A DNA stretch of 64,000 bases from Escherichia coli (lineage in GTDB: Bacteria; Pseudomonadota; Gammaproteobacteria; Enterobacterales; Enterobacteriaceae), in assembly GCF_003019035.1 (NCBI RefSeq), contig NZ_CP027447.1; one strand, written 5' to 3'. The position numbers were made by a program, and so were the translations under genes. This document shows positions 1 through 64,000 of this stretch, one piece after another. The notes under the pieces are model-generated. The model ran no database searches. It was given only the letters and a program-made list of their open reading frames with translations, and had not been told where the DNA came from. Numbering within the stretch: position 1 is the first letter of the stretch; the number at the start of each line of letters is the position of its first letter.

Positions 1-285
1 TGCCGCAGGGCCAGTTATTGAGCGGTCAACGTGGCTCTCTGCTGCCAGGTGCATCACCGCGTCTGGCTGGTGCTGTGCGAAAATACGAGCCATCGCTTCG
101 GCATCGCAGATATCTGCATGCTCAAATGAATAACGTTCAGAATCAGAAATTTCAGCGAGTGATTCCAGGTTTCCGGCGTATGTTAATTTATCGACATTAA
201 CAACACTATCTTGCGTATTATTTATTATGTGACGAACAACAGCAGAACCAATAAATCCTGCGCCACCAGTAACAAGTATCTTCAC
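1..285 (-). CDS. rfbB: dTDP-glucose 4,6-dehydratase, N-terminal part (partial; gene continues beyond window start); GTG start at 285
   Basis: Reverse-complement translation gives [19 protein letters not shown]...[20 protein letters not shown], a Rossmann GxxGxxG N-terminus typical of RmlB; frame runs off the window edge. Confidence 0.85.
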
Positions 286-359
286 TTTTTTATTCCATAT
301 AGCCAGAGAGCATGCTGTGAAATAGACTGCTCCAGATTTGATTAATAGATGCATTAATG

Positions 360-399
360 CACGCTACCGCCCCTGGCTTAACAGCTACCAGAGCACTGC
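360..399 (-). promoter_or_regulatory. JUMPStart element with ops site (GGCGGTAGCGTG on minus strand) in the leader of the O-antigen operon
   Basis: Plus strand reads cacgctaccgcc at 360-371, the reverse complement of the ops 12-mer; it lies upstream of the rfbB start on the minus strand. Confidence 0.7.
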
Positions 400-576
400 G
401 TACATTTCCACGATGTGACGAGCGTAACCCACTCGTGCCAAATCCGAAAAATTCAAACGCTAATTGTCTTACCAAACAGCTGTAGAAACAAGGAAAATCC
501 TGGAAAAATTTGAACTATGATTGCAAGCTAACATGCTGTTTTTATTGTACTTATAAAAAAGACAACGGCAGTGAGA

Positions 577-631
577 TTCAATGAGCAAAACTTATGCTAT
601 GAATCTTCACTGCCGTTTTTAATTACTTACT
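577..631. terminator. Hairpin with flanking T/A runs downstream of galF; possible bidirectional terminator
   Basis: Inverted repeat cggcagtgagattca ... tgaatcttcactgccg followed by ttttt on plus strand and preceded by aaaaaa. Confidence 0.5.
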
Positions 632-657
632 GACCGACACTTCCAGTCAGGAATTTG

Positions 658-1551
658 TTACTCGCTTAACAGCTTCTCAATCCCTTTACGGAACTTCGCC
701 CCTTCTTTGAGGTTGCGTAGTCCATACTTCACAAATGCCTGCATATACCCCATTTTTTTACCGCAGTCGTAGCTGTCACCTGTCATCAGCATGGCATCAA
801 CGGACTGTTTTTTCGCCAGTTCAGCGATGGCATCAGTCAGCTGAATACGCCCCCATGCACCAGGCTGAGTGCGTTCAAGTTCCGGCCAAATATCTGCAGA
901 AAGCACATAGCGACCAACGGCCATGATGTCTGAGTCCAGCGTCTGCGGCTGATCCGGTTTTTCGATGAATTCAACAATGCGGCTGACTTTACCTTCGCGG
1001 TCCAGCGGCTCTTTGGTCTGGATGACAGAGTATTCAGAGAGGTCACCCGGCATACGTTTTGCCAGCACCTGGCTGCGGCCCGTTTCGTTGAAGCGCGCAA
1101 TCATGGCAGCAAGGTTGTAGCGCAGCGGGTCGGCGCTGGCGTCGTCGATCACAACGTCTGGCAGCACCACGACAAATGGATTGTCACCAATGGCAGGTCG
1201 TGCACATAAAATGGAGTGGCCCAAACCTAAAGGTTCGCCCTGACGCACGTTCATAATTGTCACGCCCGGCGGGCAAATGGACTGTACTTCCGCCAGCAGT
1301 TGACGCTTCACGCGCTGTTCAAGGAGAGATTCTAATTCATAAGAGGTGTCGAAGTGGTTTTCGACCGCGTTCTTGGAAGCGTGAGTTACCAGGAGGATTT
1401 CTTTGATCCCTGCAGCCACAATCTCGTCAACAATGTACTGAATCATTGGCTTGTCGACGATCGGTAGCATCTCTTTGGGAATCGCCTTAGTGGCAGGCAA
1501 CATATGCATCCCTAGACCCGCTACAGGAATAACTGCTTTTAAATTCGTCAT
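658..1551 (-). CDS. galF: UTP-glucose-1-phosphate uridylyltransferase regulatory paralogue GalF
   Basis: ORF-track protein [32 protein letters not shown]...; internal ATG at 1551 chosen over the 4-codon extension. Confidence 0.95.
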
Positions 1552-1725
1552 TATTTCATCCACCTGTAAAATGGTTGCTGAATTATAGCTTGTTCGATTT
1601 TTTTCGCCAGCATCAATTACCCTGAATTGATTACTGAATTACTTGTGATGTTACGCCGCTTCGTTGTGGATTGCAGTAGCATTGTTCCTAAGTATGACTC
1701 CATTTTTCCAGGAATGGTCGCAAAT

Positions 1726-3120
1726 CTACTCTCTCCGTTCCGGCAATCTAAAGTTAATCTTTTCCACATTAACAATATGGTGATTAATCCTGTCGATATC
1801 GACGGAGCTTTGTCCTTTTTCATTCACCGCATGAACATTTGCAAGAGACAGCAGTGTTTCTTTTTTCGCCATAAACACGCCGCGAACGTCTTTGCGCATG
1901 TCAAAGTTCATGCTCAATGCTGGTCCAACTGAGGATTCCTGCATCACCTTGATATTACGCATAAAAAGATGTTGCGGCTTGTTGTGTAACTCCAATGACG
2001 CACGCTTCATCTCAATGTTAGTCAGCGCCACAAAGGAGACAGCATTCCCGGCGGAGATTTGGATGCCGCGCAATTTATAAGCAAGGTGAGTGTTATCCAG
2101 TTGAATATTATTCACTCGGAAATTTTGCGGTATCGAGAGATATTTGCCTTTAATTACCCCATAGCCGATTAACATCCCGGCACTATTAATCATTTCAATA
2201 TTATCAATTACAAAGTTGTCACAACCATAAATAGCAACTGTGGCGTTATCAATACCTGCTTTCTTACTGAAATCTGGCGTGATATTACGAGCTTTGATAT
2301 TACGGATAACAAAATGTTTACCATTTTCAACATGGATCAGTTGCCGACAATCCGATCCCGTGATATTCGCCACAACAAAGTTTTTCACTGCCTGGTCTTC
2401 CGGGTAGTTGTTATCATAAGTGCTTCCCGCAAGACCTATGCCAATGCCCCAGTTGATTTTGCCGTTAGTACAGTTGATGCGCTCGATGACATGGTCAGAT
2501 ATCAAAATATCACGGTCGTTAATCGCCACGTTCCATTCAATAGCGTCGCCCTGTAAGTCACTGAACTTACAGTTGGTGATGTTGGCACCGATAATCTGAT
2601 TATGAAATCCCTGGCGTAAGATGGCGTAGTTAGCGTGGCTAACGGTGAGGTTATCGATGGTCAGGTTGCGCATGACCCGTTTGTTTTTGCCGCCGATATA
2701 GATCTGCGTCACCGGGCCAAAGCCGCTCATCACCAGCCCTTTGATGGTGCAGTCAGAACCACGCACATCCAGGGTGATGTTATGTATACTGCCGCCCTCC
2801 CCCCCTGTCACCTGGCTGCCGTCCTGTAAGACAAATCGCCCTCTGCCGTTGCCGCGCAGGCTTCCAAGGATGTGTAACGTTTTACCTGCAGGAATGAAGA
2901 TGCCGGTGTTGATATTGTCGCAAACCAATCCGGCGGGCACGACGACCGTTTGCCCTTCGCTGAAGGCTTGTTTAAATGAGGCGATCCAGTCGTGAGGGTT
3001 GTAGTCGTTAATGTTAACGCTTTGCCGGGCAGGAAGTGCACGGGCGAAAGGGGTATGGAGGAAGGCAAGCGCCGAGCTTGCCGTCAGGAAGGTGCGTCGG
3101 GAGAGTTTTTTAAATGGCAT
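1726..3120 (-). CDS. wcaM: Colanic acid biosynthesis protein WcaM (twin-arginine-like signal SRRTFL at N-terminus)
   Basis: 464-aa ORF; position as last gene of the wca operon before galF; N-terminal [20 protein letters not shown]. Confidence 0.9.
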
Positions 3121-3130
3121 GCGTTCTCCT

Positions 3131-4351
3131 CTATAAAGCCTGCAGCAAGCTGGCGAGTTCTCGATTAATCACCTGCTGGTTAAAATCGTGTTCGACTTTT
3201 TCGCGAGCACGTTTGACGACCGGAGCCAGTTCGTCGGTGTCCAGTTGGCTAAACGCCGCCAGTCGTTGCGCCAGTGCTCGAGCATCGTTCTCAGGCACCA
3301 GCCAGCCGGATTTGTCGGCCTCCACCAGTTCCGGTATTCCGCTATGCAGAGTAGAAACCACCGGAATGCCGACCGCCATTGCTTCCATCAGCGCCACCGG
3401 AATGCCTTCCATATCGCCGTCAGCACCCGTTACCGATGGCAACAGAAAGACATCCGCGTCGTCGAGCATCGCCTTCACTTCGTGGCTCGGTTTAAAGCCC
3501 GGCATCTCTACCACATCTTCCAGTTGATATTGTTCTATGAGGGTGCGCAGGCGTCGTTCCCACGGGCCAATGCCGAGGATGCGATAACGAAATGCCACGC
3601 CCTGCTCTTTCAACTGACGGCAGGCTTCGATCGCCACGTGCAGGCCTTTTTTCTCGGTTAAGCGTGCGACGGAAATGATTTCCAGCGGCGTTGCGGGCGC
3701 TTTCACCGGACGCGGGCTAAAACGCGTCATGTCCACGCCCATGCGCGATACGGCAATTTTTTCCCTCGGGCAGCCCATTTTTTGCAGCCTTCCGGCCCAC
3801 AGTTCGCTAATCGGTAACATCAAATCGCCACGACGAAACAGTTGTTGATATTCGGGAGTGTAATGGTTGAGCACTTCCCGACTGGAGATATCAATGCCGT
3901 GGAAGATAGTGGCAATTTTGCCGCGAATGACACCCAGTTCCCGTAGTTTTGCTGCGGTTACCCCCGCAGGGCCAAAATGTGCGATAAAGACATCGGCATA
4001 AAATGGTATTGCGACCTGACCACAAATGGCAGACAAAATCAGGTTCCGCGACTCTGCACCATAGCGTTTGAGGTTAAGCGCCTGCCAGGTATTTTTACGA
4101 TGAATACCGCGCAACGTCTGGCTGGCGCGGTGGCGCAGTTTCGCCACTTTGCCTTGTGGCTCGTCCTGTAACCAGCGGGTTCTGGCGGCAAGGTTATATT
4201 TTGTCCATGCCGCGTGGGTGTTTTGTGTGTCGCCTTTTTGCAGCGCGACAATCTCCACCTCAAAGCCCATATCAATAAACGCGGTAATTTGATTGAGGAC
4301 GAAGGTTTCCGACGACAGTGGAAATTTCAGTAAAAAGAAGCCGACCTTCAT
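3131..4351 (-). CDS. wcaL: Colanic acid glycosyltransferase WcaL (GT4 family)
   Basis: 406-aa ORF, glycosyltransferase-like sequence, conserved position in the cluster. Confidence 0.9.
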
Positions 4352-5628
4352 TTCGCCTCCCCGATGCGTTCAAGCACAGATTTCACCATCTGCATTCCCG
4401 TCTGACGTTCGCGGCTGACGGCTTCGTTAAGTCGCGTGTTCAGTGCCGGAAGCTGGCCTAAGGTATCCGCAACCATCGCTTGCAGGCTGCCGTCTAATAA
4501 ATGACGGATATCAATTGCCATCTCTGGTAGCCCCAGTTGTTGCATGATCCCGGCGGATTTATGTTCATAGTTGATGGCAATTGCCGGAGTGGCAAAGTTC
4601 ATCGAGATAATAGCCGAGTGCAGGCGCGTACCGACGGTGAGTTCACAGGCACCGAGAATTTTGCCCATTTCCAGATCGTTGAGTTCATCCATCACTACGT
4701 GATAACGGGCAGGATCGCTGATGTGCTGACGCAGGTTGAGCGCCACCATGCGGTCGTCTTTGTTATAGCTGTCGATGCCCGTACAGGTGGAGAGCGCAAT
4801 CACCTGATACCCTTCATCGAGAATGCGATTGACCACCCCGGCAAAGGCTTTTTCATACGCTTGTTGAGTGGTGCCGAGACGTTTGTCGAACGGTGCCAGT
4901 TCGCGCAGGGTAATTGCCACCGTTTTCTGTTGTGCGGCAACGTCCAGCCAGTGTTGAACGGCATAGCTGGCGGTGAAATCTTCTGTGTGGTGATCGACCA
5001 GCCATGCGGTATCGACCCCATGTTCGACTTTTGCGGTAGTGATATTGCTGTGTTTCATTAGTTCCAGGCTGACCGATTCGCGCAGGATCAGCGCGTCGCA
5101 GTGACCGAATACGTAGTTCGCCAGTTGGTTAAATTGCTCATCCTGGAACGGGCCGACGCTGTGACCAATCATAAACAGCGGCTTTTTCGCCATAAACGTG
5201 CAAAGCGCGTGTTCAAACTGCGGCACGCCGTAGAGATCAACAAAAAACGAACCGCCGACCTGGATAATGGCATCGTAACCTGAAAGCAGGCGCACAAAGT
5301 CAGTAAATCCCTGGGCAATGGCGATATTACGCAGCTTGCCAGTGTCGGTGACGCGTGAGAGCAATACCTGGTGCTGGTAGCGGCGACGGAGGACTTTTTT
5401 TACGCGCCCGACAACGCCCGCCGCGCTGTTGTGTTGTTTCATTTGCAGGAACAGCGGATCGCCCATTACCGGACGGTTGAGCAGCCAGGAAGAACTGACC
5501 GGATAGCGGCTCATTACGTCCACTTCGGCGTGTGGATTGAGGATGTTGATGGCATCAAGTAAGCCGCGCAAGATGGCGCTGTCGCCGCGATTGCCGCAAG
5601 TGTGGTTGCCCAGAATCAGTAATTTCAT
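4348..5628 (-). CDS. wcaK: Colanic acid pyruvyl transferase WcaK
   Basis: 426-aa ORF; 4-nt overlap with wcaL; cluster position. Confidence 0.9.
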   Translation of the reverse strand: MKLLILGNHTCGNRGDSAILRGLLDAINILNPHAEVDVMSRYPVSSSWLLNRPVMGDPLFLQMKQHNSAAGVVGRVKKVLRRRYQHQVLLSRVTDTGKLRNIAIAQGFTDFVRLLSGYDAIIQVGGSFFVDLYGVPQFEHALCTFMAKKPLFMIGHSVGPFQDEQFNQLANYVFGHCDALILRESVSLELMKHSNITTAKVEHGVDTAWLVDHHTEDFTASYAVQHWLDVAAQQKTVAITLRELAPFDKRLGTTQQAYEKAFAGVVNRILDEGYQVIALSTCTGIDSYNKDDRMVALNLRQHISDPARYHVVMDELNDLEMGKILGACELTVGTRLHSAIISMNFATPAIAINYEHKSAGIMQQLGLPEMAIDIRHLLDGSLQAMVADTLGQLPALNTRLNEAVSRERQTGMQMVKSVLERIGEAK

Positions 5629-5699
5629 TTTTTCCTCATAAATTTGATGCCAGGTGAGGTTATGTTGTTGTTTTTATTGCCGGTGCCTAAAACAACAAC

Positions 5700-7178
5700 T
5701 CACCCCGCCCGTAAAAGCATTTTCATTTTTTCGCTGCGACAAAACTGACGCTTCACTTCCACCACCAGCGGATGGCGCGACAACACAATCATCACCACAA
5801 ACGCCAGCACGCCTGCGGCTATTTGCACCGCCAGCAGCATCCCCAGCGCCAGTTGCCCTTTCAGCACAATGCCCAGCGCATAACTAACCACCAGCGTCGG
5901 CAGCGAGAGATAAAACGGCAGCCATAAACTCAGGATGTACTGGCGATAACTGGAACCGAGCACCGGTTTAATCATCACGAAATAGCTCAGAATGGTGTTG
6001 ATAATCTGCACCAGCAGGAAGCCGAGCGTGACGCCGATTGCGCCCGCCATCTGCCCACCAATAACAATCGCCGGAATAAACAGAAATGTTTTGAATACGT
6101 TGAATTTAAAGCTGATATCGACCCGCGCTTTCGCCATCAGCAGCGAACCAATCGGGTTCCCCACTGAGCGCAGCAGCCCCACCACACACAGCAATTGCAG
6201 CACCGGAATAATGCTGCTCCACTTCTCACCAAAGACCAGCGGTACAAAGTTATTCGACACCACCATCAGCCCCAGCAGCGCCGGAAAGTTGATAATCCCC
6301 ACCACCGACAGCAGCTTGTAGAAGTTGACGCGCAGCTTTTCGGTGTCGTCCTGAATTTTGGCAAACGCCGGAAACAACACGCGCGTGATGATTGGGTTCA
6401 GCTTCATCGGCGGCACAACGGCCACGTTGTACGCCAGGTTGTATCCCCCAGCTACGCCCGCGCCGAGAATACGCGCCAGCACCAGCGTTGAAAGGTTGGT
6501 ATTGAGATAGTTGATGATGCTGTCCGCCGTCAGCCAGGCACCAAAACGTAAGTTTGGTGCCACCGACGCCAGCGAGAAGTGCAGACCGGGGCGATAAATT
6601 TTGCGACCAAAGTAGCCAAACAGCAGCGTTCTTACCGCACTATTGACCAGATAACCGAGGATCGCGGTCATCGCCAGTGGCCAGAAATGGGCGCTAACCA
6701 CCGTAAAAGTGAAGCCCGCCAGCACCGCGCTGGTTTCGATCATGCCGATTTTGTTGAACTCCAGCTCTTTTTGCATCAACGCGCGGAACTGCTGCCCGTG
6801 GGGGATCACCACAAACGCCAGCGACAATGTTTTAATCAACGGTGCCAGGTCCGGATTATTCAGCATGTCGCCAATGGCATCACTCAACAAAAACACCGCC
6901 ACACACACCACAAGCCCCAGCCCAACGTTCAGCCAGTACAGCGTGGTGAGTTCAAGGTGGCTGATTTCTTTTCGCTGAATAATCGAGTTAGCGATACCGA
7001 AGTCAGAAAGCGTATCTGCCAGCGCGATGATCACCAGCGACACGGTAAGCAAACCGAACTGGTGGTTGTCGATAATCCGCGCCAGCACGGTCATCTGCAC
7101 CAGCCCGAGGCCGATGATGATCACCGTGGCAATCGCCGACCACTTCGCGCCGCTGATGGTTTTTTCACGTAAGCTCAT
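5700..7178 (-). CDS. wzxC: Colanic acid repeat-unit flippase WzxC (multi-pass membrane protein)
   Basis: 492-aa highly hydrophobic ORF; cluster position. Confidence 0.9.
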   Translation of the reverse strand: MSLREKTISGAKWSAIATVIIIGLGLVQMTVLARIIDNHQFGLLTVSLVIIALADTLSDFGIANSIIQRKEISHLELTTLYWLNVGLGLVVCVAVFLLSDAIGDMLNNPDLAPLIKTLSLAFVVIPHGQQFRALMQKELEFNKIGMIETSAVLAGFTFTVVSAHFWPLAMTAILGYLVNSAVRTLLFGYFGRKIYRPGLHFSLASVAPNLRFGAWLTADSIINYLNTNLSTLVLARILGAGVAGGYNLAYNVAVVPPMKLNPIITRVLFPAFAKIQDDTEKLRVNFYKLLSVVGIINFPALLGLMVVSNNFVPLVFGEKWSSIIPVLQLLCVVGLLRSVGNPIGSLLMAKARVDISFKFNVFKTFLFIPAIVIGGQMAGAIGVTLGFLLVQIINTILSYFVMIKPVLGSSYRQYILSLWLPFYLSLPTLVVSYALGIVLKGQLALGMLLAVQIAAGVLAFVVMIVLSRHPLVVEVKRQFCRSEKMKMLLRAG

Positions 7179-7179
7179 A

Positions 7180-8574
7180 TCAATATGCCGCTTTGTTAAC
7201 GAAGCCTTTGAATACCGTCAGGAAAACGATTTTGATATCGAACCAGACGCTCCATTCGCGGATGTACTCAAGGTCGAACTCGACGCGTTTTTCCATTTTC
7301 TCCAGCGTGTCGGTTTCGCCGCGCCAGCCGTTAATCTGCGCCCAGCCGGTAATGCCCGGTTTCACTTTATGGCGCAGCATGTAGCCTTCAATGAGCTGGC
7401 GATACTGTTCGTTATGCGCCACCGCATGCGGACGCGGACCGACAATCGACATCCCGCCAGTCAGCACATTGATAAACTGCGGCAATTCGTCCAGCGAGGT
7501 GCGGCGCAGAAAGTTCCCCACTTTGGTGACGCGCGGATCGTTCTGCGTCGCCTGAGTCACCACTTTGTCGTTCTCCATCACTTTCATCGAACGGAACTTC
7601 CACACTTTGATCGGCTTGCCATCCATGCCGTAGCGAGTCTGGCGAAAAATAACCGGCCCCGGTGAGCTCAGTTTCACCGCTAGCGCAATGCAGCACAGCA
7701 CCGGGGAGATCAGCAGCAGGATAAGCGTCGCCAGCACAATGTCTTCCGCACGTTTGAGCAGGCGGTTAACCCCGGAAAGCGGCGTGTCATACAGCGGCAC
7801 CACCGGTACGCCATTCATCTCTTCGAGGCGTGAATGGAGAATGTTGAAGGTAAAGACATCGGGGATCAGCAGCACCGAACAGGTGGTGTCCGCCAGTTGA
7901 TGGACCAGTTTTTTCACTCGCGCGCCGTCGCACATCTGCATCGCGATATAGACGTTATGAATCTTGCCCGCTTTCGCATCCTCGACCAGCTGTTGCAGAT
8001 TACCCGCCCAGTCGTTAGAAACGCCACCCGGTTTCGGGTCGTGGTAAACGCCCACCACTTCAAACCCTAACCACGGCTGATTACGGAAGCTCTCCATCAG
8101 CATTTGTCCGGCGGCTAAATCCCCCGCCACCGCGACCATGCGCTTGTTATAGCCATGATTACGCAGCCAGCCCGCCCCAATACGAATACATGAACGGCAA
8201 ACCACCAGTCCGATGCTGGTCAGCCCATACCACGCCAGCCAGATTTTCAGTTGCGTGTCGAAATCATTATTGAACGCCACCAGTCCGGCGCTGAAAATCA
8301 CGCTTAAGGTCCAGTTTTGTAGCAGCAGGGCAAATTCTGTCGCTGCCCGAACACCGCGCCATGAGCGATAAAAATCGGTGATGCCACCCAGCATCTGGAA
8401 CACCACCAGCGTAATCAGCGCCACCAACAGGTGCATGTAGAGGAATGACAGGCCGCTCACTTCGCAAACCAGCCATAGTCCGGCAAACATGATGGTGATA
8501 TCTGAAAAGCGTTGCACCATAGAGATTAACGATGCATTGGTTTTCGCTCGCTCGCGCTTTTTTAGATTTGTCAT
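7180..8574 (-). CDS. wcaJ: Undecaprenyl-phosphate glucose phosphotransferase WcaJ
   Basis: 464-aa ORF with N-terminal TM segments and C-terminal sugar-transferase domain (…PRPHAVAHNEQYRQLIEGYMLRHKVKPGITGWAQ…). Confidence 0.92.
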   Translation of the reverse strand: MTNLKKRERAKTNASLISMVQRFSDITIMFAGLWLVCEVSGLSFLYMHLLVALITLVVFQMLGGITDFYRSWRGVRAATEFALLLQNWTLSVIFSAGLVAFNNDFDTQLKIWLAWYGLTSIGLVVCRSCIRIGAGWLRNHGYNKRMVAVAGDLAAGQMLMESFRNQPWLGFEVVGVYHDPKPGGVSNDWAGNLQQLVEDAKAGKIHNVYIAMQMCDGARVKKLVHQLADTTCSVLLIPDVFTFNILHSRLEEMNGVPVVPLYDTPLSGVNRLLKRAEDIVLATLILLLISPVLCCIALAVKLSSPGPVIFRQTRYGMDGKPIKVWKFRSMKVMENDKVVTQATQNDPRVTKVGNFLRRTSLDELPQFINVLTGGMSIVGPRPHAVAHNEQYRQLIEGYMLRHKVKPGITGWAQINGWRGETDTLEKMEKRVEFDLEYIREWSVWFDIKIVFLTVFKGFVNKAAY

Positions 8575-8628
8575 CGTTGTTCCTGTTTTTAACCCCTTAC
8601 CCGCAGTGGGGTAAGGGAAGATCCGACA

Positions 8629-9999
8629 TTACTCGTTCAGCAACGTCAGCAGAGTTCGCGTTCGCGCTTCCATCAGCGGCACATCACCGCGCGATTCCAC
8701 ATTCAACCGCACCACCGGTTCGGTGTTGGAGGAGCGCAGGTTAAAGCGCCAGTCGGCAAAGGTCATGCTGATGCCATCGGTGCGATCCACCGCCAGCGCC
8801 TCACGGCTAAAATGCTGTTCCACGCGGTTAATCGCCTCAACGGGTTGCGCCAGTTTGCTGTTGATCTCACCGCTTGCCGGAAACGCTGCCATCCGGTCGC
8901 GCACCAGTTCGCCCAGCGTTTTTCCTTTCAGGCACACCAGTTCGGCGACCAGCAGCCACGGGATCATGCCGCTGTCGCAGTAAGCGAAATCACGGAAATA
9001 GTGGTGGGCGCTCATTTCGCCACCGTAGATGGCGTCTTCCTTGCGCATACGTTCTTTAATAAAGGCGTGTCCGGTTTTCGACATTACCGGGGTGCCGCCT
9101 GCGGCAGTCACCACATCAACGGTGTTCCAGGAGAGACGTGGATCGTGGATGATCTTCGCGCCGGGATTTTTTTCGAGGAACGCTTCTGCCAGCAGGCCGA
9201 CAATGTAGTAGCCCTCAATAAACTGCCCTTTTTCGTCAAACAGGAAACAGCGGTCAAAATCGCCATCAAAAGCAATGCCCATATCCGCGCCGTGTTTAAT
9301 GACCGCATTGCGGGTGTCGTCGCGACATTCCGGCAGCAACGGGTTAGGAATACCGTTGGGGAAATTGCCGTCCGGCGTGTTATGCACTTTGATTAACTCC
9401 ACCGGTGCGCCGAGGGCTTTAAAGCGGGCTTCGATGGCGTCCACCACCGGACCCGCTGCGCCGTTCCCGGAGTTGATCACCAGCTTGAGCGGCGTAAGGT
9501 TTTTGATATTGATATAACCGAACAGGTGATCAACGTATGCATCACGCAGGTTGATTTGCTGATAGCGACCGCGTTTGGTTTCATCAACGGGAGGAAAGTC
9601 GTTGGCTTCTGCCAGACGCTGGACGTCGCGCAGTCCGGTATCGCCGCTGATCGGGCGAGCCCCTTCGCGCACCAGCTTCATGCCGTTGTAATCCATCGGG
9701 TTATGGCTGGCGGTAACTTCGATGCCGCCATCCACGCCGAGATGGAACGTGGCGAAATAGATTTCTTCGGTGCCGGACATACCGATATCCAGCACATCGA
9801 CGCCCGCATCCTGTAAACCTTTCGCCAGCGCCAGTTTTAAGGTTTCGCTGGTGAGGCGGACATCACCGCCTAACACAATGGTTTTCGGTTTGAGAAATTC
9901 GCCATAGGCGCGACCAATGCGCCAGGCGATATCTTCATTCAGTTCTTCGCCTAATTTCCCGCGAATATCATAGGCTTTAAAGCAGGTTAATTTTTTCAT
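8629..9999 (-). CDS. cpsG: Phosphomannomutase
   Basis: Protein [19 protein letters not shown]… with phosphohexomutase active site TASHNP; start taken at internal ATG 9999 rather than ORF-track extension. Confidence 0.93.
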
Positions 10000-10099
10000 G
10001 TCGTTACCCTTTTTCAGGCAATAGTTGGCCCTGACCGAAACGGCCAATTTTGTTTTTTCGTTATTTACCGGAGAATTAATCCGGTTGATTATTCAACGG

Positions 10100-11536
10100 C
10101 TACACCCGTCCGTAGCGATCCGCGAAGCGCACCACATCATCCTCTTCGAGATAAGAGCCGGAGCGCACTTCAATTAAATCGAGCGGAATTTTCCCCGGGT
10201 TTTCCAGGCAGTGCGTCGCCCCCAGCGGAATATAAATGGACTCGTTTTCACCAAGCAGTTTGATATCACCGTCAATGGTGACTTTTGCCGTTCCCGCGAC
10301 CACTACCCAGTGTTCCGCGCGGTGATGGTGCATCTGTACCGACAAGCCCTCGCCCGGTTTCACGGTGATGCGTTTCACCTGGTAGCGATCGCCCGCGTCG
10401 ATAGAGTCATATTTGCCCCACGGGCGATACACTTCGCGATGCACCCGATGCTCATGGCGACCATCGGCTTTGATCTGCTCGACCACTTTTTTCACATCCT
10501 GAACCGCGTTACGGTCGGCAATCAGCACCGCATCTTTGGTCTGCACTACCACCAAATCTTTCACCCCGACGGTGGTGACCAGGCCAGATTCGGCATACAC
10601 ATAGCTGTTTTCGGTTTTGTGATTAATCACATCACCGTGGCAAACGTTGCCCTCGGCGGTGTGGGCGCTGATCTCCCATAAAGAGGACCAGGAGCCGACA
10701 TCGCTCCAGCCTGCATCCATCGGCACCACAACGGCATCTGCCGTTCGTTCCATGACCGCGTAATCCACCGACTCTTCCGGGCAGGCCAGAAACGCTTCTT
10801 CATCCACACGAATAAAATCGAGATCCGGATCGACGGCGCTCATCGCTTTTTCACAGGCGTCGAGAATATCCGGGCGATATTTTTTCAGTTCTTCGAGATA
10901 GCATCCGGCGCGGAACAGGAACATGCCGCTGTTCCAGTAATATTCGCCGCTTGCTACATAGGCCTGGGCGGTTTCCAGATTCGGTTTTTCGACAAACTGC
11001 GCCACTTCAAAGGCCACCGTATCCTGCTCACCCGCAGACACTTCACCGCGACGAATATAGCCATATCCGGTTTCAGGTAGATCCGGCACAATGCCGAAGG
11101 TCACCAGCTTGCCCGCTTCGGCATATGGCATGGCATTACGCACGGCGGCACGGAACGCGTCTTCATCGGCAATCACATGATCCGCCGCCAAGACCAGCAT
11201 TAACGGGTCGCTCTCCGGGCTATGACGTTTTGCCGCCAGCGCCGCCAGCGCAATGGCAGGTGCAGTGTTACGCCCTGCCGGTTCGAGAATAATGTTCTCG
11301 GTGAGTTTATTCAGTTGACGCAGCTGTTCCGCGACAATAAAGCGGTGCTGCTCATTGCAAATCACCACCGGGCTTTCGCACTCCACGCCGTTCAGGCGGC
11401 AGATGGTGGTTTGCAGCATGGTGAGATCGCCTTTCAGGCATAAAAACTGCTTGGGATAAAGTACGCGGGAAAGCGGCCATAAGCGGCTACCGGAGCCACC
11501 TGCCATCACAACTGGATAGAGTTTCGACTGCGCCAT
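10100..11536 (-). CDS. cpsB: Mannose-1-phosphate guanylyltransferase
   Basis: 478-aa [27 protein letters not shown]… (nucleotidyltransferase G-rich loop) with C-terminal cupin. Confidence 0.93.
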
Positions 11537-11538
11537 AA

Positions 11539-12762
11539 TTATCCCCGAATATCATTTATAAATTGACGTAACACGTTCTCTTTATCGAGCGTGCGTTCGG
11601 CATATTCACGTGCCACCGTGTTGTGTTTGGGCAGCAGGAGCGCCTGACGGATCCCCGCCACCAGCGCCTCGACCGATTCCGGTTCTACGCAAACCGCAAT
11701 GCCCGGAAAGGTTTCGCAAAGCTGTCCCAGTTCTGTGTGGGCTTCAGCAGTAATCACCGCGTTACCGCCTACCGCCAGAATATTGGTCAGTTTCGACGGC
11801 AATACGGCATCTGCCGCGCCGCGTTTTTGCACCACCAGATGGCAATCCCCCATCTTCAGCAGTGCGGGTAAAGCGTCATACGATTGCAGCGGGAAAAATT
11901 GCATGTTGCGCAGTCCACGCTGCTGCGCCATTTTTTCCAGCCGCGCTTTGCCGCCGCCCTGCCCGACAATGGCAAAAATCAGCGGTTCATCGCGCAGACG
12001 ATCGGCAGCTTCAATAACGTTTTCCAGCCCCTGCTTTTCACCAATATTGCCGGAGTAAAGAATGATTTTTTTGTTATCCGGCAGGTCAAGCTGGTTACGA
12101 AGGGCGTCAACATCGGCATCTGCAACATGCTGAAAACGGGCAATTTCCGACCAGTTGGGGAAGAAGATGACGTTTTCCGCCGCCACGCCTTTTTCGATGG
12201 CTTTATTCATCATCGAACGCGAAATCGTGGAGACGTTATCGACGTTATTCAGTCCGCTACGTTCGAACGCCGTTGCCAGCTGTGCCACTTTGCCGCCTTT
12301 GCCTTTTCCGGCAAGGCCCAGCCCCAGCATGGCGTCCACTTCGTAATCCTGAATATGTAGCACCGTGCGCGCACCAGACAGTTTCGCCAGCAGGCGCATT
12401 CCCGGCGTGCAAAACAGCGTTGGTACCACGCCGATAATGCGATCCGGCTTCCAGCGACGTTGCGCCATCAGCGGAAAGAAACTGCTGGCGGCAAAACTGC
12501 CGAGATGCAACAGGCGTTTCAGGGTGCTCGGCTGTTTTGGTACGTACAGCGGGCAGCGCCACACCGTGGCGGCCCCCTCTTCTCGTTTGTACCGCCAGGC
12601 GGAATAGTTCTCGCCCACCTGCCATTGCGGGTAGTAAGGCGGTGCGGTAATAACCCGCACCTCATGACCTTGTGCCGCCAGCCATTCCACCATCTCGCCG
12701 GTGTACTTGCCGATGCCGGTTAACTCCGGCGAGTAGTTAATGCCGTAGACCAGTATTTTCAT
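11539..12762 (-). CDS. wcaI: Colanic acid glycosyltransferase WcaI
   Basis: 407-aa GT-B like ORF; cluster position. Confidence 0.9.
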
Positions 12763-13241
12763 AATCCGGGTACTCCGGCACGCTTCTCAGCGAGAAAATA
12801 GGCGCGGCTGTTAGCGTGAACATTGTCACTGGCGAGCAACGCGTCCGGCGTCAGCCAGCGGTAATCGTCATGCTGCTCATCCGGCAGTAACAGCTCTTCT
12901 TCCGCTACTCTGATGCGAAAACCGAGCACCACATAGTGAGTGGTAAAATCCGAGCCGGAGAAGTTATCGTCATAAAAGTGCTGCCAGACACCGTAAAACT
13001 GGCCTGCTGTTATCGGCAGACGCAACCCCAGTTCCGCAAGCGTCAGCCGCTCAAATGCGGCTTCCAGCGTTTCGTCTTTCTGCACGCGCCCTCCCGGCAC
13101 AAACCAGTAACCCTGCGCCGGGCGGTTGGTTCTTTTGCCAAGCAGAAACTCGCCGCGACTGTTCTCGACAATAAAGTCGAGAGAGACAAGCGGTGTGGAG
13201 CGCACTACCGTGGCAAAGTCTTCCTGACGTAAAAACATCAT
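12759..13241 (-). CDS. gmm: GDP-mannose mannosyl hydrolase (Nudix); start may be the second Met at 13238
   Basis: 160-aa ORF with Nudix box ([23 protein letters not shown]). Confidence 0.9.
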
Positions 13242-14206
13242 TACCCCCGAAAGCGGTCTTGATTCTCAAGGAACCACTGGTAAGTGCTGGCAAGCCCCGC
13301 TTCCAGTGAGATTTCGTGATACCAGCCAAGCTGATGCAGGCGCGTCACATCCAGCAGTTTGCGCGGCGTACCATCCGGTTTACTGGCATCAAAAACCACC
13401 CGACCTTTGTAACCCACCACTTTGGCGATGGTTTGCGCCAGCTCGCGGATAGTGCAGTCAACGCCCGTGCCGACGTTAATGTGCGACAGCATCGGTTGGG
13501 TGTTCTCCAGCCAGACTTCGTGCGCCAGCTCCATCACATGAATGCTTGCCGCCGCCATATCATCGACATGCAGAAATTCACGCATCGGTGTACCGCTGCC
13601 CCATACCACCACGTCCGGCGCATTCTGTGCCGTCGCCTCGTGGAAGCGACGCAGCAATGCAGGGATCACATGCGAATTACTCGGGTGGAAGTTGTCATGC
13701 GGGCCATACAGGTTGGTCGGCATGACAGAGCGGTAATCGCGTCCGTACTGGCGGTTGTAAGATTCGCACAGTTTGATCCCGGCGATTTTGGCAATGGCGT
13801 ATGGCTCGTTGGTCGGCTCCAGCGTGCCCTGTAACAGCTCGCTTTCTGCCATCGGCTGTTTTGCCAGTTTTGGGTAGATACAGGACGATCCGAGAAACAG
13901 CAGTTTGTTGACGTCGTTCTGATGCGCGGCGTGAATGATGTTGCTCTCAATCATCATGTTCTGGTAGATGAAATCTGCCGGATATGTGTTGTTGGCAACA
14001 ATGCCGCCCACTTTCGCCGCCGCCAGATAGACCTGGTCAATGCGTTCGCTGGCAAAGAAATCATGCACGGCGCGGCTGTCCAGCAGGTTCAGCTCGTCGC
14101 GGGTACGTAATACCAGTTCCACATCACCGCGCTGTTCGAGCTGACGGGTGATAGCGGAACCGACCATCCCGCGATGACCAGCAATAAAAATGCGTTGTTT
14201 ACTCAT
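13241..14206 (-). CDS. fcl: GDP-L-fucose synthase
   Basis: 321-aa SDR-type [22 protein letters not shown]…. Confidence 0.93.
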
Positions 14207-14208
14207 GC

Positions 14209-15330
14209 TTATGACTCCAGCGCGATCGCCACGTCGTAGCCGTGAGATTTCAGCAGAGAGTGTTTTTTCGCCGCTTCGAGGTCATTAGCCACCATTTCAG
14301 ACACCATCTCTCTGAGGGTGATTTCCGGTTTCCAGCCCAGTTTTTCGTGCGCTTTGGTCGGGTCGCCGAGCAGCGTTTCAACTTCTGCCGGACGGAAGTA
14401 ACGCGGGTCAACGGCGATAATCACATCGCCCGGTTTAACGCCCGGCGCGTCATGCCCGGTGACGGAAACCACAATGCCCTTCTCTTCAACGCCCGTGCCT
14501 TCAAAGCGCAGTTTGATGCCCAGCTGTGCCGCCGCCATTTCCACGAACTGACGCACGGAGTACTGAACGCCGGTAGCGATAACAAAATCTTCCGGTTGTT
14601 CCTGTTGCAGCATCATCCACTGCATTTTTACGTAGTCTTTGGCGTGGCCCCAGTCACGCAGGGAATCCATATTGCCGAGATACAGGCACGACTCCAGCCC
14701 CTGGGCGATATTGGCGATTGCGCGGGTGATTTTGCGAGTGACGAAGGTTTCGCCACGGCGCGGGGATTCATGGTTGAAGAGAATACCGTTGCAGGCGTAC
14801 ATGCCGTAGGATTCGCGGTAGTTAACGGTGATCCAGTAGGCGTACAGTTTGGCGACCGCATACGGAGATCGCGGGTAGAATGGCGTGGTTTCTTTCTGCG
14901 GAATTTCCTGCACCAGACCGTACAGTTCAGAAGTGGAAGCCTGATAGAAACGGGTTTTCTTTTCCAGGCCGAGGAAGCGGATCGCCTCGAGCAGGCGCAG
15001 CGTACCCATCGCATCAACGTCTGCGGTATATTCCGGCGACTCAAAAGAAACCGCAACGTGGCTCATTGCCCCCAGGTTGTACACTTCATCCGGCTGTACT
15101 TCACGCAAAATGCGCGTCAGGTTGGAGGTATCACTCAGGTCGCCATAATGCAGATGGAATTTCGGGTTGCAGGTGTGCGGATCCTGATAAATGTGATCCA
15201 CGCGCTCGGTGTTGAATGACGATGCACGACGCTTAATACCATGCACCTCGTAACCTTTTTCCAGCAGAAACTCTGCCAGGTAAGAACCGTCTTGTCCGGT
15301 TACACCGGTGATGAGAGCGACTTTTGACAT
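14209..15330 (-). CDS. gmd: GDP-mannose 4,6-dehydratase
   Basis: 373-aa [35 protein letters not shown]…. Confidence 0.95.
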
Positions 15331-15356
15331 GTCTTATTCCTCTGTATTTTTTGAAT

Positions 15357-15905
15357 TTATTCAGTTTCAACGCGTTCGCGTATCACCACTGCGGGATTCC
15401 CCCGGCAAACCACATTTGCCGGAAGCGATTTAAAAACACTGCTTCGCGCACCCACGACGGTGCCGTTGCCGATCGTGACGCCAGGGGCAACAAAAACATC
15501 TGTCGCCAGCCAGCATTTCTCGCCAATCACAATAGGCGTGGCGTTAATGGTGAAATGTTGACTTGCATGGTCGTGGCTCCCGGTGCATAAATAACTTTTT
15601 TGCGATATCACCGAATGTGCGCCAATGGTTATTTCACCGAGGGTATATAAATTGACCTCATCACCGACCCACGCGTAATCACCTAAAGTTAATTTCCACG
15701 GATAGGTAATTTTTACTGACGGACGAATAACTACGTTTTTTCCTATTTTTGCCCCGAATAAACGTAATAAAAAAGCCCGCCAGCGATACAATACTTGTGG
15801 CGACCAGGAAAATAATGTTGCCTGTACTGCCCACCACAATTGCACTTTAATAGCGTTGCCGCCCCGGAACCCTTTCGGCACCGAGAAACCGCTTAAATCT
15901 TGCAT
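15357..15905 (-). CDS. wcaF: Colanic acid acetyltransferase WcaF (hexapeptide-repeat)
   Basis: Left-handed beta-helix hexapeptide repeats; start taken at second ATG (MQDLSGF…). Confidence 0.88.
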   Translation of the reverse strand: MQDLSGFSVPKGFRGGNAIKVQLWWAVQATLFSWSPQVLYRWRAFLLRLFGAKIGKNVVIRPSVKITYPWKLTLGDYAWVGDEVNLYTLGEITIGAHSVISQKSYLCTGSHDHASQHFTINATPIVIGEKCWLATDVFVAPGVTIGNGTVVGARSSVFKSLPANVVCRGNPAVVIRERVETE

Positions 15906-15920
15906 CATTTTCCCTTATAT

Positions 15921-16667
15921 TCAGCTTTTGTTATATAAGGCTTTCGTCTTTGAGGTAGTACGCTGGCGTAAATGCCAGGATAATTCTGCCCAGAAGCCAG
16001 GTACATGTAATATTTGCCGTTGGACTTTTTTCGCGTCAGCACACAATTCCATATTATTGGTGGTAGATACCCCACCCATGGAAAATTCAGACACCAGGCC
16101 ATTGAGTTTTCTAAATGCATAACCAGCTTTATACATTTTGGCTGCCAGCGCGTAATCGGAAGAAACTTTATATTCCAGGTCATAACGCCATTTTTTCAAG
16201 CCGGATACCGGAAAAAATATCGCCTGATGACTGGCGGGCAGGCTGTGATAAATATACCAGCCCGGTTTGGCGCTACGTTTAATTTTATGACCGTCGCCAA
16301 AATCCAGCAGCGCATCGCCGGTGATCATCACGTTATCTTTTTGCATTTTTAACTTACGGACAAAATTTGCGGCATCCTGATGAAAAATATCGCCCGAGTT
16401 GAGAAACAACGCGAACTTGCCTTGTGCCATCGCAATGCCTTTATTCATGGCATCGTAGATACCGTTATCTGGCTCGCTGACAAAGCGTAGGTTATAGATA
16501 CCATTGAGATTTTCCAGATACTCACGGGTACCGTCATTGGAACCGCCATCGACAACAATCCATTCGAAGCTGATATCGTCAGCCTGCGCCAGATGCGCCA
16601 ACGAGGCATGTGTTTTGACTATCCCTGCGAGGTTACGAAACGCGACAGTGATTATGCTAAGCAACAT
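15921..16667 (-). CDS. wcaE: Colanic acid glycosyltransferase WcaE (GT2)
   Basis: 248-aa ORF with GT2 signature ([10 protein letters not shown], DxD-like SGD). Confidence 0.9.
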
Positions 16668-16677
16668 GTTCTTATTC

Positions 16678-17895
16678 TTACCTCGTAATATTTAACGCTT
16701 TTCGCAAAATAAACGGACAGACGATTAAAAATGCATATTCCGGGCTAAATATCGAACCGGTAAAAAACAGCGATACCGGAGTAAAAAGATATAATTGCAC
16801 GCGAAAATTGCGGTTATCACCAAAAGCGTTGATCATCATTTTTATCACTTTCCCCATGTACCACAGTGATAAAAACACCGCGAACCAGGAAAAATAAATA
16901 ATCAGCAGATACAAACCATTGTCTATGGTTTTTCCGACATCCGCACCGTTAAATATTCCGAATGATGCGACATATTCATAAAGTGAGCCAAATCTGACTA
17001 CACCGTCAATATGGGTCAAAGAATAACCGACCATCACCAGCGGACCGACAATACGATAATATGATGACGATCCTTCTGTACCTAAATCGCCCAGACGGGT
17101 GGAAATATAAGGAAATGCAATTACCACACCAACCAGGAATACAGCCAGAGAAATCAATGCTAACGGTAACTTTTTCTTAATCGCCTCTTTATTCAGATAT
17201 TGAAATGCCCACTCCAGCAAATAAAACAGGATAAAGGTCATAACCCCTGAAAACGATCCGGATAATATTATCCCTGCGAGAATCATAGCATCGGTTTTAG
17301 GTGTTTTGATACCAAACTGTTTGATGCTGAGCCAAATTGAGATTAATGCCAGAGCGAAAAATGCCGGTTCGAAATAAAGTGCTGTCGTGCGCTTGCCGCC
17401 GAATTTGATGAAATTCAGCACATAGCTGTTGCTGTAAATCAGATATTTCGAAATCGACTCCATAATACTGCTGCCACCGGTGAGGATAATTTGCGCCATC
17501 TCCACTGCCGCCAGCGCCACCACCAGCCCGACCACCAGATAAAAGAAACGTAATATCTTGCGATGGTTGTGTGGCGAAATTGTTTTAAAACGAATACTCC
17601 ACACCATGCCAATAATGATCACAATATAGACAAACAGCATGGTTGAAGTGACGTATTTACTGGCATCCAACGACTGACCAAACAGGTAGTTAAACGCCGT
17701 GAGTCCCGCGCCAATCCCTAAGGCAATCATCAATTTTTTAATGCTGATGCGTTCTAAAAACAGCAGTAACAAGACAGGTAAAAAAGTGACGATGGTGATG
17801 GGGAAACTTTCGCCAAGCTGGGCGATTTTGACGTTAACCAACAGGTAAATCAGCGGCAGCAGCAGGTAGCTACAGATTCTGATAGAAGTTGACAT
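16678..17895 (-). CDS. wcaD: Colanic acid polymerase WcaD (Wzy-type)
   Basis: Polytopic membrane ORF; start taken at [12 protein letters not shown]… (ATG at 17895); AT-rich codon usage. Confidence 0.85.
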
Positions 17896-19087
17896 ACTCC
17901 TCCAGCATCTGTTGTCCACTGTAGGCGGCGCGGCTGCGTTGGCTGAACTCAGCCAGCGTGGTACTAAATATCGCCTGCGCGATTTCCGGTTTGCTTAACT
18001 GCACCAGTTTCAGCACCTCTTCTTCGCTGACGGTTTTACCGCCGGATTTTTGCAGCACTTCCCGCGCCGCATCGCTATGGGTGGCAATCACCGGCACGCC
18101 AATTGATAGCGCCTCACACAAAATCAGTGGGTAGTTATCGACGCGAGAACTGAATACCAGCGCATCCATCTGATTGAGCGCGCTCATCAACTTGCGCTTG
18201 TCAGTTTCAAAGCCGTGATTAACCACGTTGCCAGCGGTGAACGGCGAGAACTTACCAAAGGTATGCAGTTCAATTTTGTCGCCCAGCGCCATCATCTCAC
18301 GCACCAGTTGCTGGTTAGTTTTGCCGTCGTAACGCAGATCATGCGCCACCACCGCGATTTTCGGCTTGCCCTGGGTTTCGCGCACCGGAGGCAAGTCCGC
18401 CAGAATCGCTTCGGTTGCCATATCAATGCCATTATTGATAATCCGGCAACGCCCTGGACCGTACAGACTATTGAAAGCATCAGCCACATGCTGGCTGGGG
18501 GAAATAAACTGACAGCCCAGCGCCAGCATCTCACGGAATAACTGGCGTTTGCCCGCCACCAGCTGGTGTGCGCGATCAATCTTCACCGGCGGATAGTTAT
18601 TTAAGGTCGGGCATTTCTGGCAGCCCGTTTTCCAGCCTTCGCAACCGTCGGTAAAGGCGCAGCGCCCGGTAACGCTCCAGTGGTCGTGCAGCGTCCAGAC
18701 CAGAGTGACATCCGGTTTGTGGTTTTTCACCTTTTCGCAAAAGCGCACCACGCTCTTAAGATTTAGCCAGTAGCTGTGCAGCACATGAAAATGCAGGACC
18801 ACCGGACCCGGTGTGCGAGTAATGGTGCGATATAACTCATTGAAATTGCCAAACAGATCGCGATTAAACAGACGAAACAGGGCAATGTTCGCCATCGCGG
18901 TCATCCGCGGCGTATGTTTGATGACATGCGGATAGTTTTGATGGCTGACGCTCTCTTTGCCGCCTTTGCCGTAGCCGTAGACAAAATGTGACGCCAGCCC
19001 CTGTTGCAGCGCACGCTGGTGGAGATCTAACGCCACACCTGCTGCCCCGCCTTCCGCCAGTCGCACATTGAATTGCAGAATATTCAT
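17870..19087 (-). CDS. wcaC: Colanic acid glycosyltransferase WcaC
   Basis: 405-aa GT4-like ORF; overlaps wcaD start by 26 nt. Confidence 0.9.
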   Translation of the reverse strand: MNILQFNVRLAEGGAAGVALDLHQRALQQGLASHFVYGYGKGGKESVSHQNYPHVIKHTPRMTAMANIALFRLFNRDLFGNFNELYRTITRTPGPVVLHFHVLHSYWLNLKSVVRFCEKVKNHKPDVTLVWTLHDHWSVTGRCAFTDGCEGWKTGCQKCPTLNNYPPVKIDRAHQLVAGKRQLFREMLALGCQFISPSQHVADAFNSLYGPGRCRIINNGIDMATEAILADLPPVRETQGKPKIAVVAHDLRYDGKTNQQLVREMMALGDKIELHTFGKFSPFTAGNVVNHGFETDKRKLMSALNQMDALVFSSRVDNYPLILCEALSIGVPVIATHSDAAREVLQKSGGKTVSEEEVLKLVQLSKPEIAQAIFSTTLAEFSQRSRAAYSGQQMLEEYVNFYQNL

Positions 19088-19572
19088 TTAATTACCTTCA
19101 CTCGCGCTTTTTCTCCCACCACCAGCGCGTTGTCCGGGACAGAGTCGAGCACCACGCTGCCCGCGCCCACGGTGACGTTGTTACCAAGCGTGATATCACC
19201 AAGAATAATGACGTTGGCACCGAGTTCGACGCCGTTGCCAATGTGTGGACATGCCATGTTATCGGCACCACGATTGCCGATAGTGACGCCGTGACGAATG
19301 GTGAAATCATCCCCCGCGACCACGTTTTTATTGATCACCACGGCGTAACCGTGATGGATAGTAAAGCGTCGGCCTATGGTCGCGGCGGCCTGGATTTCAT
19401 AACCGAAAAAGCATTCGGTGATAATGCGATACAGCACCAGCAGCGGGGCCGCCCACAGATTGTTGAGGACGTTCTTTTTGCGCCACACCGAACAAAAATG
19501 AGCGACGCGATAGGCAAGAACCATGCAGCACGGACGTAAACTCCAGCTGTTGGCGCGCAGATCTTCCAGCAT
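19084..19572 (-). CDS. wcaB: Colanic acid acetyltransferase WcaB (serine acetyltransferase-like)
   Basis: 162-aa hexapeptide-repeat ORF. Confidence 0.9.
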   Translation of the reverse strand: MLEDLRANSWSLRPCCMVLAYRVAHFCSVWRKKNVLNNLWAAPLLVLYRIITECFFGYEIQAAATIGRRFTIHHGYAVVINKNVVAGDDFTIRHGVTIGNRGADNMACPHIGNGVELGANVIILGDITLGNNVTVGAGSVVLDSVPDNALVVGEKARVKVIK

Positions 19573-19574
19573 CT

Positions 19575-20414
19575 TTAGCGCCCCCGAATACCATCAGCCA
19601 GACGTTTGCCGTTACGCACCGACAGCAGCGTCAGCAAAGTGCGCCAGGTCATGCGTTTATTGCGGATCTGGTAGAGGGTAAACAGCTGATATTTTTTGCT
19701 GGCGCGGTCGAATTTGTCTTTGTGCTTGCGGTAAAAGTGGAAGTATCCGGAGAATTTTTTCGGTGACGAGGTGATCTGCATTTCACCATGATTGATATGC
19801 AGGATCTGCGTCGCCTCTTCCACTTTCCACGGTTCGCCGTACTCCACCACCATCCGCAGGAAGATGTCGTAATCCTGTGCCGCTTTCAGTTTGGTATCGA
19901 ACAAGCACTCTTTGAAACGCCACGCCCAGGTAAAGACCTGATTGCCAATGATATTGCGTTTGTAGAACAGGCGGCGTGAATACGGCGATTTGGGATACAG
20001 CGGCAAGCTTGCCGGTTGGGAATAGACTTCGCCCTGGCAAACGTAGTCGTTAGCGTACAAAAAGGCGTGAGTGACCAGTTGCTGTTTATGGGCGAGGAAG
20101 ACGCTCAGGCGGTTGGGTGTCCATTCATCATCATCATCGATCCCGGTGATGTATTCCCCTTGCGCCAGCATAATCGCCTGGTTACGTACCGCGCACGCCC
20201 CGCTGTTAATGTCGTTGTGAATGTAAGTGATACGCGGATCGTTGAGGGCGGTGACGTACTGTTGTAGTTGTTCCCAGGAGGTGGAGCAATCATCCACGAT
20301 GATCATCTCCCAGTTACTGTAGTCCTGGCGCAGGACCGATTTTATCGCCCGAATCGCCAGTTGTTGACGGTTCCAGGTCGGCATATAGATTGAAATCAGC
20401 GGATTGTCTTTCAT
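19575..20414 (-). CDS. wcaA: Colanic acid glycosyltransferase WcaA (GT2)
   Basis: 279-aa ORF MKDNPLISIYMPTWNRQQLAIRAIKSV… DDD motif. Confidence 0.9.
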   Translation of the reverse strand: MKDNPLISIYMPTWNRQQLAIRAIKSVLRQDYSNWEMIIVDDCSTSWEQLQQYVTALNDPRITYIHNDINSGACAVRNQAIMLAQGEYITGIDDDDEWTPNRLSVFLAHKQQLVTHAFLYANDYVCQGEVYSQPASLPLYPKSPYSRRLFYKRNIIGNQVFTWAWRFKECLFDTKLKAAQDYDIFLRMVVEYGEPWKVEEATQILHINHGEMQITSSPKKFSGYFHFYRKHKDKFDRASKKYQLFTLYQIRNKRMTWRTLLTLLSVRNGKRLADGIRGR

Positions 20415-20447
20415 AGGTTGTTCTCCCGGCTTATGAGCTGGTTTGCT

Positions 20448-20481
20448 TGCCGGATGCGGCGTGAACGCCTTATCCGGCCTA
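20448..20481. repeat. REP (repetitive extragenic palindromic) element
   Basis: gccggatgcggcgtgaacgccttatccggcctac, canonical E. coli REP consensus. Confidence 0.8.
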
Positions 20482-20506
20482 CGGGGCGGTGCGAATGCAG
20501 GCGTCG

Positions 20507-22669
20507 TTATTTCGCATCCGACTTATATTCGTATTCGTAATAGCCATAATCCTGATACGCGCTGGCGCGGCGGAAGATGGAGTTCAGAATCACCCCTTTC
20601 ACCGGAATACCGTTTTGCTCAAAGCGGCTCAGACTGGTTTCCACTTCTTTCAATGTGTTGACCGCATAACGCGCCACCATTAACGTGGTTCCGACATGAC
20701 GACCAACAATTGCCGCATCGGTCACTGCCAGAATCGGCGGCGTATCAATCAACACCAGGTCGTAGTTTTTACTCGCCCAGTTCACCAGTTCGGCAAAGCG
20801 TTCGCTCATCAACAGTTCAGAAGGATTTGGCGGCACCTGACCGCGCGGGATCAGGTCAAATTTGGCAATAGAGGTCGGTTTAGCAGCGGTAGTAATATCG
20901 CCCTGTCCAATCAGAATTTCCGACAGGCCATTAACGTTATTAGTGCCCAACAGCTCGTGGGTGTAGCCTTTGCGCATATCGCAGTCGATCAACAACACCC
21001 GTTTATTGGTCTGGCTAATCACCGCCGCCAGGTTGGCGCAGACAAAGGTTTTACCGATTGACGGGCTAACCCCGGTCATCATCAACACATTGTTCTGCGC
21101 CTGCATCATCGCGAAGTGCAGACTGGTACGCAGACTACGGATGGCTTCAATCGCCAGATCGGTTGGATTCCCCACCGCCAGTAGCTGGCTCTGTTTATAG
21201 CGTTTAATCCCTTTGATGGTTTTGACGCTATCGCGCGCTTTCTGCCATTCCGACAACGGGATGCTGGCATAGACACTGATACCGTGTTCTTCCAGCACCT
21301 GCGGGCTTTCGATGCCGCGATTAAACAACGAGCGCAGCAGCACACCCACGATAGAGAGCATCAGGCCAAGGATAATCGCGCCGAGGATAATCAGCCCTTT
21401 CTTCGGTTTTAGCACGCCAGGCTGGGTGATTGCCGGGTCAACAATGCGCACATCGCCGACGGTGCTGGCTTCGGTGATTTTCAGCTCCTGCTCTTTATTC
21501 AGCAGTTGCATATAGACCTGTTGACCAGACTCGACATCGCGGGTCAGACGGACAATTTCCTGCTGGGTTTTCGGCATCGCCGTTACGCGACCGTTAAGTT
21601 TGGCTTTTTCGTCTTCCAGCGCCTGCCGTTTCTCCAGCAGCGTGCGGTACGCCGGGTGAACTTTGGTGTACAGCTTGGAGATTTCCGCCTCTTTAAAGGT
21701 CAGTTCGTTCAACTGCGCGTCGATGTTCACCATTGAATCAAGCACCGCTTTCGCTTCCAGCGGCAGATCAACAGAATCTTTATCCTGACGGAAGGCATTC
21801 AGTTTGTTTTCGGCAACATCAAGGCGGCTACGTACTTCCGGTAACTGTTGCGCGAGGAAGGCGAGGCTTTTCGACGCTTCCGCCGATTTGCGCTCAATAT
21901 TTTGCTCCTGATAGTTACGGGCGATACTGTTAAGAATGTCGCGGATCTGTTCGCGATCTTCACCGGTATAAGTCAGGCTCAGTACGCCTGCGTCTTTGCC
22001 GTTCTCCGTTACCGTCAGGCTGTTTTGCAGTTGGTTGATCATCCCCAGCGTGGAGTATTTGGTGACGGTAAACTCACTGCCCGGGCTGGCGTGAATGGCT
22101 TCAACCATCAGCGTGACGCCTTCTTTTTTCAGCATCTGGCCCGCTTGCCCACGGGCGCTAAAGCCGCCATCGCTGCTCAGAGTGTAGTTTTTATCGTCCA
22201 GCACATTAAGCGTAAACACCTGATCCGCCATCTCTTTCGGGCGGTTAAAGATGGTCACTTTTACCGTCTCGTTCTGGCGTCCCATCAGGCGATCCCAGCC
22301 CGCACCGAAAATCGGGAACGTGTTTTTGCTCACTGCAATATCGAGGTCGAGATCGTCCACCGTTTTACCAAGCACCAGACGCGAACGAATCAACTGGATC
22401 TCGGCGTCCGATGCTGGCGGTTTGTTGGCTAATGCCGAACCAATGTCCTGCACTAACGAATTGCCGCTGTTTTGCTCGATTTGTACCAGTGCGTCGGCAC
22501 TATAAATCGGCGTGGCGAAGAAGGTGTAAACCACGGCACAGAGGGCAAATACGGCGGTGATGCCAATTACCCACCAGCGCGCTTCAATGACGGTGCCGAC
22601 CAGGCGACCAATATCGATTTCATCACTGCCCGTTACCGGAGCGGCATGTTGTTTTACTTTTTCTGTCAT
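20507..22669 (-). CDS. wzc: Tyrosine autokinase Wzc (BY-kinase) with C-terminal Tyr-rich tail
   Basis: 720-aa protein MTEKVKQHAAP…; Walker A GVSPSIGKT; C-terminal YQDYGYYEYEYKSDAK. Confidence 0.95.
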   Translation of the reverse strand: MTEKVKQHAAPVTGSDEIDIGRLVGTVIEARWWVIGITAVFALCAVVYTFFATPIYSADALVQIEQNSGNSLVQDIGSALANKPPASDAEIQLIRSRLVLGKTVDDLDLDIAVSKNTFPIFGAGWDRLMGRQNETVKVTIFNRPKEMADQVFTLNVLDDKNYTLSSDGGFSARGQAGQMLKKEGVTLMVEAIHASPGSEFTVTKYSTLGMINQLQNSLTVTENGKDAGVLSLTYTGEDREQIRDILNSIARNYQEQNIERKSAEASKSLAFLAQQLPEVRSRLDVAENKLNAFRQDKDSVDLPLEAKAVLDSMVNIDAQLNELTFKEAEISKLYTKVHPAYRTLLEKRQALEDEKAKLNGRVTAMPKTQQEIVRLTRDVESGQQVYMQLLNKEQELKITEASTVGDVRIVDPAITQPGVLKPKKGLIILGAIILGLMLSIVGVLLRSLFNRGIESPQVLEEHGISVYASIPLSEWQKARDSVKTIKGIKRYKQSQLLAVGNPTDLAIEAIRSLRTSLHFAMMQAQNNVLMMTGVSPSIGKTFVCANLAAVISQTNKRVLLIDCDMRKGYTHELLGTNNVNGLSEILIGQGDITTAAKPTSIAKFDLIPRGQVPPNPSELLMSERFAELVNWASKNYDLVLIDTPPILAVTDAAIVGRHVGTTLMVARYAVNTLKEVETSLSRFEQNGIPVKGVILNSIFRRASAYQDYGYYEYEYKSDAK

Positions 22670-22671
22670 TC

Positions 22672-23115
22672 TTATACCTGCTCTGCGTTCAATGCCTGCG
22701 CCCACTGGCGGGCAGACCGTTCAAGTAATGTGTACACCGCTGCAAACGTTTCCCGGCTTTTGCGATACGGATCGGGGATTTCACATTCGTTATCCCAGTG
22801 ACCAAACAGCATCACTTTGCCGCGCATCTCAGGTGCCATCTCGCATAAGCGTTCGATATGGCGCTTTTCCATGGTCAAAATCAGGTCGTAGTTGCGACAC
22901 AGGCGACGGCTGATTTGCCGTGCACAGTGACCTTCCAGAGACAGTTGATGTTCTGCGGCGACGCTGATAGCAGTAGGGTCAGCGCCCTTACCGACCAGCG
23001 CGCCGAGTCCAGCGGACTCCACTTTCAGCTCCGGGTGATAACGTTGCAGTAAGCGTTCCGCCGTCGGGGAACGGCAAATATTGCCGACACAGACAACTAA
23101 GATGTTGTTAAACAT
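22672..23115 (-). CDS. wzb: Low-molecular-weight protein-tyrosine phosphatase Wzb
   Basis: 147-aa ORF with CVGNICRSP P-loop. Confidence 0.95.
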   Translation of the reverse strand: MFNNILVVCVGNICRSPTAERLLQRYHPELKVESAGLGALVGKGADPTAISVAAEHQLSLEGHCARQISRRLCRNYDLILTMEKRHIERLCEMAPEMRGKVMLFGHWDNECEIPDPYRKSRETFAAVYTLLERSARQWAQALNAEQV

Positions 23116-23120
23116 GACGA

Positions 23121-24260
23121 TTACCAGTTATGAATGTCGCTGGCTGTATCCGTCATGTAACGGACACCGCTAATAGTTGGCAGCAACTGATTGATCAGAC
23201 GGTTCCAGCGGGATACCGGTGCGGTGGTGACATACACCACGTCATAAGGTTGCAGGCGGAATTCTGTCGCCATCACCAGCGACGTGGCATCGGACATATC
23301 CAGCTGGTAGATATTGGCAATCTTGCCGTTACGCCCGCCCTCGCCTTTCAACGGACGAATGACAAAGATGCCGCTGGCGTTGGAGGTGGTCATGTCGATG
23401 CCTTCAGCATTACCCAGGGCTTCAGTCAGGGTCATGCCGCTAAAGTCCATTTTCAGGGTGCTCTGTTTCTTCACTTCACCCATCACAAACACTTTCAGAT
23501 CATCATTACGCGGCACGTAGAGAATATCGCCGGGGTAAAGCAGTCGGTTCTGATTGAGGTCGCCGTTTTGCATCAGCGCCTGCAAAGAAATGCGCTCTTC
23601 ACGACCATTGTGTGTTAGCACCACGTTGCGCCAGTCAGCGGTGTCGGTCAGGCCACCTGCGGCGTTGATGGCGTCGAGAATGGTCAGTGGCACGTTGGTG
23701 ATCGCCTGTTGACCGGATTTATTCACCTGACCGGAGATATAGGCTTTTTGCGAGCGGAAGGCGGCGATATTAACGTCCACCTGCGGGTCAGCGATGTACG
23801 TCGCTAAGCGCCCGGTAATATCACTGCGGATTTCAGCGAGCGTTTTCCCCACCACGTGAACTTTGCCGATATACGGGTAGAACATGGTGCCGTCAGGCTG
23901 TACCCAGTTGCCGGTGTCGCTGGAGCTGCGGTACTGACCGGCTGGCGTGGTGAGTTCCGGGTGATCCCAGACGGTGACATTAAGAACGTCTCCCGGCCCG
24001 ACGCGATACTGATAATTCGCGATCTCACTTTCCAGCGTCATATTGGGGCGCGCTACATTCGGGCGTGGGCGTAATTGGTCAATCAGGCGCGGGGTCAGCG
24101 GATAAACATTCACCATTTTGTCGAGATCGAAATCAGCGTCCTGCTGTTTGATGACGTCTTTCCCCATCGTCGACATATTGCTGCCCGGAAGTACTGTGCA
24201 ACCGCTTATCAAGGTTACTGACACCAATAATGGCATCAATTTCATTTTGGATTTCATCAT
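23121..24260 (-). CDS. wza: Outer-membrane polysaccharide export lipoprotein Wza
   Basis: 379-aa ORF with lipoprotein signal (…[10 protein letters not shown]). Confidence 0.95.
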
Positions 24261-24438
24261 TGTTTATTTATCACTTTGGCAGAGTAATTATCCTGTGCAC
24301 TATTAATAGCAATGTCGCCATGCACATTTACCTTGCAGTTAATTGAATAAAAATTTAACTGGCATCAGTCCTAAAAAAATTGATTTCATCCGCAGGCTAT
24401 TGACAGAATAATTCAGACTGGTCTTTCAGGCATCCAGA

Positions 24439-24478
24439 CACGCTACCGCCCCTGGCTTTTTAGCTACCAATACACTGA
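24439..24478 (-). promoter_or_regulatory. JUMPStart/ops element in the wza (cps operon) leader
   Basis: Plus strand cacgctaccgcc at 24439-24450 is the reverse complement of ops GGCGGTAGCGTG; flanks nearly identical to the copy at 360-399. Confidence 0.75.
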
Positions 24479-24664
24479 TTTAGCTTAATTTTTAAAACCC
24501 TCTCAACATACAGTCGTTGATGAGAAAGGGTTATTGCGGAAATTAACTTCCGAATATAAGGTGACATTATGGTAATTGAATATTGGCTCTCCAATAATGC
24601 AGGAGGAAGTGTTACAGCTAACGGAATAGCAGGCAAGGTAACAATTCGGCAATTGGCTATTTTT

Positions 24665-24678
24665 AAGAATTATATTAA
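24665..24678 (-). promoter_or_regulatory. Candidate RcsAB-box-like sequence upstream of cps operon
   Basis: taagaattatatta resembles the TaAGaatatTCctA consensus recalled from memory; location far upstream of wza is plausible but unverified. Confidence 0.25.
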
Positions 24679-24918
24679 GTGTCATTCAATATGGTTTTTA
24701 GGAGTTTCTTTAGGTTGACAATATTTAATATAGTGTCTCCACATGCGATATTTCTTAAATAATGTTTTATTATTACCACTTTTAATTCAGGGATAATGTG
24801 AGGTTATAAACCTCAAATAATATGAGATAAATAGTGCTGCAACATTGCATTTTTGCCCCGATTTATCCATGATCGAATTGTGACATTTGTCATACAACGA
24901 ATAGGTTTTGTACTTACT

Positions 24919-26502
24919 ATGGAATGGATTGCCGATCCGTCTATCTGGGCCGGGTTAATCACGCTGATTGTGATCGAACTGGTCCTCGGCATTGATAACC
25001 TGGTCTTTATTGCCATCCTCGCCGAAAAACTACCGCCGAAGCAGCGCGACCGCGCACGGGTTACCGGGCTCCTGCTGGCGATGTTAATGCGCCTGTTACT
25101 GCTGGCGTCAATCTCCTGGCTGGTCACCCTGACTCAACCGCTGTTCAGCTTCCGCTCGTTTACCTTTAGCGCCCGCGACTTAATCATGCTGTTTGGTGGT
25201 TTCTTCCTGCTGTTCAAAGCCACGATGGAGCTGAACGAACGGCTGGAGGGGAAAGACAGCAATAACCCCACGCAACGCAAAGGTGCGAAGTTCTGGGGGG
25301 TGGTGACACAAATTGTGGTACTGGACGCCATCTTCTCACTCGACTCGGTGATTACCGCCGTCGGGATGGTCGACCATTTACTGGTCATGATGGCCGCCGT
25401 CGTTATCGCTATTAGCCTGATGTTGATGGCCAGCAAGCCCTTAACGCAATTTGTTAACAGTCACCCGACGATCGTTATTCTCTGCTTAAGCTTCCTGTTG
25501 ATGATTGGCTTTAGCCTGGTGGCAGAAGGTTTCGGCTTCGTCATACCGAAAGGCTACCTGTACGCTGCTATTGGTTTCTCGGTGATGATCGAGGCGCTCA
25601 ATCAGTTGGCTATCTTTAACCGGCGACGTTTTCTTTCCGCTAACCAGACACTGCGCCAGCGGACTACCGAAGCGGTAATGCGCCTGCTTAGCGGGCAAAA
25701 AGAAGATGCGGAACTGGACGCCGAAACCGCGTCCATGCTGGTGGATCATGGTAACCAGCAGATCTTTAATCCGCAGGAACGGCGGATGATTGAGCGGGTA
25801 CTTAATCTTAACCAGCGTACCGTCAGCAGCATTATGACGTCGCGCCACGATATTGAGCATATCGATCTCAACGCGCCGGAAGAAGAAATCCGCCAGTTGC
25901 TGGAGCGAAATCAGCATACGCGGCTGGTGGTTACCGACGGTGATGACGCAGAAGATTTGCTCGGTGTTGTTCACGTTATCGACCTGCTACAACAGTCTCT
26001 GCGCGGCGAACCGCTCAACCTGCGGGTGTTGATTCGCCAGCCGCTGGTGTTCCCGGAAACCTTGCCGTTGTTACCTGCCCTGGAGCAGTTCCGTAATGCC
26101 CGCACGCACTTTGCTTTTGTAGTGGATGAGTTTGGCTCGGTGGAAGGGATTGTGACATTAAGTGACGTCACTGAAACCATTGCCGGTAACTTGCCGAACG
26201 AAGTGGAAGAGATCGACGCCCGCCATGATATTCAGAAAAATGCGGACGGTTCCTGGACGGCGAATGGTCATATGCCGCTGGAAGATCTGGTGCAATATGT
26301 GCCGCTGCCGCTGGATGAAAAACGTGAATATCACACCATTGCCGGGCTATTGATGGAATATTTGCAGCGTATTCCAAAACCTGGCGAAGAAGTTCAGGTG
26401 GGGGATTATTTGCTTAAAACGTTGCAGGTGGAAAGCCATCGCGTGCAGAAGGTGCAAATTATTCCGCTACGTAAGGATGGCGAGATGGAGTACGAGGTGT
26501 GA
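24919..26502 (+). CDS. yegH: Inner-membrane protein YegH (TerC-like N-terminal domain, CBS pair and CorC/transporter-associated C-terminus)
   Basis: Start at [13 protein letters not shown]…; 527 aa; ORF-track 22-codon upstream extension rejected. Confidence 0.9.
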
Positions 26503-26576
26503 TAAAACATCAAATGCGCAGGTTCAAACTGCGCATTTGATTTATACAAAATTTAGTATAATCTAAGGATGGAGTA

Positions 26577-26915
26577 ATGAGAAAAAAGCTGGCTTTTCTT
26601 GATACCAGTCTTGACGATTTACGCGCATTTCCAGAATCGTCTCGACAGGAAATTGGCTATCAACTCGACAGGTTCCAACAAGGGTTAAACCCATACGACT
26701 GGAAACCTTTTTCAACTATCGGCCCTGGTGTGCGAGAGATTCGTACTCGCGATGCTGATGGGATCTATCGCGTCATGTATATCGCAAAATTTGAAGAAGC
26801 GGTTTACGTATTGCATTGTTTTCAAAAGAAAACACAGACTACCAGTCAATCGGATGTTGATTTAGCCAAACGACGCTATAAAGAACTTGTTCAGGAGCGG
26901 AAAAATGAAAATTGA
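26577..26915 (+). CDS. Type II toxin, RelE/ParE-fold, HigB-2/Gp49-like ('addiction module killer protein' family)
   Basis: 112-aa ORF with RBS aaggatgga; sequence pattern …IRTRDADGIYRVMYIAKFEEAVYVLHCFQKKTQ… typical of Gp49/HigB-like toxins; followed by an overlapping XRE antitoxin gene. Confidence 0.7.
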   Translation: MRKKLAFLDTSLDDLRAFPESSRQEIGYQLDRFQQGLNPYDWKPFSTIGPGVREIRTRDADGIYRVMYIAKFEEAVYVLHCFQKKTQTTSQSDVDLAKRRYKELVQERKNEN

Positions 26916-27195
26916 AACCTTTGATAGTGTGTGGGATGCGGTGAGTGACACCCCTGAACAAGCGGAAAATATGCGGATCCGTGCCGAACTTGTAACGATC
27001 ATTAATAACTGGATTGAACAACAAGGGTTTAGCCAGGCCCAGGCAGCGTCTGCTTTAGGGGTCACTCAACCTCGCATATCTGAACTTGCCAGAGGTAAGA
27101 TCCAGATCTTTAGTATCGATAAATTGATCACCATGATGGCTCATGCAGGATTGCATATTCAACGTATTGAAATTCAATATCCACATGCTGCTTAG
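26905..27195 (+). CDS. Type II antitoxin, XRE-family HTH ('addiction module antidote protein')
   Basis: 96-aa ORF MKIETFDSVWDAV… with HTH LGVTQPRISELARGK; RBS aggagcgg; overlaps toxin gene by 11 nt. Confidence 0.7.
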   Translation: MKIETFDSVWDAVSDTPEQAENMRIRAELVTIINNWIEQQGFSQAQAASALGVTQPRISELARGKIQIFSIDKLITMMAHAGLHIQRIEIQYPHAA

Positions 27196-27206
27196 TGCTA
27201 TAAATA

Positions 27207-27235
27207 CAGATGGCGACAAATTGACGCCGCCATCT
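27207..27235. terminator. 9-bp perfect inverted repeat between the TA operon and the convergent asmA; possible bidirectional terminator
   Basis: cagatggcg (12-nt loop) cgccatctg; no strong U-tract. Confidence 0.35.
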
Positions 27236-27247
27236 GCATAACTTGTC

Positions 27248-29101
27248 TTACATCTTCTCCAGCAACTTCTTCACATCTTTGCCATTGCGGGAATCTTTAT
27301 TCCGCTCGGCCCAGTCATTCAGGCGACGTTTCGCTTCGTCCTGTAGATGTTTGCGCAGTAACTGATCCACTTGCAGGCTGTAATTGAGTTGCTGCCAGTT
27401 GCCATAAACCCGCAGCGGTACTGGCGTTTCTTTGAGGAAATCAATCAGTTTGCTTTCTCCGTTCCAGCCACCAATCACACGAATGTCAAACTGGGTGTCG
27501 CAGGTTTGATCTGCCAGATTCAACATGCCTTCCCCTGTCAGCGCCAGCACTGGCGATTGACCTTGCATGTCGTTTAACGTCACGACGCCATCCTTCAACG
27601 TCAAATCGGTGGTAAAGCGGTCAAGACGCGTTACGTTATCGAAGTTTTCAGCGGCCTTCACATCACCACCATTACGTTCTACCGCTTGCTGAATCATCTG
27701 CTGGAAGTTCATCCCTTCCATGCGTGTGTCGGTCATTTCGACATGTGCCTGTCCTTGCCAGTTGTGGCGGAATGCGTCGGCATCTATGTCAGCACCGGAG
27801 AAATCACCAGCCAGTGACATCTTTCCAGTCAACGAAATCGGATAGTTAAACGCCTTCAGAATGGTGCCAATCTCAACGTTTTCCAGCCGTGGCTGGAAGT
27901 TTATCCGCGGATTTATTGATGTCGCGTCCAGCGTGCCCGGCAGCGAAACCTGTCCACCGTTAAGCTTGCCCTGCAGTTGAGTAATTTCCAGCAAACCCGA
28001 CTTGTTGGTCATTTGCGTGGAAACATCTGTAAAATTCATTCCGCGCCAGCGCACGTTACTGGCCTGCAACAAAATATCAGCCGTAAAGCCTTGCAATCCC
28101 TGATAGGCCGGTTCATCAATACGCGAAGAAATGACCGGGCGCGGCAACGTGGATTGGCTCTGCCCTTGCTGCGCGGCACCGTTTTCACCGTTCGCTGTTT
28201 CTTTAAGCGGGATGAGGTTGTCAAGATTCAGTTGCGGGAATTGCAGTCTCAGCTGCCATTCCGGTTTCTCTGTCAGCGTGACCTGTGCTTGCCCGCTCAG
28301 CGTACTGTCATTGGCGGTCAAACTAATTTGGTTAAATGAAAGGCGTTTATGTGACTCCTGCCACTGGGCCTGGAAACTCCCCTGCCCCTGAATACCTTGT
28401 TTTGGTAAATCTGCACCCTGCAACTGCCAGTTAATTTGTTCAATAGCCGCCGTTAAATCATGCGGATAATCAGAAGCATCTACCGTACCGTTAAGGGATA
28501 TCGTGAGGTCGCGCTGATCGCGATTAACCCGCCCGGAGAACTCAAATGAGCCACGATGTTGGGGATCTTGTTCCATTTGCAGGCGGATATTGCGGATTGT
28601 CACCTGCTCGTCATCTTCATGCTGGAACACCAGCACGCTGTCCGCCATCTTAAGACTGGATATATCAAACGACCATCCGCGATCGTCTGACAGATCCGGC
28701 AAGGTATTGTCGCGCGGTGCAACCGGAGCGTCTTCACTGCGCACCGCTTCCGTCTGCGGCGTCAGTTGGATCACTGCCCCTTTTAGCATCACCTGCTTAA
28801 CGCTCAGTTGATGACTCAGTAGTGGTAAAAGCGCCACGTCCAGACGCATGTTGTCGGCGCGAACCAGTGGCTGGCTCGCGCCCTGGGCGGTGAGAGACAT
28901 TCGCCCGGAGAGGATACTAAGCTGCGGCCAGACGTGCCAACGCAGTGGCCCGTCGAGCTGCAATTGATAACCGCTACGTGCAGCAACTTGCTTGACCATA
29001 TAGTCGCGGAAATCATTCGGATTCACCAGCAACACTAACGCAGATAACCCGGCCACCAGCACGACCAGGAGTATCATCAGCGTCGTCAGAAATCGTCTCA
29101 T
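27248..29101 (-). CDS. asmA: Outer-membrane assembly protein AsmA
   Basis: 617-aa ORF with N-terminal TM anchor MRRFLTTLMILLVVLVAGLSALVLLV. Confidence 0.95.
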   Translation of the reverse strand: MRRFLTTLMILLVVLVAGLSALVLLVNPNDFRDYMVKQVAARSGYQLQLDGPLRWHVWPQLSILSGRMSLTAQGASQPLVRADNMRLDVALLPLLSHQLSVKQVMLKGAVIQLTPQTEAVRSEDAPVAPRDNTLPDLSDDRGWSFDISSLKMADSVLVFQHEDDEQVTIRNIRLQMEQDPQHRGSFEFSGRVNRDQRDLTISLNGTVDASDYPHDLTAAIEQINWQLQGADLPKQGIQGQGSFQAQWQESHKRLSFNQISLTANDSTLSGQAQVTLTEKPEWQLRLQFPQLNLDNLIPLKETANGENGAAQQGQSQSTLPRPVISSRIDEPAYQGLQGFTADILLQASNVRWRGMNFTDVSTQMTNKSGLLEITQLQGKLNGGQVSLPGTLDATSINPRINFQPRLENVEIGTILKAFNYPISLTGKMSLAGDFSGADIDADAFRHNWQGQAHVEMTDTRMEGMNFQQMIQQAVERNGGDVKAAENFDNVTRLDRFTTDLTLKDGVVTLNDMQGQSPVLALTGEGMLNLADQTCDTQFDIRVIGGWNGESKLIDFLKETPVPLRVYGNWQQLNYSLQVDQLLRKHLQDEAKRRLNDWAERNKDSRNGKDVKKLLEKM

Positions 29102-29122
29102 GGTATCCTCAATGGGCCTGAA

Positions 29123-29704
29123 TTAGTCTTTATCGATTCGGCTGGCTACCGCGCCCTGCTGGTTGCGATATTTCGCATCTTCACGGCGGTTGTAAGGTCG
29201 CGCCGCCGGGCCGGAAAGCGGCTCAAAGCTCAGCGCACCAATTAACATGCCCGGACGCAGCGCCAGCGGCAGCTTACCGGAGTTGTAGAACTCCAGCACA
29301 ATGCAGCCAGACCAGCCCGGATCGATACGGTGCGCGGTGACGTGCACCATCAGCCCCAGACGCGCCAGTGAAGAACGCCCGTCCAGCCAGCCCACCAGAT
29401 CGGCTGGCAGCGTCACCGACTCCAGCGTCACCGCCAGCGCCAGCTCTCCTGGGTGAAGATAGAACGCCTCGCTTTCATCGAGAACGATCTCATCGCTCAT
29501 CACGCGGTCAAGCGCGGCGCTCACTTCATCTTTGGGACCGCTCAGATCGATAAACGCTGCCGTGTGACCACGGAAGGTACGAAATTTATTGCCCAGGCGC
29601 ACATCCACCGTCGCGCCGTTAATACGCTCCACTGGCGGACGTGGGTTGATCGACAAACGGCCTTCATCAAGCCAGGCTTCAATATCTCGGTCACACAGAC
29701 GCAT
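29123..29704 (-). CDS. dcd: dCTP deaminase
   Basis: 193-aa [26 protein letters not shown]…. Confidence 0.95.
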
Positions 29705-29795
29705 GGCATTTTCTCCTTTCGCGCATCACTCCCTTAACGCCAATTACGTCAAGGGCATACCAGGTTATCACTGAACGGTACACAATTTATCAAGC

Positions 29796-30437
29796 TTATT
29801 CAAAGAACTGACTTATTTTCGCTTTCAATATATCGATGGCGATGCGGTTTTTCCCGCCGCGCGGCACGATAATGTCCGCATATTGTTTAGAAGGCTCAAT
29901 GAATTGCAGGAACATCGGACGCACGGTTTTTTGATATTGCGCCATCACTGAATCCATTGAACGCCCACGCTCGTTAACGTCACGCTTAATGCGGCGCATC
30001 AGGCAGATATCCAGCGGGGTATCAACGAAAATGGAGAAGTTAAGTTCGTCACGCAAACGCGCATCTGTCAGCAACAAAATGCCTTCGAGAATGATGACCT
30101 TCTTCGGCTCAACCGTCACCGTTTCTTTCATACGCGTATGTTCAACATAGCTGTAAACCGGCAGGTCAATTGCCGAGCCGCGTTTCAACGCTTGTAAATG
30201 CTCAAGCAGCAGGCTGTGATCCATCGCGCTGGGATGGTCGTAGTTGGTCTTAACGCGTTCTTCCATCGACAGATGGCTTTGATCTTTGTAATAGCAGTCT
30301 TCGGGAATTACGCCGATGTGTTCATCACCGACTTGCTCACGTAATTCACGATAAAGGGTACTGGCAATAAGACTCTTGCCGGAAGCCGATGCGCCAGCGA
30401 TACCGATAATGACGCACTGATGAGACTGATCAGTCAT
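29796..30437 (-). CDS. udk: Uridine/cytidine kinase
   Basis: Start at [22 protein letters not shown] (P-loop); ORF-track N-terminal extension rejected. Confidence 0.95.
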
Positions 30438-30754
30438 ATATTTAGCGACCTGATTAACCTGGATGTTAGGAAGGGGGCGACGAAGCGCCAAACGCGGCAA
30501 TTATAGGGATTTCATCCGCCTGATACCAGTCGAATAGCGTTGCCGCGCGCTCAGAGTTAATTGTTGACGAAGAATTCCCGGTGGCAAATTACGTTGATCA
30601 GTTTTATACAAGGTAAAAATTGTTATACGCAGTTGCGCAAATTATCCGCCTTTACGTCACTTTATGAGCAATTCGCATATAAAATGTAAAACTTTTGTAC
30701 TAGCATAAACACAGAAACGAATACTGGCGACCTGGCCTTGCGGATAAAGCGGTA

Positions 30755-33700
30755 ATGAGCAAACAATCACAGCATGTATTAATTGCCCTGCCCCACCCGC
30801 TGCTTCACCTGGTCAGTTTAGGTTTAGTCTCGTTTATCTTCACCCTTTTCTCACTTGAGCTTTCGCAGTTTGGCACCCAACTCGCCCCACTGTGGTTCCC
30901 GACGTCCATCATGATGGTGGCGTTTTATCGCCATGCCGGGCGCATGTGGCCGGGGATTGCGCTGAGCTGCTCGCTGGGAAATATCGCCGCATCCATCCTG
31001 CTTTTTTCCACCAGCTCGCTGAACATGACCTGGACGACCATCAATATTGTTGAAGCCGTGGTCGGGGCAGTGCTACTGCGTAAATTGCTGCCGTGGTATA
31101 ACCCATTGCAAAATCTGGCTGACTGGCTGCGTCTGGCACTCGGCAGCGCCATTGTTCCACCTCTGTTAGGGGGTGTTCTGGTTATCCTGCTGACGCCCGG
31201 AGACGATCCTCTCAGGGCATTTTTGATATGGGTACTGTCAGAATCCATCGGCGCACTGGCACTGGTGCCGCTGGGATTGTTATTTAAACCACACTATCTG
31301 CTGCGCCATCGCAACCCACGGTTGCTTTTTGAGTCGCTGCTCACGTTAGCCATCACACTGACGTTAAGCTGGCTTTCGATGCTGTATCTGCCGTGGCCTT
31401 TTACTTTCATTATTGTGCTGTTGATGTGGAGCGCCGTGCGCCTGCCACGAATGGAAGCCTTTTTGATCTTCCTTACCACGGTGATGATGGTGTCACTGAT
31501 GATGGCCGCGGATCCCTCCCTGCTTGCTACGCCGCGTACATACCTGATGAGCCATATGCCGTGGCTACCGTTTTTGCTGATCCTGCTGCCCGCCAACATC
31601 ATGACCATGGTGATGTATGCCTTTCGTGCGGAACGCAAACACATTTCCGAAAGCGAAACCCGTTTTCGTAACGCCATGGAATATTCCGCCATCGGCATGG
31701 CATTAGTGGGCACCGAGGGGCAATGGCTGCAATCCAACAAAGCACTCTGCCAGTTTCTCGGTTACAGTCAGGAAGAGCTGCGCGGACTCACCTTTCAGCA
31801 ACTGACCTGGCCGGAGGATCTCAATAAAGATCTGCAACAGGTTGAAAAGCTGATCAGCGGTGAAATAAACACCTATTCAATGGAAAAACGCTACTACAAC
31901 CGCAATGGCGATGTTGTCTGGGCGTTGCTTGCCGTCTCACTGGTGCGCCACACCGATGGTACGCCGCTCTATTTTATCGCTCAGATTGAAGACATTAACG
32001 AGCTAAAACGCACCGAACAGGTGAATCAGCAACTGATGGAGCGCATCACGCTGGCTAACGAAGCGGGCGGGATTGGCATCTGGGAGTGGGAGCTAAAGCC
32101 GAATATTTTTAGCTGGGATAAGCGGATGTTCGAGCTGTATGAAATTCCTCCGCATATCAAACCGAACTGGCAGGTGTGGTACGAGTGCGTGCTGCCGGAA
32201 GATCGCCAGCACGCCGAAAAAGTGATTCGCGATTCATTGCAATCACGCTCGCCCTTTAAGCTGGAATTTCGCATTGCCGTGAAAGATGGCATCCGCCATA
32301 TCCGCGCCCTCGCCAACCGGGTACTGAATAAAGAAGGCGAAGTCGAACGTCTGCTCGGCATTAATATGGATATGACCGAGGTTAAACAGCTTAACGAGGC
32401 ATTGTTTCAGGAAAAAGAGCGCCTGCACATTACGCTTGATTCCATCGGTGAAGCCGTGGTCTGTATTGATATGGCGATGAAAATTACCTTTATGAATCCG
32501 GTGGCGGAGAAGATGAGCGGCTGGACGCAGGAAGAAGCGTTAGGTGTTCCGCTCCTGACGGTGTTGCATATTACTTTTGGCGACAACGGACCATTAATGG
32601 AGAACATTTACAGTGCCGACACCTCACGTTCCGCGATTGAACAAGATGTGGTGTTGCACTGCCGAAGCGGCGGCAGCTACGACGTGCATTACAGTATTAC
32701 GCCGTTAAGTACTCTGGACGGCAGCAATATTGGTTCGGTTCTGGTGATTCAGGACGTCACCGAATCGCGCAAAATGCTGCGCCAGCTGAGCTACAGCGCC
32801 TCCCATGATGCACTGACGCATCTCGCCAATCGCGCCAGTTTTGAGAAGCAACTACGCATCCTGCTGCAAACGGTAAACAGTACACATCAGCGACATGCAC
32901 TGGTGTTTATCGATCTTGATCGCTTTAAAGCGGTGAATGACAGCGCCGGGCACGCCGCTGGCGACGCTTTACTGCGCGAACTGGCGTCATTGATGCTGAG
33001 TATGCTGCGCTCCAGCGACGTGCTGGCGCGACTCGGTGGCGATGAATTTGGTCTGCTGCTGCCAGATTGTAATGTCGAAAGTGCGCGTTTTATCGCTACA
33101 CGCATTATCAGCGCCGTGAATGACTATCACTTTATCTGGGAAGGACGAGTACATCGGGTAGGTGCCAGTGCCGGGATTACCTTGATTGATGACAACAATC
33201 ATCAGGCGGCTGAAGTGATGTCGCAGGCCGATATCGCCTGTTATGCCTCCAAAAATGGTGGACGGGGCCGGGTGACGGTTTACGAACCGCAGCAAGCTGC
33301 CACAAATAGCGAACGGGCGGTGATGTCGCTTGATGAACAGTGGCGGATGATTAAAGAGAATCAGTTGATGATGATCGCCCACGGTGTCGCTTCGCCGCGG
33401 ATCCCGCAAGCGCGTAATTTGTGGCTGATTTCACTTAAGCTCTGGAGTTGCGAAGGCGAGATTATTGATGAACAAACATTTCGTCGTAGCTTCAGCGATC
33501 CGGCACTTAGCCATGCTCTTGACCGACGGGTATTCCACGATTTTTTCCAGCAGACCGCAAAAGCGATTGCCAGTAAAGGCTTAAGCATCGCCCTCCCCCT
33601 TTCCGTTGCCGGTTTGAGTAGCACCACGCTGGTGAATGAACTAATTGAGCAGCTGGAAAATAGCCCTCTACCACCACGGTTATTACATCTGATTATTCCG

Positions 33701-34072
33701 GCAGACGCGATTTTCGATCACGCAGAAAGCGTGCAAAAACTGCGGCTGGCGGGATGTCGGATCGTATTCAGTCAGGTGGGCCGCGATCTGCAAATCTTCA
33801 ACTCGCTGAAAGCAAATATGGCAGATTACCTGCTACTTGATGGTGAGTTATGCGCCAACGTGCAGGGAAATTTGATGGATGAGATGCTGATTACGATCAT
33901 TCAGGGGCACGCTCAGCGGCTCGGGATGAAGACCATCGCCGGGCCAGTAGTTTTACCCCTGGTGATGGATACGCTTTCTGGCATCGGCGTCGATCTGATT
34001 TATGGCGATGTGATTGCCGATGCCCAACCGCTGGATTTGCTGGTGAATAGCAGTTATTTCGCGATTAACTGA
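30755..34072 (+). CDS. dgcE: Diguanylate cyclase DgcE (YegE): MASE1 membrane domain, PAS repeats, GGDEF (RLGGDEFGLL) and degenerate EAL
   Basis: 1105-aa ORF; GGDEF motif visible in translation. Confidence 0.93.
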   Translation: MSKQSQHVLIALPHPLLHLVSLGLVSFIFTLFSLELSQFGTQLAPLWFPTSIMMVAFYRHAGRMWPGIALSCSLGNIAASILLFSTSSLNMTWTTINIVEAVVGAVLLRKLLPWYNPLQNLADWLRLALGSAIVPPLLGGVLVILLTPGDDPLRAFLIWVLSESIGALALVPLGLLFKPHYLLRHRNPRLLFESLLTLAITLTLSWLSMLYLPWPFTFIIVLLMWSAVRLPRMEAFLIFLTTVMMVSLMMAADPSLLATPRTYLMSHMPWLPFLLILLPANIMTMVMYAFRAERKHISESETRFRNAMEYSAIGMALVGTEGQWLQSNKALCQFLGYSQEELRGLTFQQLTWPEDLNKDLQQVEKLISGEINTYSMEKRYYNRNGDVVWALLAVSLVRHTDGTPLYFIAQIEDINELKRTEQVNQQLMERITLANEAGGIGIWEWELKPNIFSWDKRMFELYEIPPHIKPNWQVWYECVLPEDRQHAEKVIRDSLQSRSPFKLEFRIAVKDGIRHIRALANRVLNKEGEVERLLGINMDMTEVKQLNEALFQEKERLHITLDSIGEAVVCIDMAMKITFMNPVAEKMSGWTQEEALGVPLLTVLHITFGDNGPLMENIYSADTSRSAIEQDVVLHCRSGGSYDVHYSITPLSTLDGSNIGSVLVIQDVTESRKMLRQLSYSASHDALTHLANRASFEKQLRILLQTVNSTHQRHALVFIDLDRFKAVNDSAGHAAGDALLRELASLMLSMLRSSDVLARLGGDEFGLLLPDCNVESARFIATRIISAVNDYHFIWEGRVHRVGASAGITLIDDNNHQAAEVMSQADIACYASKNGGRGRVTVYEPQQAATNSERAVMSLDEQWRMIKENQLMMIAHGVASPRIPQARNLWLISLKLWSCEGEIIDEQTFRRSFSDPALSHALDRRVFHDFFQQTAKAIASKGLSIALPLSVAGLSSTTLVNELIEQLENSPLPPRLLHLIIPADAIFDHAESVQKLRLAGCRIVFSQVGRDLQIFNSLKANMADYLLLDGELCANVQGNLMDEMLITIIQGHAQRLGMKTIAGPVVLPLVMDTLSGIGVDLIYGDVIADAQPLDLLVNSSYFAIN

Positions 34073-34103
34073 GGCGTGCTTCCCCATCGCCTGATGCGAC
34101 GTA

Positions 34104-34967
34104 TCAGGCCTCCAATTCGTCCGTTCCGTCTGGTTGCCAGCCTTCCGTATACCAGATATGCAACAGCGCATAAGAACACCAGGGCTTCCAGCGTTCGGCA
34201 TAACGGCGGATTTGTGCCGGTGTCATTCCCGGAAATCGCTGTTTAATCAGATAATCATCCGGCAGGAAAACATCTTTCGCCTGCCAGCCACGTAAGGCGA
34301 AATAATTCGCCGTCCAGCGCCCGATACCCGGAAAAGTTTGCAGCGTTTTCATCGCTTGTTCTACGTCGCCCGGTATTGTCATTGGTAAGGTGCCCTCCAG
34401 CGCCGCATTTGCCAGATGAATCAGTGCCTCTGCCCGTTTCAACGGCATACCTAACGCTTTTAATGCCTGCGGGTCGGCTGCAGCCAGCCGCTGAGGCGTG
34501 GGGAAGCAGACATAATCCGGAAAATCATCCAGCCGTTCGCCATAAAGCTGTGCCACTCTGGCGGTCAATTTTGCCGCCATCGCCACGCTCACCAGTTGGC
34601 CTAAAATCGCCCGCACGCCCTGCTCAAAAGCATCAACACTGCCGGGTAAACGCAATCCGGGCCGCGCCGCGCCTAACTTGCCCAACGCACCGTTAACAAT
34701 CTGCGGGTTACATTGCAGATCAAACAGGCGGCTCATTTTCGCCAGACACTCTGCGGCAACAGGTTCTAAACCTGCACTTAAATTTATGTGCAGAGTATGG
34801 CGGGCTATATCCGGAATAGCAGTCACCACGCCGCGATATTCGCCCATCGCCAGACTACGGGCATAATAATCGTCAGCGACCGTTTCCACACCGTTCACCG
34901 CACGGGCGGCGAGAAATCCCAACATCCACGACCAGTCATACGGCGGCTGCCAGTTCAGGGTATACAT
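34104..34967 (-). CDS. alkA: 3-methyladenine DNA glycosylase II
   Basis: 287-aa ORF MYTLNWQPPYDWSWMLGFLAARAV…; C-terminus (…WQPDGTDELEA) is a few residues longer than the K-12 protein as I remember it. Confidence 0.9.
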   Translation of the reverse strand: MYTLNWQPPYDWSWMLGFLAARAVNGVETVADDYYARSLAMGEYRGVVTAIPDIARHTLHINLSAGLEPVAAECLAKMSRLFDLQCNPQIVNGALGKLGAARPGLRLPGSVDAFEQGVRAILGQLVSVAMAAKLTARVAQLYGERLDDFPDYVCFPTPQRLAAADPQALKALGMPLKRAEALIHLANAALEGTLPMTIPGDVEQAMKTLQTFPGIGRWTANYFALRGWQAKDVFLPDDYLIKQRFPGMTPAQIRRYAERWKPWCSYALLHIWYTEGWQPDGTDELEA

Positions 34968-35100
34968 CGCATCTCCTTGTTAATCCGCTTTCAGCATAAA
35001 CGTTATTCAGACGCTACGCTTTGCTTTCATATTCCGGTTGTCGCGACGGCAACATTTCGCTAAAGTCACGCCCCTTCTTCACCGGCATGGGGATTATTTC

Positions 35101-36453
35101 GTGTTTATTGGTTTTGATTACGGTACAGCAAACTGTTCAGTGGCGGTCATGCGTGACGGTAAACCGCATTTGCTAAAAATGGAAAACGACAGCACGCTGC
35201 TGCCTTCAATGCTTTGCGCGCCAACGCGTGAAGCGGTAAGCGAATGGCTGTACCGCCATCATGATGTTCCGGCAGACGACAATGAAACGCAGGCGCTGTT
35301 ACGTCGGGCGATTCGTTATAACCGCGAAGAAGATATCGATGTCACGGCGAAAAGCGTGCAGTTCGGTCTTTCTTCACTGGCACAATACATTGATGATCCG
35401 GAAGAAGTGTGGTTTGTGAAATCACCAAAATCGTTCCTCGGTGCCAGCGGCTTAAAACCGCAGCAGGTAGCGCTGTTTGAGGATCTGGTCTGCGCAATGA
35501 TGCTGCACATTCGCCAACAGGCGCAGGCGCAGCTGCCGGATGCGATTACTCAGGCGGTGATTGGTCGTCCGATCAACTTCCAGGGGCTGGGTGGCGATGA
35601 AGCAAACACCCAGGCGCAAGGGATTCTGGAACGCGCGGCAAAGCGTGCCGGGTTTAAGGACGTGGTATTCCAGTACGAGCCGGTCGCGGCTGGGCTGGAT
35701 TACGAAGCCACCTTGCAGGAAGAAAAACGGGTGCTGGTGGTGGATATCGGCGGTGGTACGACTGACTGCTCATTGCTGCTGATGGGGCCGCAGTGGCGTT
35801 CGCGTCTCGATCGTGAAGCCAGCCTGCTGGGTCATAGTGGTTGCCGTATTGGTGGTAACGATCTGGATATCGCGCTGGCGTTTAAAAACCTGATGCCGTT
35901 ACTGGGCATGGGGGGCGAAACCGAAAAAGGCATCGCCCTGCCGATTCTGCCGTGGTGGAATGCGGTTGCCATCAACGACGTACCTGCGCAAAGTGATTTC
36001 TACAGTAGTGCCAACGGTCGTCTGCTTAACGATCTGGTACGCGATGCCCGCGAACCGGAAAAAGTGGCCCTGTTACAGAAAGTCTGGCGTCAGCGTTTAA
36101 GCTATCGCCTGGTACGTAGCGCAGAAGAGAGCAAAATTGCGCTTTCAAGCGTAGCAGAAACCCGCGCCTCACTGCCGTTTATCAGCGATGAACTGGCTAC
36201 GCTGATTAGCCAGCAAGGGCTGGAAAGCGCCCTCAACCAGCCACTGGCGCGGATTCTGGAACAGGTGCAACTGGCGCTGGATAACGCCCAGGAAAAACCG
36301 GATGTCATCTATCTGACTGGTGGTAGCGCCCGATCGCCGCTGATTAAAAAAGCGCTGGCAGAACAGTTGCCGGGCATTCCGATTGCAGGCGGCGATGACT
36401 TTGGCTCCGTCACCGCCGGGCTGGCACGCTGGGCGGAAGTGGTGTTTCGTTAA
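35101..36453 (+). CDS. yegD: Hsp70-family (actin-like ATPase) protein YegD; GTG start
   Basis: VFIGFDYGTANCSVAV… DnaK-like phosphate-1 motif; GTG at 35101 gives the 450-aa product. Confidence 0.88.
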   Translation: MFIGFDYGTANCSVAVMRDGKPHLLKMENDSTLLPSMLCAPTREAVSEWLYRHHDVPADDNETQALLRRAIRYNREEDIDVTAKSVQFGLSSLAQYIDDPEEVWFVKSPKSFLGASGLKPQQVALFEDLVCAMMLHIRQQAQAQLPDAITQAVIGRPINFQGLGGDEANTQAQGILERAAKRAGFKDVVFQYEPVAAGLDYEATLQEEKRVLVVDIGGGTTDCSLLLMGPQWRSRLDREASLLGHSGCRIGGNDLDIALAFKNLMPLLGMGGETEKGIALPILPWWNAVAINDVPAQSDFYSSANGRLLNDLVRDAREPEKVALLQKVWRQRLSYRLVRSAEESKIALSSVAETRASLPFISDELATLISQQGLESALNQPLARILEQVQLALDNAQEKPDVIYLTGGSARSPLIKKALAEQLPGIPIAGGDDFGSVTAGLARWAEVVFR

Positions 36454-36465
36454 TTGAAAAATGGC

Positions 36466-38412
36466 TCAGCAGCGGCTTAAATCAGCCTGCGCCTGAGCCA
36501 GTTTTTCTGCCGCCTGACGTAGCGGCTCCATCAACGGCATGGTCCGTGCTGGAGCATGAAGGCGGAATCGCTGCAACTCTGTCGCACCGACAGTCAACGC
36601 CGATTCCAGCCGATGTCGTTTGGCGGCCATTTTAGTCAGTACCGCTTGTCTGTCTGCTGGCGTTACCGCTTCATTCGGCCTGAACACAAAACGGCGTTCG
36701 CAACTCGCTTTCCAGTCGATAACCGCCTGTGTCAGATGATCACCAAACCCTTTCACTTGCTTAACGCCACGACGGGTAACATCTGCGGCGGTTTCAATAC
36801 CAAAAGACCGTAACGCCGCTTTACGCGCTGGGCCTACGCCGGGAATAGAGGCAGCATCGATAAAAAATCCCTCCAGAAACTTCTGCTTCTGCCGTTCCCT
36901 TGCGTTGTCCTGAAGTGCTGCCAGAGCGCGTTTCTCCTCTTCCGGTAACCCAAGAATTTCGTCCTTCATTTTTTCGAGCATCGTCCGTTTGGCTATAAAA
37001 CCTTCCTGCCCGCCCAACTGTTGGATCTGGCTGACTAAATGGTCATAGTCCATTTTCGCGCGATTAAACGCCTCACGGCGTTGCTGGATTTCTGCTTTGT
37101 ACGCTTTGCTTGTCAGGCTGCCAATAATCCAGATAGCCGACAGCACAGGAACCAAAATAATATAACGTGGTTCTGTCTGAAGGCCGCAAAGCAACAGCGA
37201 TAACGCTGACAGTGCGATCTCAATCAGAATGATGTATTCACGCCGTAACAGGCCTAAAGGAAGCGGCCTGCCAGTCGGTTGGAAATGATCGGGTAATGGC
37301 AGTTGCAATGCTGGCGGTGCTACTGACGCCATCACCATCGCCCAGACTTTCGCCAGCACAAAATCACCGCTGGTGGTAATGACCTCTTCGCCGAGATCAA
37401 TAAAATAGATAACGCCTTGATTATCCAGAGCACACCACGGGCAGTCAGCCAAATGACCGGGATAAACATGCATTGCCGAAACGGTACATTTCTTTAACTG
37501 TTGGCGTAGTAAATCAAGTGCCGCTACCCACGCTTTTGCCGTCGGACGCCCGGTTGCCACGCCACTTTCCGTGAATGCCTGCTGAAACATGGCTTCAACA
37601 TCGCCCGGTAACATCGACAGCGGAATAGATCGTGGCGGCGGTTTTAAACCACGTCGCTGATTATCTGACGCGTAGGCATAACGGAAATGGGCAATATCCG
37701 TCTCCAGTGCATTACCCGCATCAGAGACAAGCGGTACACCGGAATAAGGATGCCGCCCACCAAACAAGACGTGAAAAATCAGCAACGCAAGGCCAAAATT
37801 ATCGTGATTCGCGGTGCGTTCAAAGCCAACAAATGACGACAAGGTTTGCAGCTCTGGCGACGTAAAATGCGACACGCCCACTTCGCATAAATGCAGCGTT
37901 CCATTGGCGTTAATCTGAAAGGAGTCGCTATCAATCAACACCACTTTGCTGTCACGGCCTACCATAAAGCTGTTCTGGTTTACGTCACCCACGACGTGCC
38001 CGTGCTCGTGAACCGTAGCAAAAGATGAAGCAATATTGCGCGCAACATAGAGGAGAAAATCCCACGCACAATGAGGGTAACTCTGACGACGATGTGCCGG
38101 GCTATAGATCATATGAATCGGTTCTTTACCTGAAACCTTCGGCATCATAAAACCGATAACCTTTCCGCCTCGTCCACCGTGAAGCGTTGCCTGCGGCCAG
38201 GCGACATAATTCAACAACTGCGCGTCAGCTGTCGCAGCCATAAAGGCAAGTTTGTCCTGTTTTAAGGCGGGTGGCGGCGTGTGATAAATCTTGGCGACGC
38301 TATCGGCAAACTCCTCGATATCATAAACCGCACCTTCACCGCCTTTGCCCAGTTCACGGCCGAGAGTGGTCAATTCACCTGTCGATGTAAATACTTTTAT
38401 ATTTGTCTTCAT
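36466..38412 (-). CDS. yegI: Atypical Ser/Thr protein kinase YegI (N-terminal kinase-like domain, central TM segments, C-terminal helix-hairpin-helix-like region)
   Basis: 648-aa ORF; Gly-rich loop GKGGEGAVY, catalytic-loop-like HVVGDVNQNS, TM stretch …ILIEIALSALSLLLCGL…, C-terminal …IPGVGPARKAALRSFGIETAADV…. Confidence 0.88.
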   Translation of the reverse strand: MKTNIKVFTSTGELTTLGRELGKGGEGAVYDIEEFADSVAKIYHTPPPALKQDKLAFMAATADAQLLNYVAWPQATLHGGRGGKVIGFMMPKVSGKEPIHMIYSPAHRRQSYPHCAWDFLLYVARNIASSFATVHEHGHVVGDVNQNSFMVGRDSKVVLIDSDSFQINANGTLHLCEVGVSHFTSPELQTLSSFVGFERTANHDNFGLALLIFHVLFGGRHPYSGVPLVSDAGNALETDIAHFRYAYASDNQRRGLKPPPRSIPLSMLPGDVEAMFQQAFTESGVATGRPTAKAWVAALDLLRQQLKKCTVSAMHVYPGHLADCPWCALDNQGVIYFIDLGEEVITTSGDFVLAKVWAMVMASVAPPALQLPLPDHFQPTGRPLPLGLLRREYIILIEIALSALSLLLCGLQTEPRYIILVPVLSAIWIIGSLTSKAYKAEIQQRREAFNRAKMDYDHLVSQIQQLGGQEGFIAKRTMLEKMKDEILGLPEEEKRALAALQDNARERQKQKFLEGFFIDAASIPGVGPARKAALRSFGIETAADVTRRGVKQVKGFGDHLTQAVIDWKASCERRFVFRPNEAVTPADRQAVLTKMAAKRHRLESALTVGATELQRFRLHAPARTMPLMEPLRQAAEKLAQAQADLSRC

Positions 38413-38612
38413 AATGTTTCAAGGGCAGTCATATTATATTTCAATGAATAATAACACTTCCCATTATAATTATTTCTATATTGGAAGAGTCCAACTCAAG
38501 AATAAAAATGATAATGCAATTTCATCAGGATACAATTCAATTCCAACCTGATAATGATTCACTTCCACAGGTTTTTTGCTAACTTTTACTACACAGGGAT
38601 TCTGGAGAAAAA

Positions 38613-39074
38613 ATGAAAAAGATATTACTTATGTTGAGTCTGCTATTTTTTACTACCGCAAGCTATTGTGAGATTTCGGATACGTTAGTGACAGGAGGTT
38701 ATGATAAAAAGGCGATGTCTGACGCGATTAAACATGCGCGGAAAGAAACCGATCAATTCATCGAAGTTATGAATAAAAAAGATGCTGATACTTTCGCGGT
38801 CAAAGCCCCGATAACCGATCGCGGAGAAACCGAGCATTTCTGGCTCACGGATGTCACTTATTCTAACGGCATGTTTATTGGTATAATAAGCAATGACCCT
38901 GGTATTGTTACAAACGTAGAATATGGCCAGGAGTGGAAAATCAAGAAAGAAGATATTTCAGACTGGATGTATACGCGCGGGGATAAAATTTACGGTGGTT
39001 ATACCATTGATCCTTTATTGGTCACCTATCCAAAAGAAGAAGCCGACGAGCTAAGAGCAAAATTAGTTCGCTAG
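38613..39074 (+). CDS. yegJ: Small secreted protein YegJ (signal peptide)
   Basis: 153-aa ORF MKKILLMLSLLFFTTASYC…; RBS ggag 7 nt upstream; AT-rich. Confidence 0.85.
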   Translation: MKKILLMLSLLFFTTASYCEISDTLVTGGYDKKAMSDAIKHARKETDQFIEVMNKKDADTFAVKAPITDRGETEHFWLTDVTYSNGMFIGIISNDPGIVTNVEYGQEWKIKKEDISDWMYTRGDKIYGGYTIDPLLVTYPKEEADELRAKLVR

Positions 39075-39138
39075 CCAGCCATTATATTGATTGCTTAAAC
39101 TGGCGGTTGAACCGTTGTATTCAACCGCCATGCGATGT

Positions 39139-39900
39139 TCATTCTGTCCACATAGCCAGTGCTAACGTTTTATCATCATCGGTACGCTCGTTTACCGCTG
39201 GGCTGGACAAAAACTGCTTTAACAATTCAGGTAATAAATCGAGTTGTTCCTGCGTTGCTGACGCCAGTCCATTGAAAAACGGGGTAAAGAAAGGCACATG
39301 CGGAGAATTATCCAGCATATTTAACGCCAGTCTCTGAATACCATCCGTAAATGCTGCAACTCTATGCGCACGCTCAGTGCTGGTGAAAGTTTCCAGTCTG
39401 AAAACGGCATCTTCATCGGTAATGAAATGCGTCATGTTGGCATATTCACCCACCATCGGCGTGAGAGGCAATTGCAGACCGTGACCCAAATCTACCACCA
39501 CGCCGCCATCGCCAATCTGCATAATCAAGGTGCCGTCAGGCGATGAAATCAGTCCCAGAAATGTGCAGGCAAAATCGCGAACCGCTAATTCTTTGGCTTC
39601 CGCCTCGGCAAAAAGTCGCTGACGAACGGTCAGCACAATATCCGTTGCGAGGACATCATTAAGCCCCAATTCCCCGCCCTGCACTTTTTGCATCATATAA
39701 GCCATCGCTTCATTGACGGCAAGCGTCGCACCTTCGCCACCCTGCGAAACGCTGCCTGCGCCATCAGCGACAAATACCGTCAATAATGGCTGCTGGTCTT
39801 CTAGCCAGGCAACCTGCATCTGGCAGGCATCCTGGCAAGGCAAGTCCGCGCTGATGTGCGACGTTCCAACGGTTGATGCATAGACCAGACGCCAGCTCAC
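39139..39900 (-). CDS. yegK: PP2C-family Ser/Thr protein phosphatase YegK (PphC)
   Basis: 253-aa ORF with PP2C-like DGAGS motif; overlaps yegL by 4 nt. Confidence 0.88.
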
Positions 39901-40556
39901 ACTGACGTCCAGCCTTTTGGCGCTTCCAGCACAACTTCCGTTCCCGGCGTGGAGCGGGAAACCGAACGCAGCGAACTGGATAACCAGCTAAATAGTTCGC
40001 GGAATTGTAATCCTTGAAGAGGCAAAGGCTGACGAACGCTGATTTGGGCCAGCGTCTTCATATCCGCCCCCTGAACACCGATGGAAAAGAAGGCAAACTT
40101 CTTATCTTCTTCCCCCTGAAACACCTTGTTGGCAGCAGCCTGCCACTCATCGGTTGGTGCGCCATCGGTAATCAGGAAAATCCACGGACGATAATAGGAA
40201 ATACCATTGGCGCGATACTCACGTTTGCGCTCCTCAACCATATTCAGGGCTTTGGTAATGGCGGCGCCCATTGGTGTATCCCCATGGGCAAACAGGATGG
40301 GCGGGAAAAAATTAGCGGCGCTGGTAAAGGGTTGTTCCACATGCACTGGGCCGAACGTCACAATACCGAGTTCCACTCTTTTTAAGGCCAGCGGGTCGGC
40401 AAGCAGCTCATCGCGAAAGGTAACCAATCCGGCGTTAAGTTCATTAATGGGTCTACCGTTCATAGAACCAGAAACATCCAGCAGCAAAATGCAGGGGCAA
40501 CGTGGTTCCGGGTTACTGGCAAAATCGCTGGTGGCAAACGTGATTTGTTCGCTCAT
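39897..40556 (-). CDS. yegL: von Willebrand factor A (vWA) domain protein YegL
   Basis: 219-aa ORF; MIDAS motif [11 protein letters not shown]. Confidence 0.88.
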
Positions 40557-40736
40557 AAGAAATCCTTTCTTAGAGAATTATTGAGGTCCGGTATCATACC
40601 GATTGCAATAATGAAATAAGAGCAAACGAAGAAACTTTCAGAATTAGGCCCGGCGGCGCAGAAAATTTTGCTATTCGCCTCGCAAGAACGGAGAGCCGTC
40701 GATTGACACTAAGGGCGGAGTGACATAATTTCAGGA

Positions 40737-40886
40737 GTGAGGGTTAGGGAGAGGTTTCCCCCTCCCCCTGGTGTTCTTAGTAAGCCTGGAAGCTAATCAC
40801 TAAGAGTATCACCAGTATGATGACGTGCTTCATCATAACCCTTTCCTTATTAAAAGCCCTCTTCTCCGGGAGAGGGTTTCCCGTTT
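40737..40886 (+). ncRNA. sibA: Sib antisense sRNA (type I antitoxin), copy 1; ends approximate
   Basis: -35 ttgaca (40703-40708), 17-bp spacer, -10 taattt (40726-40731); intrinsic terminator gccctcttctccgggagagggtttcccgtttc ending ~40886; fully antisense to ibs ORF. Confidence 0.6.
40777..40836 (-). CDS. ibsA: Type I toxin IbsA-like, 19 aa (MMKHVIILVILLVISFQAY)
   Basis: Reverse-complement translation; SD aaggaaag upstream; differs from remembered K-12 IbsA by one residue (P17Q). Confidence 0.8.
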   Translation of the reverse strand: MMKHVIILVILLVISFQAY

Positions 40887-41071
40887 CAGCGTCCCGCTGA
40901 AATCGTCGGCTTACCTCCTTTCGCCCTGAATGCAGTCTATCGCTAACGCGTGAACAAAATAGTTTCCTCTGTGATTATTCCGTAACGACTCGCAAAGAAT
41001 ATTTGCTGGCAGGATCGCAGACTACAAAGCCTGCGGATTGACAATCTTATCGTGAAGGCATAATTTCAGGA

Positions 41072-41214
41072 GTGAGGGTAGAGCGGGGTTTCCCCCGCCC
41101 TGGTAGTCTTAGTAAGCGGGGAAGCTTATGACTAAGAGCACCACGATGATGAGTATCTTCATCATGACCCTTTCCTTATTTATGGCCCCTTCCTCGGGAG
41201 GGGCTTTCCCGTTT
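41072..41214 (+). ncRNA. sibB: Sib antisense sRNA, copy 2; ends approximate
   Basis: -35 ttgaca 41038-41043, -10 taattt 41061-41066; terminator hairpin ggcccctcctcgggaggggc + ttcccgtttc (41184-41214). Confidence 0.6.
41109..41165 (-). CDS. ibsB: Type I toxin IbsB-like, 18 aa (MMKILIIVVLLVISFPAY)
   Basis: Reverse-complement translation with SD; hydrophobic Ibs-family peptide. Confidence 0.8.
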   Translation of the reverse strand: MMKILIIVVLLVISFPAY

Positions 41215-41399
41215 CAGCGTCCCGCTGAAATCGTCGGCTTACCTCCTTCTGTCCTGTATGCAGTCTATCGCTGACTTGCGGATAAAATAGTTTCCAATGT
41301 GATTATTGCGTAACGTCTCGCAAAGAATATTTGCTGGCAGGATCGCAGACTGCAAAGCCTGCAGATTGACAATATTATCGTGAAGGCATACTTTCAGGA

Positions 41400-41543
41400 G
41401 TGAGGGTAGAGCGGGGTTTCCCCCGCCCTGGTAGTCTTAGTAAGCCGGGAAGCTTATGACTAAGAGCACCACGATGATGATCCACTTCATCATGACCCTT
41501 TCCTTATTTAAGGCCCCTTCCTCGGGAGGGGCTTTCCCGTTTC
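41400..41543 (+). ncRNA. Sib antisense sRNA, copy 3; ends approximate
   Basis: -35 ttgaca 41366-41371, -10 tacttt 41389-41394; terminator hairpin 41512-41543. Confidence 0.55.
41437..41493 (-). CDS. Type I toxin Ibs-family, third copy, 18 aa (MMKWIIIVVLLVISFPAY)
   Basis: Reverse-complement translation; same frame/SD as copy 2 but with Trp at position 4. Confidence 0.7.
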   Translation of the reverse strand: MMKWIIIVVLLVISFPAY

Positions 41544-41700
41544 AGCGTCCCGCTGAAATCGTCGGCCTACCTCCTTTTGCCCTGAATGCAGTCTATCGCT
41601 AACGCGTAGATAAAATAGTTTCCTGTGTTATTACTGGATGCGTGCTCGCAAATGTGCCCGCCATTCAGACGATTCCCGATAGTGTTTCATAATTCCTCCA

Positions 41701-41719
41701 TTTTTCTCCCTGATTGGCT
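41701..41719 (+). promoter_or_regulatory. BaeR-binding box upstream of mdtA
   Basis: tttttctccctgattggct closely matches the BaeR consensus TTTTTCTCCATDATTGGCT (from memory); about 50 bp upstream of the mdtA start. Confidence 0.65.
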
Positions 41720-41771
41720 GGCTACACTAGTATCATTCCGCGAAACGTTTCAGGAAGAGAAACTCTTAACG

Positions 41772-43019
41772 ATGAAAGGCAGTTATAAATCCCGTTGGGT
41801 AATCGTAATCGTGGTGGTTATCGCCGCCATCGCCGCATTCTGGTTCTGGCAAGGCCGCAATGACTCCCGGAGTGCAGCCCCAGGGGCGACGAAACAAGCG
41901 CAGCAATCGCCAGCGGGTGGTCGCCGTGGTATGCGTTCCGGCCCATTAGCCCCGGTTCAGGCGGCGACCGCCGTAGAACAGGCTGTTCCGCGTTACCTCA
42001 CCGGGCTTGGCACCATTACCGCCGCTAATACTGTTACGGTGCGCAGCCGCGTGGACGGTCAACTGATGGCGTTGCATTTCCAGGAAGGCCAGCAGGTCAA
42101 AGCTGGCGATTTATTGGCAGAAATTGACCCCAGCCAGTTCAAAGTTGCATTAGCACAAGCCCAGGGCCAACTGGCAAAAGATAAAGCCACGCTTGCCAAC
42201 GCCCGCCGTGACCTGGCGCGTTATCAACAACTGGCAAAAACCAATCTCGTATCTCGTCAGGAACTGGATGCCCAACAAGCGCTGGTCAGTGAAACCGAAG
42301 GCACCATTAAGGCTGATGAAGCAAGCGTCGCCAGCGCACAGCTGCAACTCGACTGGAGCCGCATCACCGCACCAGTCGATGGTCGCGTTGGTCTCAAGCA
42401 GGTTGATGTTGGTAACCAAATCTCCAGTGGTGATACCACCGGGATTGTGGTGATCACCCAGACGCATCCTATCGATTTGCTCTTTACCCTGCCGGAAAGC
42501 GATATCGCTACCGTTGTGCAGGCGCAAAAAGCCGGAAAACCGCTGGTTGTTGAAGCCTGGGATCGCACCAACTCGAAGAAATTAAGTGAAGGCACGCTGT
42601 TAAGTCTCGATAACCAAATCGATGCCACTACCGGTACGATTAAAGTGAAAGCACGCTTTAATAATCAGGATGATGCACTGTTTCCCAATCAGTTTGTTAA
42701 CGCGCGTATGTTAGTCGACACCGAACAAAACGCCGTGGTGATCCCCACCGCCGCCCTGCAAATGGGCAATGAAGGCCATTTTGTCTGGGTGCTGAATAGC
42801 GAAAACAAGGTCAGCAAACATCTGGTGACGCCGGGCATTCAGGACAGTCAGAAAGTGGTGATCCGCGCAGGTATTTCTGCAGGCGACCGCGTAGTGACGG
42901 ATGGCATTGATCGTCTGACCGAAGGGGCGAAAGTGGAAGTGGTTGAAGCTCAAAGCGCCACCACTTCGGAAGAGAAAGCCACCAGCCGCGAATACGCGAA
43001 AAAAGGAGCGCGCTCCTGA
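41772..43019 (+). CDS. mdtA: Multidrug efflux RND membrane-fusion protein MdtA
   Basis: Start at [21 protein letters not shown] (415 aa); ORF-track upstream extension rejected. Confidence 0.93.
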
Positions 43020-46000
43020 TGCAGGTGTTACCCCCGAGCAGCACAGGCGGCCCGTCGCGCCTGTTTATTATGCGTCCGGTGGCCACCACGCTGCTGATGG
43101 TGGCGATCTTACTCGCCGGGATTATCGGTTATCGCGCCCTGCCCGTTTCGGCGCTGCCGGAAGTGGACTATCCAACCATTCAGGTGGTCACCCTCTACCC
43201 AGGTGCGAGCCCGGATGTCATGACCTCTGCCGTTACCGCGCCGCTTGAACGCCAGTTTGGGCAGATGTCTGGCCTGAAACAGATGTCGTCGCAAAGTTCC
43301 GGCGGTGCGTCAGTTATCACTTTGCAGTTCCAGCTAACATTACCGCTCGATGTCGCCGAGCAGGAAGTGCAGGCCGCGATTAACGCTGCGACCAACTTGT
43401 TGCCGAGCGATCTGCCTAACCCGCCGGTTTACAGCAAAGTGAACCCGGCAGATCCGCCGATCATGACGCTCGCTGTCACCTCAACCGCCATGCCGATGAC
43501 GCAAGTGGAAGATATGGTGGAAACCCGCGTCGCGCAAAAAATCTCGCAGATTTCCGGCGTCGGCCTGGTGACGCTTTCCGGCGGCCAGCGTCCGGCTGTT
43601 CGCGTCAAACTTAACGCCCAGGCGATTGCCGCCCTCGGCCTGACCAGCGAAACCGTGCGCACCGCTATTACCGGCGCTAACGTTAACTCGGCAAAAGGTA
43701 GCCTCGACGGCCCTTCCCGTGCGGTTACGCTTTCCGCTAACGATCAGATGCAATCCGCCGAAGAGTATCGCCAGCTAATCATCGCCTACCAGAACGGCGC
43801 GCCGATTCGTCTGGGCGATGTCGCAACTGTAGAGCAAGGTGCAGAAAACAGTTGGCTCGGCGCATGGGCGAACAAAGAACAGGCCATTGTGATGAATGTT
43901 CAGCGCCAGCCCGGTGCTAACATTATCTCCACCGCCGACAGCATCCGGCAGATGCTGCCACAGCTCACCGAGAGTCTGCCGAAATCGGTGAAGGTGACGG
44001 TGCTTTCTGACCGCACCACCAACATCCGCGCATCGGTCGACGATACCCAGTTTGAATTAATGATGGCTATCGCGCTGGTAGTCATGATTATCTACCTGTT
44101 TTTGCGCAATATTCCGGCGACCATTATTCCTGGCGTCGCAGTGCCGCTGTCGTTAATCGGCACCTTCGCAGTCATGGTGTTTCTCGATTTTTCGATCAAT
44201 AACCTGACGCTGATGGCGTTAACTATCGCCACCGGATTCGTGGTCGATGACGCCATCGTGGTGATCGAGAACATTTCGCGCTATATCGAAAAAGGCGAAA
44301 AACCGCTGGCGGCGGCGCTCAAAGGCGCGGGTGAAATCGGCTTTACCATTATCTCGCTGACCTTCTCACTGATTGCAGTGTTGATCCCACTGTTATTTAT
44401 GGGCGATATCGTCGGGCGACTGTTCCGCGAATTTGCCATTACTCTGGCAGTCGCGATTTTGATCTCAGCCGTGGTGTCGCTGACCCTGACGCCGATGATG
44501 TGCGCACGGATGCTCAGCCAGGAGTCACTGCGTAAACAGAACAGCTTCTCCCGTGCCTCGGAGAAAATGTTCGACAGGATAATCGCCGCCTATGGTCGTG
44601 GACTGGCGAAAGTGCTGAATCATCCGTGGCTGACTTTAAGCGTGGCACTCAGCACTCTGCTGCTTAGTGTTCTCTTGTGGGTGTTCATTCCGAAAGGTTT
44701 CTTCCCAGTACAGGACAACGGCATTATTCAGGGCACTTTGCAGGCACCGCAATCCAGCTCCTTTGCCAATATGGCCCAGCGGCAACGCCAGGTCGCGGAT
44801 GTGATTTTGCAGGATCCGGCAGTGCAAAGCCTGACCTCGTTTGTTGGCGTTGATGGCACTAACCCGTCGCTGAACAGTGCGCGTTTGCAGATCAACCTCA
44901 AACCGTTGGATGAACGTGATGATCGGGTGCAAAAAGTCATCGCCCGTCTGCAAACGGCGGTAGATAAAGTGCCGGGCGTCGATCTCTTCCTGCAACCAAC
45001 GCAGGACCTGACTATTGATACTCAGGTCAGCCGCACCCAGTACCAGTTTACCTTGCAGGCCACGTCACTGGATGCGCTCAGTACCTGGGTGCCACAGTTG
45101 ATGGAAAAACTCCAGCAGCTGCCACAGCTTTCTGATGTCTCCAGCGACTGGCAGGACAAAGGGCTGGTGGCGTATGTCAATGTTGATCGCGACAGCGCCA
45201 GCCGTCTGGGGATCAGCATGGCGGACGTCGATAACGCCCTTTACAACGCGTTTGGTCAGCGACTGATTTCCACTATTTATACTCAGGCCAACCAGTATCG
45301 CGTGGTGCTGGAGCACAACACCGAAAATACTCCTGGGCTTGCGGCGCTGGATACTATTCGCCTGACCAGCAGCGACGGCGGCGTGGTGCCGCTAAGCTCA
45401 ATTGCCAAAATTGAGCAGCGTTTTGCGCCGCTTTCCATCAACCATCTGGATCAGTTCCCGGTAACGACCATCTCCTTTAACGTGCCGGATAACTATTCGC
45501 TGGGCGATGCGGTGCAAGCGATTATGGACACCGAAAAGACGCTGAATCTGCCGGTGGATATCACCACGCAGTTCCAGGGCAGCACCCTCGCCTTCCAGTC
45601 GGCGCTGGGCAGCACGGTCTGGCTGATTGTCGCGGCGGTGGTGGCGATGTATATCGTGCTCGGCATTCTGTACGAGAGCTTTATTCACCCGATCACCATT
45701 CTCTCGACGCTACCCACCGCAGGGGTCGGCGCGCTGCTGGCGTTAATGATTGCCGGTAGCGAACTGGATGTGATTGCCATTATCGGCATTATTTTGCTGA
45801 TCGGTATCGTGAAGAAGAACGCCATCATGATGATCGACTTCGCGCTGGCTGCCGAGCGCGAGCAAGGCATGTCGCCGCGCGATGCAATCTACCAGGCTTG
45901 TCTGTTGCGTTTTCGTCCGATCCTGATGACCACCCTGGCGGCTCTGCTCGGCGCGCTACCGCTGATGTTGAGTACCGGGGTCGGCGCGGAACTGCGTCGT

Positions 46001-46141
46001 CCGTTAGGTATCGGCATGGTCGGCGGTCTGATTGTCAGCCAGGTGCTGACGCTGTTTACCACGCCGGTGATTTATCTGCTATTCGACCGCCTGGCATTGT
46101 GGACCAAAAAACGCTTTGCTCGTCATGAAGAGGAGGCGTAA
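43019..46141 (+). CDS. mdtB: Multidrug efflux RND transporter subunit MdtB
   Basis: 1040-aa 12-TM RND ORF; start overlaps mdtA stop (tgATG). Confidence 0.95.
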
Positions 46142-49100
46142 GTGAAGTTTTTTGCCCTCTTCATTTACCGCCCGGTGGCGACGATTTTACTGTCGGTCGC
46201 CATTACCCTGTGCGGCATACTGGGTTTCCGTATGCTGCCAGTCGCCCCGCTGCCACAGGTCGATTTTCCGGTGATCATGGTCAGCGCCTCGCTGCCCGGT
46301 GCGTCACCAGAAACAATGGCGTCTTCCGTTGCCACGCCGCTGGAGCGCTCACTTGGGCGCATTGCCGGAGTCAGCGAAATGACCTCCAGCAGTTCGCTCG
46401 GCAGCACGCGCATTATTTTGCAGTTTGATTTTGACCGGGATATCAACGGCGCAGCGCGCGATGTGCAGGCGGCGATCAACGCCGCGCAAAGTCTGCTACC
46501 CAGCGGGATGCCCAGCCGTCCGACCTATCGCAAAGCGAACCCGTCGGATGCGCCAATTATGATCCTGACGCTAACCTCCGATACTTATTCGCAAGGTGAA
46601 CTGTACGATTTCGCCTCAACACAGCTGGCTCCGACGATTTCGCAAATCGACGGTGTCGGTGATGTCGATGTTGGCGGCAGCTCGCTGCCCGCCGTACGCG
46701 TCGGGCTGAATCCGCAGGCGCTGTTTAATCAGGGCGTCTCGCTGGACGACGTACGCACTGCCATCAGCAATGCCAACGTGCGTAAACCGCAGGGCGCGCT
46801 GGAAGATGGCACTCACCGCTGGCAGATCCAGACCAACGATGAACTGAAAACAGCCGCTGAATATCAGCCGTTGATTATTCATTACAACAACGGCGGCGCG
46901 GTTCGTCTGGGCGATGTGGCGACGGTGACCGACTCAGTACAGGATGTGCGCAACGCCGGGATGACCAACGCCAAACCGGCTATTTTGCTGATGATCCGCA
47001 AGCTGCCGGAAGCCAATATTATCCAGACGGTTGACAGCATCCGCGCCCGTCTGCCGGAATTACAATCCACCATCCCGGCAGCAATTGATCTGCAAATTGC
47101 CCAGGATCGCTCCCCTACTATCCGCGCGTCGCTGGAAGAGGTTGAGCAGACGCTGATTATCTCGGTGGCGCTGGTGATTCTGGTGGTGTTTTTATTCCTG
47201 CGCTCGGGTCGCGCCACTATTATTCCCGCCGTTGCGGTGCCGGTTTCGCTGATTGGTACGTTTGCGGCGATGTACCTGTGCGGATTCAGTCTCAATAACC
47301 TTTCGTTAATGGCACTCACCATCGCTACTGGTTTCGTGGTGGATGACGCCATCGTGGTGCTGGAAAACATTGCCCGTCACCTGGAAGCGGGGATGAAACC
47401 ACTACAGGCCGCACTGCAAGGTACTCGCGAAGTCGGTTTTACGGTGCTGTCGATGAGTCTGTCACTGGTGGCGGTGTTCCTGCCGCTGCTGTTGATGGGC
47501 GGATTGCCGGGTCGCCTGTTACGCGAGTTTGCCGTGACGCTTTCTGTCGCCATTGGTATTTCGTTGCTGGTTTCCCTGACGTTAACGCCGATGATGTGCG
47601 GCTGGATGCTGAAAGCCAGCAAGCCGCGCGAGCAAAAGCGACTGCGTGGTTTTGGTCGCATGTTGGTAGCCCTGCAACAAGGCTATGGCAAGTCGCTGAA
47701 ATGGGTGCTCAATCATACCCGTCTGGTGGGCGTGGTGCTGCTTGGCACCATTGCGCTGAATATCTGGCTGTATATCTCGATCCCGAAAACCTTCTTCCCG
47801 GAGCAGGACACCGGCGTGTTGATGGGCGGGATACAGGCGGATCAGAGTATTTCGTTTCAGGCGATGCGCAGTAAGTTGCAGGATTTTATGAAAATTATCC
47901 GTGACGATCCGGCGGTGGATAATGTCACCGGCTTTACCGGCGGTTCGCGGGTGAACAGTGGGATGATGTTTATCACCCTCAAGCCACGCGACGAACGCAG
48001 CGAAACGGCGCAGCAAATTATCGACCGTCTGCGCGTAAAACTGGCGAAAGAACCGGGGGCGAATCTGTTCCTGATGGCGGTACAGGATATTCGCGTTGGC
48101 GGACGTCAGGCTAACGCCAGCTACCAGTACACATTATTGTCCGACGATCTGGCGGCACTGCGCGAATGGGAGCCGAAAATCCGCAAAAAACTGGCGACGT
48201 TGCCGGAACTGGCGGACGTGAACTCCGATCAGCAGGATAACGGCGCGGAAATGAATCTGGTTTACGACCGCGACACCATGGCACGGCTGGGAATCGACGT
48301 GCAGGCCGCCAACAGCCTGTTAAATAACGCCTTCGGTCAGCGGCAAATCTCGACCATTTACCAGCCGATGAACCAGTATAAAGTGGTGATGGAAGTGGAT
48401 CCGCGCTATACCCAGGACATCAGTGCGCTGGAAAAAATGTTCGTTATCAATAACGAAGGAAAAGCGATCCCGCTGTCGTATTTCGCTAAATGGCAACCGG
48501 CGAATGCCCCACTATCGGTGAATCATCAGGGATTATCGGCGGCCTCGACCATCTCGTTCAACCTGCCGACCGGGAAATCGCTCTCGGACGCCAGTGCGGC
48601 GATCGATCGCGCAATGACCCAGCTTGGTGTGCCTTCGACGGTGCGCGGTAGTTTTGCCGGCACGGCGCAGGTGTTCCAGGAGACGATGAACTCGCAGGTG
48701 ATCCTGATTATCGCCGCCATCGCCACGGTGTATATCGTGCTGGGTATCCTTTACGAGAGTTACGTACATCCGCTGACGATTCTCTCCACCCTGCCCTCGG
48801 CGGGCGTTGGAGCGCTGTTGGCGCTGGAGCTGTTCAATGCCCCGTTCAGCCTAATCGCCCTGATAGGGATCATGCTATTAATCGGCATCGTGAAGAAAAA
48901 CGCCATTATGATGGTCGATTTTGCGCTCGAAGCCCAACGGCACGGTAACCTGACGCCGCAGGAAGCTATTTTCCAGGCCTGTCTGCTGCGTTTTCGCCCG
49001 ATTATGATGACTACCCTGGCGGCGCTGTTTGGCGCGCTGCCGCTGGTGTTGTCGGGCGGTGACGGCTCGGAGCTGCGGCAACCCCTGGGGATCACCATTG

Positions 49101-49219
49101 TCGGCGGTCTGGTAATGAGCCAGCTTCTGACGCTGTATACCACGCCGGTGGTGTATCTCTTTTTCGACCGTCTGCGGCTGCGTTTTTCGCGTAAACCTAA
49201 ACAAACGGTAACCGAGTAA
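46142..49219 (+). CDS. mdtC: Multidrug efflux RND transporter subunit MdtC (GTG start)
   Basis: 1025-aa [29 protein letters not shown]…. Confidence 0.95.
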
Positions 49220-50635
49220 ATGACAGATCTTCCCGACAGCACCCGCTGGCAATTGTGGATTGTGGCTTTCGGCTTCTTTATGCAGTCGCTGGACACCACC
49301 ATCGTAAACACTGCCCTTCCCTCAATGGCGCAAAGCCTCGGGGAAAGTCCGTTGCATATGCACATGGTCATTGTCTCTTATGTGCTGACCGTGGCGGTGA
49401 TGCTGCCCGCCAGCGGCTGGCTGGCGGACAAAGTCGGCGTGCGCAATATTTTCTTTACCGCCATCGTGCTGTTTACTCTCGGTTCACTGTTTTGCGCGCT
49501 TTCCGGCACGCTGAACGAACTGTTGCTGGCACGCGCGTTACAGGGCGTTGGCGGTGCGATGATGGTGCCGGTCGGCAGGTTGACGGTGATGAAAATCGTA
49601 CCGCGCGAGCAATATATGGCGGCGATGACCTTTGTCACGTTACCCGGTCAGGTCGGGCCGCTGCTCGGTCCGGCGCTCGGCGGCCTGCTGGTGGAGTACG
49701 CCTCCTGGCACTGGATCTTTTTGATCAACATTCCGGTGGGGATTATCGGTGCGATCGCCACACTGATGTTAATGCCGAACTACACCATGCAGACGCGGCG
49801 CTTTGATCTCTCCGGCTTTTTATTGCTGGCGGTTGGCATGGCGGTATTAACGCTGGCACTGGATGGCAGTAAAGGTACAGGACTGTCGCCGCTAATCATC
49901 ACTGTGCTGGTGGCTGTGGGCGTGCTAGCCATTGCGCTTTATCTGCTGCATGCCAGAAACAATCATCGCGCCCTGTTCAGCCTGAAACTGTTTCGCACCC
50001 GCACCTTTTCGCTGGGCCTGGCGGGGAGCTTTGCCGGACGTATCGGCAGTGGCATGTTGCCCTTTATGACGCCGGTTTTCCTGCAAATTGGCCTCGGTTT
50101 CTCGCCGTTTCATGCCGGGTTGATGATGATCCCGATGGTGCTCGGCAGCATGGGGATGAAGCGAATTGTGGTACAGGTAGTGAATCGCTTTGGTTACCGT
50201 CGGGTACTGGTGTCGACCACGCTGGGCCTGTCGCTGGTCACCCTGCTGTTTATGACTACCGCTCTGCTGGGCTGGTACTACGTTTTGCCGTTCGTCCTGT
50301 TTTTACAAGGGATGGTCAACTCGACGCGTTTCTCCTCAATGAACACCCTGACGCTGAAAGATCTACCAGACAATCTGGCGAGCAGCGGCAACAGCCTGCT
50401 GTCGATGATTATGCAATTGTCGATGAGTATCGGCGTCACTATCGCCGGGCTGTTGCTGGGACTTTTTGGTTCACAGCATGTCAGCGTCGACAGCGGCACC
50501 ACACAAACCGTCTTTATGTACACCTGGCTTAGCATGGCGTTTATCATCGCCCTTCCGGCGTTCATCTTTGCCAGAGTGCCGAACGATACGCATCAAAATG
50601 TAGCTATTTCGCGGCGAAAAAGGAGCGCGCAATGA
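49220..50635 (+). CDS. mdtD: MFS transporter MdtD
   Basis: 471-aa 14-TM MFS ORF immediately after mdtC stop. Confidence 0.93.
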
Positions 50636-52035
50636 AGTTCTGGCGACCCGGTATTACCGGCAAACTGTTTCTGGCGATTTTCGCCACCTGCATTGTCTTA
50701 TTGATCACGATGCACTGGGCGGTACGTATCAGTTTTGAGCGCGGCTTTATCGATTACATCAAGCATGGTAATGAACAACGGCTGCAAATGCTCGGCGATG
50801 CGCTTGGTGAGCAGTACGCCCAGCACGGGAACTGGCGCTTCCTGCGTAATAACGATCGCTTTGTATTTCAGATCCTACGTTCGCTGGAGCATGATAACAA
50901 CGAAGATAAGCCCGGCCCCGGTATGCCGCCACACGGTTGGCGCACGCAATTCTGGGTGGTTGATCAAAACAACAAAGTGCTGGTTGGCCCGCGAGCACCG
51001 ATTCCACCCGACGGCACACGGCGGCCCATTATGGTCAATGGGGCGGAAGTGGGTGCGGTGATCGCCTCCCCTGTTGAACGACTGACCCGTAATACTGATA
51101 TCAATTTTGACAGACAACAGAGGCAAACCAGTTGGCTGATTGTCGCTTTATCTACCTTGTTAGCGGCGCTGGCGACATTCCCACTGGCGCGCGGTTTGCT
51201 GGCTCCGGTCAAACGACTGGTGGACGGTACACACAAACTGGCAGCGGGCGATTTCACTACTCGCGTGACGCCCACCAGTGAAGATGAATTGGGCAAACTG
51301 GCGCAAGACTTCAACCAGCTTGCCAGCACGCTGGAGAAAAACCAGCAAATGCGGCGCGATTTTATGGCCGATATTTCTCACGAACTGCGTACGCCATTAG
51401 CGGTGCTGCGCGGTGAACTGGAAGCCATTCAGGATGGCGTGCGCAAATTCACGCCGGAGACGGTGGCGTCTTTACAGGCGGAGGTCGGTACACTGACCAA
51501 ACTGGTTGACGATCTCCATCAGTTGTCGATGTCTGATGAAGGCGCTCTCGCCTATCAAAAAGCACCGGTAGATTTGATCCCACTGCTGGAAGTAGCGGGC
51601 GGCGCATTTCGCGAACGATTTGCCAGCCGTGGCCTGAAACTGCAATTTTCCCTGCCAGACAGTATTACCGTATTTGGCGATCGCGATCGTTTAATGCAGT
51701 TGTTCAATAACTTACTGGAAAACAGCCTGCGCTACACTGACAGCGGCGGCAGCCTGAAAATCTCTGCCGAGCAGCACGACAAAACGGTGCGCCTGACCTT
51801 TGCCGACAGTGCGCCGGGTGTCAGTGACGATCAGCTACAAAAATTGTTTGAACGTTTTTATCGCACCGAAGGTTCCCGCAACCGCGCCAGCGGTGGTTCC
51901 GGGCTGGGGCTGGCGATTTGCCTGAACATTGTTGAAGCACATAACGGCCGCATTATTGCCGCCCATTCGCCTTTTGGCGGGCTTAGCATTACAGTAGAGT
52001 TACCGCTGGAACGGGATTTACAGAGAGAAGTATGA
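50632..52035 (+). CDS. baeS: Envelope-stress sensor histidine kinase BaeS
   Basis: 467-aa ORF with HAMP, H-box ([12 protein letters not shown]) and ATPase G-boxes; 4-nt overlap with mdtD. Confidence 0.95.
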
Positions 52036-52754
52036 CCGAGTTACCAATCGACGAAAACACACCGCGTATTTTGATCGTGGAAGATGAACCGAAGCTGGGG
52101 CAGTTGCTCATTGATTATCTGCGTGCTGCTAGCTATGCGCCAACGTTGATTAGCCACGGCGATCAGGTACTGCCATATGTGCGCCAGACACCACCGGATC
52201 TGATCCTGTTGGATCTGATGCTCCCTGGCACCGATGGCCTGACGCTGTGCCGGGAAATTCGTCGTTTTTCTGACATTCCGATCGTGATGGTGACGGCAAA
52301 AATCGAAGAGATCGACCGCCTGCTGGGGTTGGAGATTGGCGCAGATGACTATATCTGCAAGCCGTACAGCCCACGGGAAGTGGTAGCGCGCGTCAAAACC
52401 ATTTTGCGCCGTTGCAAACCGCAGCGTGAGTTGCAGCAACAGGATGCTGAAAGCCCGTTGATTATCGACGAAGGTCGTTTTCAGGCTTCATGGCGCGGTA
52501 AAATGCTTGACCTGACGCCTGCGGAATTTCGTCTGCTGAAAACGCTCTCTCATGAACCAGGAAAAGTGTTCTCCCGCGAGCAATTGCTCAATCATCTTTA
52601 TGACGACTACCGCGTAGTAACCGACCGCACCATCGACAGCCACATTAAAAACCTGCGCCGCAAGCTGGAATCTCTCGACGCCGAACAGTCATTTATCCGC
52701 GCCGTTTACGGCGTCGGTTACCGCTGGGAAGCCGACGCCTGCCGCATCGTTTAA
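52032..52754 (+). CDS. baeR: OmpR-family response regulator BaeR
   Basis: 240-aa ORF; receiver domain ([14 protein letters not shown]…DLMLPGTDG) and winged-helix output. Confidence 0.95.
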
Positions 52755-52765
52755 TATTTTTACCT

Positions 52766-52795
52766 GCCGGAGAAGGCATTCACGCCGCATCCGGC
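52766..52795. repeat. REP element (single unit)
   Basis: gccggagaaggcattcacgccgcatccggc. Confidence 0.6.
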
Positions 52796-52933
52796 AACAT
52801 TATCCCATGCATTGTCGGCTATCTGACATTATCTCTCCGCCCTGGCAAGCACCTGAAAATCGCTCATACTTTAATCGGCAAACAGTCCTTTTAGATGCTG
52901 TTTTCGATACGCAATTTCAATCAAGGAGTCATT

Positions 52934-53266
52934 ATGGCTGGTTGGTTTGAACTCAGTAAGAGCAGTGATAATCAGTTCCGGTTTGTGCTAAAAGCGGGCA
53001 ATGGTGAGACTATCCTCACCAGCGAGCTGTATACCTCAAAAGCCTCTGCGGAAAAGGGCATCGCGTCGGTACGTAGCAACAGCCCGCAAGAAGAACGCTA
53101 TGAGAAAAAAACGGCAAGCAACGGCAAATTCTATTTCAATCTGAAAGCCGCCAATCATCAAATTATCGGCTCCAGCCAGATGTACGCCACCGCGCAATCT
53201 CGTGAAACCGGAATTGCCTCCGTTAAAGCCAATGGCACAAGCCAGACGGTAAAAGACAATACGTAA
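52934..53266 (+). CDS. yegP: YegP (UPF0339/DUF1508 tandem-repeat protein)
   Basis: 110-aa product MAGWFELSKSSDNQFRF… with internal duplication; RBS aaggag 6 nt upstream. Confidence 0.9.
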   Translation: MAGWFELSKSSDNQFRFVLKAGNGETILTSELYTSKASAEKGIASVRSNSPQEERYEKKTASNGKFYFNLKAANHQIIGSSQMYATAQSRETGIASVKANGTSQTVKDNT

Positions 53267-53273
53267 TTACGAT

Positions 53274-53305
53274 GCCGGGCGTGGGTTGTTGGCGTCCGGC
53301 TTTAT
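53274..53305 (+). terminator. Rho-independent terminator of yegP
   Basis: GC-rich hairpin gccgggcgtgggttgttggcgtccggc followed by tttat. Confidence 0.55.
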
Positions 53306-53519
53306 ATCAAAACAACTCTTAGTTATTGATAATTAAGATTAACCTCCGCCATTAAAATAGTGGGCACTGACGAGCACTCGTTGTGCTTTCTTTGTTTACC
53401 ATCCCATACTTATCTTCCTGAACATGTTCATATGCCAAAATATCTTCTAATACTTTCGTGACGCTATCCGGTTTATGAAATACACTGATGTAAGATTTTT
53501 ACTTACAGGCGGGTGTAAA

Positions 53520-53771
53520 ATGGCCAGAACGATGACGGTTGATCTCGGCGATGAGTTGCGTGAATTTATCGAGTCCTTAATTGAATCCGGCGACTATCGC
53601 ACCCAAAGCGAAGTGATCCGTGAGTCGCTGCGCTTACTTCGAGAAAAGCAAGCAGAGTCTCGCCTGCAAGCGTTACGTGACATGCTCGCTGAAGGGTTGA
53701 GTAGTGGTGAAGCTCAGCCGTGGGAAAAGGACGCGTTTTTACGGAAGGTGAAAGCAGGGATAAGGAAATAA
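53520..53771 (+). CDS. parD: Type II antitoxin ParD (ribbon-helix-helix)
   Basis: 83-aa product MARTMTVDLGDELREFIESLIESGDYRTQSEVIRESLRLLREK… characteristic ParD N-terminus; stop overlaps downstream toxin start region. Confidence 0.8.
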   Translation: MARTMTVDLGDELREFIESLIESGDYRTQSEVIRESLRLLREKQAESRLQALRDMLAEGLSSGEAQPWEKDAFLRKVKAGIRK

Positions 53772-53772
53772 T

Positions 53773-54069
53773 GTGCGTACTATAAAACTCATGCCAAAAG
53801 CCAATGAGGATTTAGAAGGCATCTGGTATTACAGCTATCACCATTTCGGCGAACCACAAGCCGACAGATATGTGGAACATCTTTCAGACGTTCTCCAGAT
53901 TCTGAGTAACAATAATATAGGTACGCCCAGACCTGAATTAGGCGAAGGTATTTTTGTTCTTCCTTTTGAACGCCACGTAATTTATTTCCTGCAATCACCA
54001 GAGGAAATTATCGTCATTCGTATCCTTAACCAAAACCAGTACGCCTCCAGACATTTACACTGGAGCTAA
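53773..54069 (+). CDS. parE: Type II toxin ParE (RelE/ParE superfamily); GTG start
   Basis: 98-aa ORF …ANEDLEGIWYYSYHHFGEPQADRYVEHL…HVIYFLQSPEEIIVIRILNQNQ…; starts 2 nt after parD stop. Confidence 0.8.
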   Translation: MRTIKLMPKANEDLEGIWYYSYHHFGEPQADRYVEHLSDVLQILSNNNIGTPRPELGEGIFVLPFERHVIYFLQSPEEIIVIRILNQNQYASRHLHWS

Positions 54070-54171
54070 ACCCGCCGATTGCGCTACAATGCCCGCCCTT
54101 AAAGTGGGGGCACTCCCCTAACCGCTTCATCAGGTGAAGCGGATCTGACCTGTCATCAGAACGAGAGAATT

Positions 54172-55533
54172 ATGTTTAAACCGGAACTCCTTTCCCCGGC
54201 GGGAACGCTGAAAAATATGCGTTACGCTTTCGCTTATGGCGCAGATGCTGTTTATGCGGGCCAGCCGCGTTACTCCCTGCGTGTGCGCAACAACGAATTC
54301 AACCACGAAAATCTCCAGCTCGGCATCAATGAAGCCCACGCGCTGGGGAAAAAGTTTTATGTCGTGGTCAACATTGCACCGCACAACGCCAAGCTGAAAA
54401 CCTTTATCCGTGACCTGAAACCGGTGGTGGAGATGGGGCCGGATGCGCTGATTATGTCCGATCCAGGGCTGATTATGCTGGTGCGCGAGCACTTCCCTGA
54501 AATGCCGATCCACCTCTCGGTGCAGGCTAACGCCGTGAACTGGGCGACGGTGAAATTCTGGCAGCAAATGGGACTGACCCGCGTGATCCTCTCTCGCGAG
54601 CTGTCGCTGGAAGAGATTGAAGAGATCCGTAATCAGGTGCCGGGTATGGAGATCGAGATCTTCGTTCACGGTGCGCTGTGCATGGCCTACTCCGGTCGCT
54701 GCCTGCTCTCTGGCTATATCAACAAGCGCGACCCGAACCAGGGCACCTGCACCAACGCCTGCCGCTGGGAGTACAACGTCCAGGAAGGGAAAGAAGATGA
54801 CGTTGGCAACATCGTGCACAAGTACGAGCCGATTCCGGTGCAAAATGTTGAGCCGACGCTGGGCATCGGCGCGCCAACCGACAAAGTGTTTATGATCGAA
54901 GAAGCTCAGCGTCCGGGCGAGTATATGACTGCGTTTGAAGATGAGCACGGCACTTACATCATGAACTCGAAAGATCTGCGCGCTATCGCCCACGTTGAAC
55001 GCCTGACCAAAATGGGCGTGCATTCGCTGAAAATCGAAGGTCGTACAAAATCTTTCTACTATTGCGCACGCACCGCGCAGGTTTACCGTAAAGCTATCGA
55101 TGACGCAGCTGCGGGAAAACCATTCGATACCAGCCTGCTGGAAACTCTGGAAGGTCTGGCGCATCGTGGCTATACCGAAGGTTTCCTGCGTCGTCATACT
55201 CACGACGATTATCAGAACTACGAATACGGTTATTCAGTTTCTGACCGCCAGCAGTTTGTTGGTGAGTTTACCGGTGAGCGCAAGGGCGACCTCGCGGCGG
55301 TAGCGGTGAAAAATAAATTCTCCGTTGGCGACAGCCTTGAGCTGATGACGCCGCAAGGGAACATTAACTTTACCCTTGAGCATATGGAAAACGCCAAAGG
55401 TGAAGCTATGCCGGTCGCACCAGGCGATGGTTATACTGTGTGGATCCCGGTGCCGCAGGATCTTGAGCTAAATTACGCGCTGCTGATGCGTAATTTCTCC
55501 GGGGAAACCACGCGTAACCCCCACGGTAAGTGA
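54172..55533 (+). CDS. yegQ: Peptidase-U32-family protein YegQ (TrhP, implicated in tRNA ho5U synthesis)
   Basis: 453-aa ORF MFKPELLSPAGTLKNMRYAFAYGADAVYAG…. Confidence 0.92.
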   Translation: MFKPELLSPAGTLKNMRYAFAYGADAVYAGQPRYSLRVRNNEFNHENLQLGINEAHALGKKFYVVVNIAPHNAKLKTFIRDLKPVVEMGPDALIMSDPGLIMLVREHFPEMPIHLSVQANAVNWATVKFWQQMGLTRVILSRELSLEEIEEIRNQVPGMEIEIFVHGALCMAYSGRCLLSGYINKRDPNQGTCTNACRWEYNVQEGKEDDVGNIVHKYEPIPVQNVEPTLGIGAPTDKVFMIEEAQRPGEYMTAFEDEHGTYIMNSKDLRAIAHVERLTKMGVHSLKIEGRTKSFYYCARTAQVYRKAIDDAAAGKPFDTSLLETLEGLAHRGYTEGFLRRHTHDDYQNYEYGYSVSDRQQFVGEFTGERKGDLAAVAVKNKFSVGDSLELMTPQGNINFTLEHMENAKGEAMPVAPGDGYTVWIPVPQDLELNYALLMRNFSGETTRNPHGK

Positions 55534-55861
55534 TTCATTTCGATTATTTTTCCCGGATGGAAAATTCTTAGAAACCGATCACATACAGCTGCATTTATTA
55601 AGGTTATCATCCGTTTCGCTGAAAAACATAACCCATAAAATGCTAGCTGTACCAGGAACCACCTCCTTAGCCTGTGTAATCTCCCTTACACGGGCTTATT
55701 TTTTATACATAAGCCGTATCCTGGTAACCGTCTTCCATTGACCACATCGATAGAATCTCCCCTCATAGCACGATGCCTTTCACTTATTGGCATCGTGCTC
55801 GCACAGGTTCCGGTTACGCACAGCCAGAACGCGCATGTTTGACGCTTACCAAAAAATATTC

Positions 55862-56179
55862 TCACTCTCCACATTTGAATGTCAGACGAGCGACGCCATG
55901 TAATCCTGCACCTTCTGTCTTCAGGTCAACTATCTGCATTTTTTTTCCCTGAGTAACACAGAAATGAACTGCATCATTTTTTACTATATTTTCTGCACCA
56001 GATATTCTACCCCTGGCTAAAGAAGCTTCGGCTTCGGTGTAGTATTGGTTATCGAGTTTACGCTGGATATTACTTTTATAGGCAAGACCGAATTTACCGA
56101 TACTTGTCTCATCATTATGCACAGCACAACCAGACATAAGAAAAACACTAATTAATGATATAGCAGCTATCTTTTTCAT
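55862..56179 (-). CDS. yegR: Lipoprotein YegR
   Basis: Start at MKKIAAISLISVFLMSGC (lipobox); ORF-track 20-codon extension rejected. Confidence 0.85.
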   Translation of the reverse strand: MKKIAAISLISVFLMSGCAVHNDETSIGKFGLAYKSNIQRKLDNQYYTEAEASLARGRISGAENIVKNDAVHFCVTQGKKMQIVDLKTEGAGLHGVARLTFKCGE

Positions 56180-56593
56180 CTTACCTTCCCCCATTAAATA
56201 CCAACGACACGCTCTGGTGTTTAAATATAATAATGGCATGATTATTATATTTGAATAGGATTATAATAAATGTTCTGTACAACATTTCCTACATAAGTAG
56301 GAATTACATACACGGATGCCCTTCCGGGTAACCCCATGGGGGGGTTAATATATTTTTAATAGTATATTGAAGATGCCACTGTTTAGTTGAATATTAGGTA
56401 TATGCTCTTTTTTGAAATTTATCGGTGGCTGCCGTTAGTATTCGCTGTCCCCATTGCAAGCTCCTGGTGGTAACCACTGAATCTTCCATACTTGAACTGA
56501 CTTTTTATCCTCCGACTTTCATCCTGTTCTGACTCTACCTTTTCTTTTCTGCTCTACACTATCTACAGACCAATCATAAAGGCACATACGATC

Positions 56594-57493
56594 ATGGCAG
56601 AATTTCCCGCCAGCTTACTGATTCTTAATGGCAAAAGTACTGACAATCTACCCCTGCGCGAAGCAATTATGCTGTTGCGTGAGGAAGGAATGACGATCCA
56701 TGTGCGGGTCACCTGGGAGAAAGGCGATGCCGCACGATATGTAGAGGAGGCCCGGAAGTTGGGCGTCGCAACGGTGATTGCCGGTGGTGGCGATGGCACC
56801 ATTAATGAAGTTTCTACGGCGTTGATTCAGTGTGAGGGGGATGACATACCCGCGCTGGGAATTTTGCCATTAGGAACCGCCAATGATTTTGCCACCAGTG
56901 TAGGGATTCCTGAGGCACTGGATAAGGCGCTGAAACTGGCAATTGCCGGTAACGCCATTGCGATAGATATAGCGCAGGTCAACAAACAAACCTGTTTTAT
57001 TAATATGGCGACAGGCGGATTTGGGACGCGTATTACCACAGAAACGCCGGAAAAATTAAAAGCCGCGCTGGGTGGCGTCTCTTACATCATTCATGGCTTA
57101 ATGCGCATGGATACTCTGCAACCGGACCGTTGTGAAATCCGCGGTGAAAACTTTCACTGGCAAGGTGACGCCCTGGTCATTGGTATTGGTAACGGGCGTC
57201 AGGCTGGTGGCGGTCAGCAATTGTGCCCGAACGCGTTAATTAACGATGGCTTGCTGCAACTGCGCATTTTTACCGGCGATGAAATTCTTCCGGCTCTCGT
57301 ATCAACCTTAAAATCTGACGAAGATAACCCGAATATTATCGAAGGCGCTTCGTCGTGGTTTGATATACAAGCCCCACACGAAATCACTTTTAATCTTGAT
57401 GGCGAACCGTTGAGTGGGCAAAACTTCCATATTGAAATACTTCCGGCGGCGTTGCGTTGTCGATTACCACCAGATTGTCCATTATTGCGTTAA
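56594..57493 (+). CDS. yegS: Lipid kinase YegS (DAGK-like catalytic domain)
   Basis: 299-aa [21 protein letters not shown]…[13 protein letters not shown]. Confidence 0.93.
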
Positions 57494-57531
57494 TCAAACT
57501 ATTCTCTGTTGAACCAGGGAGAATCCGTAAT

Positions 57532-57565
57532 GCCGGATGCGGTGTAAACACCTTATCCGGCATAC
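57532..57565. repeat. REP element between convergent yegS and gatR
   Basis: gccggatgcggtgtaaacaccttatccggcatac. Confidence 0.8.
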
Positions 57566-57574
57566 AGAACAATA

Positions 57575-58354
57575 CTACACCGTAATTAATTTTACCCGTG
57601 TCTTCTGCAATGCCAGTTTATCCACCTCAGACACAGCATCATCGGTAATAATAATGTCAATTTTTTCGATTGGCAGTACCTGATTAAAACCGCGACGATT
57701 AAATTTCGATGAATCGAGAACGGCAATCACTTTATTTGCGGCTGTGACCATCGCCCCGCTAATCGAATAGCCTTCATTAAAGGTCGTAATACCATTAACC
57801 GCATCAATACCATCAGCACCGACAAACATTAAATCGGCATTAATATCCTGCAATGAACGCTCAGCAATGGAGCCATGCATCGAGCGCGTTTTATGGCGGA
57901 CCGTGCCACCGCAGACGACCAGAGTAATGTCTTTATTTTCGGAAAGGGCAAATGCTGCCGGGAGACTGTTGGTAATCACCGTGATATTTTTGGCGGTCAT
58001 TAATCCTTCGGCGATAAGCATTGTCGTACTTCCGCTGTCGAGAATAACGGTCATCCCTTCGTGGATCATTTTGACTGCCGCCTGCGCTATTCTGTTTTTT
58101 GGCGCGCTGGCGAGCTGAAATCGCTCTTTAAACCCGACTTCCTGGGTCTCGGTTTCACTATTACCGGACATTATTTTCGCCGCACCGCCATGAAAGCGCG
58201 TAACCACGCCTTTTTGTTCGAGAAAGCGCAAATCGGCACGGATTGTCGCTTCCGAGGCAGCAAATACTCCCGCCAGATCCTGAACAAGCACGGTTCCCTG
58301 TTCATTCACTAATTGGATGATCTTATTCCTTCGCTCGAATGAATTCATCGTCAT
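57575..58354 (-). CDS. gatR: DeoR-family repressor of the galactitol operon, GatR (uninterrupted); start may be the Met at 58348
   Basis: 259-aa continuous ORF with N-terminal HTH (…NKIIQLVNEQGTVLVQDLAGVFAASEATIRADL…) and DeoR C-terminal sugar-binding domain. Confidence 0.9.
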   Translation of the reverse strand: MTMNSFERRNKIIQLVNEQGTVLVQDLAGVFAASEATIRADLRFLEQKGVVTRFHGGAAKIMSGNSETETQEVGFKERFQLASAPKNRIAQAAVKMIHEGMTVILDSGSTTMLIAEGLMTAKNITVITNSLPAAFALSENKDITLVVCGGTVRHKTRSMHGSIAERSLQDINADLMFVGADGIDAVNGITTFNEGYSISGAMVTAANKVIAVLDSSKFNRRGFNQVLPIEKIDIIITDDAVSEVDKLALQKTRVKLITV

Positions 58355-58453
58355 TTACCCATATTCAATTGTGGCTAGTGTAAACGAAGGGGGACCATTG
58401 GTGAATGATCTGTTTTGCACAATACCGGGCCAGCATCACGCTGGCCCGCGGTT

Positions 58454-59494
58454 TCAGGGAATGAGCAACACTTTGCCCGGCATAGCATTACGAGCGATGT
58501 CACGCACCGCCTGGGCGAAGCTTTCAAAGCTTCCACGGTGAGCGATTAATGGCTCCAGGCTTAACTTACGTTCTGTCAGCAACCGGCTCGCCGTTTCCCA
58601 CTCCTGCCCCGGCCAAGGGCTGGAGTAGTTCATCCAACTGCCAATCACCGTCAGCTCTTTACGCAATATTTTGCCAAACGTTGCCGATGTTAAATGCAGA
58701 TCCTGATGCAACGTGCCCACCAGCGCCAGTTGGGCATGAGGACCGGCAATCTCTACCGCCAGTTCGACGGTTTGCGGGACGCCAGCCGTCTCGAGGATAA
58801 GCTGATTAAAGCGCAGCTCGCGTAAAACGCCCTGTATTTGCGGCGCGCTCATTTCACGGCTGTTAAATGTTTGCATCGCACCGAAAGATTTTGCCAGTGC
58901 CAGTTTTTCTGAGCTAATGTCGATAGCCGTCACACTCTTTGCTCCCAGCGCGACAGCGCACTGAATTGCCAGCAGGCCAATGGTTCCGGCACCAATAATA
59001 ATAACGTTTTTATTCTCACATCCTTGCGCTAAATGGAACGCATGCAGGCCAACGGTAATCGGTTCAATAAAAGCGCCATCCTCAATAGGCATATCCGCAG
59101 GTAGTGCAAAGACATTGTTTCGCTTAACGACAATATATTCGGCAAATCCACCATCACGCCGTGAGCCAATAAAATCATATTTTGCGCACTGGGAATAAAA
59201 CCCTTTCAGACACTCTGGACAAGTAAAACAGGGTAATAACGGCACACAGGCAACCGCATCGCCGGGATGTAAATCATCAATACCGGATCCCACCGCATCA
59301 ATATAGCCGCTAAATTCATGGCCTAACGTTATTGGATAATAATGTGCACCATTTTTAAATATCCTGGGTAAATCGGAACCACATAAGCCCGAGCTGGCAA
59401 TTTTTACCCGCACCTCATCCTGATGTTTAATTTCAGGAATGACGCTTTCTGCTACGCGCACGATACCATCAGTATCATTCACCACTGATTTCAT
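58454..59494 (-). CDS. gatD: Galactitol-1-phosphate 5-dehydrogenase (Zn-dependent MDR family)
   Basis: 346-aa ORF with Zn-ADH motifs (GHEFSG, CxxCxxC). Confidence 0.95.
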   Translation of the reverse strand: MKSVVNDTDGIVRVAESVIPEIKHQDEVRVKIASSGLCGSDLPRIFKNGAHYYPITLGHEFSGYIDAVGSGIDDLHPGDAVACVPLLPCFTCPECLKGFYSQCAKYDFIGSRRDGGFAEYIVVKRNNVFALPADMPIEDGAFIEPITVGLHAFHLAQGCENKNVIIIGAGTIGLLAIQCAVALGAKSVTAIDISSEKLALAKSFGAMQTFNSREMSAPQIQGVLRELRFNQLILETAGVPQTVELAVEIAGPHAQLALVGTLHQDLHLTSATFGKILRKELTVIGSWMNYSSPWPGQEWETASRLLTERKLSLEPLIAHRGSFESFAQAVRDIARNAMPGKVLLIP

Positions 59495-59540
59495 AAAAAC
59501 TCCTGATTGTTAAGGGGATAACCTCCCCCTCAGGTAAAAA

Positions 59541-60896
59541 TTATTCTGCGAGAACGGCTTTCTCTTGTTTAATAAAACCACGCGCTCTACGCCAGGTCAT
59601 GAAAATACCGGTCAGATAAATTGCGCCGATAATAATGAAACCGGGAATATTTTGCGGGGAGAAAACCTGAATCAGTAACCAGGTAATGGGAGAACCGCCC
59701 TGATCCATTGAAGCCACCATACCCCCGGCTTTTAACGCGCCCGCATTAGCCGCCAGTTGGGTGTGCAAACCAATAGTTTGCGTCGCGATCCACAGGGTGA
59801 TGCTCATAATGATGACACCCGAGATTAAGGTGCGGAACAGATTTCCACGATGCACCGCGACCGCCATCGCCACAAAGAAGCCGATGGTGGCAAGGTCGCC
59901 AAACGGCAGCACCTGATTACCCGGCACACAAACAGCAATTAAAATGGTGAGCGGGATAAAAATCAGGCTTGCCGATACCACCGCCGTATGCCCCAGCAGT
60001 AATGCGGGATCCAGGCCAATCAGGAACTCCTGACCGCCGAACTTCGCCTGTAAACGACTACGGGCCTGCTTAGCGATGGGCGTTAAACCATCCATGATGG
60101 GTTTAATCACCCGTGGCATCAGCAGCATAACCGCCGCCGTTTTTACCGCCAGCTGCAATACACCTTTGACATCGTAACCCGCGAGGATGCCGATAATCAG
60201 CCCCATCACAAAACCCACGGTGACAGGCTCGCCAAACGGACCAAATTTGCGCTGAATATCGTCGGCACTAAATTTAATTCGGTTAACGCCTGGGATTTTC
60301 TCGATGATAGCATCCACCAGCACCGCAATTGGCCCCATATACGCCGACGTACCGTGCGGGATGGCAATGCCTTCCAGCTCAAAGAAATTTCGGGTATCGC
60401 GGGCAAACCAGTCGCCGAGCTTATAAACAAACGCCGCGTGAATTACCACACCCGCCATCCCTATCATCCATGAACCGGTTGCCAGATGCAGCAACGCGCC
60501 GGTGAAGGTCATATGCCAGATATTCCAGATATCAACATTTACCACCCGCGTCATACGGGTCAGTAACATCGCCACGTTAACCAGAATCGCAATCGGAATC
60601 GCCACCAGCGCAATTTGCGACGCCCAGGTCATGGGTGAAGAGCCCGGCCAGCCGACATCGACCACATGCAGATTCAGGTCGAAATTTTCCGCCATCGCTT
60701 TCGCCGCCGGACCAATGGAATCCAGCATTAAGCCAATCACAAGGCCAATGCCAACAAAGCCAATCCCGATATGCAGACCCGCTTTAAAGCAATCGCCTGC
60801 CTTCATGCCTAATATTTTAGAAAAAATAATGATGACAATCGGCAGCATCACCGTAGGGCCGAGGTCGAGAATATAACGCATGACTTCTGAAAACAT
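59541..60896 (-). CDS. gatC: PTS galactitol-specific EIIC
   Basis: 451-aa polytopic membrane ORF. Confidence 0.95.
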   Translation of the reverse strand: MFSEVMRYILDLGPTVMLPIVIIIFSKILGMKAGDCFKAGLHIGIGFVGIGLVIGLMLDSIGPAAKAMAENFDLNLHVVDVGWPGSSPMTWASQIALVAIPIAILVNVAMLLTRMTRVVNVDIWNIWHMTFTGALLHLATGSWMIGMAGVVIHAAFVYKLGDWFARDTRNFFELEGIAIPHGTSAYMGPIAVLVDAIIEKIPGVNRIKFSADDIQRKFGPFGEPVTVGFVMGLIIGILAGYDVKGVLQLAVKTAAVMLLMPRVIKPIMDGLTPIAKQARSRLQAKFGGQEFLIGLDPALLLGHTAVVSASLIFIPLTILIAVCVPGNQVLPFGDLATIGFFVAMAVAVHRGNLFRTLISGVIIMSITLWIATQTIGLHTQLAANAGALKAGGMVASMDQGGSPITWLLIQVFSPQNIPGFIIIGAIYLTGIFMTWRRARGFIKQEKAVLAE

Positions 60897-60899
60897 AGG

Positions 60900-61184
60900 T
60901 CACCCCTGTAAGATAGTCAGAATTTTATTTTGTAATGCTTCGATACCGACACCAGAAACAAAAGGCATGCCGTGAACTAACGGAATATCGCCAAAACTAC
61001 GATCCACCCTGGCCGTGGTGCATATCAAATGCACGCCATCCATATAGGTTTCTATTTCATTAACCCGACACTGGATTAATTCAACAGGAATATTATGACT
61101 CTGACACAACTCTTTAATTTCTTCCGCCGCCATCGTGGAGGTCGCAACCGCGCCTCCGCAAGCGACAATAATCTTGCGTTTCAT
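60900..61184 (-). CDS. gatB: PTS galactitol-specific EIIB
   Basis: 94-aa [26 protein letters not shown]… (active Cys). Confidence 0.95.
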
Positions 61185-61214
61185 AAACAGTCCTTTTTAT
61201 TGTTACAGAGGGAT

Positions 61215-61667
61215 TTATTCGTCTGAATCTAAAACATACTTTGTGAAGTATTCCTTTAACTGAGTTTCAGGAAGAGTAATTAGTGTCTCGACGATATCGG
61301 GCTGTTGTAACTTGCCAAATAAACAGCGTAAAAGTTTCAATTGCTGCTGCGGATTTTCCACAATCAACGCAATAACCAACGATACCGCCACGTCGTTATC
61401 ATCATCCGCTTGCTGAAAATGAACTTTATTTGTTGGCCTTAACAGATAAATGGCTGACGACTTAGCATGAATCGCCTCACAATGCGGTATTGCAATGGCG
61501 TGCTGCTCAAGCATTATCCCGGTAGGGAATTCTGCTTCTCTGGCAATTAATGCCTGTGGCCAGGTATCATGAACCACACCTTTCGCGAGCATCTCATTAC
61601 CGATATGGGCTAAAACTTCGCTACGATCGACAAAAGAAATTCCGCTACGAACAAACAGGTTAGTCAT
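61215..61667 (-). CDS. gatA: PTS galactitol-specific EIIA
   Basis: 150-aa ORF with EIIA His region (…AIPHCEAIH…). Confidence 0.95.
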   Translation of the reverse strand: MTNLFVRSGISFVDRSEVLAHIGNEMLAKGVVHDTWPQALIAREAEFPTGIMLEQHAIAIPHCEAIHAKSSAIYLLRPTNKVHFQQADDDNDVAVSLVIALIVENPQQQLKLLRCLFGKLQQPDIVETLITLPETQLKEYFTKYVLDSDE

Positions 61668-61676
61668 ATACCGTCC

Positions 61677-63876
<2,200 letters not shown>

Positions 63877-63936
63877 TCAAATGTCGAGATAACGATCACA
63901 AAAACGACAATGTGAAAATTAATCAGAATTACAGGC

Positions 63937-63966
63937 AAAAAAAACGGCCTCCCGTTAGGGAAGCCG
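63937..63966 (-). terminator. Rho-independent terminator for a minus-strand gene lying beyond the window end (fbaB in K-12 order)
   Basis: On the minus strand a hairpin (cggcttccc…gggaggccg, one G·U pair) is followed by T8. Confidence 0.5.
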
Positions 63967-64000
63967 TAGCAAAGTGCGCGTGTTTTTATGCCGGATGCAA

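Follow-up and report, generated by a model that had tools for sequence, protein, structure and literature searches.

[quoted passage not shown] A sequence-only reading of the window analyzed here (the whole stretch of 64,000 nucleotides from E. coli contig NZ_CP027447.1) had claimed that three tandem ibs/sib repeats are present where K-12 carries two, and that such copy-number variation changes the dosage of the toxins, which it described as membrane-depolarising. The array almost certainly consists of ibsA/sibA, a K-12-like ibsB/sibB and a third unit with the Ibs allele termed KWI, differs from the K-12 array by one 328-bp period through unequal homologous recombination, and represents a frequent polymorphism.

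Organization of the ibs/sib array

The left neighbor of the array is yegL, which encodes a vWA-domain protein and is located on the minus strand at 39897..40556, according to the open reading frame (ORF) list and the RefSeq annotation of NZ_CP051751.1. The right neighbor is mdtA, located on the plus strand at 41772..43019, as obtained by transferring the annotated locus (positions 2723-3970) to window coordinates; in the ORF list, this region is covered by a longer frame that starts with GTG. The gap between these genes contains three complete ibs/sib units arranged head to tail at 40679-41652, with lengths of 310, 328 and 328 bp. Unit 1 (A type) spans 40679..40988, unit 2 (B type) spans 40989..41316, and unit 3 (B type), which is absent from K-12, spans 41317..41644. 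These limits are defined by alignment and by the heptamer CTCGCAA, which occurs at each unit boundary (40679, 40989, 41317 and 41645). Tandem Repeats Finder detects a 328-bp period at 40724-41623 with 2.7 copies and 89% matches, and a repeat search of the window detects three-copy repeat families with a spacing of 328-335 bp. An alignment that includes the flanks indicates that all three units are complete, including a segment of ~190 bp located 3' of each Sib gene, and that the left part of unit 1, upstream of the −35 element, resembles the repeat only weakly. The possibility that the third unit is partial is excluded by the CTCGCAA anchors and the unit alignment. Thus, the claim of three tandem units is borne out by the tandem repeat analysis, the repeat families, the anchors, the alignment and three SIB_RNA matches, and the array is not reduced to two complete units by any of them.

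The three units had also been described as near-identical in their flanks and different in the toxin ORF. This description is correct for units 2 and 3, in which the Sib RNAs are 95.6% identical and the ORFs are 91.2% identical, with five of the six differences in the RNA located inside the ORF. It is not correct for unit 1, which is 74-80% identical to units 2 and 3 over the promoter, the Sib RNA and the ORF; in the downstream spacer, the identity is 85-86%.

The Rfam model SIB_RNA (RF00113) matches the plus strand of the window at 40703-40851, 41038-41180 and 41366-41508, with scores of 149.5, 142.6 and 141 bits respectively (the gathering score is 56 bits) and E-values of 1e-29 to 1e-31. 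Matches with these scores and E-values exclude a chance resemblance. The ends of the Sib RNAs in the window are obtained by mapping the curated K-12 annotation of sibA, ibsA, sibB and ibsB onto it. By this mapping, the SibA RNA of unit 1 (144 nt), the SibB-type RNA of unit 2 (136 nt) and the Sib RNA of unit 3 (136 nt) are encoded on the plus strand at 40739..40882, 41074..41209 and 41402..41537 respectively. The first nucleotide of SibA, a G at 40739, is assigned by homology, and all three Sib RNAs begin with G; a G at position +1 has been reported for SibA and SibB (PMC12956327). Both the minimum free energy and centroid structures predicted for the three RNAs contain a closing stem P1, the P5 and P6 hairpins, a single-stranded J1/7 region over the ibs Shine-Dalgarno (SD) sequence, and a terminator P7. 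These folds match the P1-P7 architecture described for SibC by Han et al. 2010 (PMC2943612), and their z-scores range from −4.0 to −5.4, the latter being that of SibA.

Each unit had been claimed to carry a promoter of the form TTGACA-17 nt-TAATTT and an intrinsic terminator. The candidate promoters of units 1 and 2, on the plus strand at 40703..40731 and 41038..41066, have exactly this form, and that of unit 1 is also placed by the mapped K-12 sibA annotation. In contrast, the candidate promoter of unit 3, on the plus strand at 41366..41394, has TACTTT as its −10 element, as does that of K-12 sibB. An intrinsic terminator is predicted by folding in all three Sib RNAs, as this claim requires: G+C-rich hairpins followed by UUUCCCGUUU are located at ~40854-40879 in SibA, where a U tract follows, at ~41184-41205 in unit 2 and at ~41510-41535 in unit 3. 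A generic promoter and terminator scan of the window calls neither the Sib promoters nor the plus-strand terminators, because the −10 element matches at only three of six positions, although the −35 element is perfect and the spacer is 17 nt, and because the U tract is interrupted. For these reasons, the result is not taken as evidence against these sites. The promoter positions agree with the annotated 5' ends of K-12, and the sites are supported by homology to the RNA ends mapped in K-12 and by the folds.

Each unit contains an intact hydrophobic ibs ORF, which is antisense to the Sib gene and located wholly within it. The ibsA gene of unit 1 (minus strand, 40777-40836) encodes a peptide of 19 amino acids, MMKHVIILVILLVISFQAY, annotated by PGAP as IbsA (WP_010723109.1). 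The ibsB allele of unit 2 (minus strand, 41109-41165) encodes a peptide of 18 amino acids, MMKILIIVVLLVISFPAY, which is K-12 IbsB with the substitution L4I and is annotated as 'Ibs family toxin' (WP_100792650.1). The ibs gene of unit 3 (minus strand, 41437-41493) encodes the KWI allele, a peptide of 18 amino acids, MMKWIIIVVLLVISFPAY, likewise annotated as 'Ibs family toxin' (WP_012767741.1). The sequence AAGGAAAGGG is located two nucleotides 5' of the ATG of all three ORFs, and the SD sequences are located at 40839-40848 for ibsA, 41168-41177 for unit 2 and 41496-41505 for unit 3. The sequence-only reading, which assigned to each unit a hydrophobic ORF of 18-19 amino acids on the minus strand with its own SD sequence, is thus accurate for all three units. 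Lys3 and Leu11 are common to the three peptides. For Salmonella IbsA, His3 and Leu11 have been reported to be necessary for toxicity, residue 3 is always positively charged among the Ibs peptides compared, and the peptide has been reported to inhibit the Fo sector of ATP synthase (bioRxiv 10.1101/2025.05.26.656083).

When the regions upstream of ibs in the window are aligned with those of K-12 ibsB-E, no confident −35 and −10 elements of an ibs promoter are detected for the A-type and B-type units. Across types, the aligned regions have only two features in common, namely a hairpin of the form CAGCG...CGCTG and the sequence antisense to the Sib terminator. The hairpin, CAGCG-TCC-CGCTG, is small and is located at 40887-40899 and at the equivalent positions of units 2 and 3, within the ibs leader, just 3' of the Sib terminator. 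Each of the upstream regions compared, from window units 1-3 and from K-12 ibsB-E, has an equivalent hairpin at this position, with a CAGC...GCTG stem and variation elsewhere. A strong SD-like sequence, AAGGAGGT, is also present on the minus strand at 40913-40920, 41231-41238 and 41569-41576, ~75 nt 5' of each ibs ATG. It lies in what is presumably the leader or promoter region of ibs, is not followed by a start codon, and is absent upstream of ibsC, ibsD and ibsE.

Relation to the K-12 array and copy number among strains

The position of the array between yegL and mdtA and the arrangement of the flanking genes are the same as those of the K-12 sibA/sibB locus. The K-12 array, sibA/ibsA-sibB/ibsB (QUAD/SIB repeats, RF00113), is also the same as that of the window in orientation and unit anatomy. 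MG1655 carries two units at this locus, sibA/ibsA and sibB/ibsB, so that the number assigned to K-12 in the earlier reading is correct. The Sib RNA of window unit 1 and K-12 SibA are 99% identical. That of unit 2 is 99% identical to K-12 SibB, from which it differs by one nucleotide, and this substitution changes Leu4 of IbsB to Ile. The window differs from K-12 by the extra 328-bp KWI unit located between ibsB and mdtA, the Sib RNA of which is 96% identical to SibB.

A site-by-site alignment locates the junction between the two architectures. Over ~300 columns, from the start of the unit to just past the Sib terminator, unit B of K-12 agrees with window unit 2, with only two exceptions, at the sites where units 2 and 3 differ. 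Beyond these columns, it follows window unit 3 up to mdtA. Unit B of K-12 thus consists of the body of unit 2 and the right end of unit 3, so that exactly one 328-bp period separates the two architectures. The junction is located in the conserved segment that follows the Sib terminator, in agreement with the expectation for unequal homologous recombination, and represents an unequal crossover of one period. By such recombination between the repeats, one 328-bp period has been either gained or lost.

The three-copy state is neither new nor unusual. The locus of the window is 100% identical to that of E. coli SCU-301 (NZ_CP051751.1), for which the RefSeq annotation lists all three Ibs toxins. 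When the flanks alone (1.2 kb on each side) are used as a query, and 60 records are taken at regular intervals along the ranked list of 5,423 matches from complete E. coli genomes, the flank spans indicate three copies in 25 of the 60, two copies in 24, four copies in seven and other arrangements in four; the copy-number frequencies are based on this systematic sample and on the identity bands given below rather than on a full census. A search with the whole interval gives a similar picture, with three copies in 16 and two copies in 16 of the 40 rows spread over its results. The identity of the whole interval is at least 95% in 2,477 records and 90-95% in 2,885 records, and only four records reach at least 99%. 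The Sib allele of unit 3 is present with one mismatch at most in 1,097 records, including O157:H7, and the exact Sib allele of unit 2 is rare, with only three records at 100%. Tandem duplication of ibs-sib has been described, and the reported numbers of ibs genes are 6 in O157:H7 EDL933, 7 in Sakai, S. boydii and S. sonnei, and five in K-12 (PMC2887945). The unusualness that had been implied for three copies is thus not upheld by the frequencies of the three-copy and two-copy states and by the RefSeq annotation, and the three-copy state fits the published ibs counts. It is a common state of a published polymorphism and has already been annotated.

The strains differ not only in the number but also in the order of the units. 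O157:H7 has three copies in the order A, KWI and KIL-SYPAY, in contrast to the order A, B(L4I) and KWI of the window, and the Sib RNA of its unit 2 is 100% identical to that of window unit 3. Strain TUM20902 has four copies (IbsA, KIL-SYPAY, KWI and KLL-SYPAY), and only one nucleotide distinguishes its units 2 and 4. BL21(DE3) also has four copies (IbsA, K-12 IbsB, KWI and KIL-SYPAY). The B-type units are mosaics, in which a block at the P6 loop and codon 4 (GUAG, GUAU or UCCA) and a block at the C-terminus and the target recognition domain TRD1 (SFPAY or SYPAY) are found in several combinations across strains. This variety of combinations indicates that recombination or gene conversion has occurred among the units.

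These results indicate that K-12 is unrepresentative at this locus, with ~40% of the sampled complete E. coli genomes carrying three units and ~12% carrying four, a state that includes BL21(DE3). The array in itself matters little, as the copy-number polymorphism is common and the type I toxin-antitoxin family to which it belongs is well studied. The ldr/rdl and zorO-orzO/zorP-orzP systems likewise consist of a small hydrophobic toxin and an RNA antitoxin, with tandem intergenic duplication and a copy number that varies among strains (PMC2887945). Rdl and Orz, which belong to different families, base pair with the 5' UTR; Sib, in contrast, covers the ORF entirely as well as the SD sequence (PMC3919570).

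Antisense control and toxin dosage

Expression, toxicity and repression are considered here by analogy with experiments on K-12 and Salmonella. Sib is a constitutive antisense RNA that covers the ibs ORF in full together with the ribosome-binding site, blocks translation and causes RNase III-dependent decay (PMC4147584). It contains two independent recognition domains, TRD1 (+46 to +68) opposite the C-terminal half of the ORF and TRD2 (+99 to +115) opposite the SD sequence, the latter being helped by the P6 loop (PMC2943612). The toxicity of the peptide upon overexpression, and its relief by the cognate Sib, have been described for K-12 modules only (PMC2943612). In each unit of the window, the sigma-70 promoter would drive constitutive synthesis of a plus-strand Sib RNA of ~140 nt, which would end at the intrinsic terminator. 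By homology with K-12, this RNA would pair with the ibs mRNA through TRD1 on the ORF side and through TRD2 on the SD side, where the single-stranded J1/7 region and the P6 loop would be involved. This pairing would block translation and promote decay of the mRNA, so that the toxin would remain silent.

Every unit has its own antisense Sib gene, and an extra unit adds a toxin gene and an antitoxin gene together. A simple rise in toxin dosage, as proposed in the sequence-only reading, is therefore unsupported, because each added unit also brings an antitoxin gene, which is possibly redundant.

The extent of this redundancy depends on whether units 2 and 3 are insulated from each other. The Sib RNAs of these units may cross-repress each other's ibs mRNA, in which case the third copy would provide redundancy rather than a separately controlled toxin. 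The two RNAs, which are 96% identical, have one mismatch in TRD1, with an overlapping perfect run of 44 nt, and one mismatch in TRD2, with a perfect run of 26 nt. According to Han et al., a contiguous duplex of 22 nt is sufficient for repression (PMC2943612). The K-12 Sib pairs for which a lack of cross-reaction has been reported contain 4-9 TRD1 mismatches, and their perfect runs do not exceed 13 nt. The close similarity of units 2 and 4 in TUM20902 also argues for cross-repression. However, the remaining differences between the two RNAs cluster in the P6 loop (GUAU in one and UCCACU in the other), which is implicated in TRD2-dependent recognition (PMC2943612). In addition, K-12 SibD and SibE have a common run of 36 nt over TRD2, yet ibsA is the sole gene described as departing from cognate-only repression in K-12 (PMC2943612). 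On balance, the high identity, the single mismatch in each domain and the long perfect runs give cross-repression roughly an even chance. Co-resident B-type alleles are so similar to each other that the cognate-only rule of K-12 Sib RNAs may fail for them.

The only clustered difference between co-resident B-type copies is the patch in the P6 loop, which corresponds to codons 4-5 of Ibs (Leu, Ile or Trp at residue 4). Among strains, this patch assorts independently of the C-terminal/TRD1 block. It is conceivable, though rather unlikely, that the P6 loop, rather than TRD1 and TRD2 as defined for SibC and SibD, is the main discriminator of tandem copies; alternatively, the copies may be wholly uninsulated, unlike those of K-12. 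If the P6 loop acts as the discriminator, the independent assortment would be a sign of modular recombination, and of diversifying selection acting on the specificity of the antitoxin.

It is very unlikely that unit 3 is a decaying, non-functional duplicate. Such a reading could appeal to its −10 element, TACTTT instead of TAATTT, and to the lack of a known phenotype. However, TACTTT is also present in K-12 sibB, and the −35 element of unit 3 is a perfect TTGACA. The ORF, SD sequence, Lys3 and Leu11, and terminator of this unit are all intact, its Rfam score is high, and its Sib allele is retained with at most one mismatch in the 1,097 records mentioned above, O157:H7 included. An origin of the third copy as an assembly artefact is hardly worth considering, because, although short reads can mis-assemble tandem repeats of 328 bp, the three units differ at diagnostic positions, the three-unit architecture recurs in roughly 40% of complete genomes, which originate from many laboratories, and the locus is 100% identical to that of a finished chromosome. 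Both readings are rejected on these grounds, namely the diagnostic sites, the intact parts and the recurrence of the unit, in favor of a third complete ibs/sib unit.

Insertions at the array and other elements of the window

Two of the sampled genomes with far-apart flanks carry a lambdoid prophage at this locus, with integrase and excisionase genes adjoining mdtA. In strain 2022N21-074, an HK022-like prophage of ~49.6 kb, which carries retron Eco8, is located inside the last ibs/sib unit. The prophage site is seen at positions 1-60 and 49660-49700 of one extracted locus (L010), and also in loci L009 and L011. Both junctions of the 2022N21-074 prophage contain the core CCTTATT(a/t)AAGG, which corresponds to the ibs SD sequence and the J1/7 region of Sib. 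Its int and xis genes and their counterparts in HK022-type phages are 95-97% identical. The attP sites of HK022 and Gally contain ATTCACCT where the element of 2022N21-074 has ACCTTATT, and the arms are otherwise similar. The attP sequence reconstructed for the 2022N21-074 prophage is found in no deposited phage of the collection searched. Of 5,426 complete genomes, 85 contain the attR junction, and an HK022-like prophage is integrated within an ibs/sib unit in about 1.6% of genomes. A literature search on prophage integration at the yegL-mdtA ibs/sib locus returned nothing relevant. In the window, unit 3 contains the unoccupied integration sequence, CCTTATTTAAGG, at 41498-41509. An insertion of another kind is present in E. 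coli SF10, in which IS150 is located between ibsA and ibsB of the same array (positions 612-1981 of extracted locus L012).

Elsewhere in the window, Rfam models match the CyaR sRNA on the plus strand at 55616-55701, the algC RNA motif on the minus strand at 10004-10053, and two JUMPstart elements on the minus strand at 360-398 and 24439-24477.

What the first reader, a model, noticed from the sequence alone, without database searches (positions are those of the whole stretch)
41437..41493. Third Ibs copy encodes a variant peptide with Trp at position 4 (MMKWIIIVVLLVISFPAY)
Copy 2 reads MMKILIIVVLLVISFPAY, whereas copy 3 has K-W-I. The cognate Sib must stay complementary, so toxin and antitoxin co-vary. 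An aromatic residue near the N-terminus of such a short membrane peptide could alter toxicity or membrane insertion.
Basis: seen in the sequence. Interest (0 to 1): 0.4.

Follow-up and report, generated by a model that had tools for sequence, protein, structure and literature searches.

The report
Common Trp-4 Ibs toxin paralog
The Trp-containing mini-toxin gene is real, but it is an ordinary, already catalogued member of the E. coli Ibs/Sib toxin-antitoxin family, carried by about 42% of complete E. coli genomes, and the Trp sits at the family's most variable position, which mutagenesis of two relatives found dispensable for toxicity.

Summary
**Observation: confirmed.** Window 41493..41437 (minus strand) encodes MMKWIIIVVLLVISFPAY. 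It is the third of three tandem ibs/sib units between yegL and mdtA.

**Family membership.** The peptide passes Pfam Ibs_toxin. Its antisense strand is a full-length Rfam SIB_RNA match.

**Not an error, not new.**
- RefSeq already holds the protein as WP_012767741.1.
- Its loop allele occurs in 2,264 of 5,426 complete E. coli genomes, including O157:H7, BL21, strain C and Nissle 1917.
- The identical peptide occurs in Escherichia whittamii.
- It is a separate paralog that K-12 lacks, not a mutated copy 2.

**Where the Trp codon sits.** It lies in the 6-nt loop of the start-codon hairpin, which is Sib P6 and ibs mRNA P4. Position 4 is the most variable position in the family, with 12 residue types in 49 distinct peptides, about a quarter of them His, Phe, Tyr or Trp.

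**Published mutagenesis.** N-terminal residues of IbsC were dispensable for toxicity, V5 excepted. Salmonella IbsA stayed toxic with Q4A.

**The "co-variation" claim.** It is automatic, because Sib is transcribed from the opposite strand of the same DNA.

**Small point of interest.** Copies 2 and 3 differ in the Sib transcript only within the three published Sib/ibs contact elements.

**Verdict:** already known, low interest.

The parts
41437..41493 (-). ibs copy 3 ORF: 18 codons plus stop, encoding MMKWIIIVVLLVISFPAY
   Evidence: Translation. Pfam PF13956 at 41.4 bits, E 1.3e-10. RefSeq CDS WP_012767741.1 in the identical strain SCU-301.
41482..41484 (-). Trp-4 codon TGG, read as CCA on the Sib strand. 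It is part of the 4-nt block 41481-41484 (TCCA) that differs from copy 2 (GTAT).
   Evidence: Copy 2 versus copy 3 comparison and folds.
41496..41505 (-). Shine-Dalgarno region AAGGAAAGGG of ibs copy 3, 2 nt upstream of the ATG
   Evidence: Read from the sequence. It is unpaired in the predicted ibs mRNA fold.
41402..41537 (+). Sib antitoxin RNA of copy 3 (about 136 nt), fully overlapping the ibs ORF in antisense
   Evidence: Rfam RF00113 match at 41366-41508. The ends are transferred by alignment from the annotated K-12 SibB. The fold has z = -4.4.
41366..41394 (+). Inferred Sib copy 3 promoter: -35 TTGACA at 41366-41371, a 17-nt spacer, and -10 TACTTT at 41389-41394. Copy 2 has TAATTT at the -10.
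   Evidence: Read from the sequence relative to the transferred +1 at 41402. The consensus scan did not call it, so this is an inference.
41474..41493 (+). P6-equivalent hairpin of Sib: stem AUGAUGA/UCAUCAU with loop UCCACU at 41481-41486. The same palindrome forms the start-codon hairpin of ibs mRNA, with loop AGUGGA.
   Evidence: Folds. Identified as P6 through the GCUU/GUCG landmark of Han et al. 2010.
41443..41465 (+). TRD1-equivalent (P5 loop region). Position 41446 corresponds to SibC G49 and is the only copy 2/copy 3 difference in this element. It is a synonymous Pro codon change.
   Evidence: Mapping from SibC numbering and differences.
41493..41512 (+). TRD2-equivalent (J1/7 region, antisense to the ibs translation-initiation region). 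Position 41511 differs from copy 2.
41510..41543 (+). Sib terminator hairpin and U-rich tail
   Evidence: Fold.
41038..41180 (+). Sib copy 2 (Rfam match, promoter included), with ibs copy 2 at 41109-41165 on the minus strand encoding MMKILIIVVLLVISFPAY (WP_100792650.1)
40703..40851 (+). SibA (Rfam match, promoter included), with ibsA at 40777-40836 on the minus strand
39897..40556 (-). yegL, the left flank of the array
41772..43019 (+). mdtA, the right flank of the array

Best explanation
Copy 3 is an intact, ordinary ibs/sib type I toxin-antitoxin unit, one of two to four tandem units between yegL and mdtA in E. coli. By analogy with IbsC and IbsA, the minus strand encodes an 18-aa hydrophobic membrane peptide that arrests growth when over-made. 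The plus strand encodes a ~136-nt Sib RNA, perfectly complementary because it is read from the same DNA, which pairs with the ibs mRNA and blocks and destabilises it. The Trp arises because codon 4 occupies the 6-nt loop of the hairpin formed by the palindromic start region (AUGAUGA...UCAUCAU). That is the one stretch of the ORF that appears to be constrained neither by RNA stem pairing nor, on published mutagenesis of relatives, by peptide function. It is therefore the family's most variable position. TGG-ATC (WI) is one of three discrete loop alleles among Escherichia IbsB-type units, alongside CTA-CTC (LL) and ATA-CTC (IL). Trp-4 is most likely tolerated and not functionally distinctive. 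What is shown: the sequence, family membership, loop location, population frequency and variability. What is inferred: expression, toxicity, repression, and the neutrality of Trp.
For: Family membership rests on Pfam PF13956, Rfam RF00113 found three times, and the RefSeq 'Ibs family toxin' WP_012767741.1. The WI loop occurs in 2,264 of 5,426 complete genomes, IL in 1,707 and LL in 4,496. The exact peptide is in O157:H7, BL21, E. coli C, Nissle 1917 and E. whittamii. Both predicted folds put the Trp codon and its antisense in the 6-nt hairpin loop. Position 4 has entropy 2.98 bits and 12 residue types, against 1.87 bits for the next most variable position. Among 16 in-register IbsB-type Sib sequences, 11 of 16 variable columns lie in the P5 hairpin and P6 loop (Fisher p 4.5e-4), while the ORF antisense between them is invariant in the 16 sequences compared, synonymous sites included. 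N-terminal IbsC residues are dispensable except V5 (PMC8309996), and the IbsA alanine scan lost activity only with H3A and L11A.
Against: No experiment has tested Trp at position 4. Trp next to Lys-3 would sit at the cytoplasmic membrane interface, where aromatic residues can anchor helices, so a quantitative effect on insertion or potency remains possible. The WI allele differs from LL and IL by four consecutive nucleotides, with no intermediates in my sample. Simple drift does not readily explain that. The cross-species variability estimate comes from a pattern scan that fixed codons 1, 2, 6 and 7 and part of codon 5. Invariance at those positions is therefore partly by construction, although positions 8-19 remain a fair comparison.
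Confidence: 0.72

Rival explanations
1. The loop allele is maintained by selection at the RNA level. The Sib P6 loop and the complementary ibs mRNA loop form an early kissing contact. Distinct loop alleles (WI versus LL or IL) help each Sib discriminate its own ibs mRNA from those of neighbouring near-identical units. On this view Trp is a by-product at the protein level.
For: All six copy 2/copy 3 differences within the Sib transcript fall in the three elements Han et al. 2010 identified: 41446 at the TRD1 discriminator triplet, 41481-41484 in the P6 loop, and 41511 in TRD2. The WI Sib loop pairs 6 of 6 with its own ibs loop but only 2 of 6 with LL or IL. Predicted duplex energy for the loop region is -14.8 kcal/mol cognate against -2.4 non-cognate. 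Han et al. found that the P6-loop sequence was needed for TRD2 to work in minimal SibC constructs. The WI loop is almost never duplicated within a genome, with 2,268 places in 2,264 genomes.
Against: Han et al. called the P6/P4 loop contact 'non-productive' on its own. Many genomes carry two or three units with the same LL loop, 5,625 places in 4,496 genomes. In strain 1916D6 the two LL units differ only in TRD1. So differing P6 loops are not required for units to co-exist. Sib copy 3 keeps perfect complementarity runs of 44, 34, 26 and 26 nt with the copy 2 mRNA, and 85-91% of the cognate TRD1 and TRD2 duplex energy. Han et al. found a contiguous 22-25-bp TRD helix sufficient for repression, so cross-repression is expected anyway.
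Confidence: 0.2
2. Trp-4 functionally diversifies the toxin, changing its potency, membrane insertion or target, so that the array encodes peptides with different activities.
For: Trp is a classic membrane-interface residue. Han et al. raise the possibility that different Ibs peptides have their own functions. His-3 of Salmonella IbsA, the adjacent position, is required for binding the ATP synthase b subunit, so the N-terminal end is not entirely inert.
Against: Position 4 takes 12 different residues, including P, R, S and Q. Q4A in IbsA stays toxic. N-terminal deletions of IbsC stay toxic. Variation in the neighbouring TRD1 region mixes synonymous and non-synonymous changes, which suggests that variation follows RNA elements and not protein function.
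Confidence: 0.07
3. The Trp codon is a sequencing or assembly error, or the copy is a decaying pseudogene.
For: None found.
Against: The identical 81-nt sequence occurs in 1,943 independent complete genomes. The ORF, Shine-Dalgarno region, Sib promoter boxes and terminator are intact. Pfam and Rfam scores are above threshold.
Confidence: 0.01

Closest known systems
E. coli K-12 ibsB/sibB (b4668/b4437), the IbsB-type unit next to mdtA
   Same: It has the same 18-aa length, the same locus, the same Sib architecture, and an identical peptide apart from residues 4-5 (MMKLLIIVVLLVISFPAY against MMKWIIIVVLLVISFPAY). The Sib RNA differs at 5-6 of 136 nt.
   Different: The loop block is TCCA instead of GTAG, giving WI instead of LL, and there is one TRD1 nucleotide difference. 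It is a separate paralog and not an allele of ibsB, since BL21 and E. coli C carry both. K-12 lacks it. K-12's ibsB unit has a copy-2-type head and a terminal-type tail.
RefSeq WP_012767741.1, 'type I toxin-antitoxin system Ibs family toxin'
   Same: It is the identical protein. It is annotated at this position in strain SCU-301, which is 100% identical to the window, and also in O157:H7, BL21, E. coli C, Nissle 1917 and FDAARGOS_1255.
   Different: Nothing differs. This is the same entity. The array order around it varies between strains.
ibsC/SibC of E. coli K-12, the experimentally characterised pair (Han et al. 2010; Mok et al. 2010)
   Same: It shares the same family and the same hairpin geometry. 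The TRD1, P6-loop and TRD2 landmarks align column for column.
   Different: IbsC has 19 aa (MMRLVIILIVLLLISFSAY), lies at a different locus (fau-serA), and has different sequences in all three contact elements. No experiments exist for the Trp-4 unit itself.
Salmonella Typhimurium IbsA (bioRxiv 10.1101/2025.05.26.656083)
   Same: It is an Ibs-family peptide with a cis-antisense SibA. Its alanine scan gives the closest functional test of position 4 (Q4A remains toxic).
   Different: It has 19 aa, with His-3 where this peptide has Lys-3. Whether its reported target, the ATP synthase a and b subunits, also applies to IbsB-type peptides is untested.

Membership tests
Ibs toxin (Pfam PF13956) | An 18-19-aa hydrophobic peptide matching the Ibs_toxin profile above its gathering score | tested here: met
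   41.4 bits against a cutoff of 27, E 1.3e-10, covering profile positions 1-19 of 19. Two upstream non-ORF codons were added only to reach the tool's 20-aa minimum.
Ibs toxin (Pfam PF13956) | The conserved frame MM[KR]x...S[FYLW]xAY with a hydrophobic core | tested here: met
   M1, M2, K3, the I/V/L core, the invariant Ser and the C-terminal Tyr are all present. Trp falls at the variable position 4.
Ibs toxin (Pfam PF13956) | Over-expression causes growth arrest and membrane depolarisation | not testable with these tools
   Only literature on IbsC and IbsA is available. Nothing exists for this peptide.
Ibs toxin, NCBIfam model | A match to a curated NCBIfam Ibs model | tested here: inconclusive
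   no Ibs model matched any of the three peptides, bona fide IbsA included. The scan found no Ibs match even for bona fide IbsA, so the negative result says nothing about membership.
Sib antitoxin RNA (Rfam RF00113) | A full-length match above the gathering score on the strand opposite the ibs ORF | tested here: met
   141 bits against 56, model positions 1-147 of 147, E 3.9e-30.
Sib antitoxin RNA (Rfam RF00113) | Sib secondary structure: a closing P1 stem, the P5 hairpin (TRD1), the P6 hairpin, single-stranded J1/7 (TRD2) and a terminator | tested here: met
   MFE -65.2 kcal/mol, z = -4.4, with all elements predicted. The landmarks align with annotated SibC and SibB. This is a prediction, not structure probing.
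Sib antitoxin RNA (Rfam RF00113) | Sib represses its cognate ibs mRNA | not testable with these tools
   Inferred from perfect cis-complementarity and from Han et al. 2010.
SIB/QUAD tandem repeat array at yegL-mdtA | Tandem ~330-nt units in the yegL-mdtA intergenic region | tested here: met
   three units with a 328-nt period, flanked by yegL and mdtA. Copy number ranges from 2 to 4 across strains.

The most novel reading that the evidence does not exclude
The start-codon hairpin loop (Sib P6 and ibs mRNA P4) may be a third specificity determinant. Its discrete alleles (LL, IL and WI) would keep otherwise almost identical tandem Sib/ibs pairs from cross-talking. On this reading the family's hypervariable residue 4, including this Trp, is the protein-level footprint of diversifying selection on an RNA kissing loop. 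The four-nucleotide block change with no intermediates would then be a selected jump between mutually orthogonal loops.
Probability: 0.15. Interest if true: 0.4.

Novelty: already known. Interest (0 to 1): 0.1.

Why it matters
It matters little. The peptide is already in RefSeq and is present in well-studied strains (O157:H7, BL21, Nissle 1917, E. coli C), but it is absent from K-12, which is where the experimental work on Ibs was done. The one useful point is practical. K-12 under-represents the natural Ibs/Sib repertoire. The naturally occurring near-identical pairs in this window differ only in the TRD1, P6-loop and TRD2 elements, so they would be convenient material for testing how much mismatch is needed to insulate cis-antisense toxin-antitoxin pairs.

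Tried and rejected
- **NCBIfam.** There was no Ibs hit for any copy, IbsA included, so the result is uninformative.
- **First family scans.** Searches failed on my wrong coordinates for copies 1 and 2. They were redone.
- **Literature access.** Fozo et al. 2008, the original Sib/Ibs paper, is not held. The Fozo 2010 supplements with Ibs alignments are not held. A text search for the peptide string found nothing. I therefore cannot say whether the Trp-4 copy has been discussed in print. Mok et al. 2010 was read only through a review.
- **Promoter and terminator scan.** The consensus scan did not call the Sib promoters or terminators. Its thresholds are too strict for TTGACA-17-TA(A/C)TTT, so promoter coordinates are inferred from the transferred +1.
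- **Loop inversion.** I considered that the WI loop arose by inversion of an LL, IL or IbsA loop through hairpin template switching. The reverse complements (AGCTAC, AGATAC, AGCACG) do not match TCCACT, so I rejected this. This was worked out by hand from the loop sequences.
- **Allele of ibsB.** I considered that copy 3 is an allele of K-12 ibsB. I rejected this because BL21 and E. coli C carry both.

Full report
**1.

The reverse complement of window 41437-41493 reads ATG ATG AAG TGG ATC ATC ATC GTG GTG CTC TTA GTC ATA AGC TTC CCG GCT TAC TAA. This translates to MMKWIIIVVLLVISFPAY*.

The window has three copies in a 328-nt tandem repeat:
- ibsA at 40777-40836 (minus strand), MMKHVIILVILLVISFQAY.
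- Copy 2 at 41109-41165 (minus strand), MMKILIIVVLLVISFPAY.
- Copy 3, the finding.

The array lies between yegL and mdtA. Each unit has a full-length Rfam SIB_RNA (RF00113) match on the plus strand, scoring 149.5, 142.6 and 141 bits against a gathering score of 56. Each peptide passes Pfam Ibs_toxin PF13956. Copy 3 scores 41.4 bits against a cutoff of 27, E 1.3e-10. So this is a genuine ibs/sib unit and not a chance ORF.

**2. It is neither an error nor new**

- The window is 100% identical to E. coli SCU-301. RefSeq annotates copy 3 there as WP_012767741.1, 'type I toxin-antitoxin system Ibs family toxin'.
- The exact 81-nt segment containing the ORF is present in 1,943 of 5,426 complete E. 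coli genomes.
- I then used 50-mers centred on the variable block. Every 28-nt megablast seed word in such a query must span the block, which makes each query allele-specific. The counts were:

| Loop allele | Sib-strand block | Genomes (of 5,426) |
|---|---|---|
| WI (Trp-4) | TCCA | 2,264 |
| IL (as copy 2) | GTAT | 1,707 |
| LL (K-12 ibsB) | GTAG | 4,496, up to three per genome |

- The same protein is annotated in O157:H7, BL21, E. coli C, Nissle 1917 and FDAARGOS_1255. The identical peptide is encoded in Escherichia whittamii.

**3. It is a separate paralog, not a mutated copy 2**

Array content varies with the strain:

| Strain | Units in order (residues 4-5, then residue 15) |
|---|---|
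| K-12 | IbsA, LL-F |
| This window | IbsA, IL-F, WI-F |
| O157:H7 | IbsA, WI-F, IL-Y |
| BL21 and E. coli C | IbsA, LL-F, WI-F, IL-Y |
| Nissle 1917 | LL-Y, WI-F |
| N96 | LL-W, IL-L, WI-Y |

I checked the sites that distinguish copy 2 from copy 3. The distal part of each unit follows its position in the array, internal or next to mdtA, and not its loop allele. K-12's ibsB unit has a copy-2-type head joined to a terminal-type tail. The arrays are therefore mosaics reshuffled by unequal crossing-over or gene conversion, and K-12 simply lacks the WI unit. The window's particular order is rare. Only 4 records are at least 99% identical over the 1.5-kb locus.

**4. Where the Trp codon sits**

The ibs start region is a palindrome, AUGAUGA-N6-UCAUCAU.
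- In the predicted Sib fold (MFE -65.2 kcal/mol, z = -4.4), the stem is 41474-41480 paired with 41487-41493. The loop is UCCACU at 41481-41486.
- In the ibs mRNA fold, the two AUGs lie in the 5' arm of the stem, and the loop is AGUGGA, which contains the whole UGG codon.

I aligned the annotated K-12 SibA, SibB and SibC to the window. This reproduces the landmarks of Han et al. 2010 (PMC2943612): G49CU51, C107UCCUUC113, and the P6-loop GUCG at +90. It gives these window coordinates for copy 3:

| Element | Window coordinates |
|---|---|
| Sib +1 | 41402 |
| Sib 3' end | about 41537 |
| TRD1-equivalent | 41443-41465 |
| P6-loop landmark | 41484-41487 |
| TRD2-equivalent | 41493-41512 |

So the Trp antisense lies in P6, and the codon lies in the complementary ibs 'P4' loop.

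**5. Position 4 is the family's free position**

A one-genome-per-species scan used a pattern that fixes the hairpin stem and the Shine-Dalgarno complement but leaves the loop open. It returned 58 loci from Escherichia, Citrobacter, Salmonella, Kluyvera, Pseudocitrobacter, Phytobacter, Hafnia and others.

Together with the E. coli sample, this gave 49 distinct Ibs peptides.
- Position 4 has entropy 2.98 bits and 12 residue types (L, H, F, I, Q, S, R, V, W, Y, M, P).
- The next most variable positions are 17 (1.87 bits) and 16 (1.61 bits).
- H, F, Y or W together account for 13 of the 49, so an aromatic or ring residue at this position is common.

One caveat applies. The pattern fixes codons 1, 2, 6 and 7 and part of codon 5, so their invariance is partly by construction. 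Positions 8-19 remain a fair comparison.

**6. Published functional data**

- IbsC can be shortened to residues 6-19 and stay toxic. N-terminal deletions are tolerated, V5 excepted. This is Mok et al. 2010 as summarised in PMC8309996.
- In the Salmonella IbsA alanine scan, only H3A and L11A lost activity, so Q4A stayed toxic. IbsA was reported to act on the ATP synthase a and b subunits (bioRxiv 10.1101/2025.05.26.656083).
- Trp itself has not been tested.

**7. The 'co-variation' claim**

Sib is the antisense transcript of the same DNA, so complementarity to its own ibs is automatic. The meaningful question is discrimination between units.

Within the Sib transcript, copies 2 and 3 differ at only six nucleotides. 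All six lie in the three contact elements reported by Han et al.:
- 41446, at the TRD1 discriminator triplet. This is a synonymous Pro change.
- 41481-41484, in the P6 loop. This changes IL to WI.
- 41511, inside TRD2.

Among 16 in-register IbsB-type Sib sequences, 11 of 16 variable columns lie in the P5 hairpin and P6 loop (Fisher p 4.5e-4). The ORF antisense between those elements is invariant in the 16 sequences compared, synonymous sites included.

The WI loop pairs 6 of 6 with its own ibs loop but only 2 of 6 with LL or IL. Loop-region duplex energy is -14.8 kcal/mol cognate against -2.4 non-cognate.

Three results argue against a decisive role for the loop:
- Han et al. found the P6/P4 contact fast but 'non-productive' on its own.
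- Many genomes carry two or three LL-loop units. In 1916D6 the two differ only in TRD1.
- Sib copy 3 keeps perfect complementarity runs of 44, 34, 26 and 26 nt to the copy 2 mRNA, and 85-91% of the cognate TRD1 and TRD2 duplex energy. Han et al. found a 22-25-bp helix at either TRD sufficient for repression.

I therefore infer that copies 2 and 3 probably cross-repress.

**8. Verdict**

The finding is a correct reading of a known, common Ibs paralog. The Trp occupies the hairpin-loop codon, which appears the least constrained in both the RNA and the peptide. Neutral tolerance is the most likely explanation (about 0.7). RNA-level selection for loop orthogonality is a minority alternative (about 0.2). 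A Trp-specific change in toxin function is unlikely (below 0.1). Sequencing error is excluded.

Novelty: already known. Interest: low.

Noticed in passing
window 40700-41690; loci L002-L010: The yegL-mdtA ibs/sib array holds 2 to 4 units depending on the strain, and the units are mosaics. The distal third of each unit tracks its position in the array (internal or next to mdtA) and not its loop allele. K-12's ibsB unit looks like a copy-2-type head joined to a terminal-type tail. The window's order (IbsA, IL-F, WI-F) is rare, with only 4 records at least 99% identical over 1.5 kb.
   Followed up: partly
L006 675-731 and L010 1338-1394; also L026 and L038: A second aromatic polymorphism lies at the other end of the peptide. 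Residue 15 is F, Y, W or L (for example MMKLLIIVVLLVISWPAY). It is encoded in the TRD1/P5-loop region of Sib, and synonymous changes occur alongside it.
   Followed up: partly
window 41391 (compare 41063 in copy 2): The inferred -10 hexamer of the copy 3 Sib promoter reads TACTTT, whereas copy 2 has TAATTT (A to C). I did not examine whether this changes antitoxin output.
   Followed up: no
L006 1331-1384: In strain N96, RefSeq annotates the WI-type copy as 54 nt (WP_224219350.1), apparently starting at the second ATG. The same ORF read from the first ATG gives 18 aa. Start-site annotation of these twin-ATG ORFs is inconsistent.
   Followed up: no
E. coli genome searches: A few IbsB-type loop-allele matches lie on plasmids: 2 places for WI, 2 for IL and 1 for LL. 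This is unexpected for a chromosomal intergenic repeat.
   Followed up: no
window 55616-55701 (+): CyaR/RyeE sRNA, Rfam RF00112, 100.7 bits.
   Followed up: no
window 360-398 (-), 24439-24477 (-) and 10004-10053 (-): Two JUMPstart elements (RF01707) and an 'algC RNA' match (RF02929). These may mark polysaccharide gene clusters upstream in the window; I did not examine the surrounding genes.
   Followed up: no
window 41481-41484 compared with 41153-41156: The WI loop allele differs from the IL and LL alleles at four consecutive nucleotides, with no intermediates among 19 distinct IbsB-type sequences (16 of them used for the in-register column test). It is not the reverse complement of any other loop in the sample. 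Its origin is unexplained.
   Followed up: partly

Follow-up and report, generated by a model that had tools for sequence, protein, structure and literature searches.

The closest solved relative of the toxin-antitoxin pair described here is PrpA/PrpT, encoded by plasmid pMBL6842 of Pseudoalteromonas rubra (PDB 7YCS; PMC7848731, PMC9731233), the structure being identified as PrpA/PrpT in PMC13048266. The antitoxin PrpA is labile and autoregulates its own operon; in addition, it binds the iterons of the plasmid, thereby limiting copy number (PMC7848731). For the toxin VcParE2, inhibition of gyrase has been shown, and weak toxicity is known for some other ParE homologues, such as PaParE1 (10.1101/2025.07.24.666505). 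ParDE-I, a plasmid system, was found to confer tolerance to antibiotics and heat, with the SOS response being induced (PMC6614396). Coluzzi et al. linked a RelE/ParE gene family to the evolution of quinolone resistance, with no tie to the yegP-yegQ locus being established (PMC10575684). A 2025 review lists ParDE of Escherichia coli only as a plasmid system. Searching the literature for yegQ or yegP in combination with ParDE or toxin-antitoxin terms gave no experimental work on the yegP-yegQ pair. The parE genes of AIEC pair with higA and lie at different loci.

Here, we describe a ParD/ParE pair in the window, i.e., the whole 64-kb stretch of E. coli DNA that was analysed. The pair probably represents a type II toxin-antitoxin cassette, of the ParD(PF03693)/ParE kind, that was acquired horizontally and inserted into the spacer between yegP and yegQ. 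The locus has the traits of such an operon, in that two small, adjacent and co-oriented genes, with the antitoxin first and a 1-nt gap between them, follow a promoter of their own. Its distribution is that of an accessory and mobile element: the cassette is found in 34% of complete E. coli genomes, has relatives on plasmids, is low in GC and is less diverged than its flanks.

The yegP-yegQ locus and its regulatory sequences

In the window, mdtD-baeS-baeR lies upstream and is followed by yegP (52934-53266), parDE and yegQ (also named trhP; 54172-55533). On the plus strand, parD (53520-53771; 83 aa) extends from an ATG at 53520 to a TAA at 53769-53771, and parE (53773-54069; 98 aa) from a GTG at 53773 to a TAA at 54067-54069. 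A single base separates the two genes, and an AAGGA ribosome-binding site stands 6-7 nt before the GTG of parE. The yegP-yegQ spacer measures 905 bp, as compared with 146 bp in K-12 BW25113, where no gene is present in it. An earlier note on this DNA had proposed a ribbon-helix-helix (RHH) ParD-like antitoxin of 83 aa and a ParE-like toxin of 98 aa with a GTG start, placed between yegP and yegQ beside mdtABCD-baeSR, in a gap of ~900 bp that would be only ~150 bp in K-12. The spacer lengths, the adjacency of mdtD-baeSR and the absence of both genes from BW25113 bear this out, and the left coordinate given in that note, 53306, is essentially the left junction of the cassette. In strain SCU-301, which has an identical spacer, RefSeq annotates the two genes as 'ParD family antitoxin' (WP_001329834.1) and 'RelE/ParE family toxin' (WP_001259172.1).

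Alignment to the spacers of K-12, Z142-7 and E. albertii delimits the cassette-specific DNA as a segment of 776 bp on the plus strand (53305-54080). In its place, K-12 has 15 bp, CCAGAGCCCCCCACA, and E. albertii, which also lacks the cassette, has 15 bp at the same position. The GC content is 43.3% in the cassette and 35.8% in its left arm, as compared with 51.7% for the window. This AT-rich, non-coding left arm (53305-53457, plus strand) holds no ORF longer than 33 aa and is kept in E. whittamii and in the Escherichia lineage L019 at ~81%. A search of plasmid records with positions 53301-53519 gave no true plasmid match, as both hits were mislabelled chromosomes of 1.4 and 4.8 Mb. An Rfam scan of 52700-54400 returned nothing near the gathering score, the best match being a sub-threshold naRNA4 at 52765-52805.

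The cassette and the resident spacer also share a 23-bp imperfect direct repeat on the plus strand, with 19 of 23 positions matching, a score equalled in 1 of 2,000 shuffles. Its left copy (53346-53368) lies inside the left arm, and its right copy (54093-54114) belongs to resident sequence that is common to K-12. An origin of the K-12 spacer by recombination between these two repeats was ruled out, as the sequence lying left of the left copy is missing from K-12. Likewise, the 21-bp middle of the K-12 spacer was considered as a relic of the 3' end of parE, and this was rejected: its match to the window is no better than that of shuffles. Against parE of Escherichia sp. E1V33, the same 21 bp gave a marginal match (133 of 5,000 shuffles). 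Since the middle of the K-12 spacer matches the parE 3' end only at a shuffle-like or marginal level, the junction sequence by itself is compatible with an insertion as well as with a deletion.

A putative sigma-70 promoter of parDE can be read from the sequence at 53458-53486 on the plus strand, consisting of a -35 element GTGACG (53458-53463), a 17-nt spacer and a -10 element TACACT (53481-53486). It agrees with the consensus at 8 of 12 positions and was not listed by the promoter scan, because the scan needs 9 of 12. The upstream regions of six loci were compared, i.e., those of the window, E. whittamii, Pluralibacter gergoviae, a Klebsiella pneumoniae IncF plasmid, a Salmonella plasmid and L013, a locus with a ParE that shares only 44% identity with that of the window. 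Just two blocks are conserved upstream of parD in these loci. The first is the -10 element, in which the TAnnnT positions are invariant in all six; the second is a palindrome, GTAAG-N7-CTTAC, at 53490-53506 on the plus strand. It is placed 3 nt past the -10 (3-4 nt across the loci) and 14 nt ahead of the parD ATG, and its arms are kept while the 7-nt spacer between them varies; in the Salmonella plasmid, one arm reads CTTAT. The motif occurs once in the 64-kb window, with 0.02 occurrences expected. Given this position and conservation, the palindrome is a likely operator for the RHH antitoxin ParD, overlapping the transcription start, for which positions of about 53493-53497 are predicted.

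Two terminator-like hairpins were found between yegP and parD, one at 53274-53300 and a second, within the cassette's left arm, at 53372-53388 on the plus strand (to 53397 with its T-run). Because these hairpins part yegP from parD and a separate promoter serves parDE, the adjacency of parDE to baeSR-mdtABCD looks incidental. A scan of the window found no terminator after parE. On the downstream side, the short K-12 spacer contains a promoter-like site, TTTACC-17-TACAAT, directly before yegQ (9 of 12 consensus positions; 0.2 sites expected). The cassette is inserted between the TTTACC -35 and the TACAAT -10 of this site, the latter (54085-54090, plus strand) being part of the flanking sequence and not of the cassette, and the same scan found no plus-strand promoter-like site before yegQ in the window. 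Since the cassette splits the site and parE is followed by no terminator, yegQ may be partly read through from the parDE promoter in cassette-bearing strains.

Family, fold and constraint of ParD and ParE

ParD matches TIGR02606 with 88.4 bits (cut-off 46.2), PF03693 over residues 1-78 (4.7e-19) and, weakly, RHH_1 (0.0034). In a PDB sequence search, it aligns over its full length with the solved ParD/PrpA chains 7YCS_D, 7B22, 3KXE_C and 8C24_C, and the alignment with PrpA of 7YCS (E 1.9e-27) begins at the Met encoded at 53520. By these matches, ParD is an RHH antitoxin, with a predicted N-terminal DNA-binding domain and a C-terminal toxin-binding region. RefSeq calls a ParD of 98 aa from an ATG at 53475. 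This start was rejected as too long, because the ATG sits inside the promoter, between the -35 and the -10, its frame is lost in E. whittamii and L019 through a 1-nt indel, and PrpA, the plasmid ParDs and other homologues start at the MARTMTV position. The 83-aa start appears better supported than the RefSeq call on these comparisons, and the correction is a small annotation improvement.

The toxin matches PF05016 over residues 4-89 (2.9e-13) and no NCBIfam model at E 0.01 or better. When ParE was used in the PDB sequence search, PrpT, CcParE1, VcParE2 and MtParE1 were retrieved, and all significant hits were ParD/ParE pairs; RelE, YoeB, YafQ and HigB were not among them. The HMM and PDB matches thus confirm the ParD and ParE families named in the earlier note. 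For structural prediction, an alignment of 105 representatives was drawn from an exhaustive HMMER search that yielded 1,673 relatives at E 0.001 or better. The AlphaFold2 model built from this alignment has a mean pLDDT of 93.4 and comprises the elements E3-6, H8-25, H27-46, E60-65, E68-74 and E78-86, i.e., a short strand, then a hairpin of two helices in the N-terminal part and finally a sheet of three strands. In a Foldseek search against the PDB, the best 23 matches of the model are all ParE-type toxins, with TM scores of 0.66-0.87. PrpT, MtParE1, VcParE2 and CcParE1 score 0.83-0.87, as against 0.49-0.66 for the RNases RelE, YoeB and YafQ. These scores place the toxin in the ParE branch and not in the RelE branch; as modelled, its fold is of the ParE type and distinct from that of RelE-type RNases.

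All nine positions that are near-invariant in the family (A10, D13, I17, G26, A30, Y33, H68, R83 and L85) are kept in the window ParE. Position 86 is His in 86 of the 105 relatives and Asn in the window ParE, with Ser or Asn found throughout the enterobacterial subclade. The equivalent residue in VcParE2 is His88, one of four residues whose change to Ala, on top of Trp25Ala, cut toxicity most (10.1101/2025.07.24.666505). Trp25 of VcParE2 itself corresponds to a Phe in the window ParE, as it does in 35 of the 105 relatives, and toxicity of VcParE2 was lowered by W25F (10.1101/2025.07.24.666505). Position 90 is Asp in 83 of the 105 relatives and in the other E. coli and the E. whittamii alleles, and Tyr in the window allele. 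On account of Asn86, the Phe at the Trp25 position and Tyr90, attenuated toxicity of the window ParE is conceivable.

The three ParE alleles of E. coli are all common, each being on at least 1,000 contigs, and the parE ORF is unbroken in all four of the E. coli and E. whittamii alleles that were examined. Between Escherichia lineages, pN/pS is 0.12-0.20 for parE and 0.03 for parD (the latter versus E. whittamii), the pN of parE being roughly four times that of parD. A similar asymmetry is seen against the K. pneumoniae IncF plasmid homologue. ParD is 91.6% identical to its plasmid counterpart, with 44 of 45 residues shared in the DNA-binding half and 32 of 38 in the toxin-binding half; ParE is 65.3% identical. 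In this comparison, pS is ~0.8, which is saturated, and is alike for the two genes, and pN/pS calculated with this saturated pS is 0.07 for parD and 0.25 for parE. Because both genes have the same saturated pS, the asymmetry in identity reflects selection and not a recent mosaic, and the saturation of synonymous sites also indicates that the split between the chromosomal and plasmid copies is old. Judging from these substitution patterns, both genes are under purifying selection, and ParD is far more constrained than ParE.

Distribution, history and proposed function

Among 5,426 complete E. coli genomes, the 905-bp spacer with the cassette is present in 1,843 (34%) and the short K-12-type spacer in 3,182 (59%); other yegP-yegQ states account for ~400. 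For example, in the B2 strain A0 34/86, a PcfJ/DUF1266/DUF4034 island abuts yegQ, with the last 19 nt of parE being kept. Strain AR_0128 carries the cassette, yet its BaeS and YegQ proteins do not differ from their K-12 counterparts; thus, the cassette polymorphism segregates within similar backgrounds. At the same site, E. whittamii has an intact pair, with ParD and ParE 98.8% and 91.8% identical to those of the window, and in L019, an intact parD precedes a parE that is interrupted by two nonsense codons. In Escherichia sp. E1V33 and E3659, the cassette is reduced by an internal deletion to its left arm and the 3' half of parE. In E. albertii, the spacer is short and its junction is the same as in K-12.

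Between these Escherichia lineages, synonymous divergence is 0.10-0.18 in the cassette, as compared with 0.34-0.40 in the flanking genes (Fisher p 2e-6 to 6e-10), and the non-coding arm of the cassette has diverged to a similar degree as its genes (~0.19). The empty site of E. albertii and the lower divergence of the cassette relative to its flanks suggest a gain followed by spread through recombination. Together with the low GC content, the empty E. albertii site and the low cassette pS also point to a horizontal origin. From these comparisons, we infer that the short spacer is the ancestral empty site, that the cassette was gained once, and that homologous recombination in yegP and yegQ later carried it from one lineage to another, with several cases of decay or loss since then.

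Among plasmids, ParE has relatives on 2,559 records, most of which are large conjugative plasmids from Klebsiella, Escherichia, Enterobacter and Salmonella, and the best true plasmid copies are 64-66% identical. Several relatives are damaged. A copy in P. gergoviae, located between alr and tyrB, has ATA as its parD start and a frameshifted parE, and frameshifted copies are also present in IncF plasmids. The copy on E. coli IncFIA/FIB plasmids lies ~1.4 kb from the replication gene repB, on the far side of a recombinase gene; it contains stop codons and is interrupted by IS1. In the phage collection, only a 42-residue ParE fragment was found, in a 2-kb Salmonella record.

For the preferred reading, a horizontally acquired ParD/ParE cassette, the mechanistic steps can be drawn from the literature on RK2 ParE, VcParE2, MtParE1 and PaParE and from general background. 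ParD dimers, whether free or in complex with ParE, would bind the GTAAG-N7-CTTAC operator and repress the operon, and the C-terminal half of ParD would wrap ParE and neutralise it. Once ParD is degraded and not replaced, free ParE would bind DNA gyrase (GyrA), and the gyrase-bound toxin would block supercoiling and/or trap cleavage complexes, leading to the SOS response and growth arrest. By analogy with these systems, the window ParE is presumably toxic through gyrase poisoning, and an effect on quinolone tolerance is possible. The cassette as a whole would be a dispensable, selfish accessory element that spreads by recombination through its conserved flanks and has repeatedly decayed.

Alternatively, the module may be attenuated or decaying. 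The ParE of the subclade, or at least the D90Y allele, would then be weakly toxic or non-toxic, and the cassette would persist owing to some benefit of ParD or to a slow rate of loss. We consider this unlikely, as the pN/pS of parE is well under 1 (0.12-0.25), none of the four alleles examined has a broken ORF, with each of the three E. coli alleles on at least 1,000 contigs, and Ser or Asn at position 86 is also found in plasmid-borne relatives that are presumably active. What speaks for an attenuated module is the combination of H86N and D90Y at conserved positions with Phe in place of the key Trp, the roughly fourfold higher pN of parE than of parD, and the L019 locus, in which parE has two nonsense codons and parD is intact. 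The decayed copies in E1V33, E3659, P. gergoviae and IncF plasmids are also in line with it, as is the fact that 59% of E. coli manage well in the cassette's absence.

Small interface changes can abolish cross-reaction between ParD and ParE proteins, as is known from ParD3/ParE3 specificity. It is quite unlikely that the cassette acts mainly through ParD in anti-addiction or cross-talk, with the chromosomal ParD neutralising or repressing the ParDE of IncF-type plasmids. Such a role would nevertheless fit the identity of 91.6% between ParD and the IncF plasmid ParD, as opposed to only 65% for ParE, the operator palindrome common to chromosome and plasmid loci, the relatives on 2,559 plasmid records and the orphan parD kept in L019. 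Given that PrpA binds plasmid iterons (PMC7848731), ParD might, by analogy, also interfere with plasmid replication. More doubtful still is a combined proposal, in which persistence is driven by ParD, through cross-repression or neutralisation of IncF ParDE or through replication interference, and yegQ expression is tied to toxin-antitoxin autoregulation in the third of E. coli with the cassette.

Abortive infection is a function of many type II toxin-antitoxin systems, and the yegP-yegQ site is a hotspot of integration at which other islands are found. For parDE, however, a role in phage defence of this kind is very improbable: neither ParD nor ParE matches any PADLOC model, the PHROGs matches of the toxin are only to families of unknown function, and no defence genes lie nearby. 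Finally, although PF05016 and the RefSeq name 'RelE/ParE family' span both activities, there is hardly any likelihood that the toxin is a RelE-like ribosome-dependent mRNA endonuclease instead of a gyrase poison, as the PDB sequence search gave ParE-type toxins only, the topology is the ParE one and the TM scores of 0.83-0.87 to ParE toxins compare with 0.66 or less to RNases.

Significance and comparison with known systems

The parDE call is correct but ordinary, as the pair is a widespread member of a well-known type of system. Since RefSeq already annotates both genes and the cassette is present in 1,843 complete genomes, the finding is not new. Newly described are the palindrome, the ParD start, the cassette in other Escherichia lineages, the ParD/ParE constraint and the split yegQ site. 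On its own, one more ParDE pair, present in thousands of genomes, matters little; a modest interest arises from the strong constraint on ParD, the operator common to plasmid homologues, the allele series and the possible rewiring of yegQ. In E. coli, the yegP-yegQ site exists in three states, i.e., empty, intact or replaced by another island, and the sister lineages add intact, nonsense-mutated and deleted versions, which together form a convenient natural system. This system would suit questions on the effect of a chromosomal ParE on gyrase and quinolone tolerance, any protection by a chromosomal ParD against plasmid addiction, and the entry and exit of toxin-antitoxin cassettes at intergenic sites. 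It also offers a setting for asking if a downstream tRNA-modification gene, in this case yegQ/trhP, is rewired by an insertion.

With regard to known systems, PrpA/PrpT has the same ParE/PF03693 pairing as the window pair. PrpT matches the window ParE with an E value of 9.2e-12 and a TM score of 0.87, although the identity is only ~32%. The reported PrpA motif TTTG(T/A)AAT differs from the palindrome at parDE, and a chromosome offers no obvious equivalent of the iteron role of PrpA. Caulobacter ParD1/ParE1 (3KXE), Vibrio cholerae ParD2/ParE2 (7R5A) and Mycobacterium tuberculosis ParD1/ParE1 (8C24) share the ParE fold (TM 0.83-0.84) and have their toxin wrapped by an RHH ParD, with identities of 26-30% to the window ParE. 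Compared with VcParE2, the window ParE has Phe for Trp25 and Asn for His88. Like VcParE2, MtParE1 is a gyrase inhibitor.

RK2 ParDE and ParDE-I of IncI/IncF plasmids also combine ParE-superfamily toxins with RHH antitoxins but represent different branches. The RK2 antitoxin belongs to PF09386, unlike the PF03693 ParD of the window; the ParDE-I antitoxin belongs to COG3905, and the ParDE-I toxin is only 15% identical to CcParE1. For this reason, ParDE-I (Kamruzzaman and Iredell) was rejected as the closest characterised relative, and the phenotypes reported for RK2 and ParDE-I, among them the frequently cited tolerance given by ParDE-I, are not simply transferable to the window pair.

Large enterobacterial plasmids carry further pairs of this kind, such as those of the K. 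pneumoniae IncFIB/FII plasmid NZ_CP132652.1 and the Salmonella plasmid pRM11065-1. To our knowledge, there is no experimental work on these plasmid ParDE pairs. They differ from the window pair in being sited on a plasmid and not between yegP and yegQ, and in a ParD that is 5 aa longer and overlaps parE. In common with it, they have the gene order, the GTG start of parE, the ParD family and the same GTAAG-N7-CTTAC palindrome past the -10, with ParD 87-92% and ParE 65-66% identical to the proteins of the window.

ParD start codon and the ParE allele

In the RefSeq (PGAP) annotation, parD begins at ATG 53475, giving a protein of 98 aa whose extra stretch is encoded by window 53475-53519. This codon is positioned between the -35 and -10 elements of the conserved promoter, and its equivalent does not share the parD reading frame in E. 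whittamii or in L019, a locus of an Escherichia lineage represented by run ERR1789821. No support for the 98-aa start was found among the homologues. Judging from these sequence comparisons, the true ParD start is likely at 53520, yielding an 83-aa antitoxin. Two residues of the window's toxin stand out. Codon 90 of parE (window 54040-54042) encodes Tyr, as opposed to Asp in 83 of the 105 relatives in the ParE alignment, and Asp also occupies this position in other Escherichia alleles; residue 3 is Thr in the window allele and Ile in the others. The Tyr90/Thr3 allele is nevertheless a common one, being present on at least 1,000 contigs.

Decay and a different island at the yegP-yegQ site

Several Escherichia loci carry damaged copies of the cassette at the same site. 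In L019, codons 14 and 74 of parE (L019 3342-3638) have both become nonsense codons, and the gene additionally carries R67H; the accompanying parD is intact and 98.8% identical. Decay here follows a toxin-first pattern, in which an orphan antitoxin is left behind. Escherichia sp. E1V33 (L007 1354-1700) and Escherichia sp. E3659 (L018 2834-3176) share an internal deletion of ~560 bp that takes out parD with its promoter and also the 5' half of parE. The left arm of the cassette and parE codons 56-98 were kept, leaving a spacer of ~345 bp.

The site can also hold other cargo. In the B2 strain E. coli A0 34/86 (NZ_CP120567.1, 1-3121; matching window 54051-54171), a different island, encoding PcfJ-domain, DUF1266 and DUF4034 proteins, adjoins yegQ, and its junction retains the last 19 nt of parE. 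The yegP-yegQ site is an integration hotspot. A 23-bp imperfect direct repeat was also found, with one copy within the cassette (CCGCCATTAAAATAGTGGGCACT, window 53346-53368) and the other in the resident spacer (CCGCCCTTAAAGTGGGGGCACT, 54093-54114); an equal score was reached in 1 of 2,000 shuffles. The K-12 junction is not explained by this repeat.

The yegQ leader and neighbouring features

Upstream of yegQ, the short spacer contains a promoter-like site, TTTACC-17-TACAAT (comparison locus L002, 4037-4065; window region 54081-54171), and the cassette parts its -35 from its -10 (TACAAT, window 54085-54090). No terminator was found 3' of parE in the window; transcription from the parDE promoter may therefore run on into yegQ. 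The yegQ leader further contains a perfect hairpin, CCGCTTCA-TCAGG-TGAAGCGG (window 54122-54142), which is identical across E. coli, E. albertii and E1V33 and shows one loop change in E. whittamii. Over its whole 91 bp, the leader is conserved far more strongly than the flanking genes are at their synonymous sites, a hint of a role in regulating yegQ/trhP.

Downstream, yegQ is followed by yegR after a gap of ~330 bp (window 55534-55861); the P2-like remnant located between these genes in K-12 (ogrK and a truncated late control D gene) is absent from the window. Between baeR and yegP, a sub-threshold Rfam match to the REP-type element naRNA4 was observed (window 52765-52805); it reaches 26.4 bits, where the gathering score is 59.5.

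Homologous pairs at other loci

Decayed homologous pairs were also found elsewhere. In Pluralibacter gergoviae ATCC 33028, such a pair lies between alr and tyrB (L006 3748-4297), with ParD 88% identical and ParE 67% identical over residues 43-97. Its parD has ATA in place of the start and has lost its stop, and its parE has a frameshift close to codon 43; the candidate operator palindrome, GTAAG-N7-CTTAC (window 53490-53506), is still present at this locus. On the E. coli IncFIA/FIB/FIC plasmid NZ_CP117004.1 (L010 2217-2600), parD is truncated by IS1, and parE contains a stop codon along with frameshifts. This broken pair, which recurs on several E. coli plasmids, is separated from the RepFIB repB gene by ~1.4 kb that includes a gene for a tyrosine recombinase.

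Follow-up and report, generated by a model that had tools for sequence, protein, structure and literature searches.

The perfect 8-bp inverted repeat located between parE and yegQ in Escherichia coli is, with little doubt, a native and transcribed RNA stem-loop, in which selection keeps the pairing and not the sequence across Enterobacterales. The fuller reading proposed here is that this stem-loop, named H2, is the middle one of the native 75-nt 5′ UTR of yegQ (now trhP) and the scaffold helix of a putative translational operator, whose recognition element would be the adjacent hairpin H3, a tRNA mimic; this statement, taken as a whole, is given a probability of about 0.45. On its own, H2 is an ordinary conserved leader stem-loop, and the element owes its interest to the fixed partnership of H2 with what looks like a mimic of an anticodon arm in the leader of a gene for tRNA modification, a partnership that seems not to have been described.

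The window (the whole stretch of 64,000 nucleotides of E. coli DNA that was analysed) contains baeS-baeR-yegP, parD and parE, yegQ and the sRNA gene cyaR. The features discussed below are the following:

53301..54080, + strand: parDE cassette, with parD at 53520-53771 and parE at 53773-54069; junctions taken from the K-12 alignment; given as context, outside the element
54085..54098, + strand: yegQ/trhP core promoter, with the -10 TACAAT at 54085-54090 and the GC-rich discriminator GCCCGCCC at 54091-54098; nearly invariant in 80 Enterobacteriaceae loci
54097, + strand: yegQ transcription start site (TSS), C54097, 7 nt past the -10; carried over from mapping in K-12, which lacks parDE
54105..54120, + strand: leader hairpin H1, UGGGGG-CACU-CCCCUA, from MFE folding
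54122..54142, + strand: leader hairpin H2, CCGCUUCA-UCAGG-UGAAGCGG, +26 to +46 of the mRNA
54144..54160, + strand: leader hairpin H3, UCUGA-CCUGUCA-UCAGA, with a 5-bp stem and a 7-nt loop
54161..54174, + strand: ribosome-binding region and AUG, ACGAGAGAAUU, with an SD-like GAGAG at 54163-54167; unpaired in the MFE fold
54172..55533, + strand: yegQ/trhP CDS, an open reading frame with Pfam Peptidase_U32 (1e-88) and U32_C; RefSeq names

The native yegQ leader and the parDE insertion

The first-pass annotation had described a perfect 8-bp inverted repeat at 54122-54142, and both the sequence, CCGCTTCA-TCAGG-TGAAGCGG, and the coordinates proved correct, with the arms ccgcttca (54122-54129) and tgaagcgg (54135-54142) enclosing tcagg (54130-54134). 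The distances estimated in it, about 50 bp past the parE stop and about 30 bp before the yegQ start, were measured as 52 nt from the end of the stop codon (54069) and 29 nt to the ATG at 54172, respectively, and the lack of a U-tract that it reported was also found, with no T run 3′ of the repeat and an empty terminator scan at this place. When folded with RNAfold, H2 forms 9 bp closed by a 3-nt loop through an extra U.G pair, at about -12 kcal/mol. Such a repeat is not significant alone, since 19 perfect 8-bp inverted repeats with loops of 3-8 nt were counted in the window against 7.1 +/- 3.3 in dinucleotide shuffles; additionally, the 109-nt region around it folded no better than its shuffles (z = -0.99). 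Despite this chance level, the repeat is judged to be real because it is conserved, with covariation, across 90 loci.

No Rfam family was found to match the leader: the sole hit, PhotoRC-I, scored 12.8 bits where the gathering score is 45, and was attributed to chance. The H2/H3 element does not behave as a REP/BIME or another dispersed repeat, occurring at a median of one place per E. coli genome, and a search for a second copy of the motif in E. coli found none. Elsewhere in the window, a sub-threshold Rfam match to naRNA4 (52765-52805, 26.4 bits, with 59.5 as the gathering score) lies in the baeR-yegP spacer and may be of REP type, and cyaR (Rfam RF00112, 100.7 bits) is found at 55616-55701; as in K-12, this gene follows yegQ at a distance of 83 nt. 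An 8-bp inverted repeat with a 3-nt loop (TTTCAGCG) was also observed in three identical copies, at 40884-40902, 41212-41230 and 41540-41558, exactly 328 bp apart, which shows that this part of the window holds a tandem repeat with a unit of about 328 bp.

In K-12, the yegQ TSS was mapped at 2163617, that is, the CDS start at 2163692 minus 75 (Kim et al. 2012, PMC3415461, supplementary file 2), and the -50 to +1 sequence reported for this gene ends in ...TACAATGCCCGCC (PMC3415461). Because this published TSS maps to 54097, upstream of H2, the hairpin is transcribed, and the 5′ UTR of yegQ is 75 nt long, with H2 at +26 to +46 by the K-12 mapping. A TSS downstream of the repeat, named in the first-pass annotation as an outcome that would speak against its significance, is therefore not the case. 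In the MFE fold from +1, H1, H2 and H3 follow one another in series with single-nucleotide spacers and are succeeded by the unpaired ACGAGAGAAUU-AUG, in which ACGAGA is nearly invariant. H1 shows partial covariation (GGGG/CCCC versus GAGGA/UCCUC); it is present in Enterobacteriaceae and absent from most other families of the order. A leader peptide was considered and rejected: the GUG-initiated 5-codon ORF lying in the E. coli H1 has no SD and is not conserved in Klebsiella and other genera.

Upstream of this leader, parD and parE were identified by Pfam (ParD_antitoxin, 4e-19; ParE_toxin, 2e-13) within an insert of 780 bp with 43% GC, compared with 52% for the window, which replaces 21 bp of the K-12 yegP-yegQ spacer (GCTTTACCAGAGCCCCCCACA). 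The sequence common to K-12 resumes at 54081 (GCGCTACAAT...), 41 bp upstream of H2. By megablast, the segment 53200-54300 was found whole in 1843 of 5426 complete E. coli genomes, with just both ends matching elsewhere, and in K-12 and 3580 of 5423 E. coli genomes parDE is absent, yet the hairpin is unchanged; by alignment, H2 is identical in K-12 MG1655 and in two further insert-free E. coli. Direct or inverted repeats flanking the insert were looked for, and none was found.

These results refute the earlier suggestion that the repeat is a scar marking the boundary of the parDE insertion; the comparison with strains lacking parDE, which had been proposed as the check, places the hairpin in the native yegQ leader and not in the insert. 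The proximity of parE would favor two related readings, namely that the insertion left behind a scar or attachment site, or that the repeat is a palindromic DNA operator bound by ParD/ParE. Nevertheless, the probability of such a reading is negligible, given that the identical hairpin exists in the absence of parDE and is also present in 80 other Enterobacteriaceae species, that the junction falls at 54080/54081 whereas the hairpin starts at 54122, that the insert has no flanking repeats, and that known ParD operators are located upstream of parD, not downstream of parE. The hairpin is thus older than the parDE insertion and forms part of the core genome rather than of the toxin-antitoxin cassette. 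This settles the annotation question, and it also reveals that the cassette displaced the native trhP -35 in about a third of E. coli.

Regarding this promoter, a -35 TTTACY placed 17 bp upstream of the -10 is found in insert-free genomes and is conserved across other genera. The native K-12 version, TTTACC (17 bp from TACAAT), sat in the 21 bp replaced by parDE; in the window, the nearest equivalent is a TTTACA that the final codons of parE provide at 25 bp from the -10. With the native -35 replaced and no terminator predicted between parE and yegQ, trhP may be transcribed differently in the roughly one third of E. coli carrying parDE, perhaps together with parDE. Across Enterobacteriaceae, the 8-nt GC-rich discriminator GCCCGCCC (54091-54098), which separates the -10 from the TSS, hardly varies. 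It recalls the rRNA and tRNA promoters that are under stringent control, a hint that trhP may respond to ppGpp or to growth rate. The site immediately 5′ of the yegQ promoter is a hot spot for insertions: an IS3 is found there in BKQWHE (L003) (cf. PMC7400221), and in ATCC 25922 (L002, 1350-1655) an island with a PcfJ-domain gene ends in the last 30 bp of parE plus CCGCCGATT.

Pairing of H2 kept across Enterobacterales

The conservation of the leader was evaluated in 80 yegQ loci from different Enterobacteriaceae species and in ten further loci from Erwiniaceae, Pectobacteriaceae, Yersiniaceae, Morganellaceae, Budviciaceae and Sodalis. A hairpin in the place of H2, with folding energies from -4 to -25 kcal/mol, was present in 90 of 91 Enterobacterales yegQ loci, so that a lack of conservation in other genomes, the other outcome considered adverse in the first-pass annotation, was not observed. 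All loci but one share a common plan, consisting of a GC-rich hairpin in the H2 place, the sequence CUGA-CYUGNNN-UCAGA and an AUG 11-17 nt further on, which in the Enterobacteriaceae loci is preceded by the -35 TTTACY, a 17-bp spacer, the -10 TACAAT and the GC-rich discriminator.

Within this plan, H2 occurs in 69 distinct sequences, such as CCGCCUUA/UGAGGCGG, CCGUCCCA/UGGGACGG, UCGCCGCA/UGCGGCGA and CACCAAGCC/GGCUUGGUG, and compensatory changes, affecting both sides, were found in all 8 of its pairs. In a MAFFT alignment of 70 distinct leaders, made from sequence only, 87.9% of the H2 cells were paired, and the covariation score of H2 was 0.171 compared with 0.104 +/- 0.006 after shuffling (reached in 0 of 500 shuffles) and at most 0.113 for slid partners. 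In the covariance-model (CM) alignment, which leans to the model structure and comprised 76 distinct leaders including those of distant families, the paired cells amounted to 92.5% and the score to 0.250, against 0.097 for shuffled alignments (again 0 of 500 reaching it) and at most 0.082 for slid partners. G.U pairs accounted for 49 of 573 pairs in H2, and RNAalifold predicted five H2 pairs together with all of H3.

Because the pairing is kept while the sequence is free and G.U is tolerated, H2 is read as an RNA of the + strand and not as a DNA palindrome. The protein operator proposed among the functions of the repeat in the first-pass annotation is not supported by the 69 versions of the stem with their G.U pairs, and the conserved half-sites expected of a palindromic DNA operator among orthologous loci are not found in H2.

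Some individual loci are of interest in their own right. In Cedecea sulfonylureivorans (L082, 1281-1477), a 165-bp insertion lies between promoter/H1 and H3; the 27-32 nt direct repeat that flanks it duplicates the whole of H2, and the insertion has a terminator-like hairpin of its own at 1404-1439. In Erwinia sp. (L086, 330-403), a strong H2-like hairpin, AAGGCCGCAA/UGCGGCCUU, is followed by an H3 reduced to ...AUGUCAGAUUGAGA, the only such locus in 91. Likewise, in the one ortholog from outside the order (L102, 63% identity), a hairpin is present and H3 is absent. As these two loci keep a hairpin without H3, the function of H2 may not depend on its neighbor.

H3 and the tRNA-Thr(UGU) anticodon arm

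While variation is seen at synonymous CDS positions and on either flank, H3 remains constant: of its five pairs, four show no change among 76 distinct leaders, and its stem CUGA/UCAG, the same in 90 loci, is accompanied by a loop of the form CYUGNNN. The linker between H2 and H3 measures 0-2 nt in 88 of 90 loci, belonging to six families, and the distance from the end of H3 to the AUG is 11 nt in E. coli and 11-17 nt across the 90 loci, with GAGAG, a weak SD-like sequence, in between. TrhP is a prephenate-dependent tRNA U34 hydroxylase of the peptidase U32 family (Sakai et al. 2019, PMC6599085). Because yegQ encodes this enzyme, H3 was compared with the anticodon arms of U34-G35 tRNAs, the comparison covering the four such tRNAs of E. 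coli K-12.

The anticodon stem-loop of thrU tRNA-Thr(UGU) is ACUGA-CUUGUAA-UCAGU, and the E. coli H3 is identical to it at 13 of 17 positions, with the same CUGA/UCAG stem core and 5 of 7 loop positions shared. Over the 17-mer, the number of identical positions rises to 14 in Pectobacterium, Limnobaculum and Sodalis; in the first two of these genera, H3 is CUGA-CUUGUGA-UCAG, with a loop agreeing at 6 of 7 positions. In Yersinia and Morganella, the H3 loop CUUGAAC is instead comparable to the CUUGAAA of tRNA-Ser(UGA), and in Musicola it is CCUGCGA (UGC, as in Ala). Consequently, the loop position equivalent to 36 is U, A or C, giving UGU, UGA or UGC, all of them anticodons of cmo5U tRNAs, and no change is seen at the equivalents of U34 and G35. 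The (m)cmo5U tRNAs include Thr4, Ser1, Ala1 and Pro3 (PMC6599085).

When the thrU 15-mer was searched with at most 2 mismatches, H3 was the sole match in the window, with 0.07 matches expected per 128 kb scanned, and an analytic estimate placed the chance of such a resemblance at about 2e-4 per tRNA for a hairpin of 5 bp and 7 nt. The mimic is imperfect, as H3 of Enterobacteriaceae has C at the equivalent of U33 and mostly C at the equivalent of purine 37. A search with the covariance model R1 found no match near trhO, cmoA/B or cmoM. A regular-expression search yielded one weak H3-like 17-mer, TCGGGCCTGAAATCAGA (L100, 3694-3710; NC_000913.3 about 1950693-1950709), some 139 nt upstream of yecD, which retains 4 of 5 stem pairs and whose last 12 nt equal the Buttiauxella H3 variant CCTGAAATCAGA. 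This match may be due to chance; it lies upstream of yecD-yecE-yecN-cmoA-cmoB, a cluster with the next two enzymes of the cmo5U pathway. A kissing or pseudoknot interaction of the two loops, CAGG in H2 and CCUG in H3, was rejected, since it fits E. coli but its complementarity is kept in only 30 of 90 loci.

From this arrangement, a mechanism can be proposed in which TrhP would control both the translation and, through translation-coupled Rho termination, the mRNA level of its own gene, by binding the H3 mimic, with H2 as a scaffold imitating the limb formed by the D-arm and the anticodon-arm; this is a possible autoregulation that we put forward only tentatively. H3 would be the recognition element, imitating almost as a copy the anticodon arm of a TrhP substrate, tRNA-Thr(UGU). 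H2 would not be recognized itself but would serve as a rigid scaffold helix abutting H3, on which it may stack across the linker of 0-2 nt, holding the weak 5-bp H3 in register and insulating it from the variable sequence upstream. The order hairpin, one nucleotide, anticodon-like arm would reproduce the topology of D-arm, N26 and anticodon arm in a tRNA. Free TrhP, or another reader of this anticodon arm, would bind H2-H3 and block 30S binding, and the blocked initiation would lower translation and expose the untranslated mRNA to Rho. Unmodified substrate tRNAs would compete for the protein and relieve the repression, so that the expression of trhP would follow how much substrate tRNA is left unmodified.

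It has been reported that yegQ is upregulated more than 30-fold in the Rho N340S mutant (Chhakchhuak & Sen, PMC9160355), a rise that fits a leader with limiting and regulated translation initiation. Apart from the imperfect mimicry and the two loci without H3, two further features argue against the operator model. The size of H2 is not that of a tRNA limb, as it has 8-9 bp and a loop of 3-5 nt while a D stem has 4 bp and a large loop, and the invariant TCTGA-N7-TCAGA would equally fit the DNA site of a dimeric protein or an sRNA target.

Alternative readings and known systems

In the first-pass annotation, the hairpin was also suggested to be an attenuator for yegQ. The part of this claim that stands is that H2 is a native element of the transcribed leader; it is not a switch between terminator and antiterminator, there being neither a U-tract nor a conserved alternative pairing. 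A GC-rich stem-loop in a leader, downstream of parE, does look like a transcriptional attenuator or terminator for yegQ or parE, but the stem is followed by AUCUGACC and the terminator scan is negative, and in K-12 H2 lies downstream of the yegQ promoter with no upstream gene to terminate. A conserved antiterminator pairing is, moreover, impossible, because the H2 arms vary while the region downstream is invariant, which makes this reading very improbable. No yegQ 3′ end is listed in those supplements of PMC7815308 that were searched. Greater weight is due to the reading of H2, with H1, as a generic hairpin that guards the mRNA against 5′-end-dependent decay or its ribosome-binding site against mispairing, without a trans factor and with the tRNA likeness of H3 either coincidental or serving another purpose. 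A structure that is kept while its sequence is free corresponds to a purely structural element; in Pectobacteriaceae and Yersinia, no hairpin other than H2 separates the -10 from H3, and H2 is near the predicted 5′ end; the Erwinia locus and the outgroup retain the hairpin without H3; and stabilizing 5′ hairpins are well known, as in ompA. This reading is plausible for H2, yet we consider it rather unlikely, as it leaves unexplained the near-constant H2-H3 spacing as well as the invariance of H3 and its match to the thrU anticodon arm, and as the E. coli H2 starts at +26 and is not 5′-terminal.

Somewhat less probable again is that the leader is the target of another regulator, with H2 as an accessory: an sRNA or protein acting on the invariant UCUGACCUGUCAUCAGAACGAGA, a dimer forming a roadblock at TCTGA-N7-TCAGA, or Rho-dependent attenuation. 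The nearly invariant arms of H3 would also suit an operator bound by a protein or a site of base-pairing, the GC-rich discriminator points to additional promoter-level control, and yegQ, besides its strong response to the Rho mutant, has an elemental pause sequence (PMC9160355). On the other hand, the conserved half of the loop, CYUG, is asymmetric, unlike a symmetric DNA operator, and the Rfam search gave no match for the leader, nor was a second copy of the motif seen in E. coli or near trhO, cmoA/B and cmoM. Among specific regulators, the neighboring sRNA CyaR was discarded, its complementarity to the leader being no better than that of shuffled sequences (duplex of -28.7 kcal/mol against a shuffled mean of -29.2), as was CsrA, since the GGA in H2 loops is not conserved.

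The tRNA-mimic operator, in which H2 would support H3, is the reading with the widest implications. To our knowledge, the control of tRNA-modification enzyme levels in bacteria is largely unknown, and TrhP begins the (m)cmo5U34 pathway, which expands wobble decoding. If the proposal is true, the leader would represent an undescribed cis-regulatory RNA motif conserved across Enterobacterales and, as far as we found, the first operator of the tRNA-mimic type for an enzyme that modifies tRNA in bacteria, coupling the enzyme level to the amount of unmodified tRNA and extending the thrS paradigm from synthetases to modification enzymes. In full-text searches of the literature, no description was found of trhP regulating itself, nor of a tRNA mimic serving a modification enzyme.

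Several known systems can be compared with this leader. The 5′ hairpins of ompA are stabilizing 5′-UTR stem-loops, and H2, taken alone, resembles them in being a stable 5′-UTR hairpin conserved in structure rather than in sequence; in E. coli, however, H2 is preceded by H1 instead of being 5′-terminal, and it is locked beside an invariant H3, which would be needless for a pure stabilizer. The ErmC methyltransferase and ribosomal proteins repress their own translation via an mRNA mimic of their natural RNA target, and they share with trhP the combination of an RNA-binding or RNA-modifying protein and a leader imitating its substrate; their leaders mimic rRNA sites, whereas the putative mimic of trhP is of a tRNA anticodon arm. 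In yeast, HisRS and ThrRS bind anticodon-like elements in mRNA (PMC6542539, PMC9956033). These cases have in common with the trhP proposal an mRNA element resembling an anticodon stem-loop and translational control by a tRNA-binding enzyme, and differ from it in involving eukaryotic synthetases and elements that are not adjacent to an SD.

The closest comparison is with the thrS operator of E. coli, in which ThrRS autoregulation occurs via anticodon-arm mimicry and domain 2 adjoins the SD. The two hallmarks of this type of operator, resemblance to an anticodon arm and adjacency to the SD/AUG, are both seen in H3, and the resemblance is lacking in H2; H2-H3 is accordingly regarded as a candidate member of the class, on resemblance and position only, and is not filed as a proven one. 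In both leaders, a stem-loop like the anticodon arm of the partner tRNA lies directly 5′ of the SD and AUG of the gene for a protein that binds this arm, and H3 ends at -12 from the AUG, much like thrS domain 2. A competition between tRNA and mRNA for the protein is likewise predicted for trhP by analogy with thrS. The two systems differ in that the protein is a tRNA-modifying U34 hydroxylase in one case and a synthetase in the other, and in that the trhP leader has one anticodon-like hairpin where thrS has two (domains 2 and 4). Additionally, the helix adjacent to the mimic in trhP, H2, is not anticodon-like, H3 of Enterobacteriaceae deviates at the equivalents of positions 33 and 37, and binding and repression at the trhP leader are predictions made from the sequence. 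What the two leaders would share is thus the placing of an anticodon-arm mimic next to the start codon of the gene whose product handles that arm.

Follow-up and report, generated by a model that had tools for sequence, protein, structure and literature searches.

The DNA analysed here is a 64-kb stretch of Escherichia coli, called the window below, and the region of interest in it is the gap between yegQ and yegR, which occupies 55534-55861 and measures 328 bp, in agreement with the roughly 330 bp given by the original prediction. The features of the gap and its surroundings are as follows.

54172-55533, plus strand: yegQ (trhP), tRNA U34 hydroxylase, an ORF of 453 aa with the RefSeq name of matching genes; left border of the gap.
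55568-55583, plus strand: CRP-type site of cyaR, TTAGAAACCGATCACA, conserved in 18 Enterobacterales.
55605-55610, plus strand: -10 box of cyaR, TATCAT, ending 7 nt before G55618.
55618-55704, plus strand: cyaR (ryeE) small RNA gene, from Rfam RF00112, fold and terminator.
55669-55696, plus strand: intrinsic terminator hairpin of cyaR with 11 pairs, then the T-run TATTTTTTAT, from terminator scan and fold.
55678-55705, plus strand: P2 attB core AATCTCCCTTACACGGGCTTATTTTTTA, unoccupied, 28/28 identical to AF063097 24355-24382.
55686-55874, minus strand: spurious 62-aa ORF, the only ORF of at least 60 aa in the gap.
55706-55764, plus strand: probable decayed P2-type P side of attP (scar) with the IHF region deleted, from alignment and profile.
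55706-56501, no strand: E. coli-specific block of 796 bp, bordered by the T-run of cyaR on the left and by the ancestral upstream region of yegS on the right.
55721-55750, plus strand: putative arm-type Int site region of the scar, with the repeat TGACCACA intact at 55739-55746.
55767-55799, no strand: inverted repeat AGCACGATGCC / GGCATCGTGCT, perfect over 11 bp, in the 3' region of yegR, sitting where P2 has the ogr terminator.
55862-56179, minus strand: yegR, a small lipoprotein-like orphan (PF27694), AT-rich, an ORF with the RefSeq name 'lipoprotein YegR'; right border of the gap.
56372-56456, plus strand: probable fragment with an IS1-family left inverted repeat and the first ~12 insA codons, from DNA alignment.
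56594-57493, plus strand: yegS (lipid kinase), from ORF and tblastn over at least 120 species; ancestral right neighbour of cyaR.

The yegR product has 105 aa and starts with MKKIAAIS, and the mechanical ORF extends to 56239. Of 5426 complete E. coli genomes, 5423 matched a 728-bp query centred on the gap, with strain SCU-301 as the best match (100%). On the other side of yegQ, the yegP-yegQ spacer was 906 bp long in the window and contained genes for a ParD antitoxin (Pfam E 7e-19) and a ParE toxin (E 2.4e-13) at 53475-54069; the same spacer was 147 bp long, with no parD/parE, in K-12 DH1 and in strain UID2309220007, and the pair is a strain-variable toxin-antitoxin insertion.

The gap carries the small RNA gene cyaR. 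The Rfam family CyaR_RyeE (RF00112) matched 55616-55701 on the plus strand with 100.7 bits (gathering score 47, E 1.4e-20), over model positions 1-85 of 85. The 5' end is taken to be G55618, in line with the K-12 annotation. Upstream of it, an alignment of 18 Enterobacterales showed TTAGAA-N4-GATCACA at 55568-55583 to be invariant or nearly so, and the centre of this CRP-type site (55575.5, about 42 bp upstream of G55618) would place it in a class II-like position. The -10 box was kept as TATCAT or TATTAT in the Enterobacteriaceae of the alignment and was looser in the more distant Enterobacterales. The terminator hairpin was present in both the MFE and the centroid folds, together with a small additional hairpin, and its stem showed compensatory substitutions between genera in the same alignment. 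The yegQ stop codon lies about 145 nt before the P2 core, on the same strand as cyaR, in the window and in nearly all of the at least 120 species scanned, and cyaR is also next to yegQ (STM2137) in Salmonella (PMC2515195). Activation by cAMP-CRP and association with Hfq have been reported for CyaR, and its targets include ompX, yqaE, nadE, luxS and yobF (PMC5861431; PMC2515195). The gene in the window would thus be expected to produce a CRP-activated, Hfq-dependent small RNA that represses ompX, nadE, luxS and other mRNAs. It resembles the known CyaR in its full-length match, its synteny after yegQ, its CRP-type site, its terminator and its U-tail, and differs from it in nothing notable, the stem having a G-U pair at the position that is A-U in ST131-type strains.

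The last 28 bp of cyaR, comprising the loop and 3' arm of the terminator plus the T-run, coincide with the attachment core of phage P2. The identical segment of the P2 genome (AF063097, 24355-24382) is the annotated attP, or Int 'attP core', and in P2 this core is flanked towards ogr by an IHF site and the P arm, and in the other direction by the Cox sites, the P' arm and int. Blastn against 50,697 phage records matched the core over 28/28 positions in P2 and five related Peduovirus genomes. In a search of the whole gap against these records (word 11, E<=10) only the core was matched, aside from two host-flank records, 'Phage TP' (AY639599) and ON470606. The first of these (AY639599.1) is a K-12-like piece of chromosome with yegQ (as 'putative protease'), cyaR, an ogr remnant and the start of yegR, and the second, of vB_EcoM-720R8 (ON470606.1), includes a host flank with the complete yegR; since both contain host DNA, their matches are false phage matches. 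The core occurs once in the 64-kb window, and neither a second copy nor P2-like genes were found between yegQ and yegS. Furthermore, the split matches of genomes with large inserts overlapped at query positions 345-372, which correspond to 55678-55705 of the window, so that the core is also the exact junction of P2-like prophages elsewhere. An exact, single-copy P2 core at the very point where lysogens have their junctions means that the window holds an unoccupied P2 attB, as the original prediction had thought possible when it proposed an alignment with P2 attachment sequences. It corresponds to the P2 attachment site known as locI; the P2 attachment site was reportedly mapped in a paper of 1992.

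The occupied form of the site is known from several strains. A 'cyaR RNA' insertion site has been described that holds Wphi2 (P2) in strain W, ogr-D' in K-12 and P2*B in strain B, and nothing in strain Crooks (PMC3032704), and ryeE had previously been recognised as a phage target among the documented sRNA targets (PMC3603311). The use of cyaR/ryeE by P2 is therefore already published, and most of the present finding is textbook knowledge. Compared with the P2 site and the K-12 'ogr-D'' element, the window has the same core, the same neighbours (yegQ and yegR) and the same junction as K-12 and the lysogens; compared with the P2 site of E. coli C, W, B and K-12, it is unoccupied, like strain Crooks. 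The alignment with K-12 (DH1) showed a 631-bp insert in the latter, which contains ogrK and a truncated 'phage late control D' pseudogene, starts directly after the core and is closed by the partial repeat TACACGGGCTTATTTTTT. This bears out the earlier statement of ogrK and yegZ (D') between yegQ and yegR of K-12, whose spacer is longer by those 631 bp, so the short spacer is not shared. The insert is absent from the window, by alignment with DH1 and by the lack of ogr or D similarity in the gap. A complete element was found in strain UID2309220007 (NZ_CM142668), where a 32.9-kb P2-like prophage with ogrK, D, tail, head, lysis, replication, cox, repressor and int genes lies between two cores (at 532 and ~33411 of the extracted locus) and an intact cyaR stands at its left junction. 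Viral contigs with the core gave 126 loci with 128 cores (120 loci from one scan, the others previously collected), the commonest classes being 70 junctions of P' side and E. coli flank, 41 of cyaR and P side, and 2 attP. In addition, a 9.7-kb contig deposited as 'MAG: Collinsella sp.', an actinobacterium (JAIJJM010000051.1), joins the 3' part of E. coli cyaR and a perfect P2 core to a P2-type P side; almost certainly it comes from the prophage junction of an E. coli and was mis-binned.

The empty state was the common one. With a 131-bp query, 4207 of the 5426 complete E. coli genomes had an unbroken junction, and at least 80% of the 728-bp query was covered in 4561 genomes when pieces up to ~860 bp apart were counted as joined; by subtraction, about 350 genomes have small inserts, the K-12 type among them, and about 860 have larger ones, such as 33-kb P2-like prophages. 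Unoccupied is thus the majority state in E. coli and K-12 is the unusual strain. The 51 nt made up of the cyaR 3' end and the core were identical in 4838 of 5423 records and differed by one base in 583. ST131-type strains have A for G at window position 55693, in the 3' arm of the terminator, so that A-U replaces the G-U pair and all pairs of the stem are Watson-Crick, at the price of one mismatch to the P2 core. A separate difference was seen in JJ1886 (ST131), where an AT-rich insertion of 171 bp follows the yegR stop codon at a distance of a few bases (at ~1025-1196 of the extracted locus); it also occurs in other genomes, as two-piece matches spanning 899 bp, and is absent from the window (~55846-55850).

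From what is known of P2 biology, P2 Int, a tyrosine recombinase, together with IHF would exchange strands inside the core, and as P2 brings its own copy of the cyaR 3' end, integration rebuilds an intact cyaR at the left junction, as is seen in lysogens. The arrangement is the same as in phage integration at the 3' ends of tRNA, tmRNA and sRNA genes, the core being here the 3' arm and tail of the terminator. As in other systems of 3'-end integration, the attL junction restores an intact gene and successive elements leave debris beside the target. It differs from the tRNA-type targets in that the terminator of an Hfq-binding sRNA takes the place of the tRNA acceptor or T-arm, sRNA targets being rarer (PMC3603311).

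Three other accounts of the gap were considered in the light of these data. The first, implicit in the original prediction, is that it is an ordinary intergenic spacer without a function, where K-12 merely happens to have phage debris; it draws on the fact that 55534-55861 contains no conserved protein-coding ORF. The earlier description of the gap as non-coding sequence missed the sRNA gene (Rfam, 100.7 bits). Set against a full-length and high-scoring CyaR match, a conserved promoter, a covarying terminator and an exact identity with the P2 attP core, the plain spacer is hardly credible, and it is already refuted by the Rfam match, the P2 core identity and the alignment of 18 Enterobacterales. 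It is just as hard to believe that the 62-aa ORF, which overlaps both the 3' end of yegR and the terminator of cyaR, encodes a genuine small protein. The ORF does start with ATG and reaches 62 aa. In 74 E. coli copies, however, the length of its product lay anywhere between 18 and 88 aa; ST131-type strains have the reading frame interrupted by a 171-bp indel, and in lysogens it continues into phage DNA. No Pfam match was obtained either, which agrees with the view in the original prediction that it is spurious. More worthy of attention, yet still rather improbable, is that an ancestor of this strain had a K-12-type remnant or a P2-like prophage that was lost through Int/Cox excision or recombination between core repeats. 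Remnants and prophages are flanked by direct core repeats of 18-28 bp that permit a clean loss, and the window has the same P2-perfect form of the core that 4838 of 5423 records show. Nothing speaks positively for such a loss, which would be clean and unmarked, and with the empty state in the majority an ancestral empty site is simpler; because precise excision leaves no trace, a site never occupied and one cleanly excised look alike. All these data indicate that the gap is almost certainly cyaR together with an empty P2 attB, and no observation speaks against either identification.

The sequence that follows the core appears to have a different history from its neighbours. The block at 55706-56501 contains the probable scar, the hairpin, the AT-rich yegR, an AT-rich spacer and the IS1-family fragment, and has a GC content of 0.36-0.39 against ~0.53 for its neighbours. 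It was 94% identical in K-12 by blastn, and had no blastn match in E. albertii or in two further Escherichia genomes, 'E. coli' E69 (CP089930) and Escherichia sp. E1V33. In these last two, the cyaR T-run is followed straight by yegS, whose product is 94% identical to that of the window; homology to them resumes at window position 56502, where only TTTTT of the core is left. A scan with the cyaR pattern, using one genome per species, yielded at least 120 loci, and in most genera among those listed yegS starts ~106-140 nt after the start of the core; no YegR was found by tblastn at cyaR in any of the listed loci from other species. These loci do not include E. fergusonii or a number of further Escherichia species, so the time of the insertion is only roughly bounded. 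The absence of the block from the sister lineages sampled, together with the absence of YegR at cyaR in at least 120 other species, suggests that the block is the fossil of an ancient insertion. E. albertii NBRC 107761 has a different insert of ~3.4 kb between cyaR and yegS, from the core to ~+3480, which lacks yegR and has at its start a decayed P2-type P side of its own (AATGAAATAATAGGGTTTATTTCTGATCGCGTCCAC); it would represent another fossil, of independent origin, at this site. Furthermore, bona fide P2-type P sides were present at cyaR in several Citrobacter, Trabulsiella and Buttiauxella, with cores that differ from P2 at 2-4 positions.

The first part of the block resembles P2 itself. 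The window flank after the core reads CTGGTNACCGTCTTCCATTGACCACATCGA, and in a three-way alignment it shared many matches with the phage-derived flank of the K-12 attL. When 55706-55861 was aligned locally with the P2 sequence that follows the core, CTGGTAACCGTCTTC-CATTGACCACATCGATAGAATCTCCCCTC was paired with CTGGTCA-CGTCCACACATTGACCACATCGACAAAAAAGCCCCTC at a score of 36; dinucleotide shuffles scored 15.6 ± 2.3 and none of 2000 reached 36. The P2 segment concerned is the annotated P-arm site of Int plus the start of the ogr terminator, and CTGGTCAC of P2 recurs unchanged in many E. coli strains. A global MAFFT alignment of the scar with the P side gave 34 of 58 identical positions (59%) and a 17-nt gap, which replaces the AAATAAAAGGATTTATT region, so that the IHF site between core and P arm is missing; at this position P2-family elements have the IHF-type AAATAAA[AT]GGATTTATT. 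The arm-type repeats of P2 are GTCCACA and TGACCACA in the P arm and GTGTCCACA, twice, in the P' arm. One of the two P-arm repeats is intact in the window, inside a 15-nt identity (CATTGACCACATCGA), and the other is decayed (CGTCTTCC against CGTCCACA). The similarity is below the reach of blastn against the phage records and was seen only by direct alignment. A profile built from 21 distinct P-side sequences, with the core left out, had its best match in the whole window on both strands (128 kb) at 55736-55762 (E 0.0066, 12.2 bits), 31 nt from the core and collinear with it. Another profile match, at 19234-19256, was a partial one of 12 nt that fell within an ORF of 162 aa and was put down to chance. 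On the minus strand, the 3' untranslated region of yegR (55700-55870) is unusually structured, with an MFE of -57.1 kcal/mol (z = -4.0 against shuffles), and the perfect 11-bp stem in the yegR 3' region has no T-run after it.

We consider it probable that 55706-55764 is the scar of an old P2-family insertion. Such a scar is old and common to essentially all E. coli, and is not a K-12-like remnant. The original prediction of no prophage remnant between yegQ and yegR therefore holds for K-12-type ogrK/D' and for recent prophages, and fails for the P2 core and for the ~59 bp read as a decayed P arm; technically, the phage-derived sequence that would have refuted the prediction is detectable inside 55534-55861, where 55706-55764 resembles the P2 P arm (score 36).

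The other end of the block has a trace of a different element. The segment 56372-56456 was 70.9% identical over 86 nt to an IS1-like element of pMRE600-1 (blastn E 8e-5), with an alignment score of 48 against 19.0 ± 2.2 for shuffles (z ~13). The peptide MAAVSIRCPHCK matched positions 1-12 of the Zn_ribbon_InsA family (PF03811) with E 0.0048 and 17.1 bits, which is below the cut-off of 26.1. A pattern for the canonical IS1 left end, with 3 mismatches allowed, had 0 matches in the window, and the fragment appears from its sequence to be a divergent member of the IS1 family, recognised through the plasmid match. It aligns with the IS1-like element from the first bases of the left end through the start of insA, and differs in that only ~85-130 bp are left, at 71% to the nearest element compared, with no transposase or right end. 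In the AT-rich spacer between yegR and this fragment, the terminator-like hairpin TAACCCCATGGGGGGGTTA followed by ATATATTTTT was noted at 56329-56347 on the plus strand, with no obvious gene upstream.

Regarding yegR, a large protein search found homologues almost only in E. coli and Shigella, and no match was obtained in the Pfam copy searched. Its origin as a phage gene was considered and set aside, as tblastn of the phage records gave no homologue except the deposited host flank. Distant homologues were found at unrelated loci. One of them, with 52% identity, is in Enterobacter sp. BIDMC 29 (KI973170.1, 6001-6318), where it adjoins an MFS transporter gene within a group of transposase genes (IS3, IS110 and Tn3 types) that also includes an omptin gene; a second one (45%) is at an unrelated chromosomal locus near mug and the formate dehydrogenase operon. 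Genes of the YegR family thus appear to move horizontally.

The P-arm likeness could have arisen in another way, either from E. coli flank DNA that P2-family phages once picked up through imprecise excision or by chance or convergence, for example on a host Int-binding site. The signal is indeed short and modest (profile E 0.0066), and a 12-nt partial match to the same profile also turned up by chance in a coding ORF at 19234-19256. We regard this explanation as unlikely on several grounds. The motif GTCCACA ... TGACCACATCGA, after AAATAAA[AT]GGATTTATT, is shared by the P2-family elements at Citrobacter cyaR, a close variant of it is present in Trabulsiella and the Buttiauxella locus was flagged too, and in P2 the motif is an annotated Int-binding site. 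In addition, the E. coli flank is missing in two sister Escherichia lineages, and yegS directly follows cyaR in most of the other genera sampled (at least 120 loci). Lastly, the match is collinear with the core and the best in the 128 kb searched, and no shuffle reaches the alignment score. A further alternative concerns only the order of events: the yegR block would have come first, and a P2-like prophage would later have been lost by a deletion that spared only its P side, which would leave the same picture.

Coming back to a P2-type scar heading the block, 55706-55764 would be the phage side of attP, with the IHF region lost and one arm-type Int repeat still intact, and the block 55706-56501 would be the remainder of an element that once inserted at this core. 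Later deletions, one of them ending in the IS1 copy, may have removed the rest of the element, including the second core copy. In this regard, a search of 55706-56600 on both strands for a second, degenerate core found nothing above 8-nt matches, and no integrase, phage gene or second core copy was found in the block. With what has survived, the block is best read as the residue of an old insertion at the core. Whether yegR arrived with the same element as the scar is close to evenly balanced, and we stay slightly on the doubtful side of it; its arrival with the element, or its entrapment behind it, is the weakest link in the argument. The composite picture of a cyaR locus, an unoccupied P2 attB and an older P2-type scar behind the core is very probably correct. 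On a longer view, we lean towards the idea that the 'bacterial' side of the P2 site is itself phage-derived, a fossil attL made of the core and a decayed P arm, present in essentially all E. coli and heading a block of ~800 bp that brought or trapped yegR and the IS1 end. It is a long shot that the surviving arm-type repeat still binds P2 Int and so contributes to the strong preference of P2 for this site over secondary sites. The fossil reading is a modest new detail and overturns nothing in current understanding.

These results have a direct consequence for annotation, since the gap should carry cyaR and an attB feature instead of being described as an 'empty spacer', and the 62-aa ORF should not be annotated as a gene. 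With its intact, P2-perfect core, the strain is a ready host for lysogeny by the P2 family at the site it prefers, and cyaR would stay undamaged by it. If the fossil reading is true, the locus is a small but tidy example of the way in which debris builds up at a hot integration site and is later taken for core genome, yegR being treated as an ordinary E. coli gene, and it would offer a testable idea on why P2 favours the cyaR site.

What the first reader, a model, noticed from the sequence alone, without database searches (positions are those of the whole stretch)
57575..58354. gatR reading frame is intact
A continuous 259-aa DeoR-family ORF is present. From memory, K-12 gatR is split by an IS element, making the gat operon constitutive there. 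Here the operon is probably repressible by GatR.
Basis: partly seen in the sequence, partly recalled or inferred. Interest (0 to 1): 0.3.

Follow-up and report, generated by a model that had tools for sequence, protein, structure and literature searches.

The report
Intact wild-type gatR repressor gene
This is the ordinary, uninterrupted wild-type copy of gatR, the repressor of the E. coli galactitol operon; nearly all natural isolates carry this form, and the insertion-split copy is specific to the K-12 and B laboratory lineages.

Summary
Window 57575..58354 on the minus strand is one uninterrupted ORF with a DeoR-type DNA-binding domain and a DeoR C-terminal sensor domain. It lies directly downstream of an intact gatYZABCD operon. 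Orthologues in about 30 other species all begin MNSFERRNK, so the real start is probably the second ATG (58348, 257 aa), not the first (259 aa).

The protein is identical to GatR of E. coli HS. That allele was shown experimentally to restore regulated gat expression in MG1655. It is also identical to K-12 GatR once the insertion is removed in silico.

K-12 carries a 1258-bp IS3 with a 3-bp target duplication at window 58050-58052 (codon 101). B strains carry an independent IS1 at 58115-58123. Neither is present here.

Of 5108 complete E. coli genomes that have the gene, 383 are broken in it. Of those, 380 carry the K-12 or the B junction. The intact state is therefore the species norm.

The gatY promoter lies inside the window and keeps the conserved core blocks, so GatR repression is very likely but was not measured. 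This is already known biology and of low interest. Side observations: the Escherichia gat promoters lack the CTTTCR motif arrays found in other genera, and the two gat promoters share the 13-mer AAAACARATCATT.

The parts
57575..58348 (-). gatR coding sequence, 257 aa from the conserved start MNSFERRNK. The longest ORF extends to an upstream in-frame ATG at 58354, giving 259 aa.
58175..58333 (-). DeoR-type helix-turn-helix DNA-binding domain (residues 8-60 in 259-aa numbering)
   Evidence: Pfam PF08220, E 1.3e-16
57641..58102 (-). DeoR C-terminal sensor (effector-binding) domain (residues 85-238)
   Evidence: Pfam PF00455, E 2.5e-51. The only solved relative found by sequence is the E. coli DeoR C-terminal domain, 7L6L.
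58050..58052 (.). Site (GTC, codon 101) where K-12 MG1655 carries the 1258-bp IS3. It is unoccupied here.
   Evidence: The K-12 junction is present in 345 genomes.
58115..58123 (.). Site (9-bp target) where B strains (BL21-AI, BLR(DE3)) carry an independent IS1. It is unoccupied here.
   Evidence: The B junction is present in 35 genomes.
58426..58448 (-). G+C-rich stem-loop just after the gatD stop codon, conserved across genera, separating gatD from gatR
   Evidence: Minimum free energy -20.5 kcal/mol, z-score -2.6. The consensus structure has 8 pairs, 4 of them with compensatory changes across 15 species.
58377..58405 (-). Candidate gatR promoter (inferred): -35 TTCACC at 58405-58400, a 17-nt spacer, -10 TACACT at 58382-58377
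   Evidence: Both hexamers and their spacing are conserved in the cross-genus comparison of the gatD-gatR spacer. The site matches only 8 of 12 consensus positions, so the consensus scan did not report it.
58404..58416 (-). AAAACAGATCATT, a candidate GatR operator element overlapping the candidate -35 of the gatR promoter (inferred)
   Evidence: One of only two matches to AAAACARATCATT (up to 1 mismatch) in the 64-kb window. It is conserved in Escherichia and Pluralibacter.
58454..59494 (-). gatD, galactitol-1-phosphate 5-dehydrogenase, full length (346 aa)
59541..60896 (-). gatC, galactitol PTS transporter subunit IIC, full length (451 aa)
60900..61184 (-). gatB, galactitol PTS transporter subunit IIB (94 aa)
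61215..61667 (-). gatA, galactitol PTS transporter subunit IIA, intact (150 aa). It is interrupted by IS1 in the close relative SCU-172.
61677..62939 (-). gatZ, tagatose-bisphosphate aldolase subunit (420 aa)
62968..63822 (-). gatY, tagatose-bisphosphate aldolase subunit (284 aa from the annotated start)
63853..63880 (-). Promoter-like site of gatY: -35 TTGAAA, 16-nt spacer, -10 TATTTT
   Evidence: The block is conserved against K-12, HS and other genera.
63882..63900 (-). CRP-like site TGTGATCGTTATCTCGACA upstream of the gatY -35 (assigned by resemblance to the CRP consensus, from my own knowledge)
   Evidence: The block is conserved in the cross-genus alignment.
63865..63877 (-). AAAACAAATCATT, the second copy of the candidate operator element, spanning the -35/spacer of the gatY promoter (inferred)
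   Evidence: It overlaps the GAAAACAAA direct repeat at 63870-63878, whose other copy lies at 63838-63846.
63833..63846 (-). GAAAACAAACGACA just downstream of the -10. It aligns with the conserved AAACAAACGAAAG block of other genera and is a candidate operator near the transcription start (inferred).

Best explanation
This is the functional wild-type gatR gene of a commensal-type E. coli. The window is nearly identical to strain SCU-301.

GatR is a DeoR-family repressor. Its N-terminal helix-turn-helix domain binds operator DNA that overlaps the promoter of gatYZABCD, and probably its own promoter in the gatD-gatR spacer. Its C-terminal DeoR sensor domain binds an inducer made when galactitol is taken up. 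By family analogy the inducer is a phosphorylated intermediate such as galactitol-1-phosphate; this is not shown. Inducer binding releases the DNA so that the operon is transcribed, with CRP-cAMP assistance.

Shown here:
- The reading frame and the domain architecture.
- The position at the end of the gat operon.
- Sequence identity to an experimentally validated allele.
- Absence of the K-12 and B-strain insertions.
- Intact structural genes and an intact promoter core.

Inferred:
- The operator positions.
- The gatR promoter.
- The identity of the inducer.
- That repression actually operates in this strain.
For: ORF and domains.

Synteny: gatY-Z-A-B-C-D-R lies between fbaB and yegS in the window, and the same order is conserved in about 40 Enterobacteriaceae species.

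Protein identity: the protein is identical to E. coli HS GatR and to K-12 GatR with IS3 removed. The 14 nucleotide differences are all synonymous.

Function of that allele: HS gatR restored regulated gat expression in MG1655, and de novo IS insertions in it gave constitutive mutants (PMC5850726). Silencing gatR changes fitness in the clinical strains LF82 and CFT073.

Laboratory insertions: the K-12 IS3 and BL21 IS1 insertions were mapped and are absent here.

Population: 4725 of 5108 genomes are continuous across the central part of gatR, and 380 of the 383 broken ones carry the K-12 or B junction.

Promoter: the gatY promoter core is conserved against K-12 and HS.
Against: No expression data exist for this strain.

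The 151-nt gatY promoter haplotype of the window is rare. It is at least 99% identical in only 29 genomes and 92% identical to K-12. Three of the differences fall between the CRP-like site and the -10, so altered repression cannot be excluded.

The E. coli operator has not been defined. The CTTTCR motif arrays that mark orthologous promoters in other genera are almost absent in Escherichia.

The consensus promoter scan found no promoter for gatR itself.

No NCBIfam equivalog model reaches its cut-off, so the name rests on synteny and identity, not on a curated family model.
Confidence: 0.92

Rival explanations
1. The frame is intact, but the operon is nevertheless constitutive or poorly repressed in this strain. 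The cause would be that its rare gatY promoter/operator haplotype no longer binds GatR well, or that gatR is too weakly expressed.
For: The promoter haplotype is at least 99% identical in only 29 of 4919 genomes with a match, and 90-95% identical in most. There are 3 substitutions between the CRP-like site and the -10 relative to K-12 and HS, including G/A in the -35 and first repeat copy. No consensus-grade promoter was found for gatR.
Against: The blocks conserved across Escherichia and across genera are all retained. Several of the positions that differ from K-12 also differ among the four E. coli strains aligned. The shared 13-mer is present in both promoters. GatR itself is under strong purifying selection, with 14 synonymous and 0 non-synonymous differences, which implies it is in use.
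Confidence: 0.06
2. The ORF is a different DeoR-family paralogue (AgaR-like or SrlR-like) that happens to lie next to the gat genes and does not regulate them.
For: The best NCBIfam matches are AgaR (232.9 bits) and SrlR (226.3 bits). RefSeq gives only the generic name 'DeoR/GlpR family DNA-binding transcription regulator'.
Against: Both scores are below the curated cut-offs of 260 and 350. The gene sits at the end of the gat operon in about 40 species. It is identical to the HS allele that was shown to regulate gat.
Confidence: 0.01
3. The uninterrupted ORF is an assembly artefact, and the real strain carries an IS or a frameshift here.
For: The window differs from the SCU-301 record by three single-base indels elsewhere (two in mdtC, one in the gatC-gatD spacer), so assembly errors do exist in this lineage.
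Against: The gatR region is 100% identical in independent assemblies: SCU-172, SCU-301, MCJCHV-1 and FDAARGOS_497. It is continuous in 4725 genomes.
Confidence: 0.01

Closest known systems
GatR of E. coli HS (WP_001295426.1), and the gatR of wild isolate EC3132 described by Nobelmann & Lengeler 1996 (J Bacteriol 178:6790; recalled from memory and cited in PMC9997739; the paper itself could not be read)
   Same: The amino-acid sequence is identical to HS GatR, with the same accession in SCU-301 and HS. The position downstream of gatD is the same. The HS allele restored regulation of the gat operon in MG1655 (PMC5850726).
   Different: There are 14 synonymous nucleotide differences from HS. The gatY promoter haplotype differs, and a roughly 78-nt repeat-containing segment of the fbaB-gatY spacer present in K-12 and HS is missing here.
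gatR::IS3 pseudogene of E. coli K-12 MG1655 (IS3E)
   Same: It is the same gene, and the encoded residues are identical once the IS is removed.
   Different: K-12 has a 1258-bp IS3 plus a GTC duplication at codon 101, which separates the DNA-binding domain from the sensor domain. The window has none. The K-12 junction occurs in 345 of 5426 complete genomes. One passage of PMC5850726 calls the element IS1, but the record and the 2026 preprint say IS3/IS3E.
gatR::IS1 of E. coli B strains (BL21-AI, BLR(DE3))
   Same: It is the same gene, inactivated independently in a second laboratory lineage.
   Different: The element is IS1 with a 9-bp duplication at window 58115-58123, present in 35 genomes. 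It is absent here.
AgaR, the E. coli N-acetylgalactosamine operon repressor (DeoR family)
   Same: It is the best-scoring curated family model (E 3.1e-69), with the same two-domain architecture. T-rich TTTC-type operator repeats are recalled for AgaR (from memory), and CTTTCR arrays are seen in the gat promoters of other genera.
   Different: The score of 232.9 is below the AgaR cut-off of 260, and the genomic context is gat, not aga. This gene is not an AgaR.
GatR of Salmonella Typhimurium (Nolle et al. 2017, J Bacteriol 199:e00595-16; not readable here, cited in PMC7972205)
   Same: It is a repressor of gat promoters whose helix-turn-helix deletion abolishes repression (PMC7972205).
   Different: No Salmonella locus was returned among the 54 relatives found, so it is more distant. 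It was not compared directly.

Membership tests
DeoR family of transcriptional regulators | N-terminal DeoR-type helix-turn-helix domain | tested here: met
   PF08220 at residues 8-60, 60.5 bits against a cut-off of 21
DeoR family of transcriptional regulators | C-terminal DeoRC sensor/oligomerisation domain | tested here: met
   PF00455 at residues 85-238, 174.2 bits against a cut-off of 31.8. There is also a match to the DeoR C-terminal domain structure 7L6L, E 1.9e-11.
GatR (galactitol operon repressor) | Encoded at the 3' end of gatYZABCD, in the same orientation | tested here: met
   Window gene order. The same order is seen in about 40 Enterobacteriaceae species.
GatR (galactitol operon repressor) | Sequence identity to a GatR with demonstrated regulatory function | tested here: met
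   100% identical to E. coli HS GatR, which restored regulation in MG1655 (PMC5850726)
GatR (galactitol operon repressor) | Represses gatYZABCD transcription and is relieved by galactitol | not testable with these tools
   This needs expression measurements in this strain. Only the presence of the promoter and of candidate operators could be checked.
GatR (galactitol operon repressor) | Uninterrupted coding sequence (no IS, no frameshift) | tested here: met
   A single ORF, a single-piece alignment to thousands of genomes, and unoccupied K-12 and B insertion sites
AgaR (NCBIfam NF040755 equivalog) | Score at or above the curated cut-off of 260 bits | tested here: not met
   232.9 bits
SrlR (NCBIfam NF007753 equivalog) | Score at or above the curated cut-off of 350 bits | tested here: not met
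   226.3 bits

The most novel reading that the evidence does not exclude
The Escherichia clade may have re-specified its GatR-operator pair. In genera whose GatR is about 72-75% identical (recognition helix SEVTIR), CTTTCR motifs are enriched 24-fold in the gatY promoter and 12-fold in the gatR promoter. In Escherichia these arrays are essentially gone. Pluralibacter and Citrobacter amalonaticus share the Escherichia recognition helix (SEATIR) but still keep 2-3 copies in the gatY promoter. The two E. coli gat promoters instead share AAAACARATCATT, which would then be the undefined E. coli GatR operator. In addition, the gatR 5' third plus the gatD-gatR spacer is unusually invariant species-wide (at least 99% identical in 5079 of 5104 genomes), while the gatY promoter is hypervariable. 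This could reflect an unrecognised constraint or a recent sweep.
Probability: 0.25. Interest if true: 0.3.

Novelty: already known. Interest (0 to 1): 0.06.

Why it matters
It matters little beyond correct annotation. It does show that K-12 and B strains are atypical for galactitol regulation. About 93% of complete E. coli genomes that have the gene, and about 99.9% of those outside the two laboratory junction types, keep gatR free of large insertions or deletions. Results on constitutive gat expression, and on its fitness cost in gut-colonisation experiments with MG1655, should therefore not be extrapolated to natural isolates such as this one. The cross-genus promoter comparison gives concrete candidate operator sequences for a repressor whose E. 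coli binding site I could not find described.

Tried and rejected
- Literature: I tried to read Nobelmann & Lengeler 1996 (PMID 8955298, PMC178577) and Nolle et al. 2017 (DOI, PMC5287402). None is held, so statements about them rest on citing papers or on memory.
- Promoter scan: the consensus scan found no sigma-70 site in the gatD-gatR spacer. The gatR promoter I propose matches 8 of 12 positions and rests on cross-genus conservation only.
- CTTTCR as the E. coli operator: I tested this motif, which is strongly enriched in other genera. The window has none in either gat promoter, so I rejected it for Escherichia.
- GAAAACAAA direct repeat: on its own it is not significant. It has 3 matches in the window against 1.09 expected, and 7 of 100 shuffles reach 3.
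- mdtC frameshift: I followed up the 'frameshifted mdtC' annotation of SCU-301. The window's mdtC is an intact 1025-aa ORF, and the record differs by a -1/+1 indel pair. The window carries no such frameshift.
- Curated family names: NCBIfam has no GatR equivalog, and AgaR and SrlR fall below their cut-offs, so no curated family name applies.
- Rfam: no RNA family was found in or next to gatR.
- Not run: structure prediction and the large protein searches, because sequence identity to a validated allele already answers the question.

Full report
**Observation.** The ORF list shows one uninterrupted ORF at 57575..58354 on the minus strand, 259 aa from the first ATG. The sequence was also read directly. 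Pfam finds an N-terminal HTH_DeoR domain (residues 8-60, E 1.3e-16) and a DeoRC sensor domain (residues 85-238, E 2.5e-51). NCBIfam gives only sub-threshold matches to the paralogous equivalogs: AgaR 232.9 bits against a cut-off of 260, and SrlR 226.3 against 350. This explains the generic RefSeq name. The gene is on the minus strand. The likely start is the second ATG at 58348 (257 aa), as annotated in RefSeq, because GatR orthologues from about 30 other species all begin MNSFERRNK with no upstream in-frame ATG.

**Identity and context.** The last 24 kb of the window match E. coli SCU-301, a rectal-swab isolate from a healthy student, over their whole length. The only differences are four single-base changes, none of them in gatR. 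The ORF lies between yegS and gatD, at the end of gatY-gatZ-gatA-gatB-gatC-gatD, and all six of those genes are full length. A scan of one genome per species returned 54 loci. The order gatYZABCD-gatR recurs in about 40 Enterobacteriaceae species, with GatR 62-98% identical. The ORF is therefore gatR by synteny.

**Comparison with K-12 and B strains.** In MG1655 the gene is annotated as two pseudogene fragments flanking an IS3 transposase. Alignment places the 1258-bp element, with a 3-bp GTC duplication, at window 58050-58052. That is codon 101, between the DNA-binding and sensor domains. BL21-AI carries an independent IS1 with a 9-bp duplication at window 58115-58123. Neither insertion is present in the window. 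With IS3 removed in silico, K-12 GatR is identical in amino-acid sequence to the window protein, and all 14 nucleotide differences are synonymous.

**Functional evidence.** E. coli HS carries the same protein, WP_001295426.1 (identity verified). Sousa et al. 2017 replaced the MG1655 pseudogene with the HS allele and obtained a regulated gat operon. In mice, that strain then gave rise to constitutive mutants through new IS insertions in gatR (PMC5850726). Other papers attribute the higher gat expression of MG1655 to the gatR disruption (PMC3045373). They name the element IS3E and report fitness effects of silencing gatR in strains LF82 and CFT073 (bioRxiv 10.64898/2026.01.05.697630). They also describe the gat locus as an IS hotspot in K-12 stocks (PMC9997739). 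Repression in this particular strain is inferred, not measured.

**How common the intact state is.** I searched three overlapping 500-nt tiles across gatR against 5426 complete E. coli genomes. At this tile length, even an IS1-sized insert splits a match.

| Tile (window coordinates) | Genomes with a match | Continuous |
|---|---|---|
| 3' tile (57475-57974) | 5109 | 5108 |
| Central tile (57775-58274) | 5108 | 4725 |
| 5' tile (58075-58574) | 5103 | 5103 |

Junction-specific queries show that 345 genomes carry the K-12 IS3::gatR junction and 35 carry the B-strain IS1::gatR junction. Together these are 380 of the 383 genomes broken in the central tile. Outside those two junction types, about 99.9% of genomes with the gene have it free of large insertions or deletions. 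About 6% of genomes lack the locus altogether. This test does not detect small frameshifts or nonsense mutations.

**Regulatory DNA at gatY.** The whole gatY upstream region lies in the window (63823-64000). It contains the following features:
- The fbaB terminator at 63944-63967.
- A promoter-like site with TTGAAA at 63880-63875, a 16-nt spacer and TATTTT at 63858-63853.
- A CRP-like TGTGA-N6-TCTCG site at 63882-63900, assigned by resemblance to the consensus.
- Short repeats: GAAAACAAA twice, and TGTCGTTT/AAACGACA inverted.

The core, from the CRP-like site to the ATG, differs from K-12 and HS at three positions. The distal part differs more, and a roughly 78-nt segment of the fbaB-gatY spacer is absent.

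**Regulatory DNA across genera.** Across 23 species the architecture is conserved: upstream repeats, a CRP site, the -10, and an AAACAAACGAAAG block before the ribosome-binding site. In the genera with about 72-75% GatR identity, the hexamer CTTTCR (either strand) occurs at these densities:

| Region | CTTTCR per kb |
|---|---|
| gatY promoters | 34.9 |
| gatD-gatR spacers | 17.0 |
| Rest of the loci | 1.45 |

This pattern fits repressor-binding sites and autoregulation of gatR. Escherichia has almost none of these motifs. Pluralibacter and Citrobacter amalonaticus share the Escherichia recognition-helix variant, SEATIR instead of SEVTIR, but still keep 2-3 copies in the gatY promoter. In the window, AAAACARATCATT occurs only at 58404-58416 and 63865-63877, both in gat orientation and both overlapping a -35 region. 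The expected count is 0.25. The pattern was derived from these same two sites, so this is a lead and not a test.

**The gatD-gatR spacer.** A stem-loop conserved across genera follows the gatD stop codon (58426-58448; -20.5 kcal/mol; compensatory changes in 4 of 8 pairs). A conserved pair of hexamers, TTCACC then 17 nt then TACACT (58405-58377), is a plausible promoter for gatR.

**Mechanism.**
- Shown: an intact two-domain DeoR-family protein identical to a validated repressor allele, an intact target operon, and a promoter with a conserved core.
- Inferred from the family: oligomeric GatR binds sites overlapping the -35 and start region of PgatY, and probably PgatR, and blocks RNA polymerase. 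A galactitol-derived effector, most likely a sugar phosphate such as galactitol-1-phosphate, binds the DeoRC domain and releases the DNA. The effector assignment is by analogy with DeoR, GlpR, LacR and UlaR, from my own knowledge. CRP-cAMP is required for full expression.
- Main residual doubt: this strain's rare promoter haplotype (at least 99% identical in only 29 genomes) may alter repression.

**Verdict.** The finding is correct but ordinary. It describes the wild-type state of a known gene, and the K-12 peculiarity is well documented. Novelty is 'already known' and interest is low. The only mildly new material is the side observation on operator divergence and on contrasting diversity. 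The gatR 5' third, the spacer and the gatD 3' end are at least 99% identical in 5079 of 5104 genomes, whereas the gatY promoter is 90-95% identical in most.

Noticed in passing
window 58000-58750 compared with 63815-63965: Nucleotide diversity contrasts sharply between two regions. The gatR 5' third, the gatD-gatR spacer and the gatD 3' end show 3 differences in 750 nt from K-12 and HS, and are at least 99% identical in 5079 of 5104 genomes. The gatY promoter region is only 90-95% identical in 3862 genomes, and flanking coding DNA differs by about 3%.
   Followed up: partly
L012-L059 gatY promoters and gatD-gatR spacers; window 63823-63960 and 58349-58453: CTTTCR motif arrays are enriched 24-fold (gatY promoters) and 12-fold (gatD-gatR spacers) in non-Escherichia genera but are nearly absent in Escherichia. 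Pluralibacter and C. amalonaticus share the Escherichia recognition-helix variant (SEATIR instead of SEVTIR) but keep 2-3 copies in the gatY promoter.
   Followed up: partly
window 58426-58448 (-): A G+C-rich stem-loop right after the gatD stop codon is conserved across genera, with compensatory changes and no T-run. It could be an mRNA 3'-end stabiliser or a partial terminator insulating gatR.
   Followed up: partly
window 48976, 49017, 49087 (mdtC) and 59514 (gatC-gatD spacer): These are the only differences between the window and the SCU-301 record over the last 24 kb. The record has a -1/+1 indel pair that makes RefSeq call mdtC 'frameshifted', whereas the window's mdtC (46142-49219) is an intact 1025-aa ORF. 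There is also a G-run length difference at 59514.
   Followed up: yes
window 53475-54069 (+): A ParD antitoxin / ParE-RelE toxin gene pair lies between yegP and yegQ. It is absent from K-12 and HS at this position. Conversely, the ogrK / P2-remnant genes that K-12 has between yegQ and yegR are absent here.
   Followed up: no
window 40703-41508 (+) and 55616-55701 (+): There are three tandem Sib antitoxin RNAs, paired with three ibs toxin genes in the SCU-301 annotation, and the CyaR sRNA between yegQ and yegR. Elsewhere in the window there are two JUMPstart elements (360-398 and 24439-24477) and an algC RNA motif (10004-10053).
   Followed up: no
L002 11817-13046 (E. coli SCU-172): A close relative that is 100% identical across gatR has IS1 inserted in gatA. 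This is another example of the gat locus as an IS target in a natural isolate. The window's gatA is intact.
   Followed up: partly
window 63961-63990 compared with L006 and L005: The fbaB-gatY spacer is about 78 nt shorter than in K-12 and HS. The missing segment looks like a REP-type palindromic unit. A REP-like hairpin also sits between the convergent yegS and gatR stop codons (57494-57574).
   Followed up: no
L056, L027, L007, L031: Some public records look mislabelled or contaminated. A 583-bp 'Bacillus sanguinis' contig encodes 91%-identical GatR. A 'Chryseobacterium sp. 18061' contig carries a Citrobacter-like gat operon. A 'Citrobacter sp.' MAG contig carries 100% E. coli GatR. Leclercia adecarboxylata NCTC13032 shows fragmented matches to the gat genes, suggesting frameshifts or assembly errors.
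   Followed up: no
L034, L048, L055 (Atlantibacter); L053, L054 (Leminorella, Budvicia); L036, L050: The gat locus has variant architectures. Atlantibacter has gatABC-gatR with no gatY, gatZ or gatD match. Leminorella and Budvicia have gatY downstream of gatR. Two GatR homologues (68% identical) have no gat genes upstream.
   Followed up: no
PMC5850726, section 8: One passage says MG1655 carries an IS1 insertion in gatR. The genome record and a 2026 preprint show that it is IS3 (IS3E). IS1 is the element found in B strains.
   Followed up: yes
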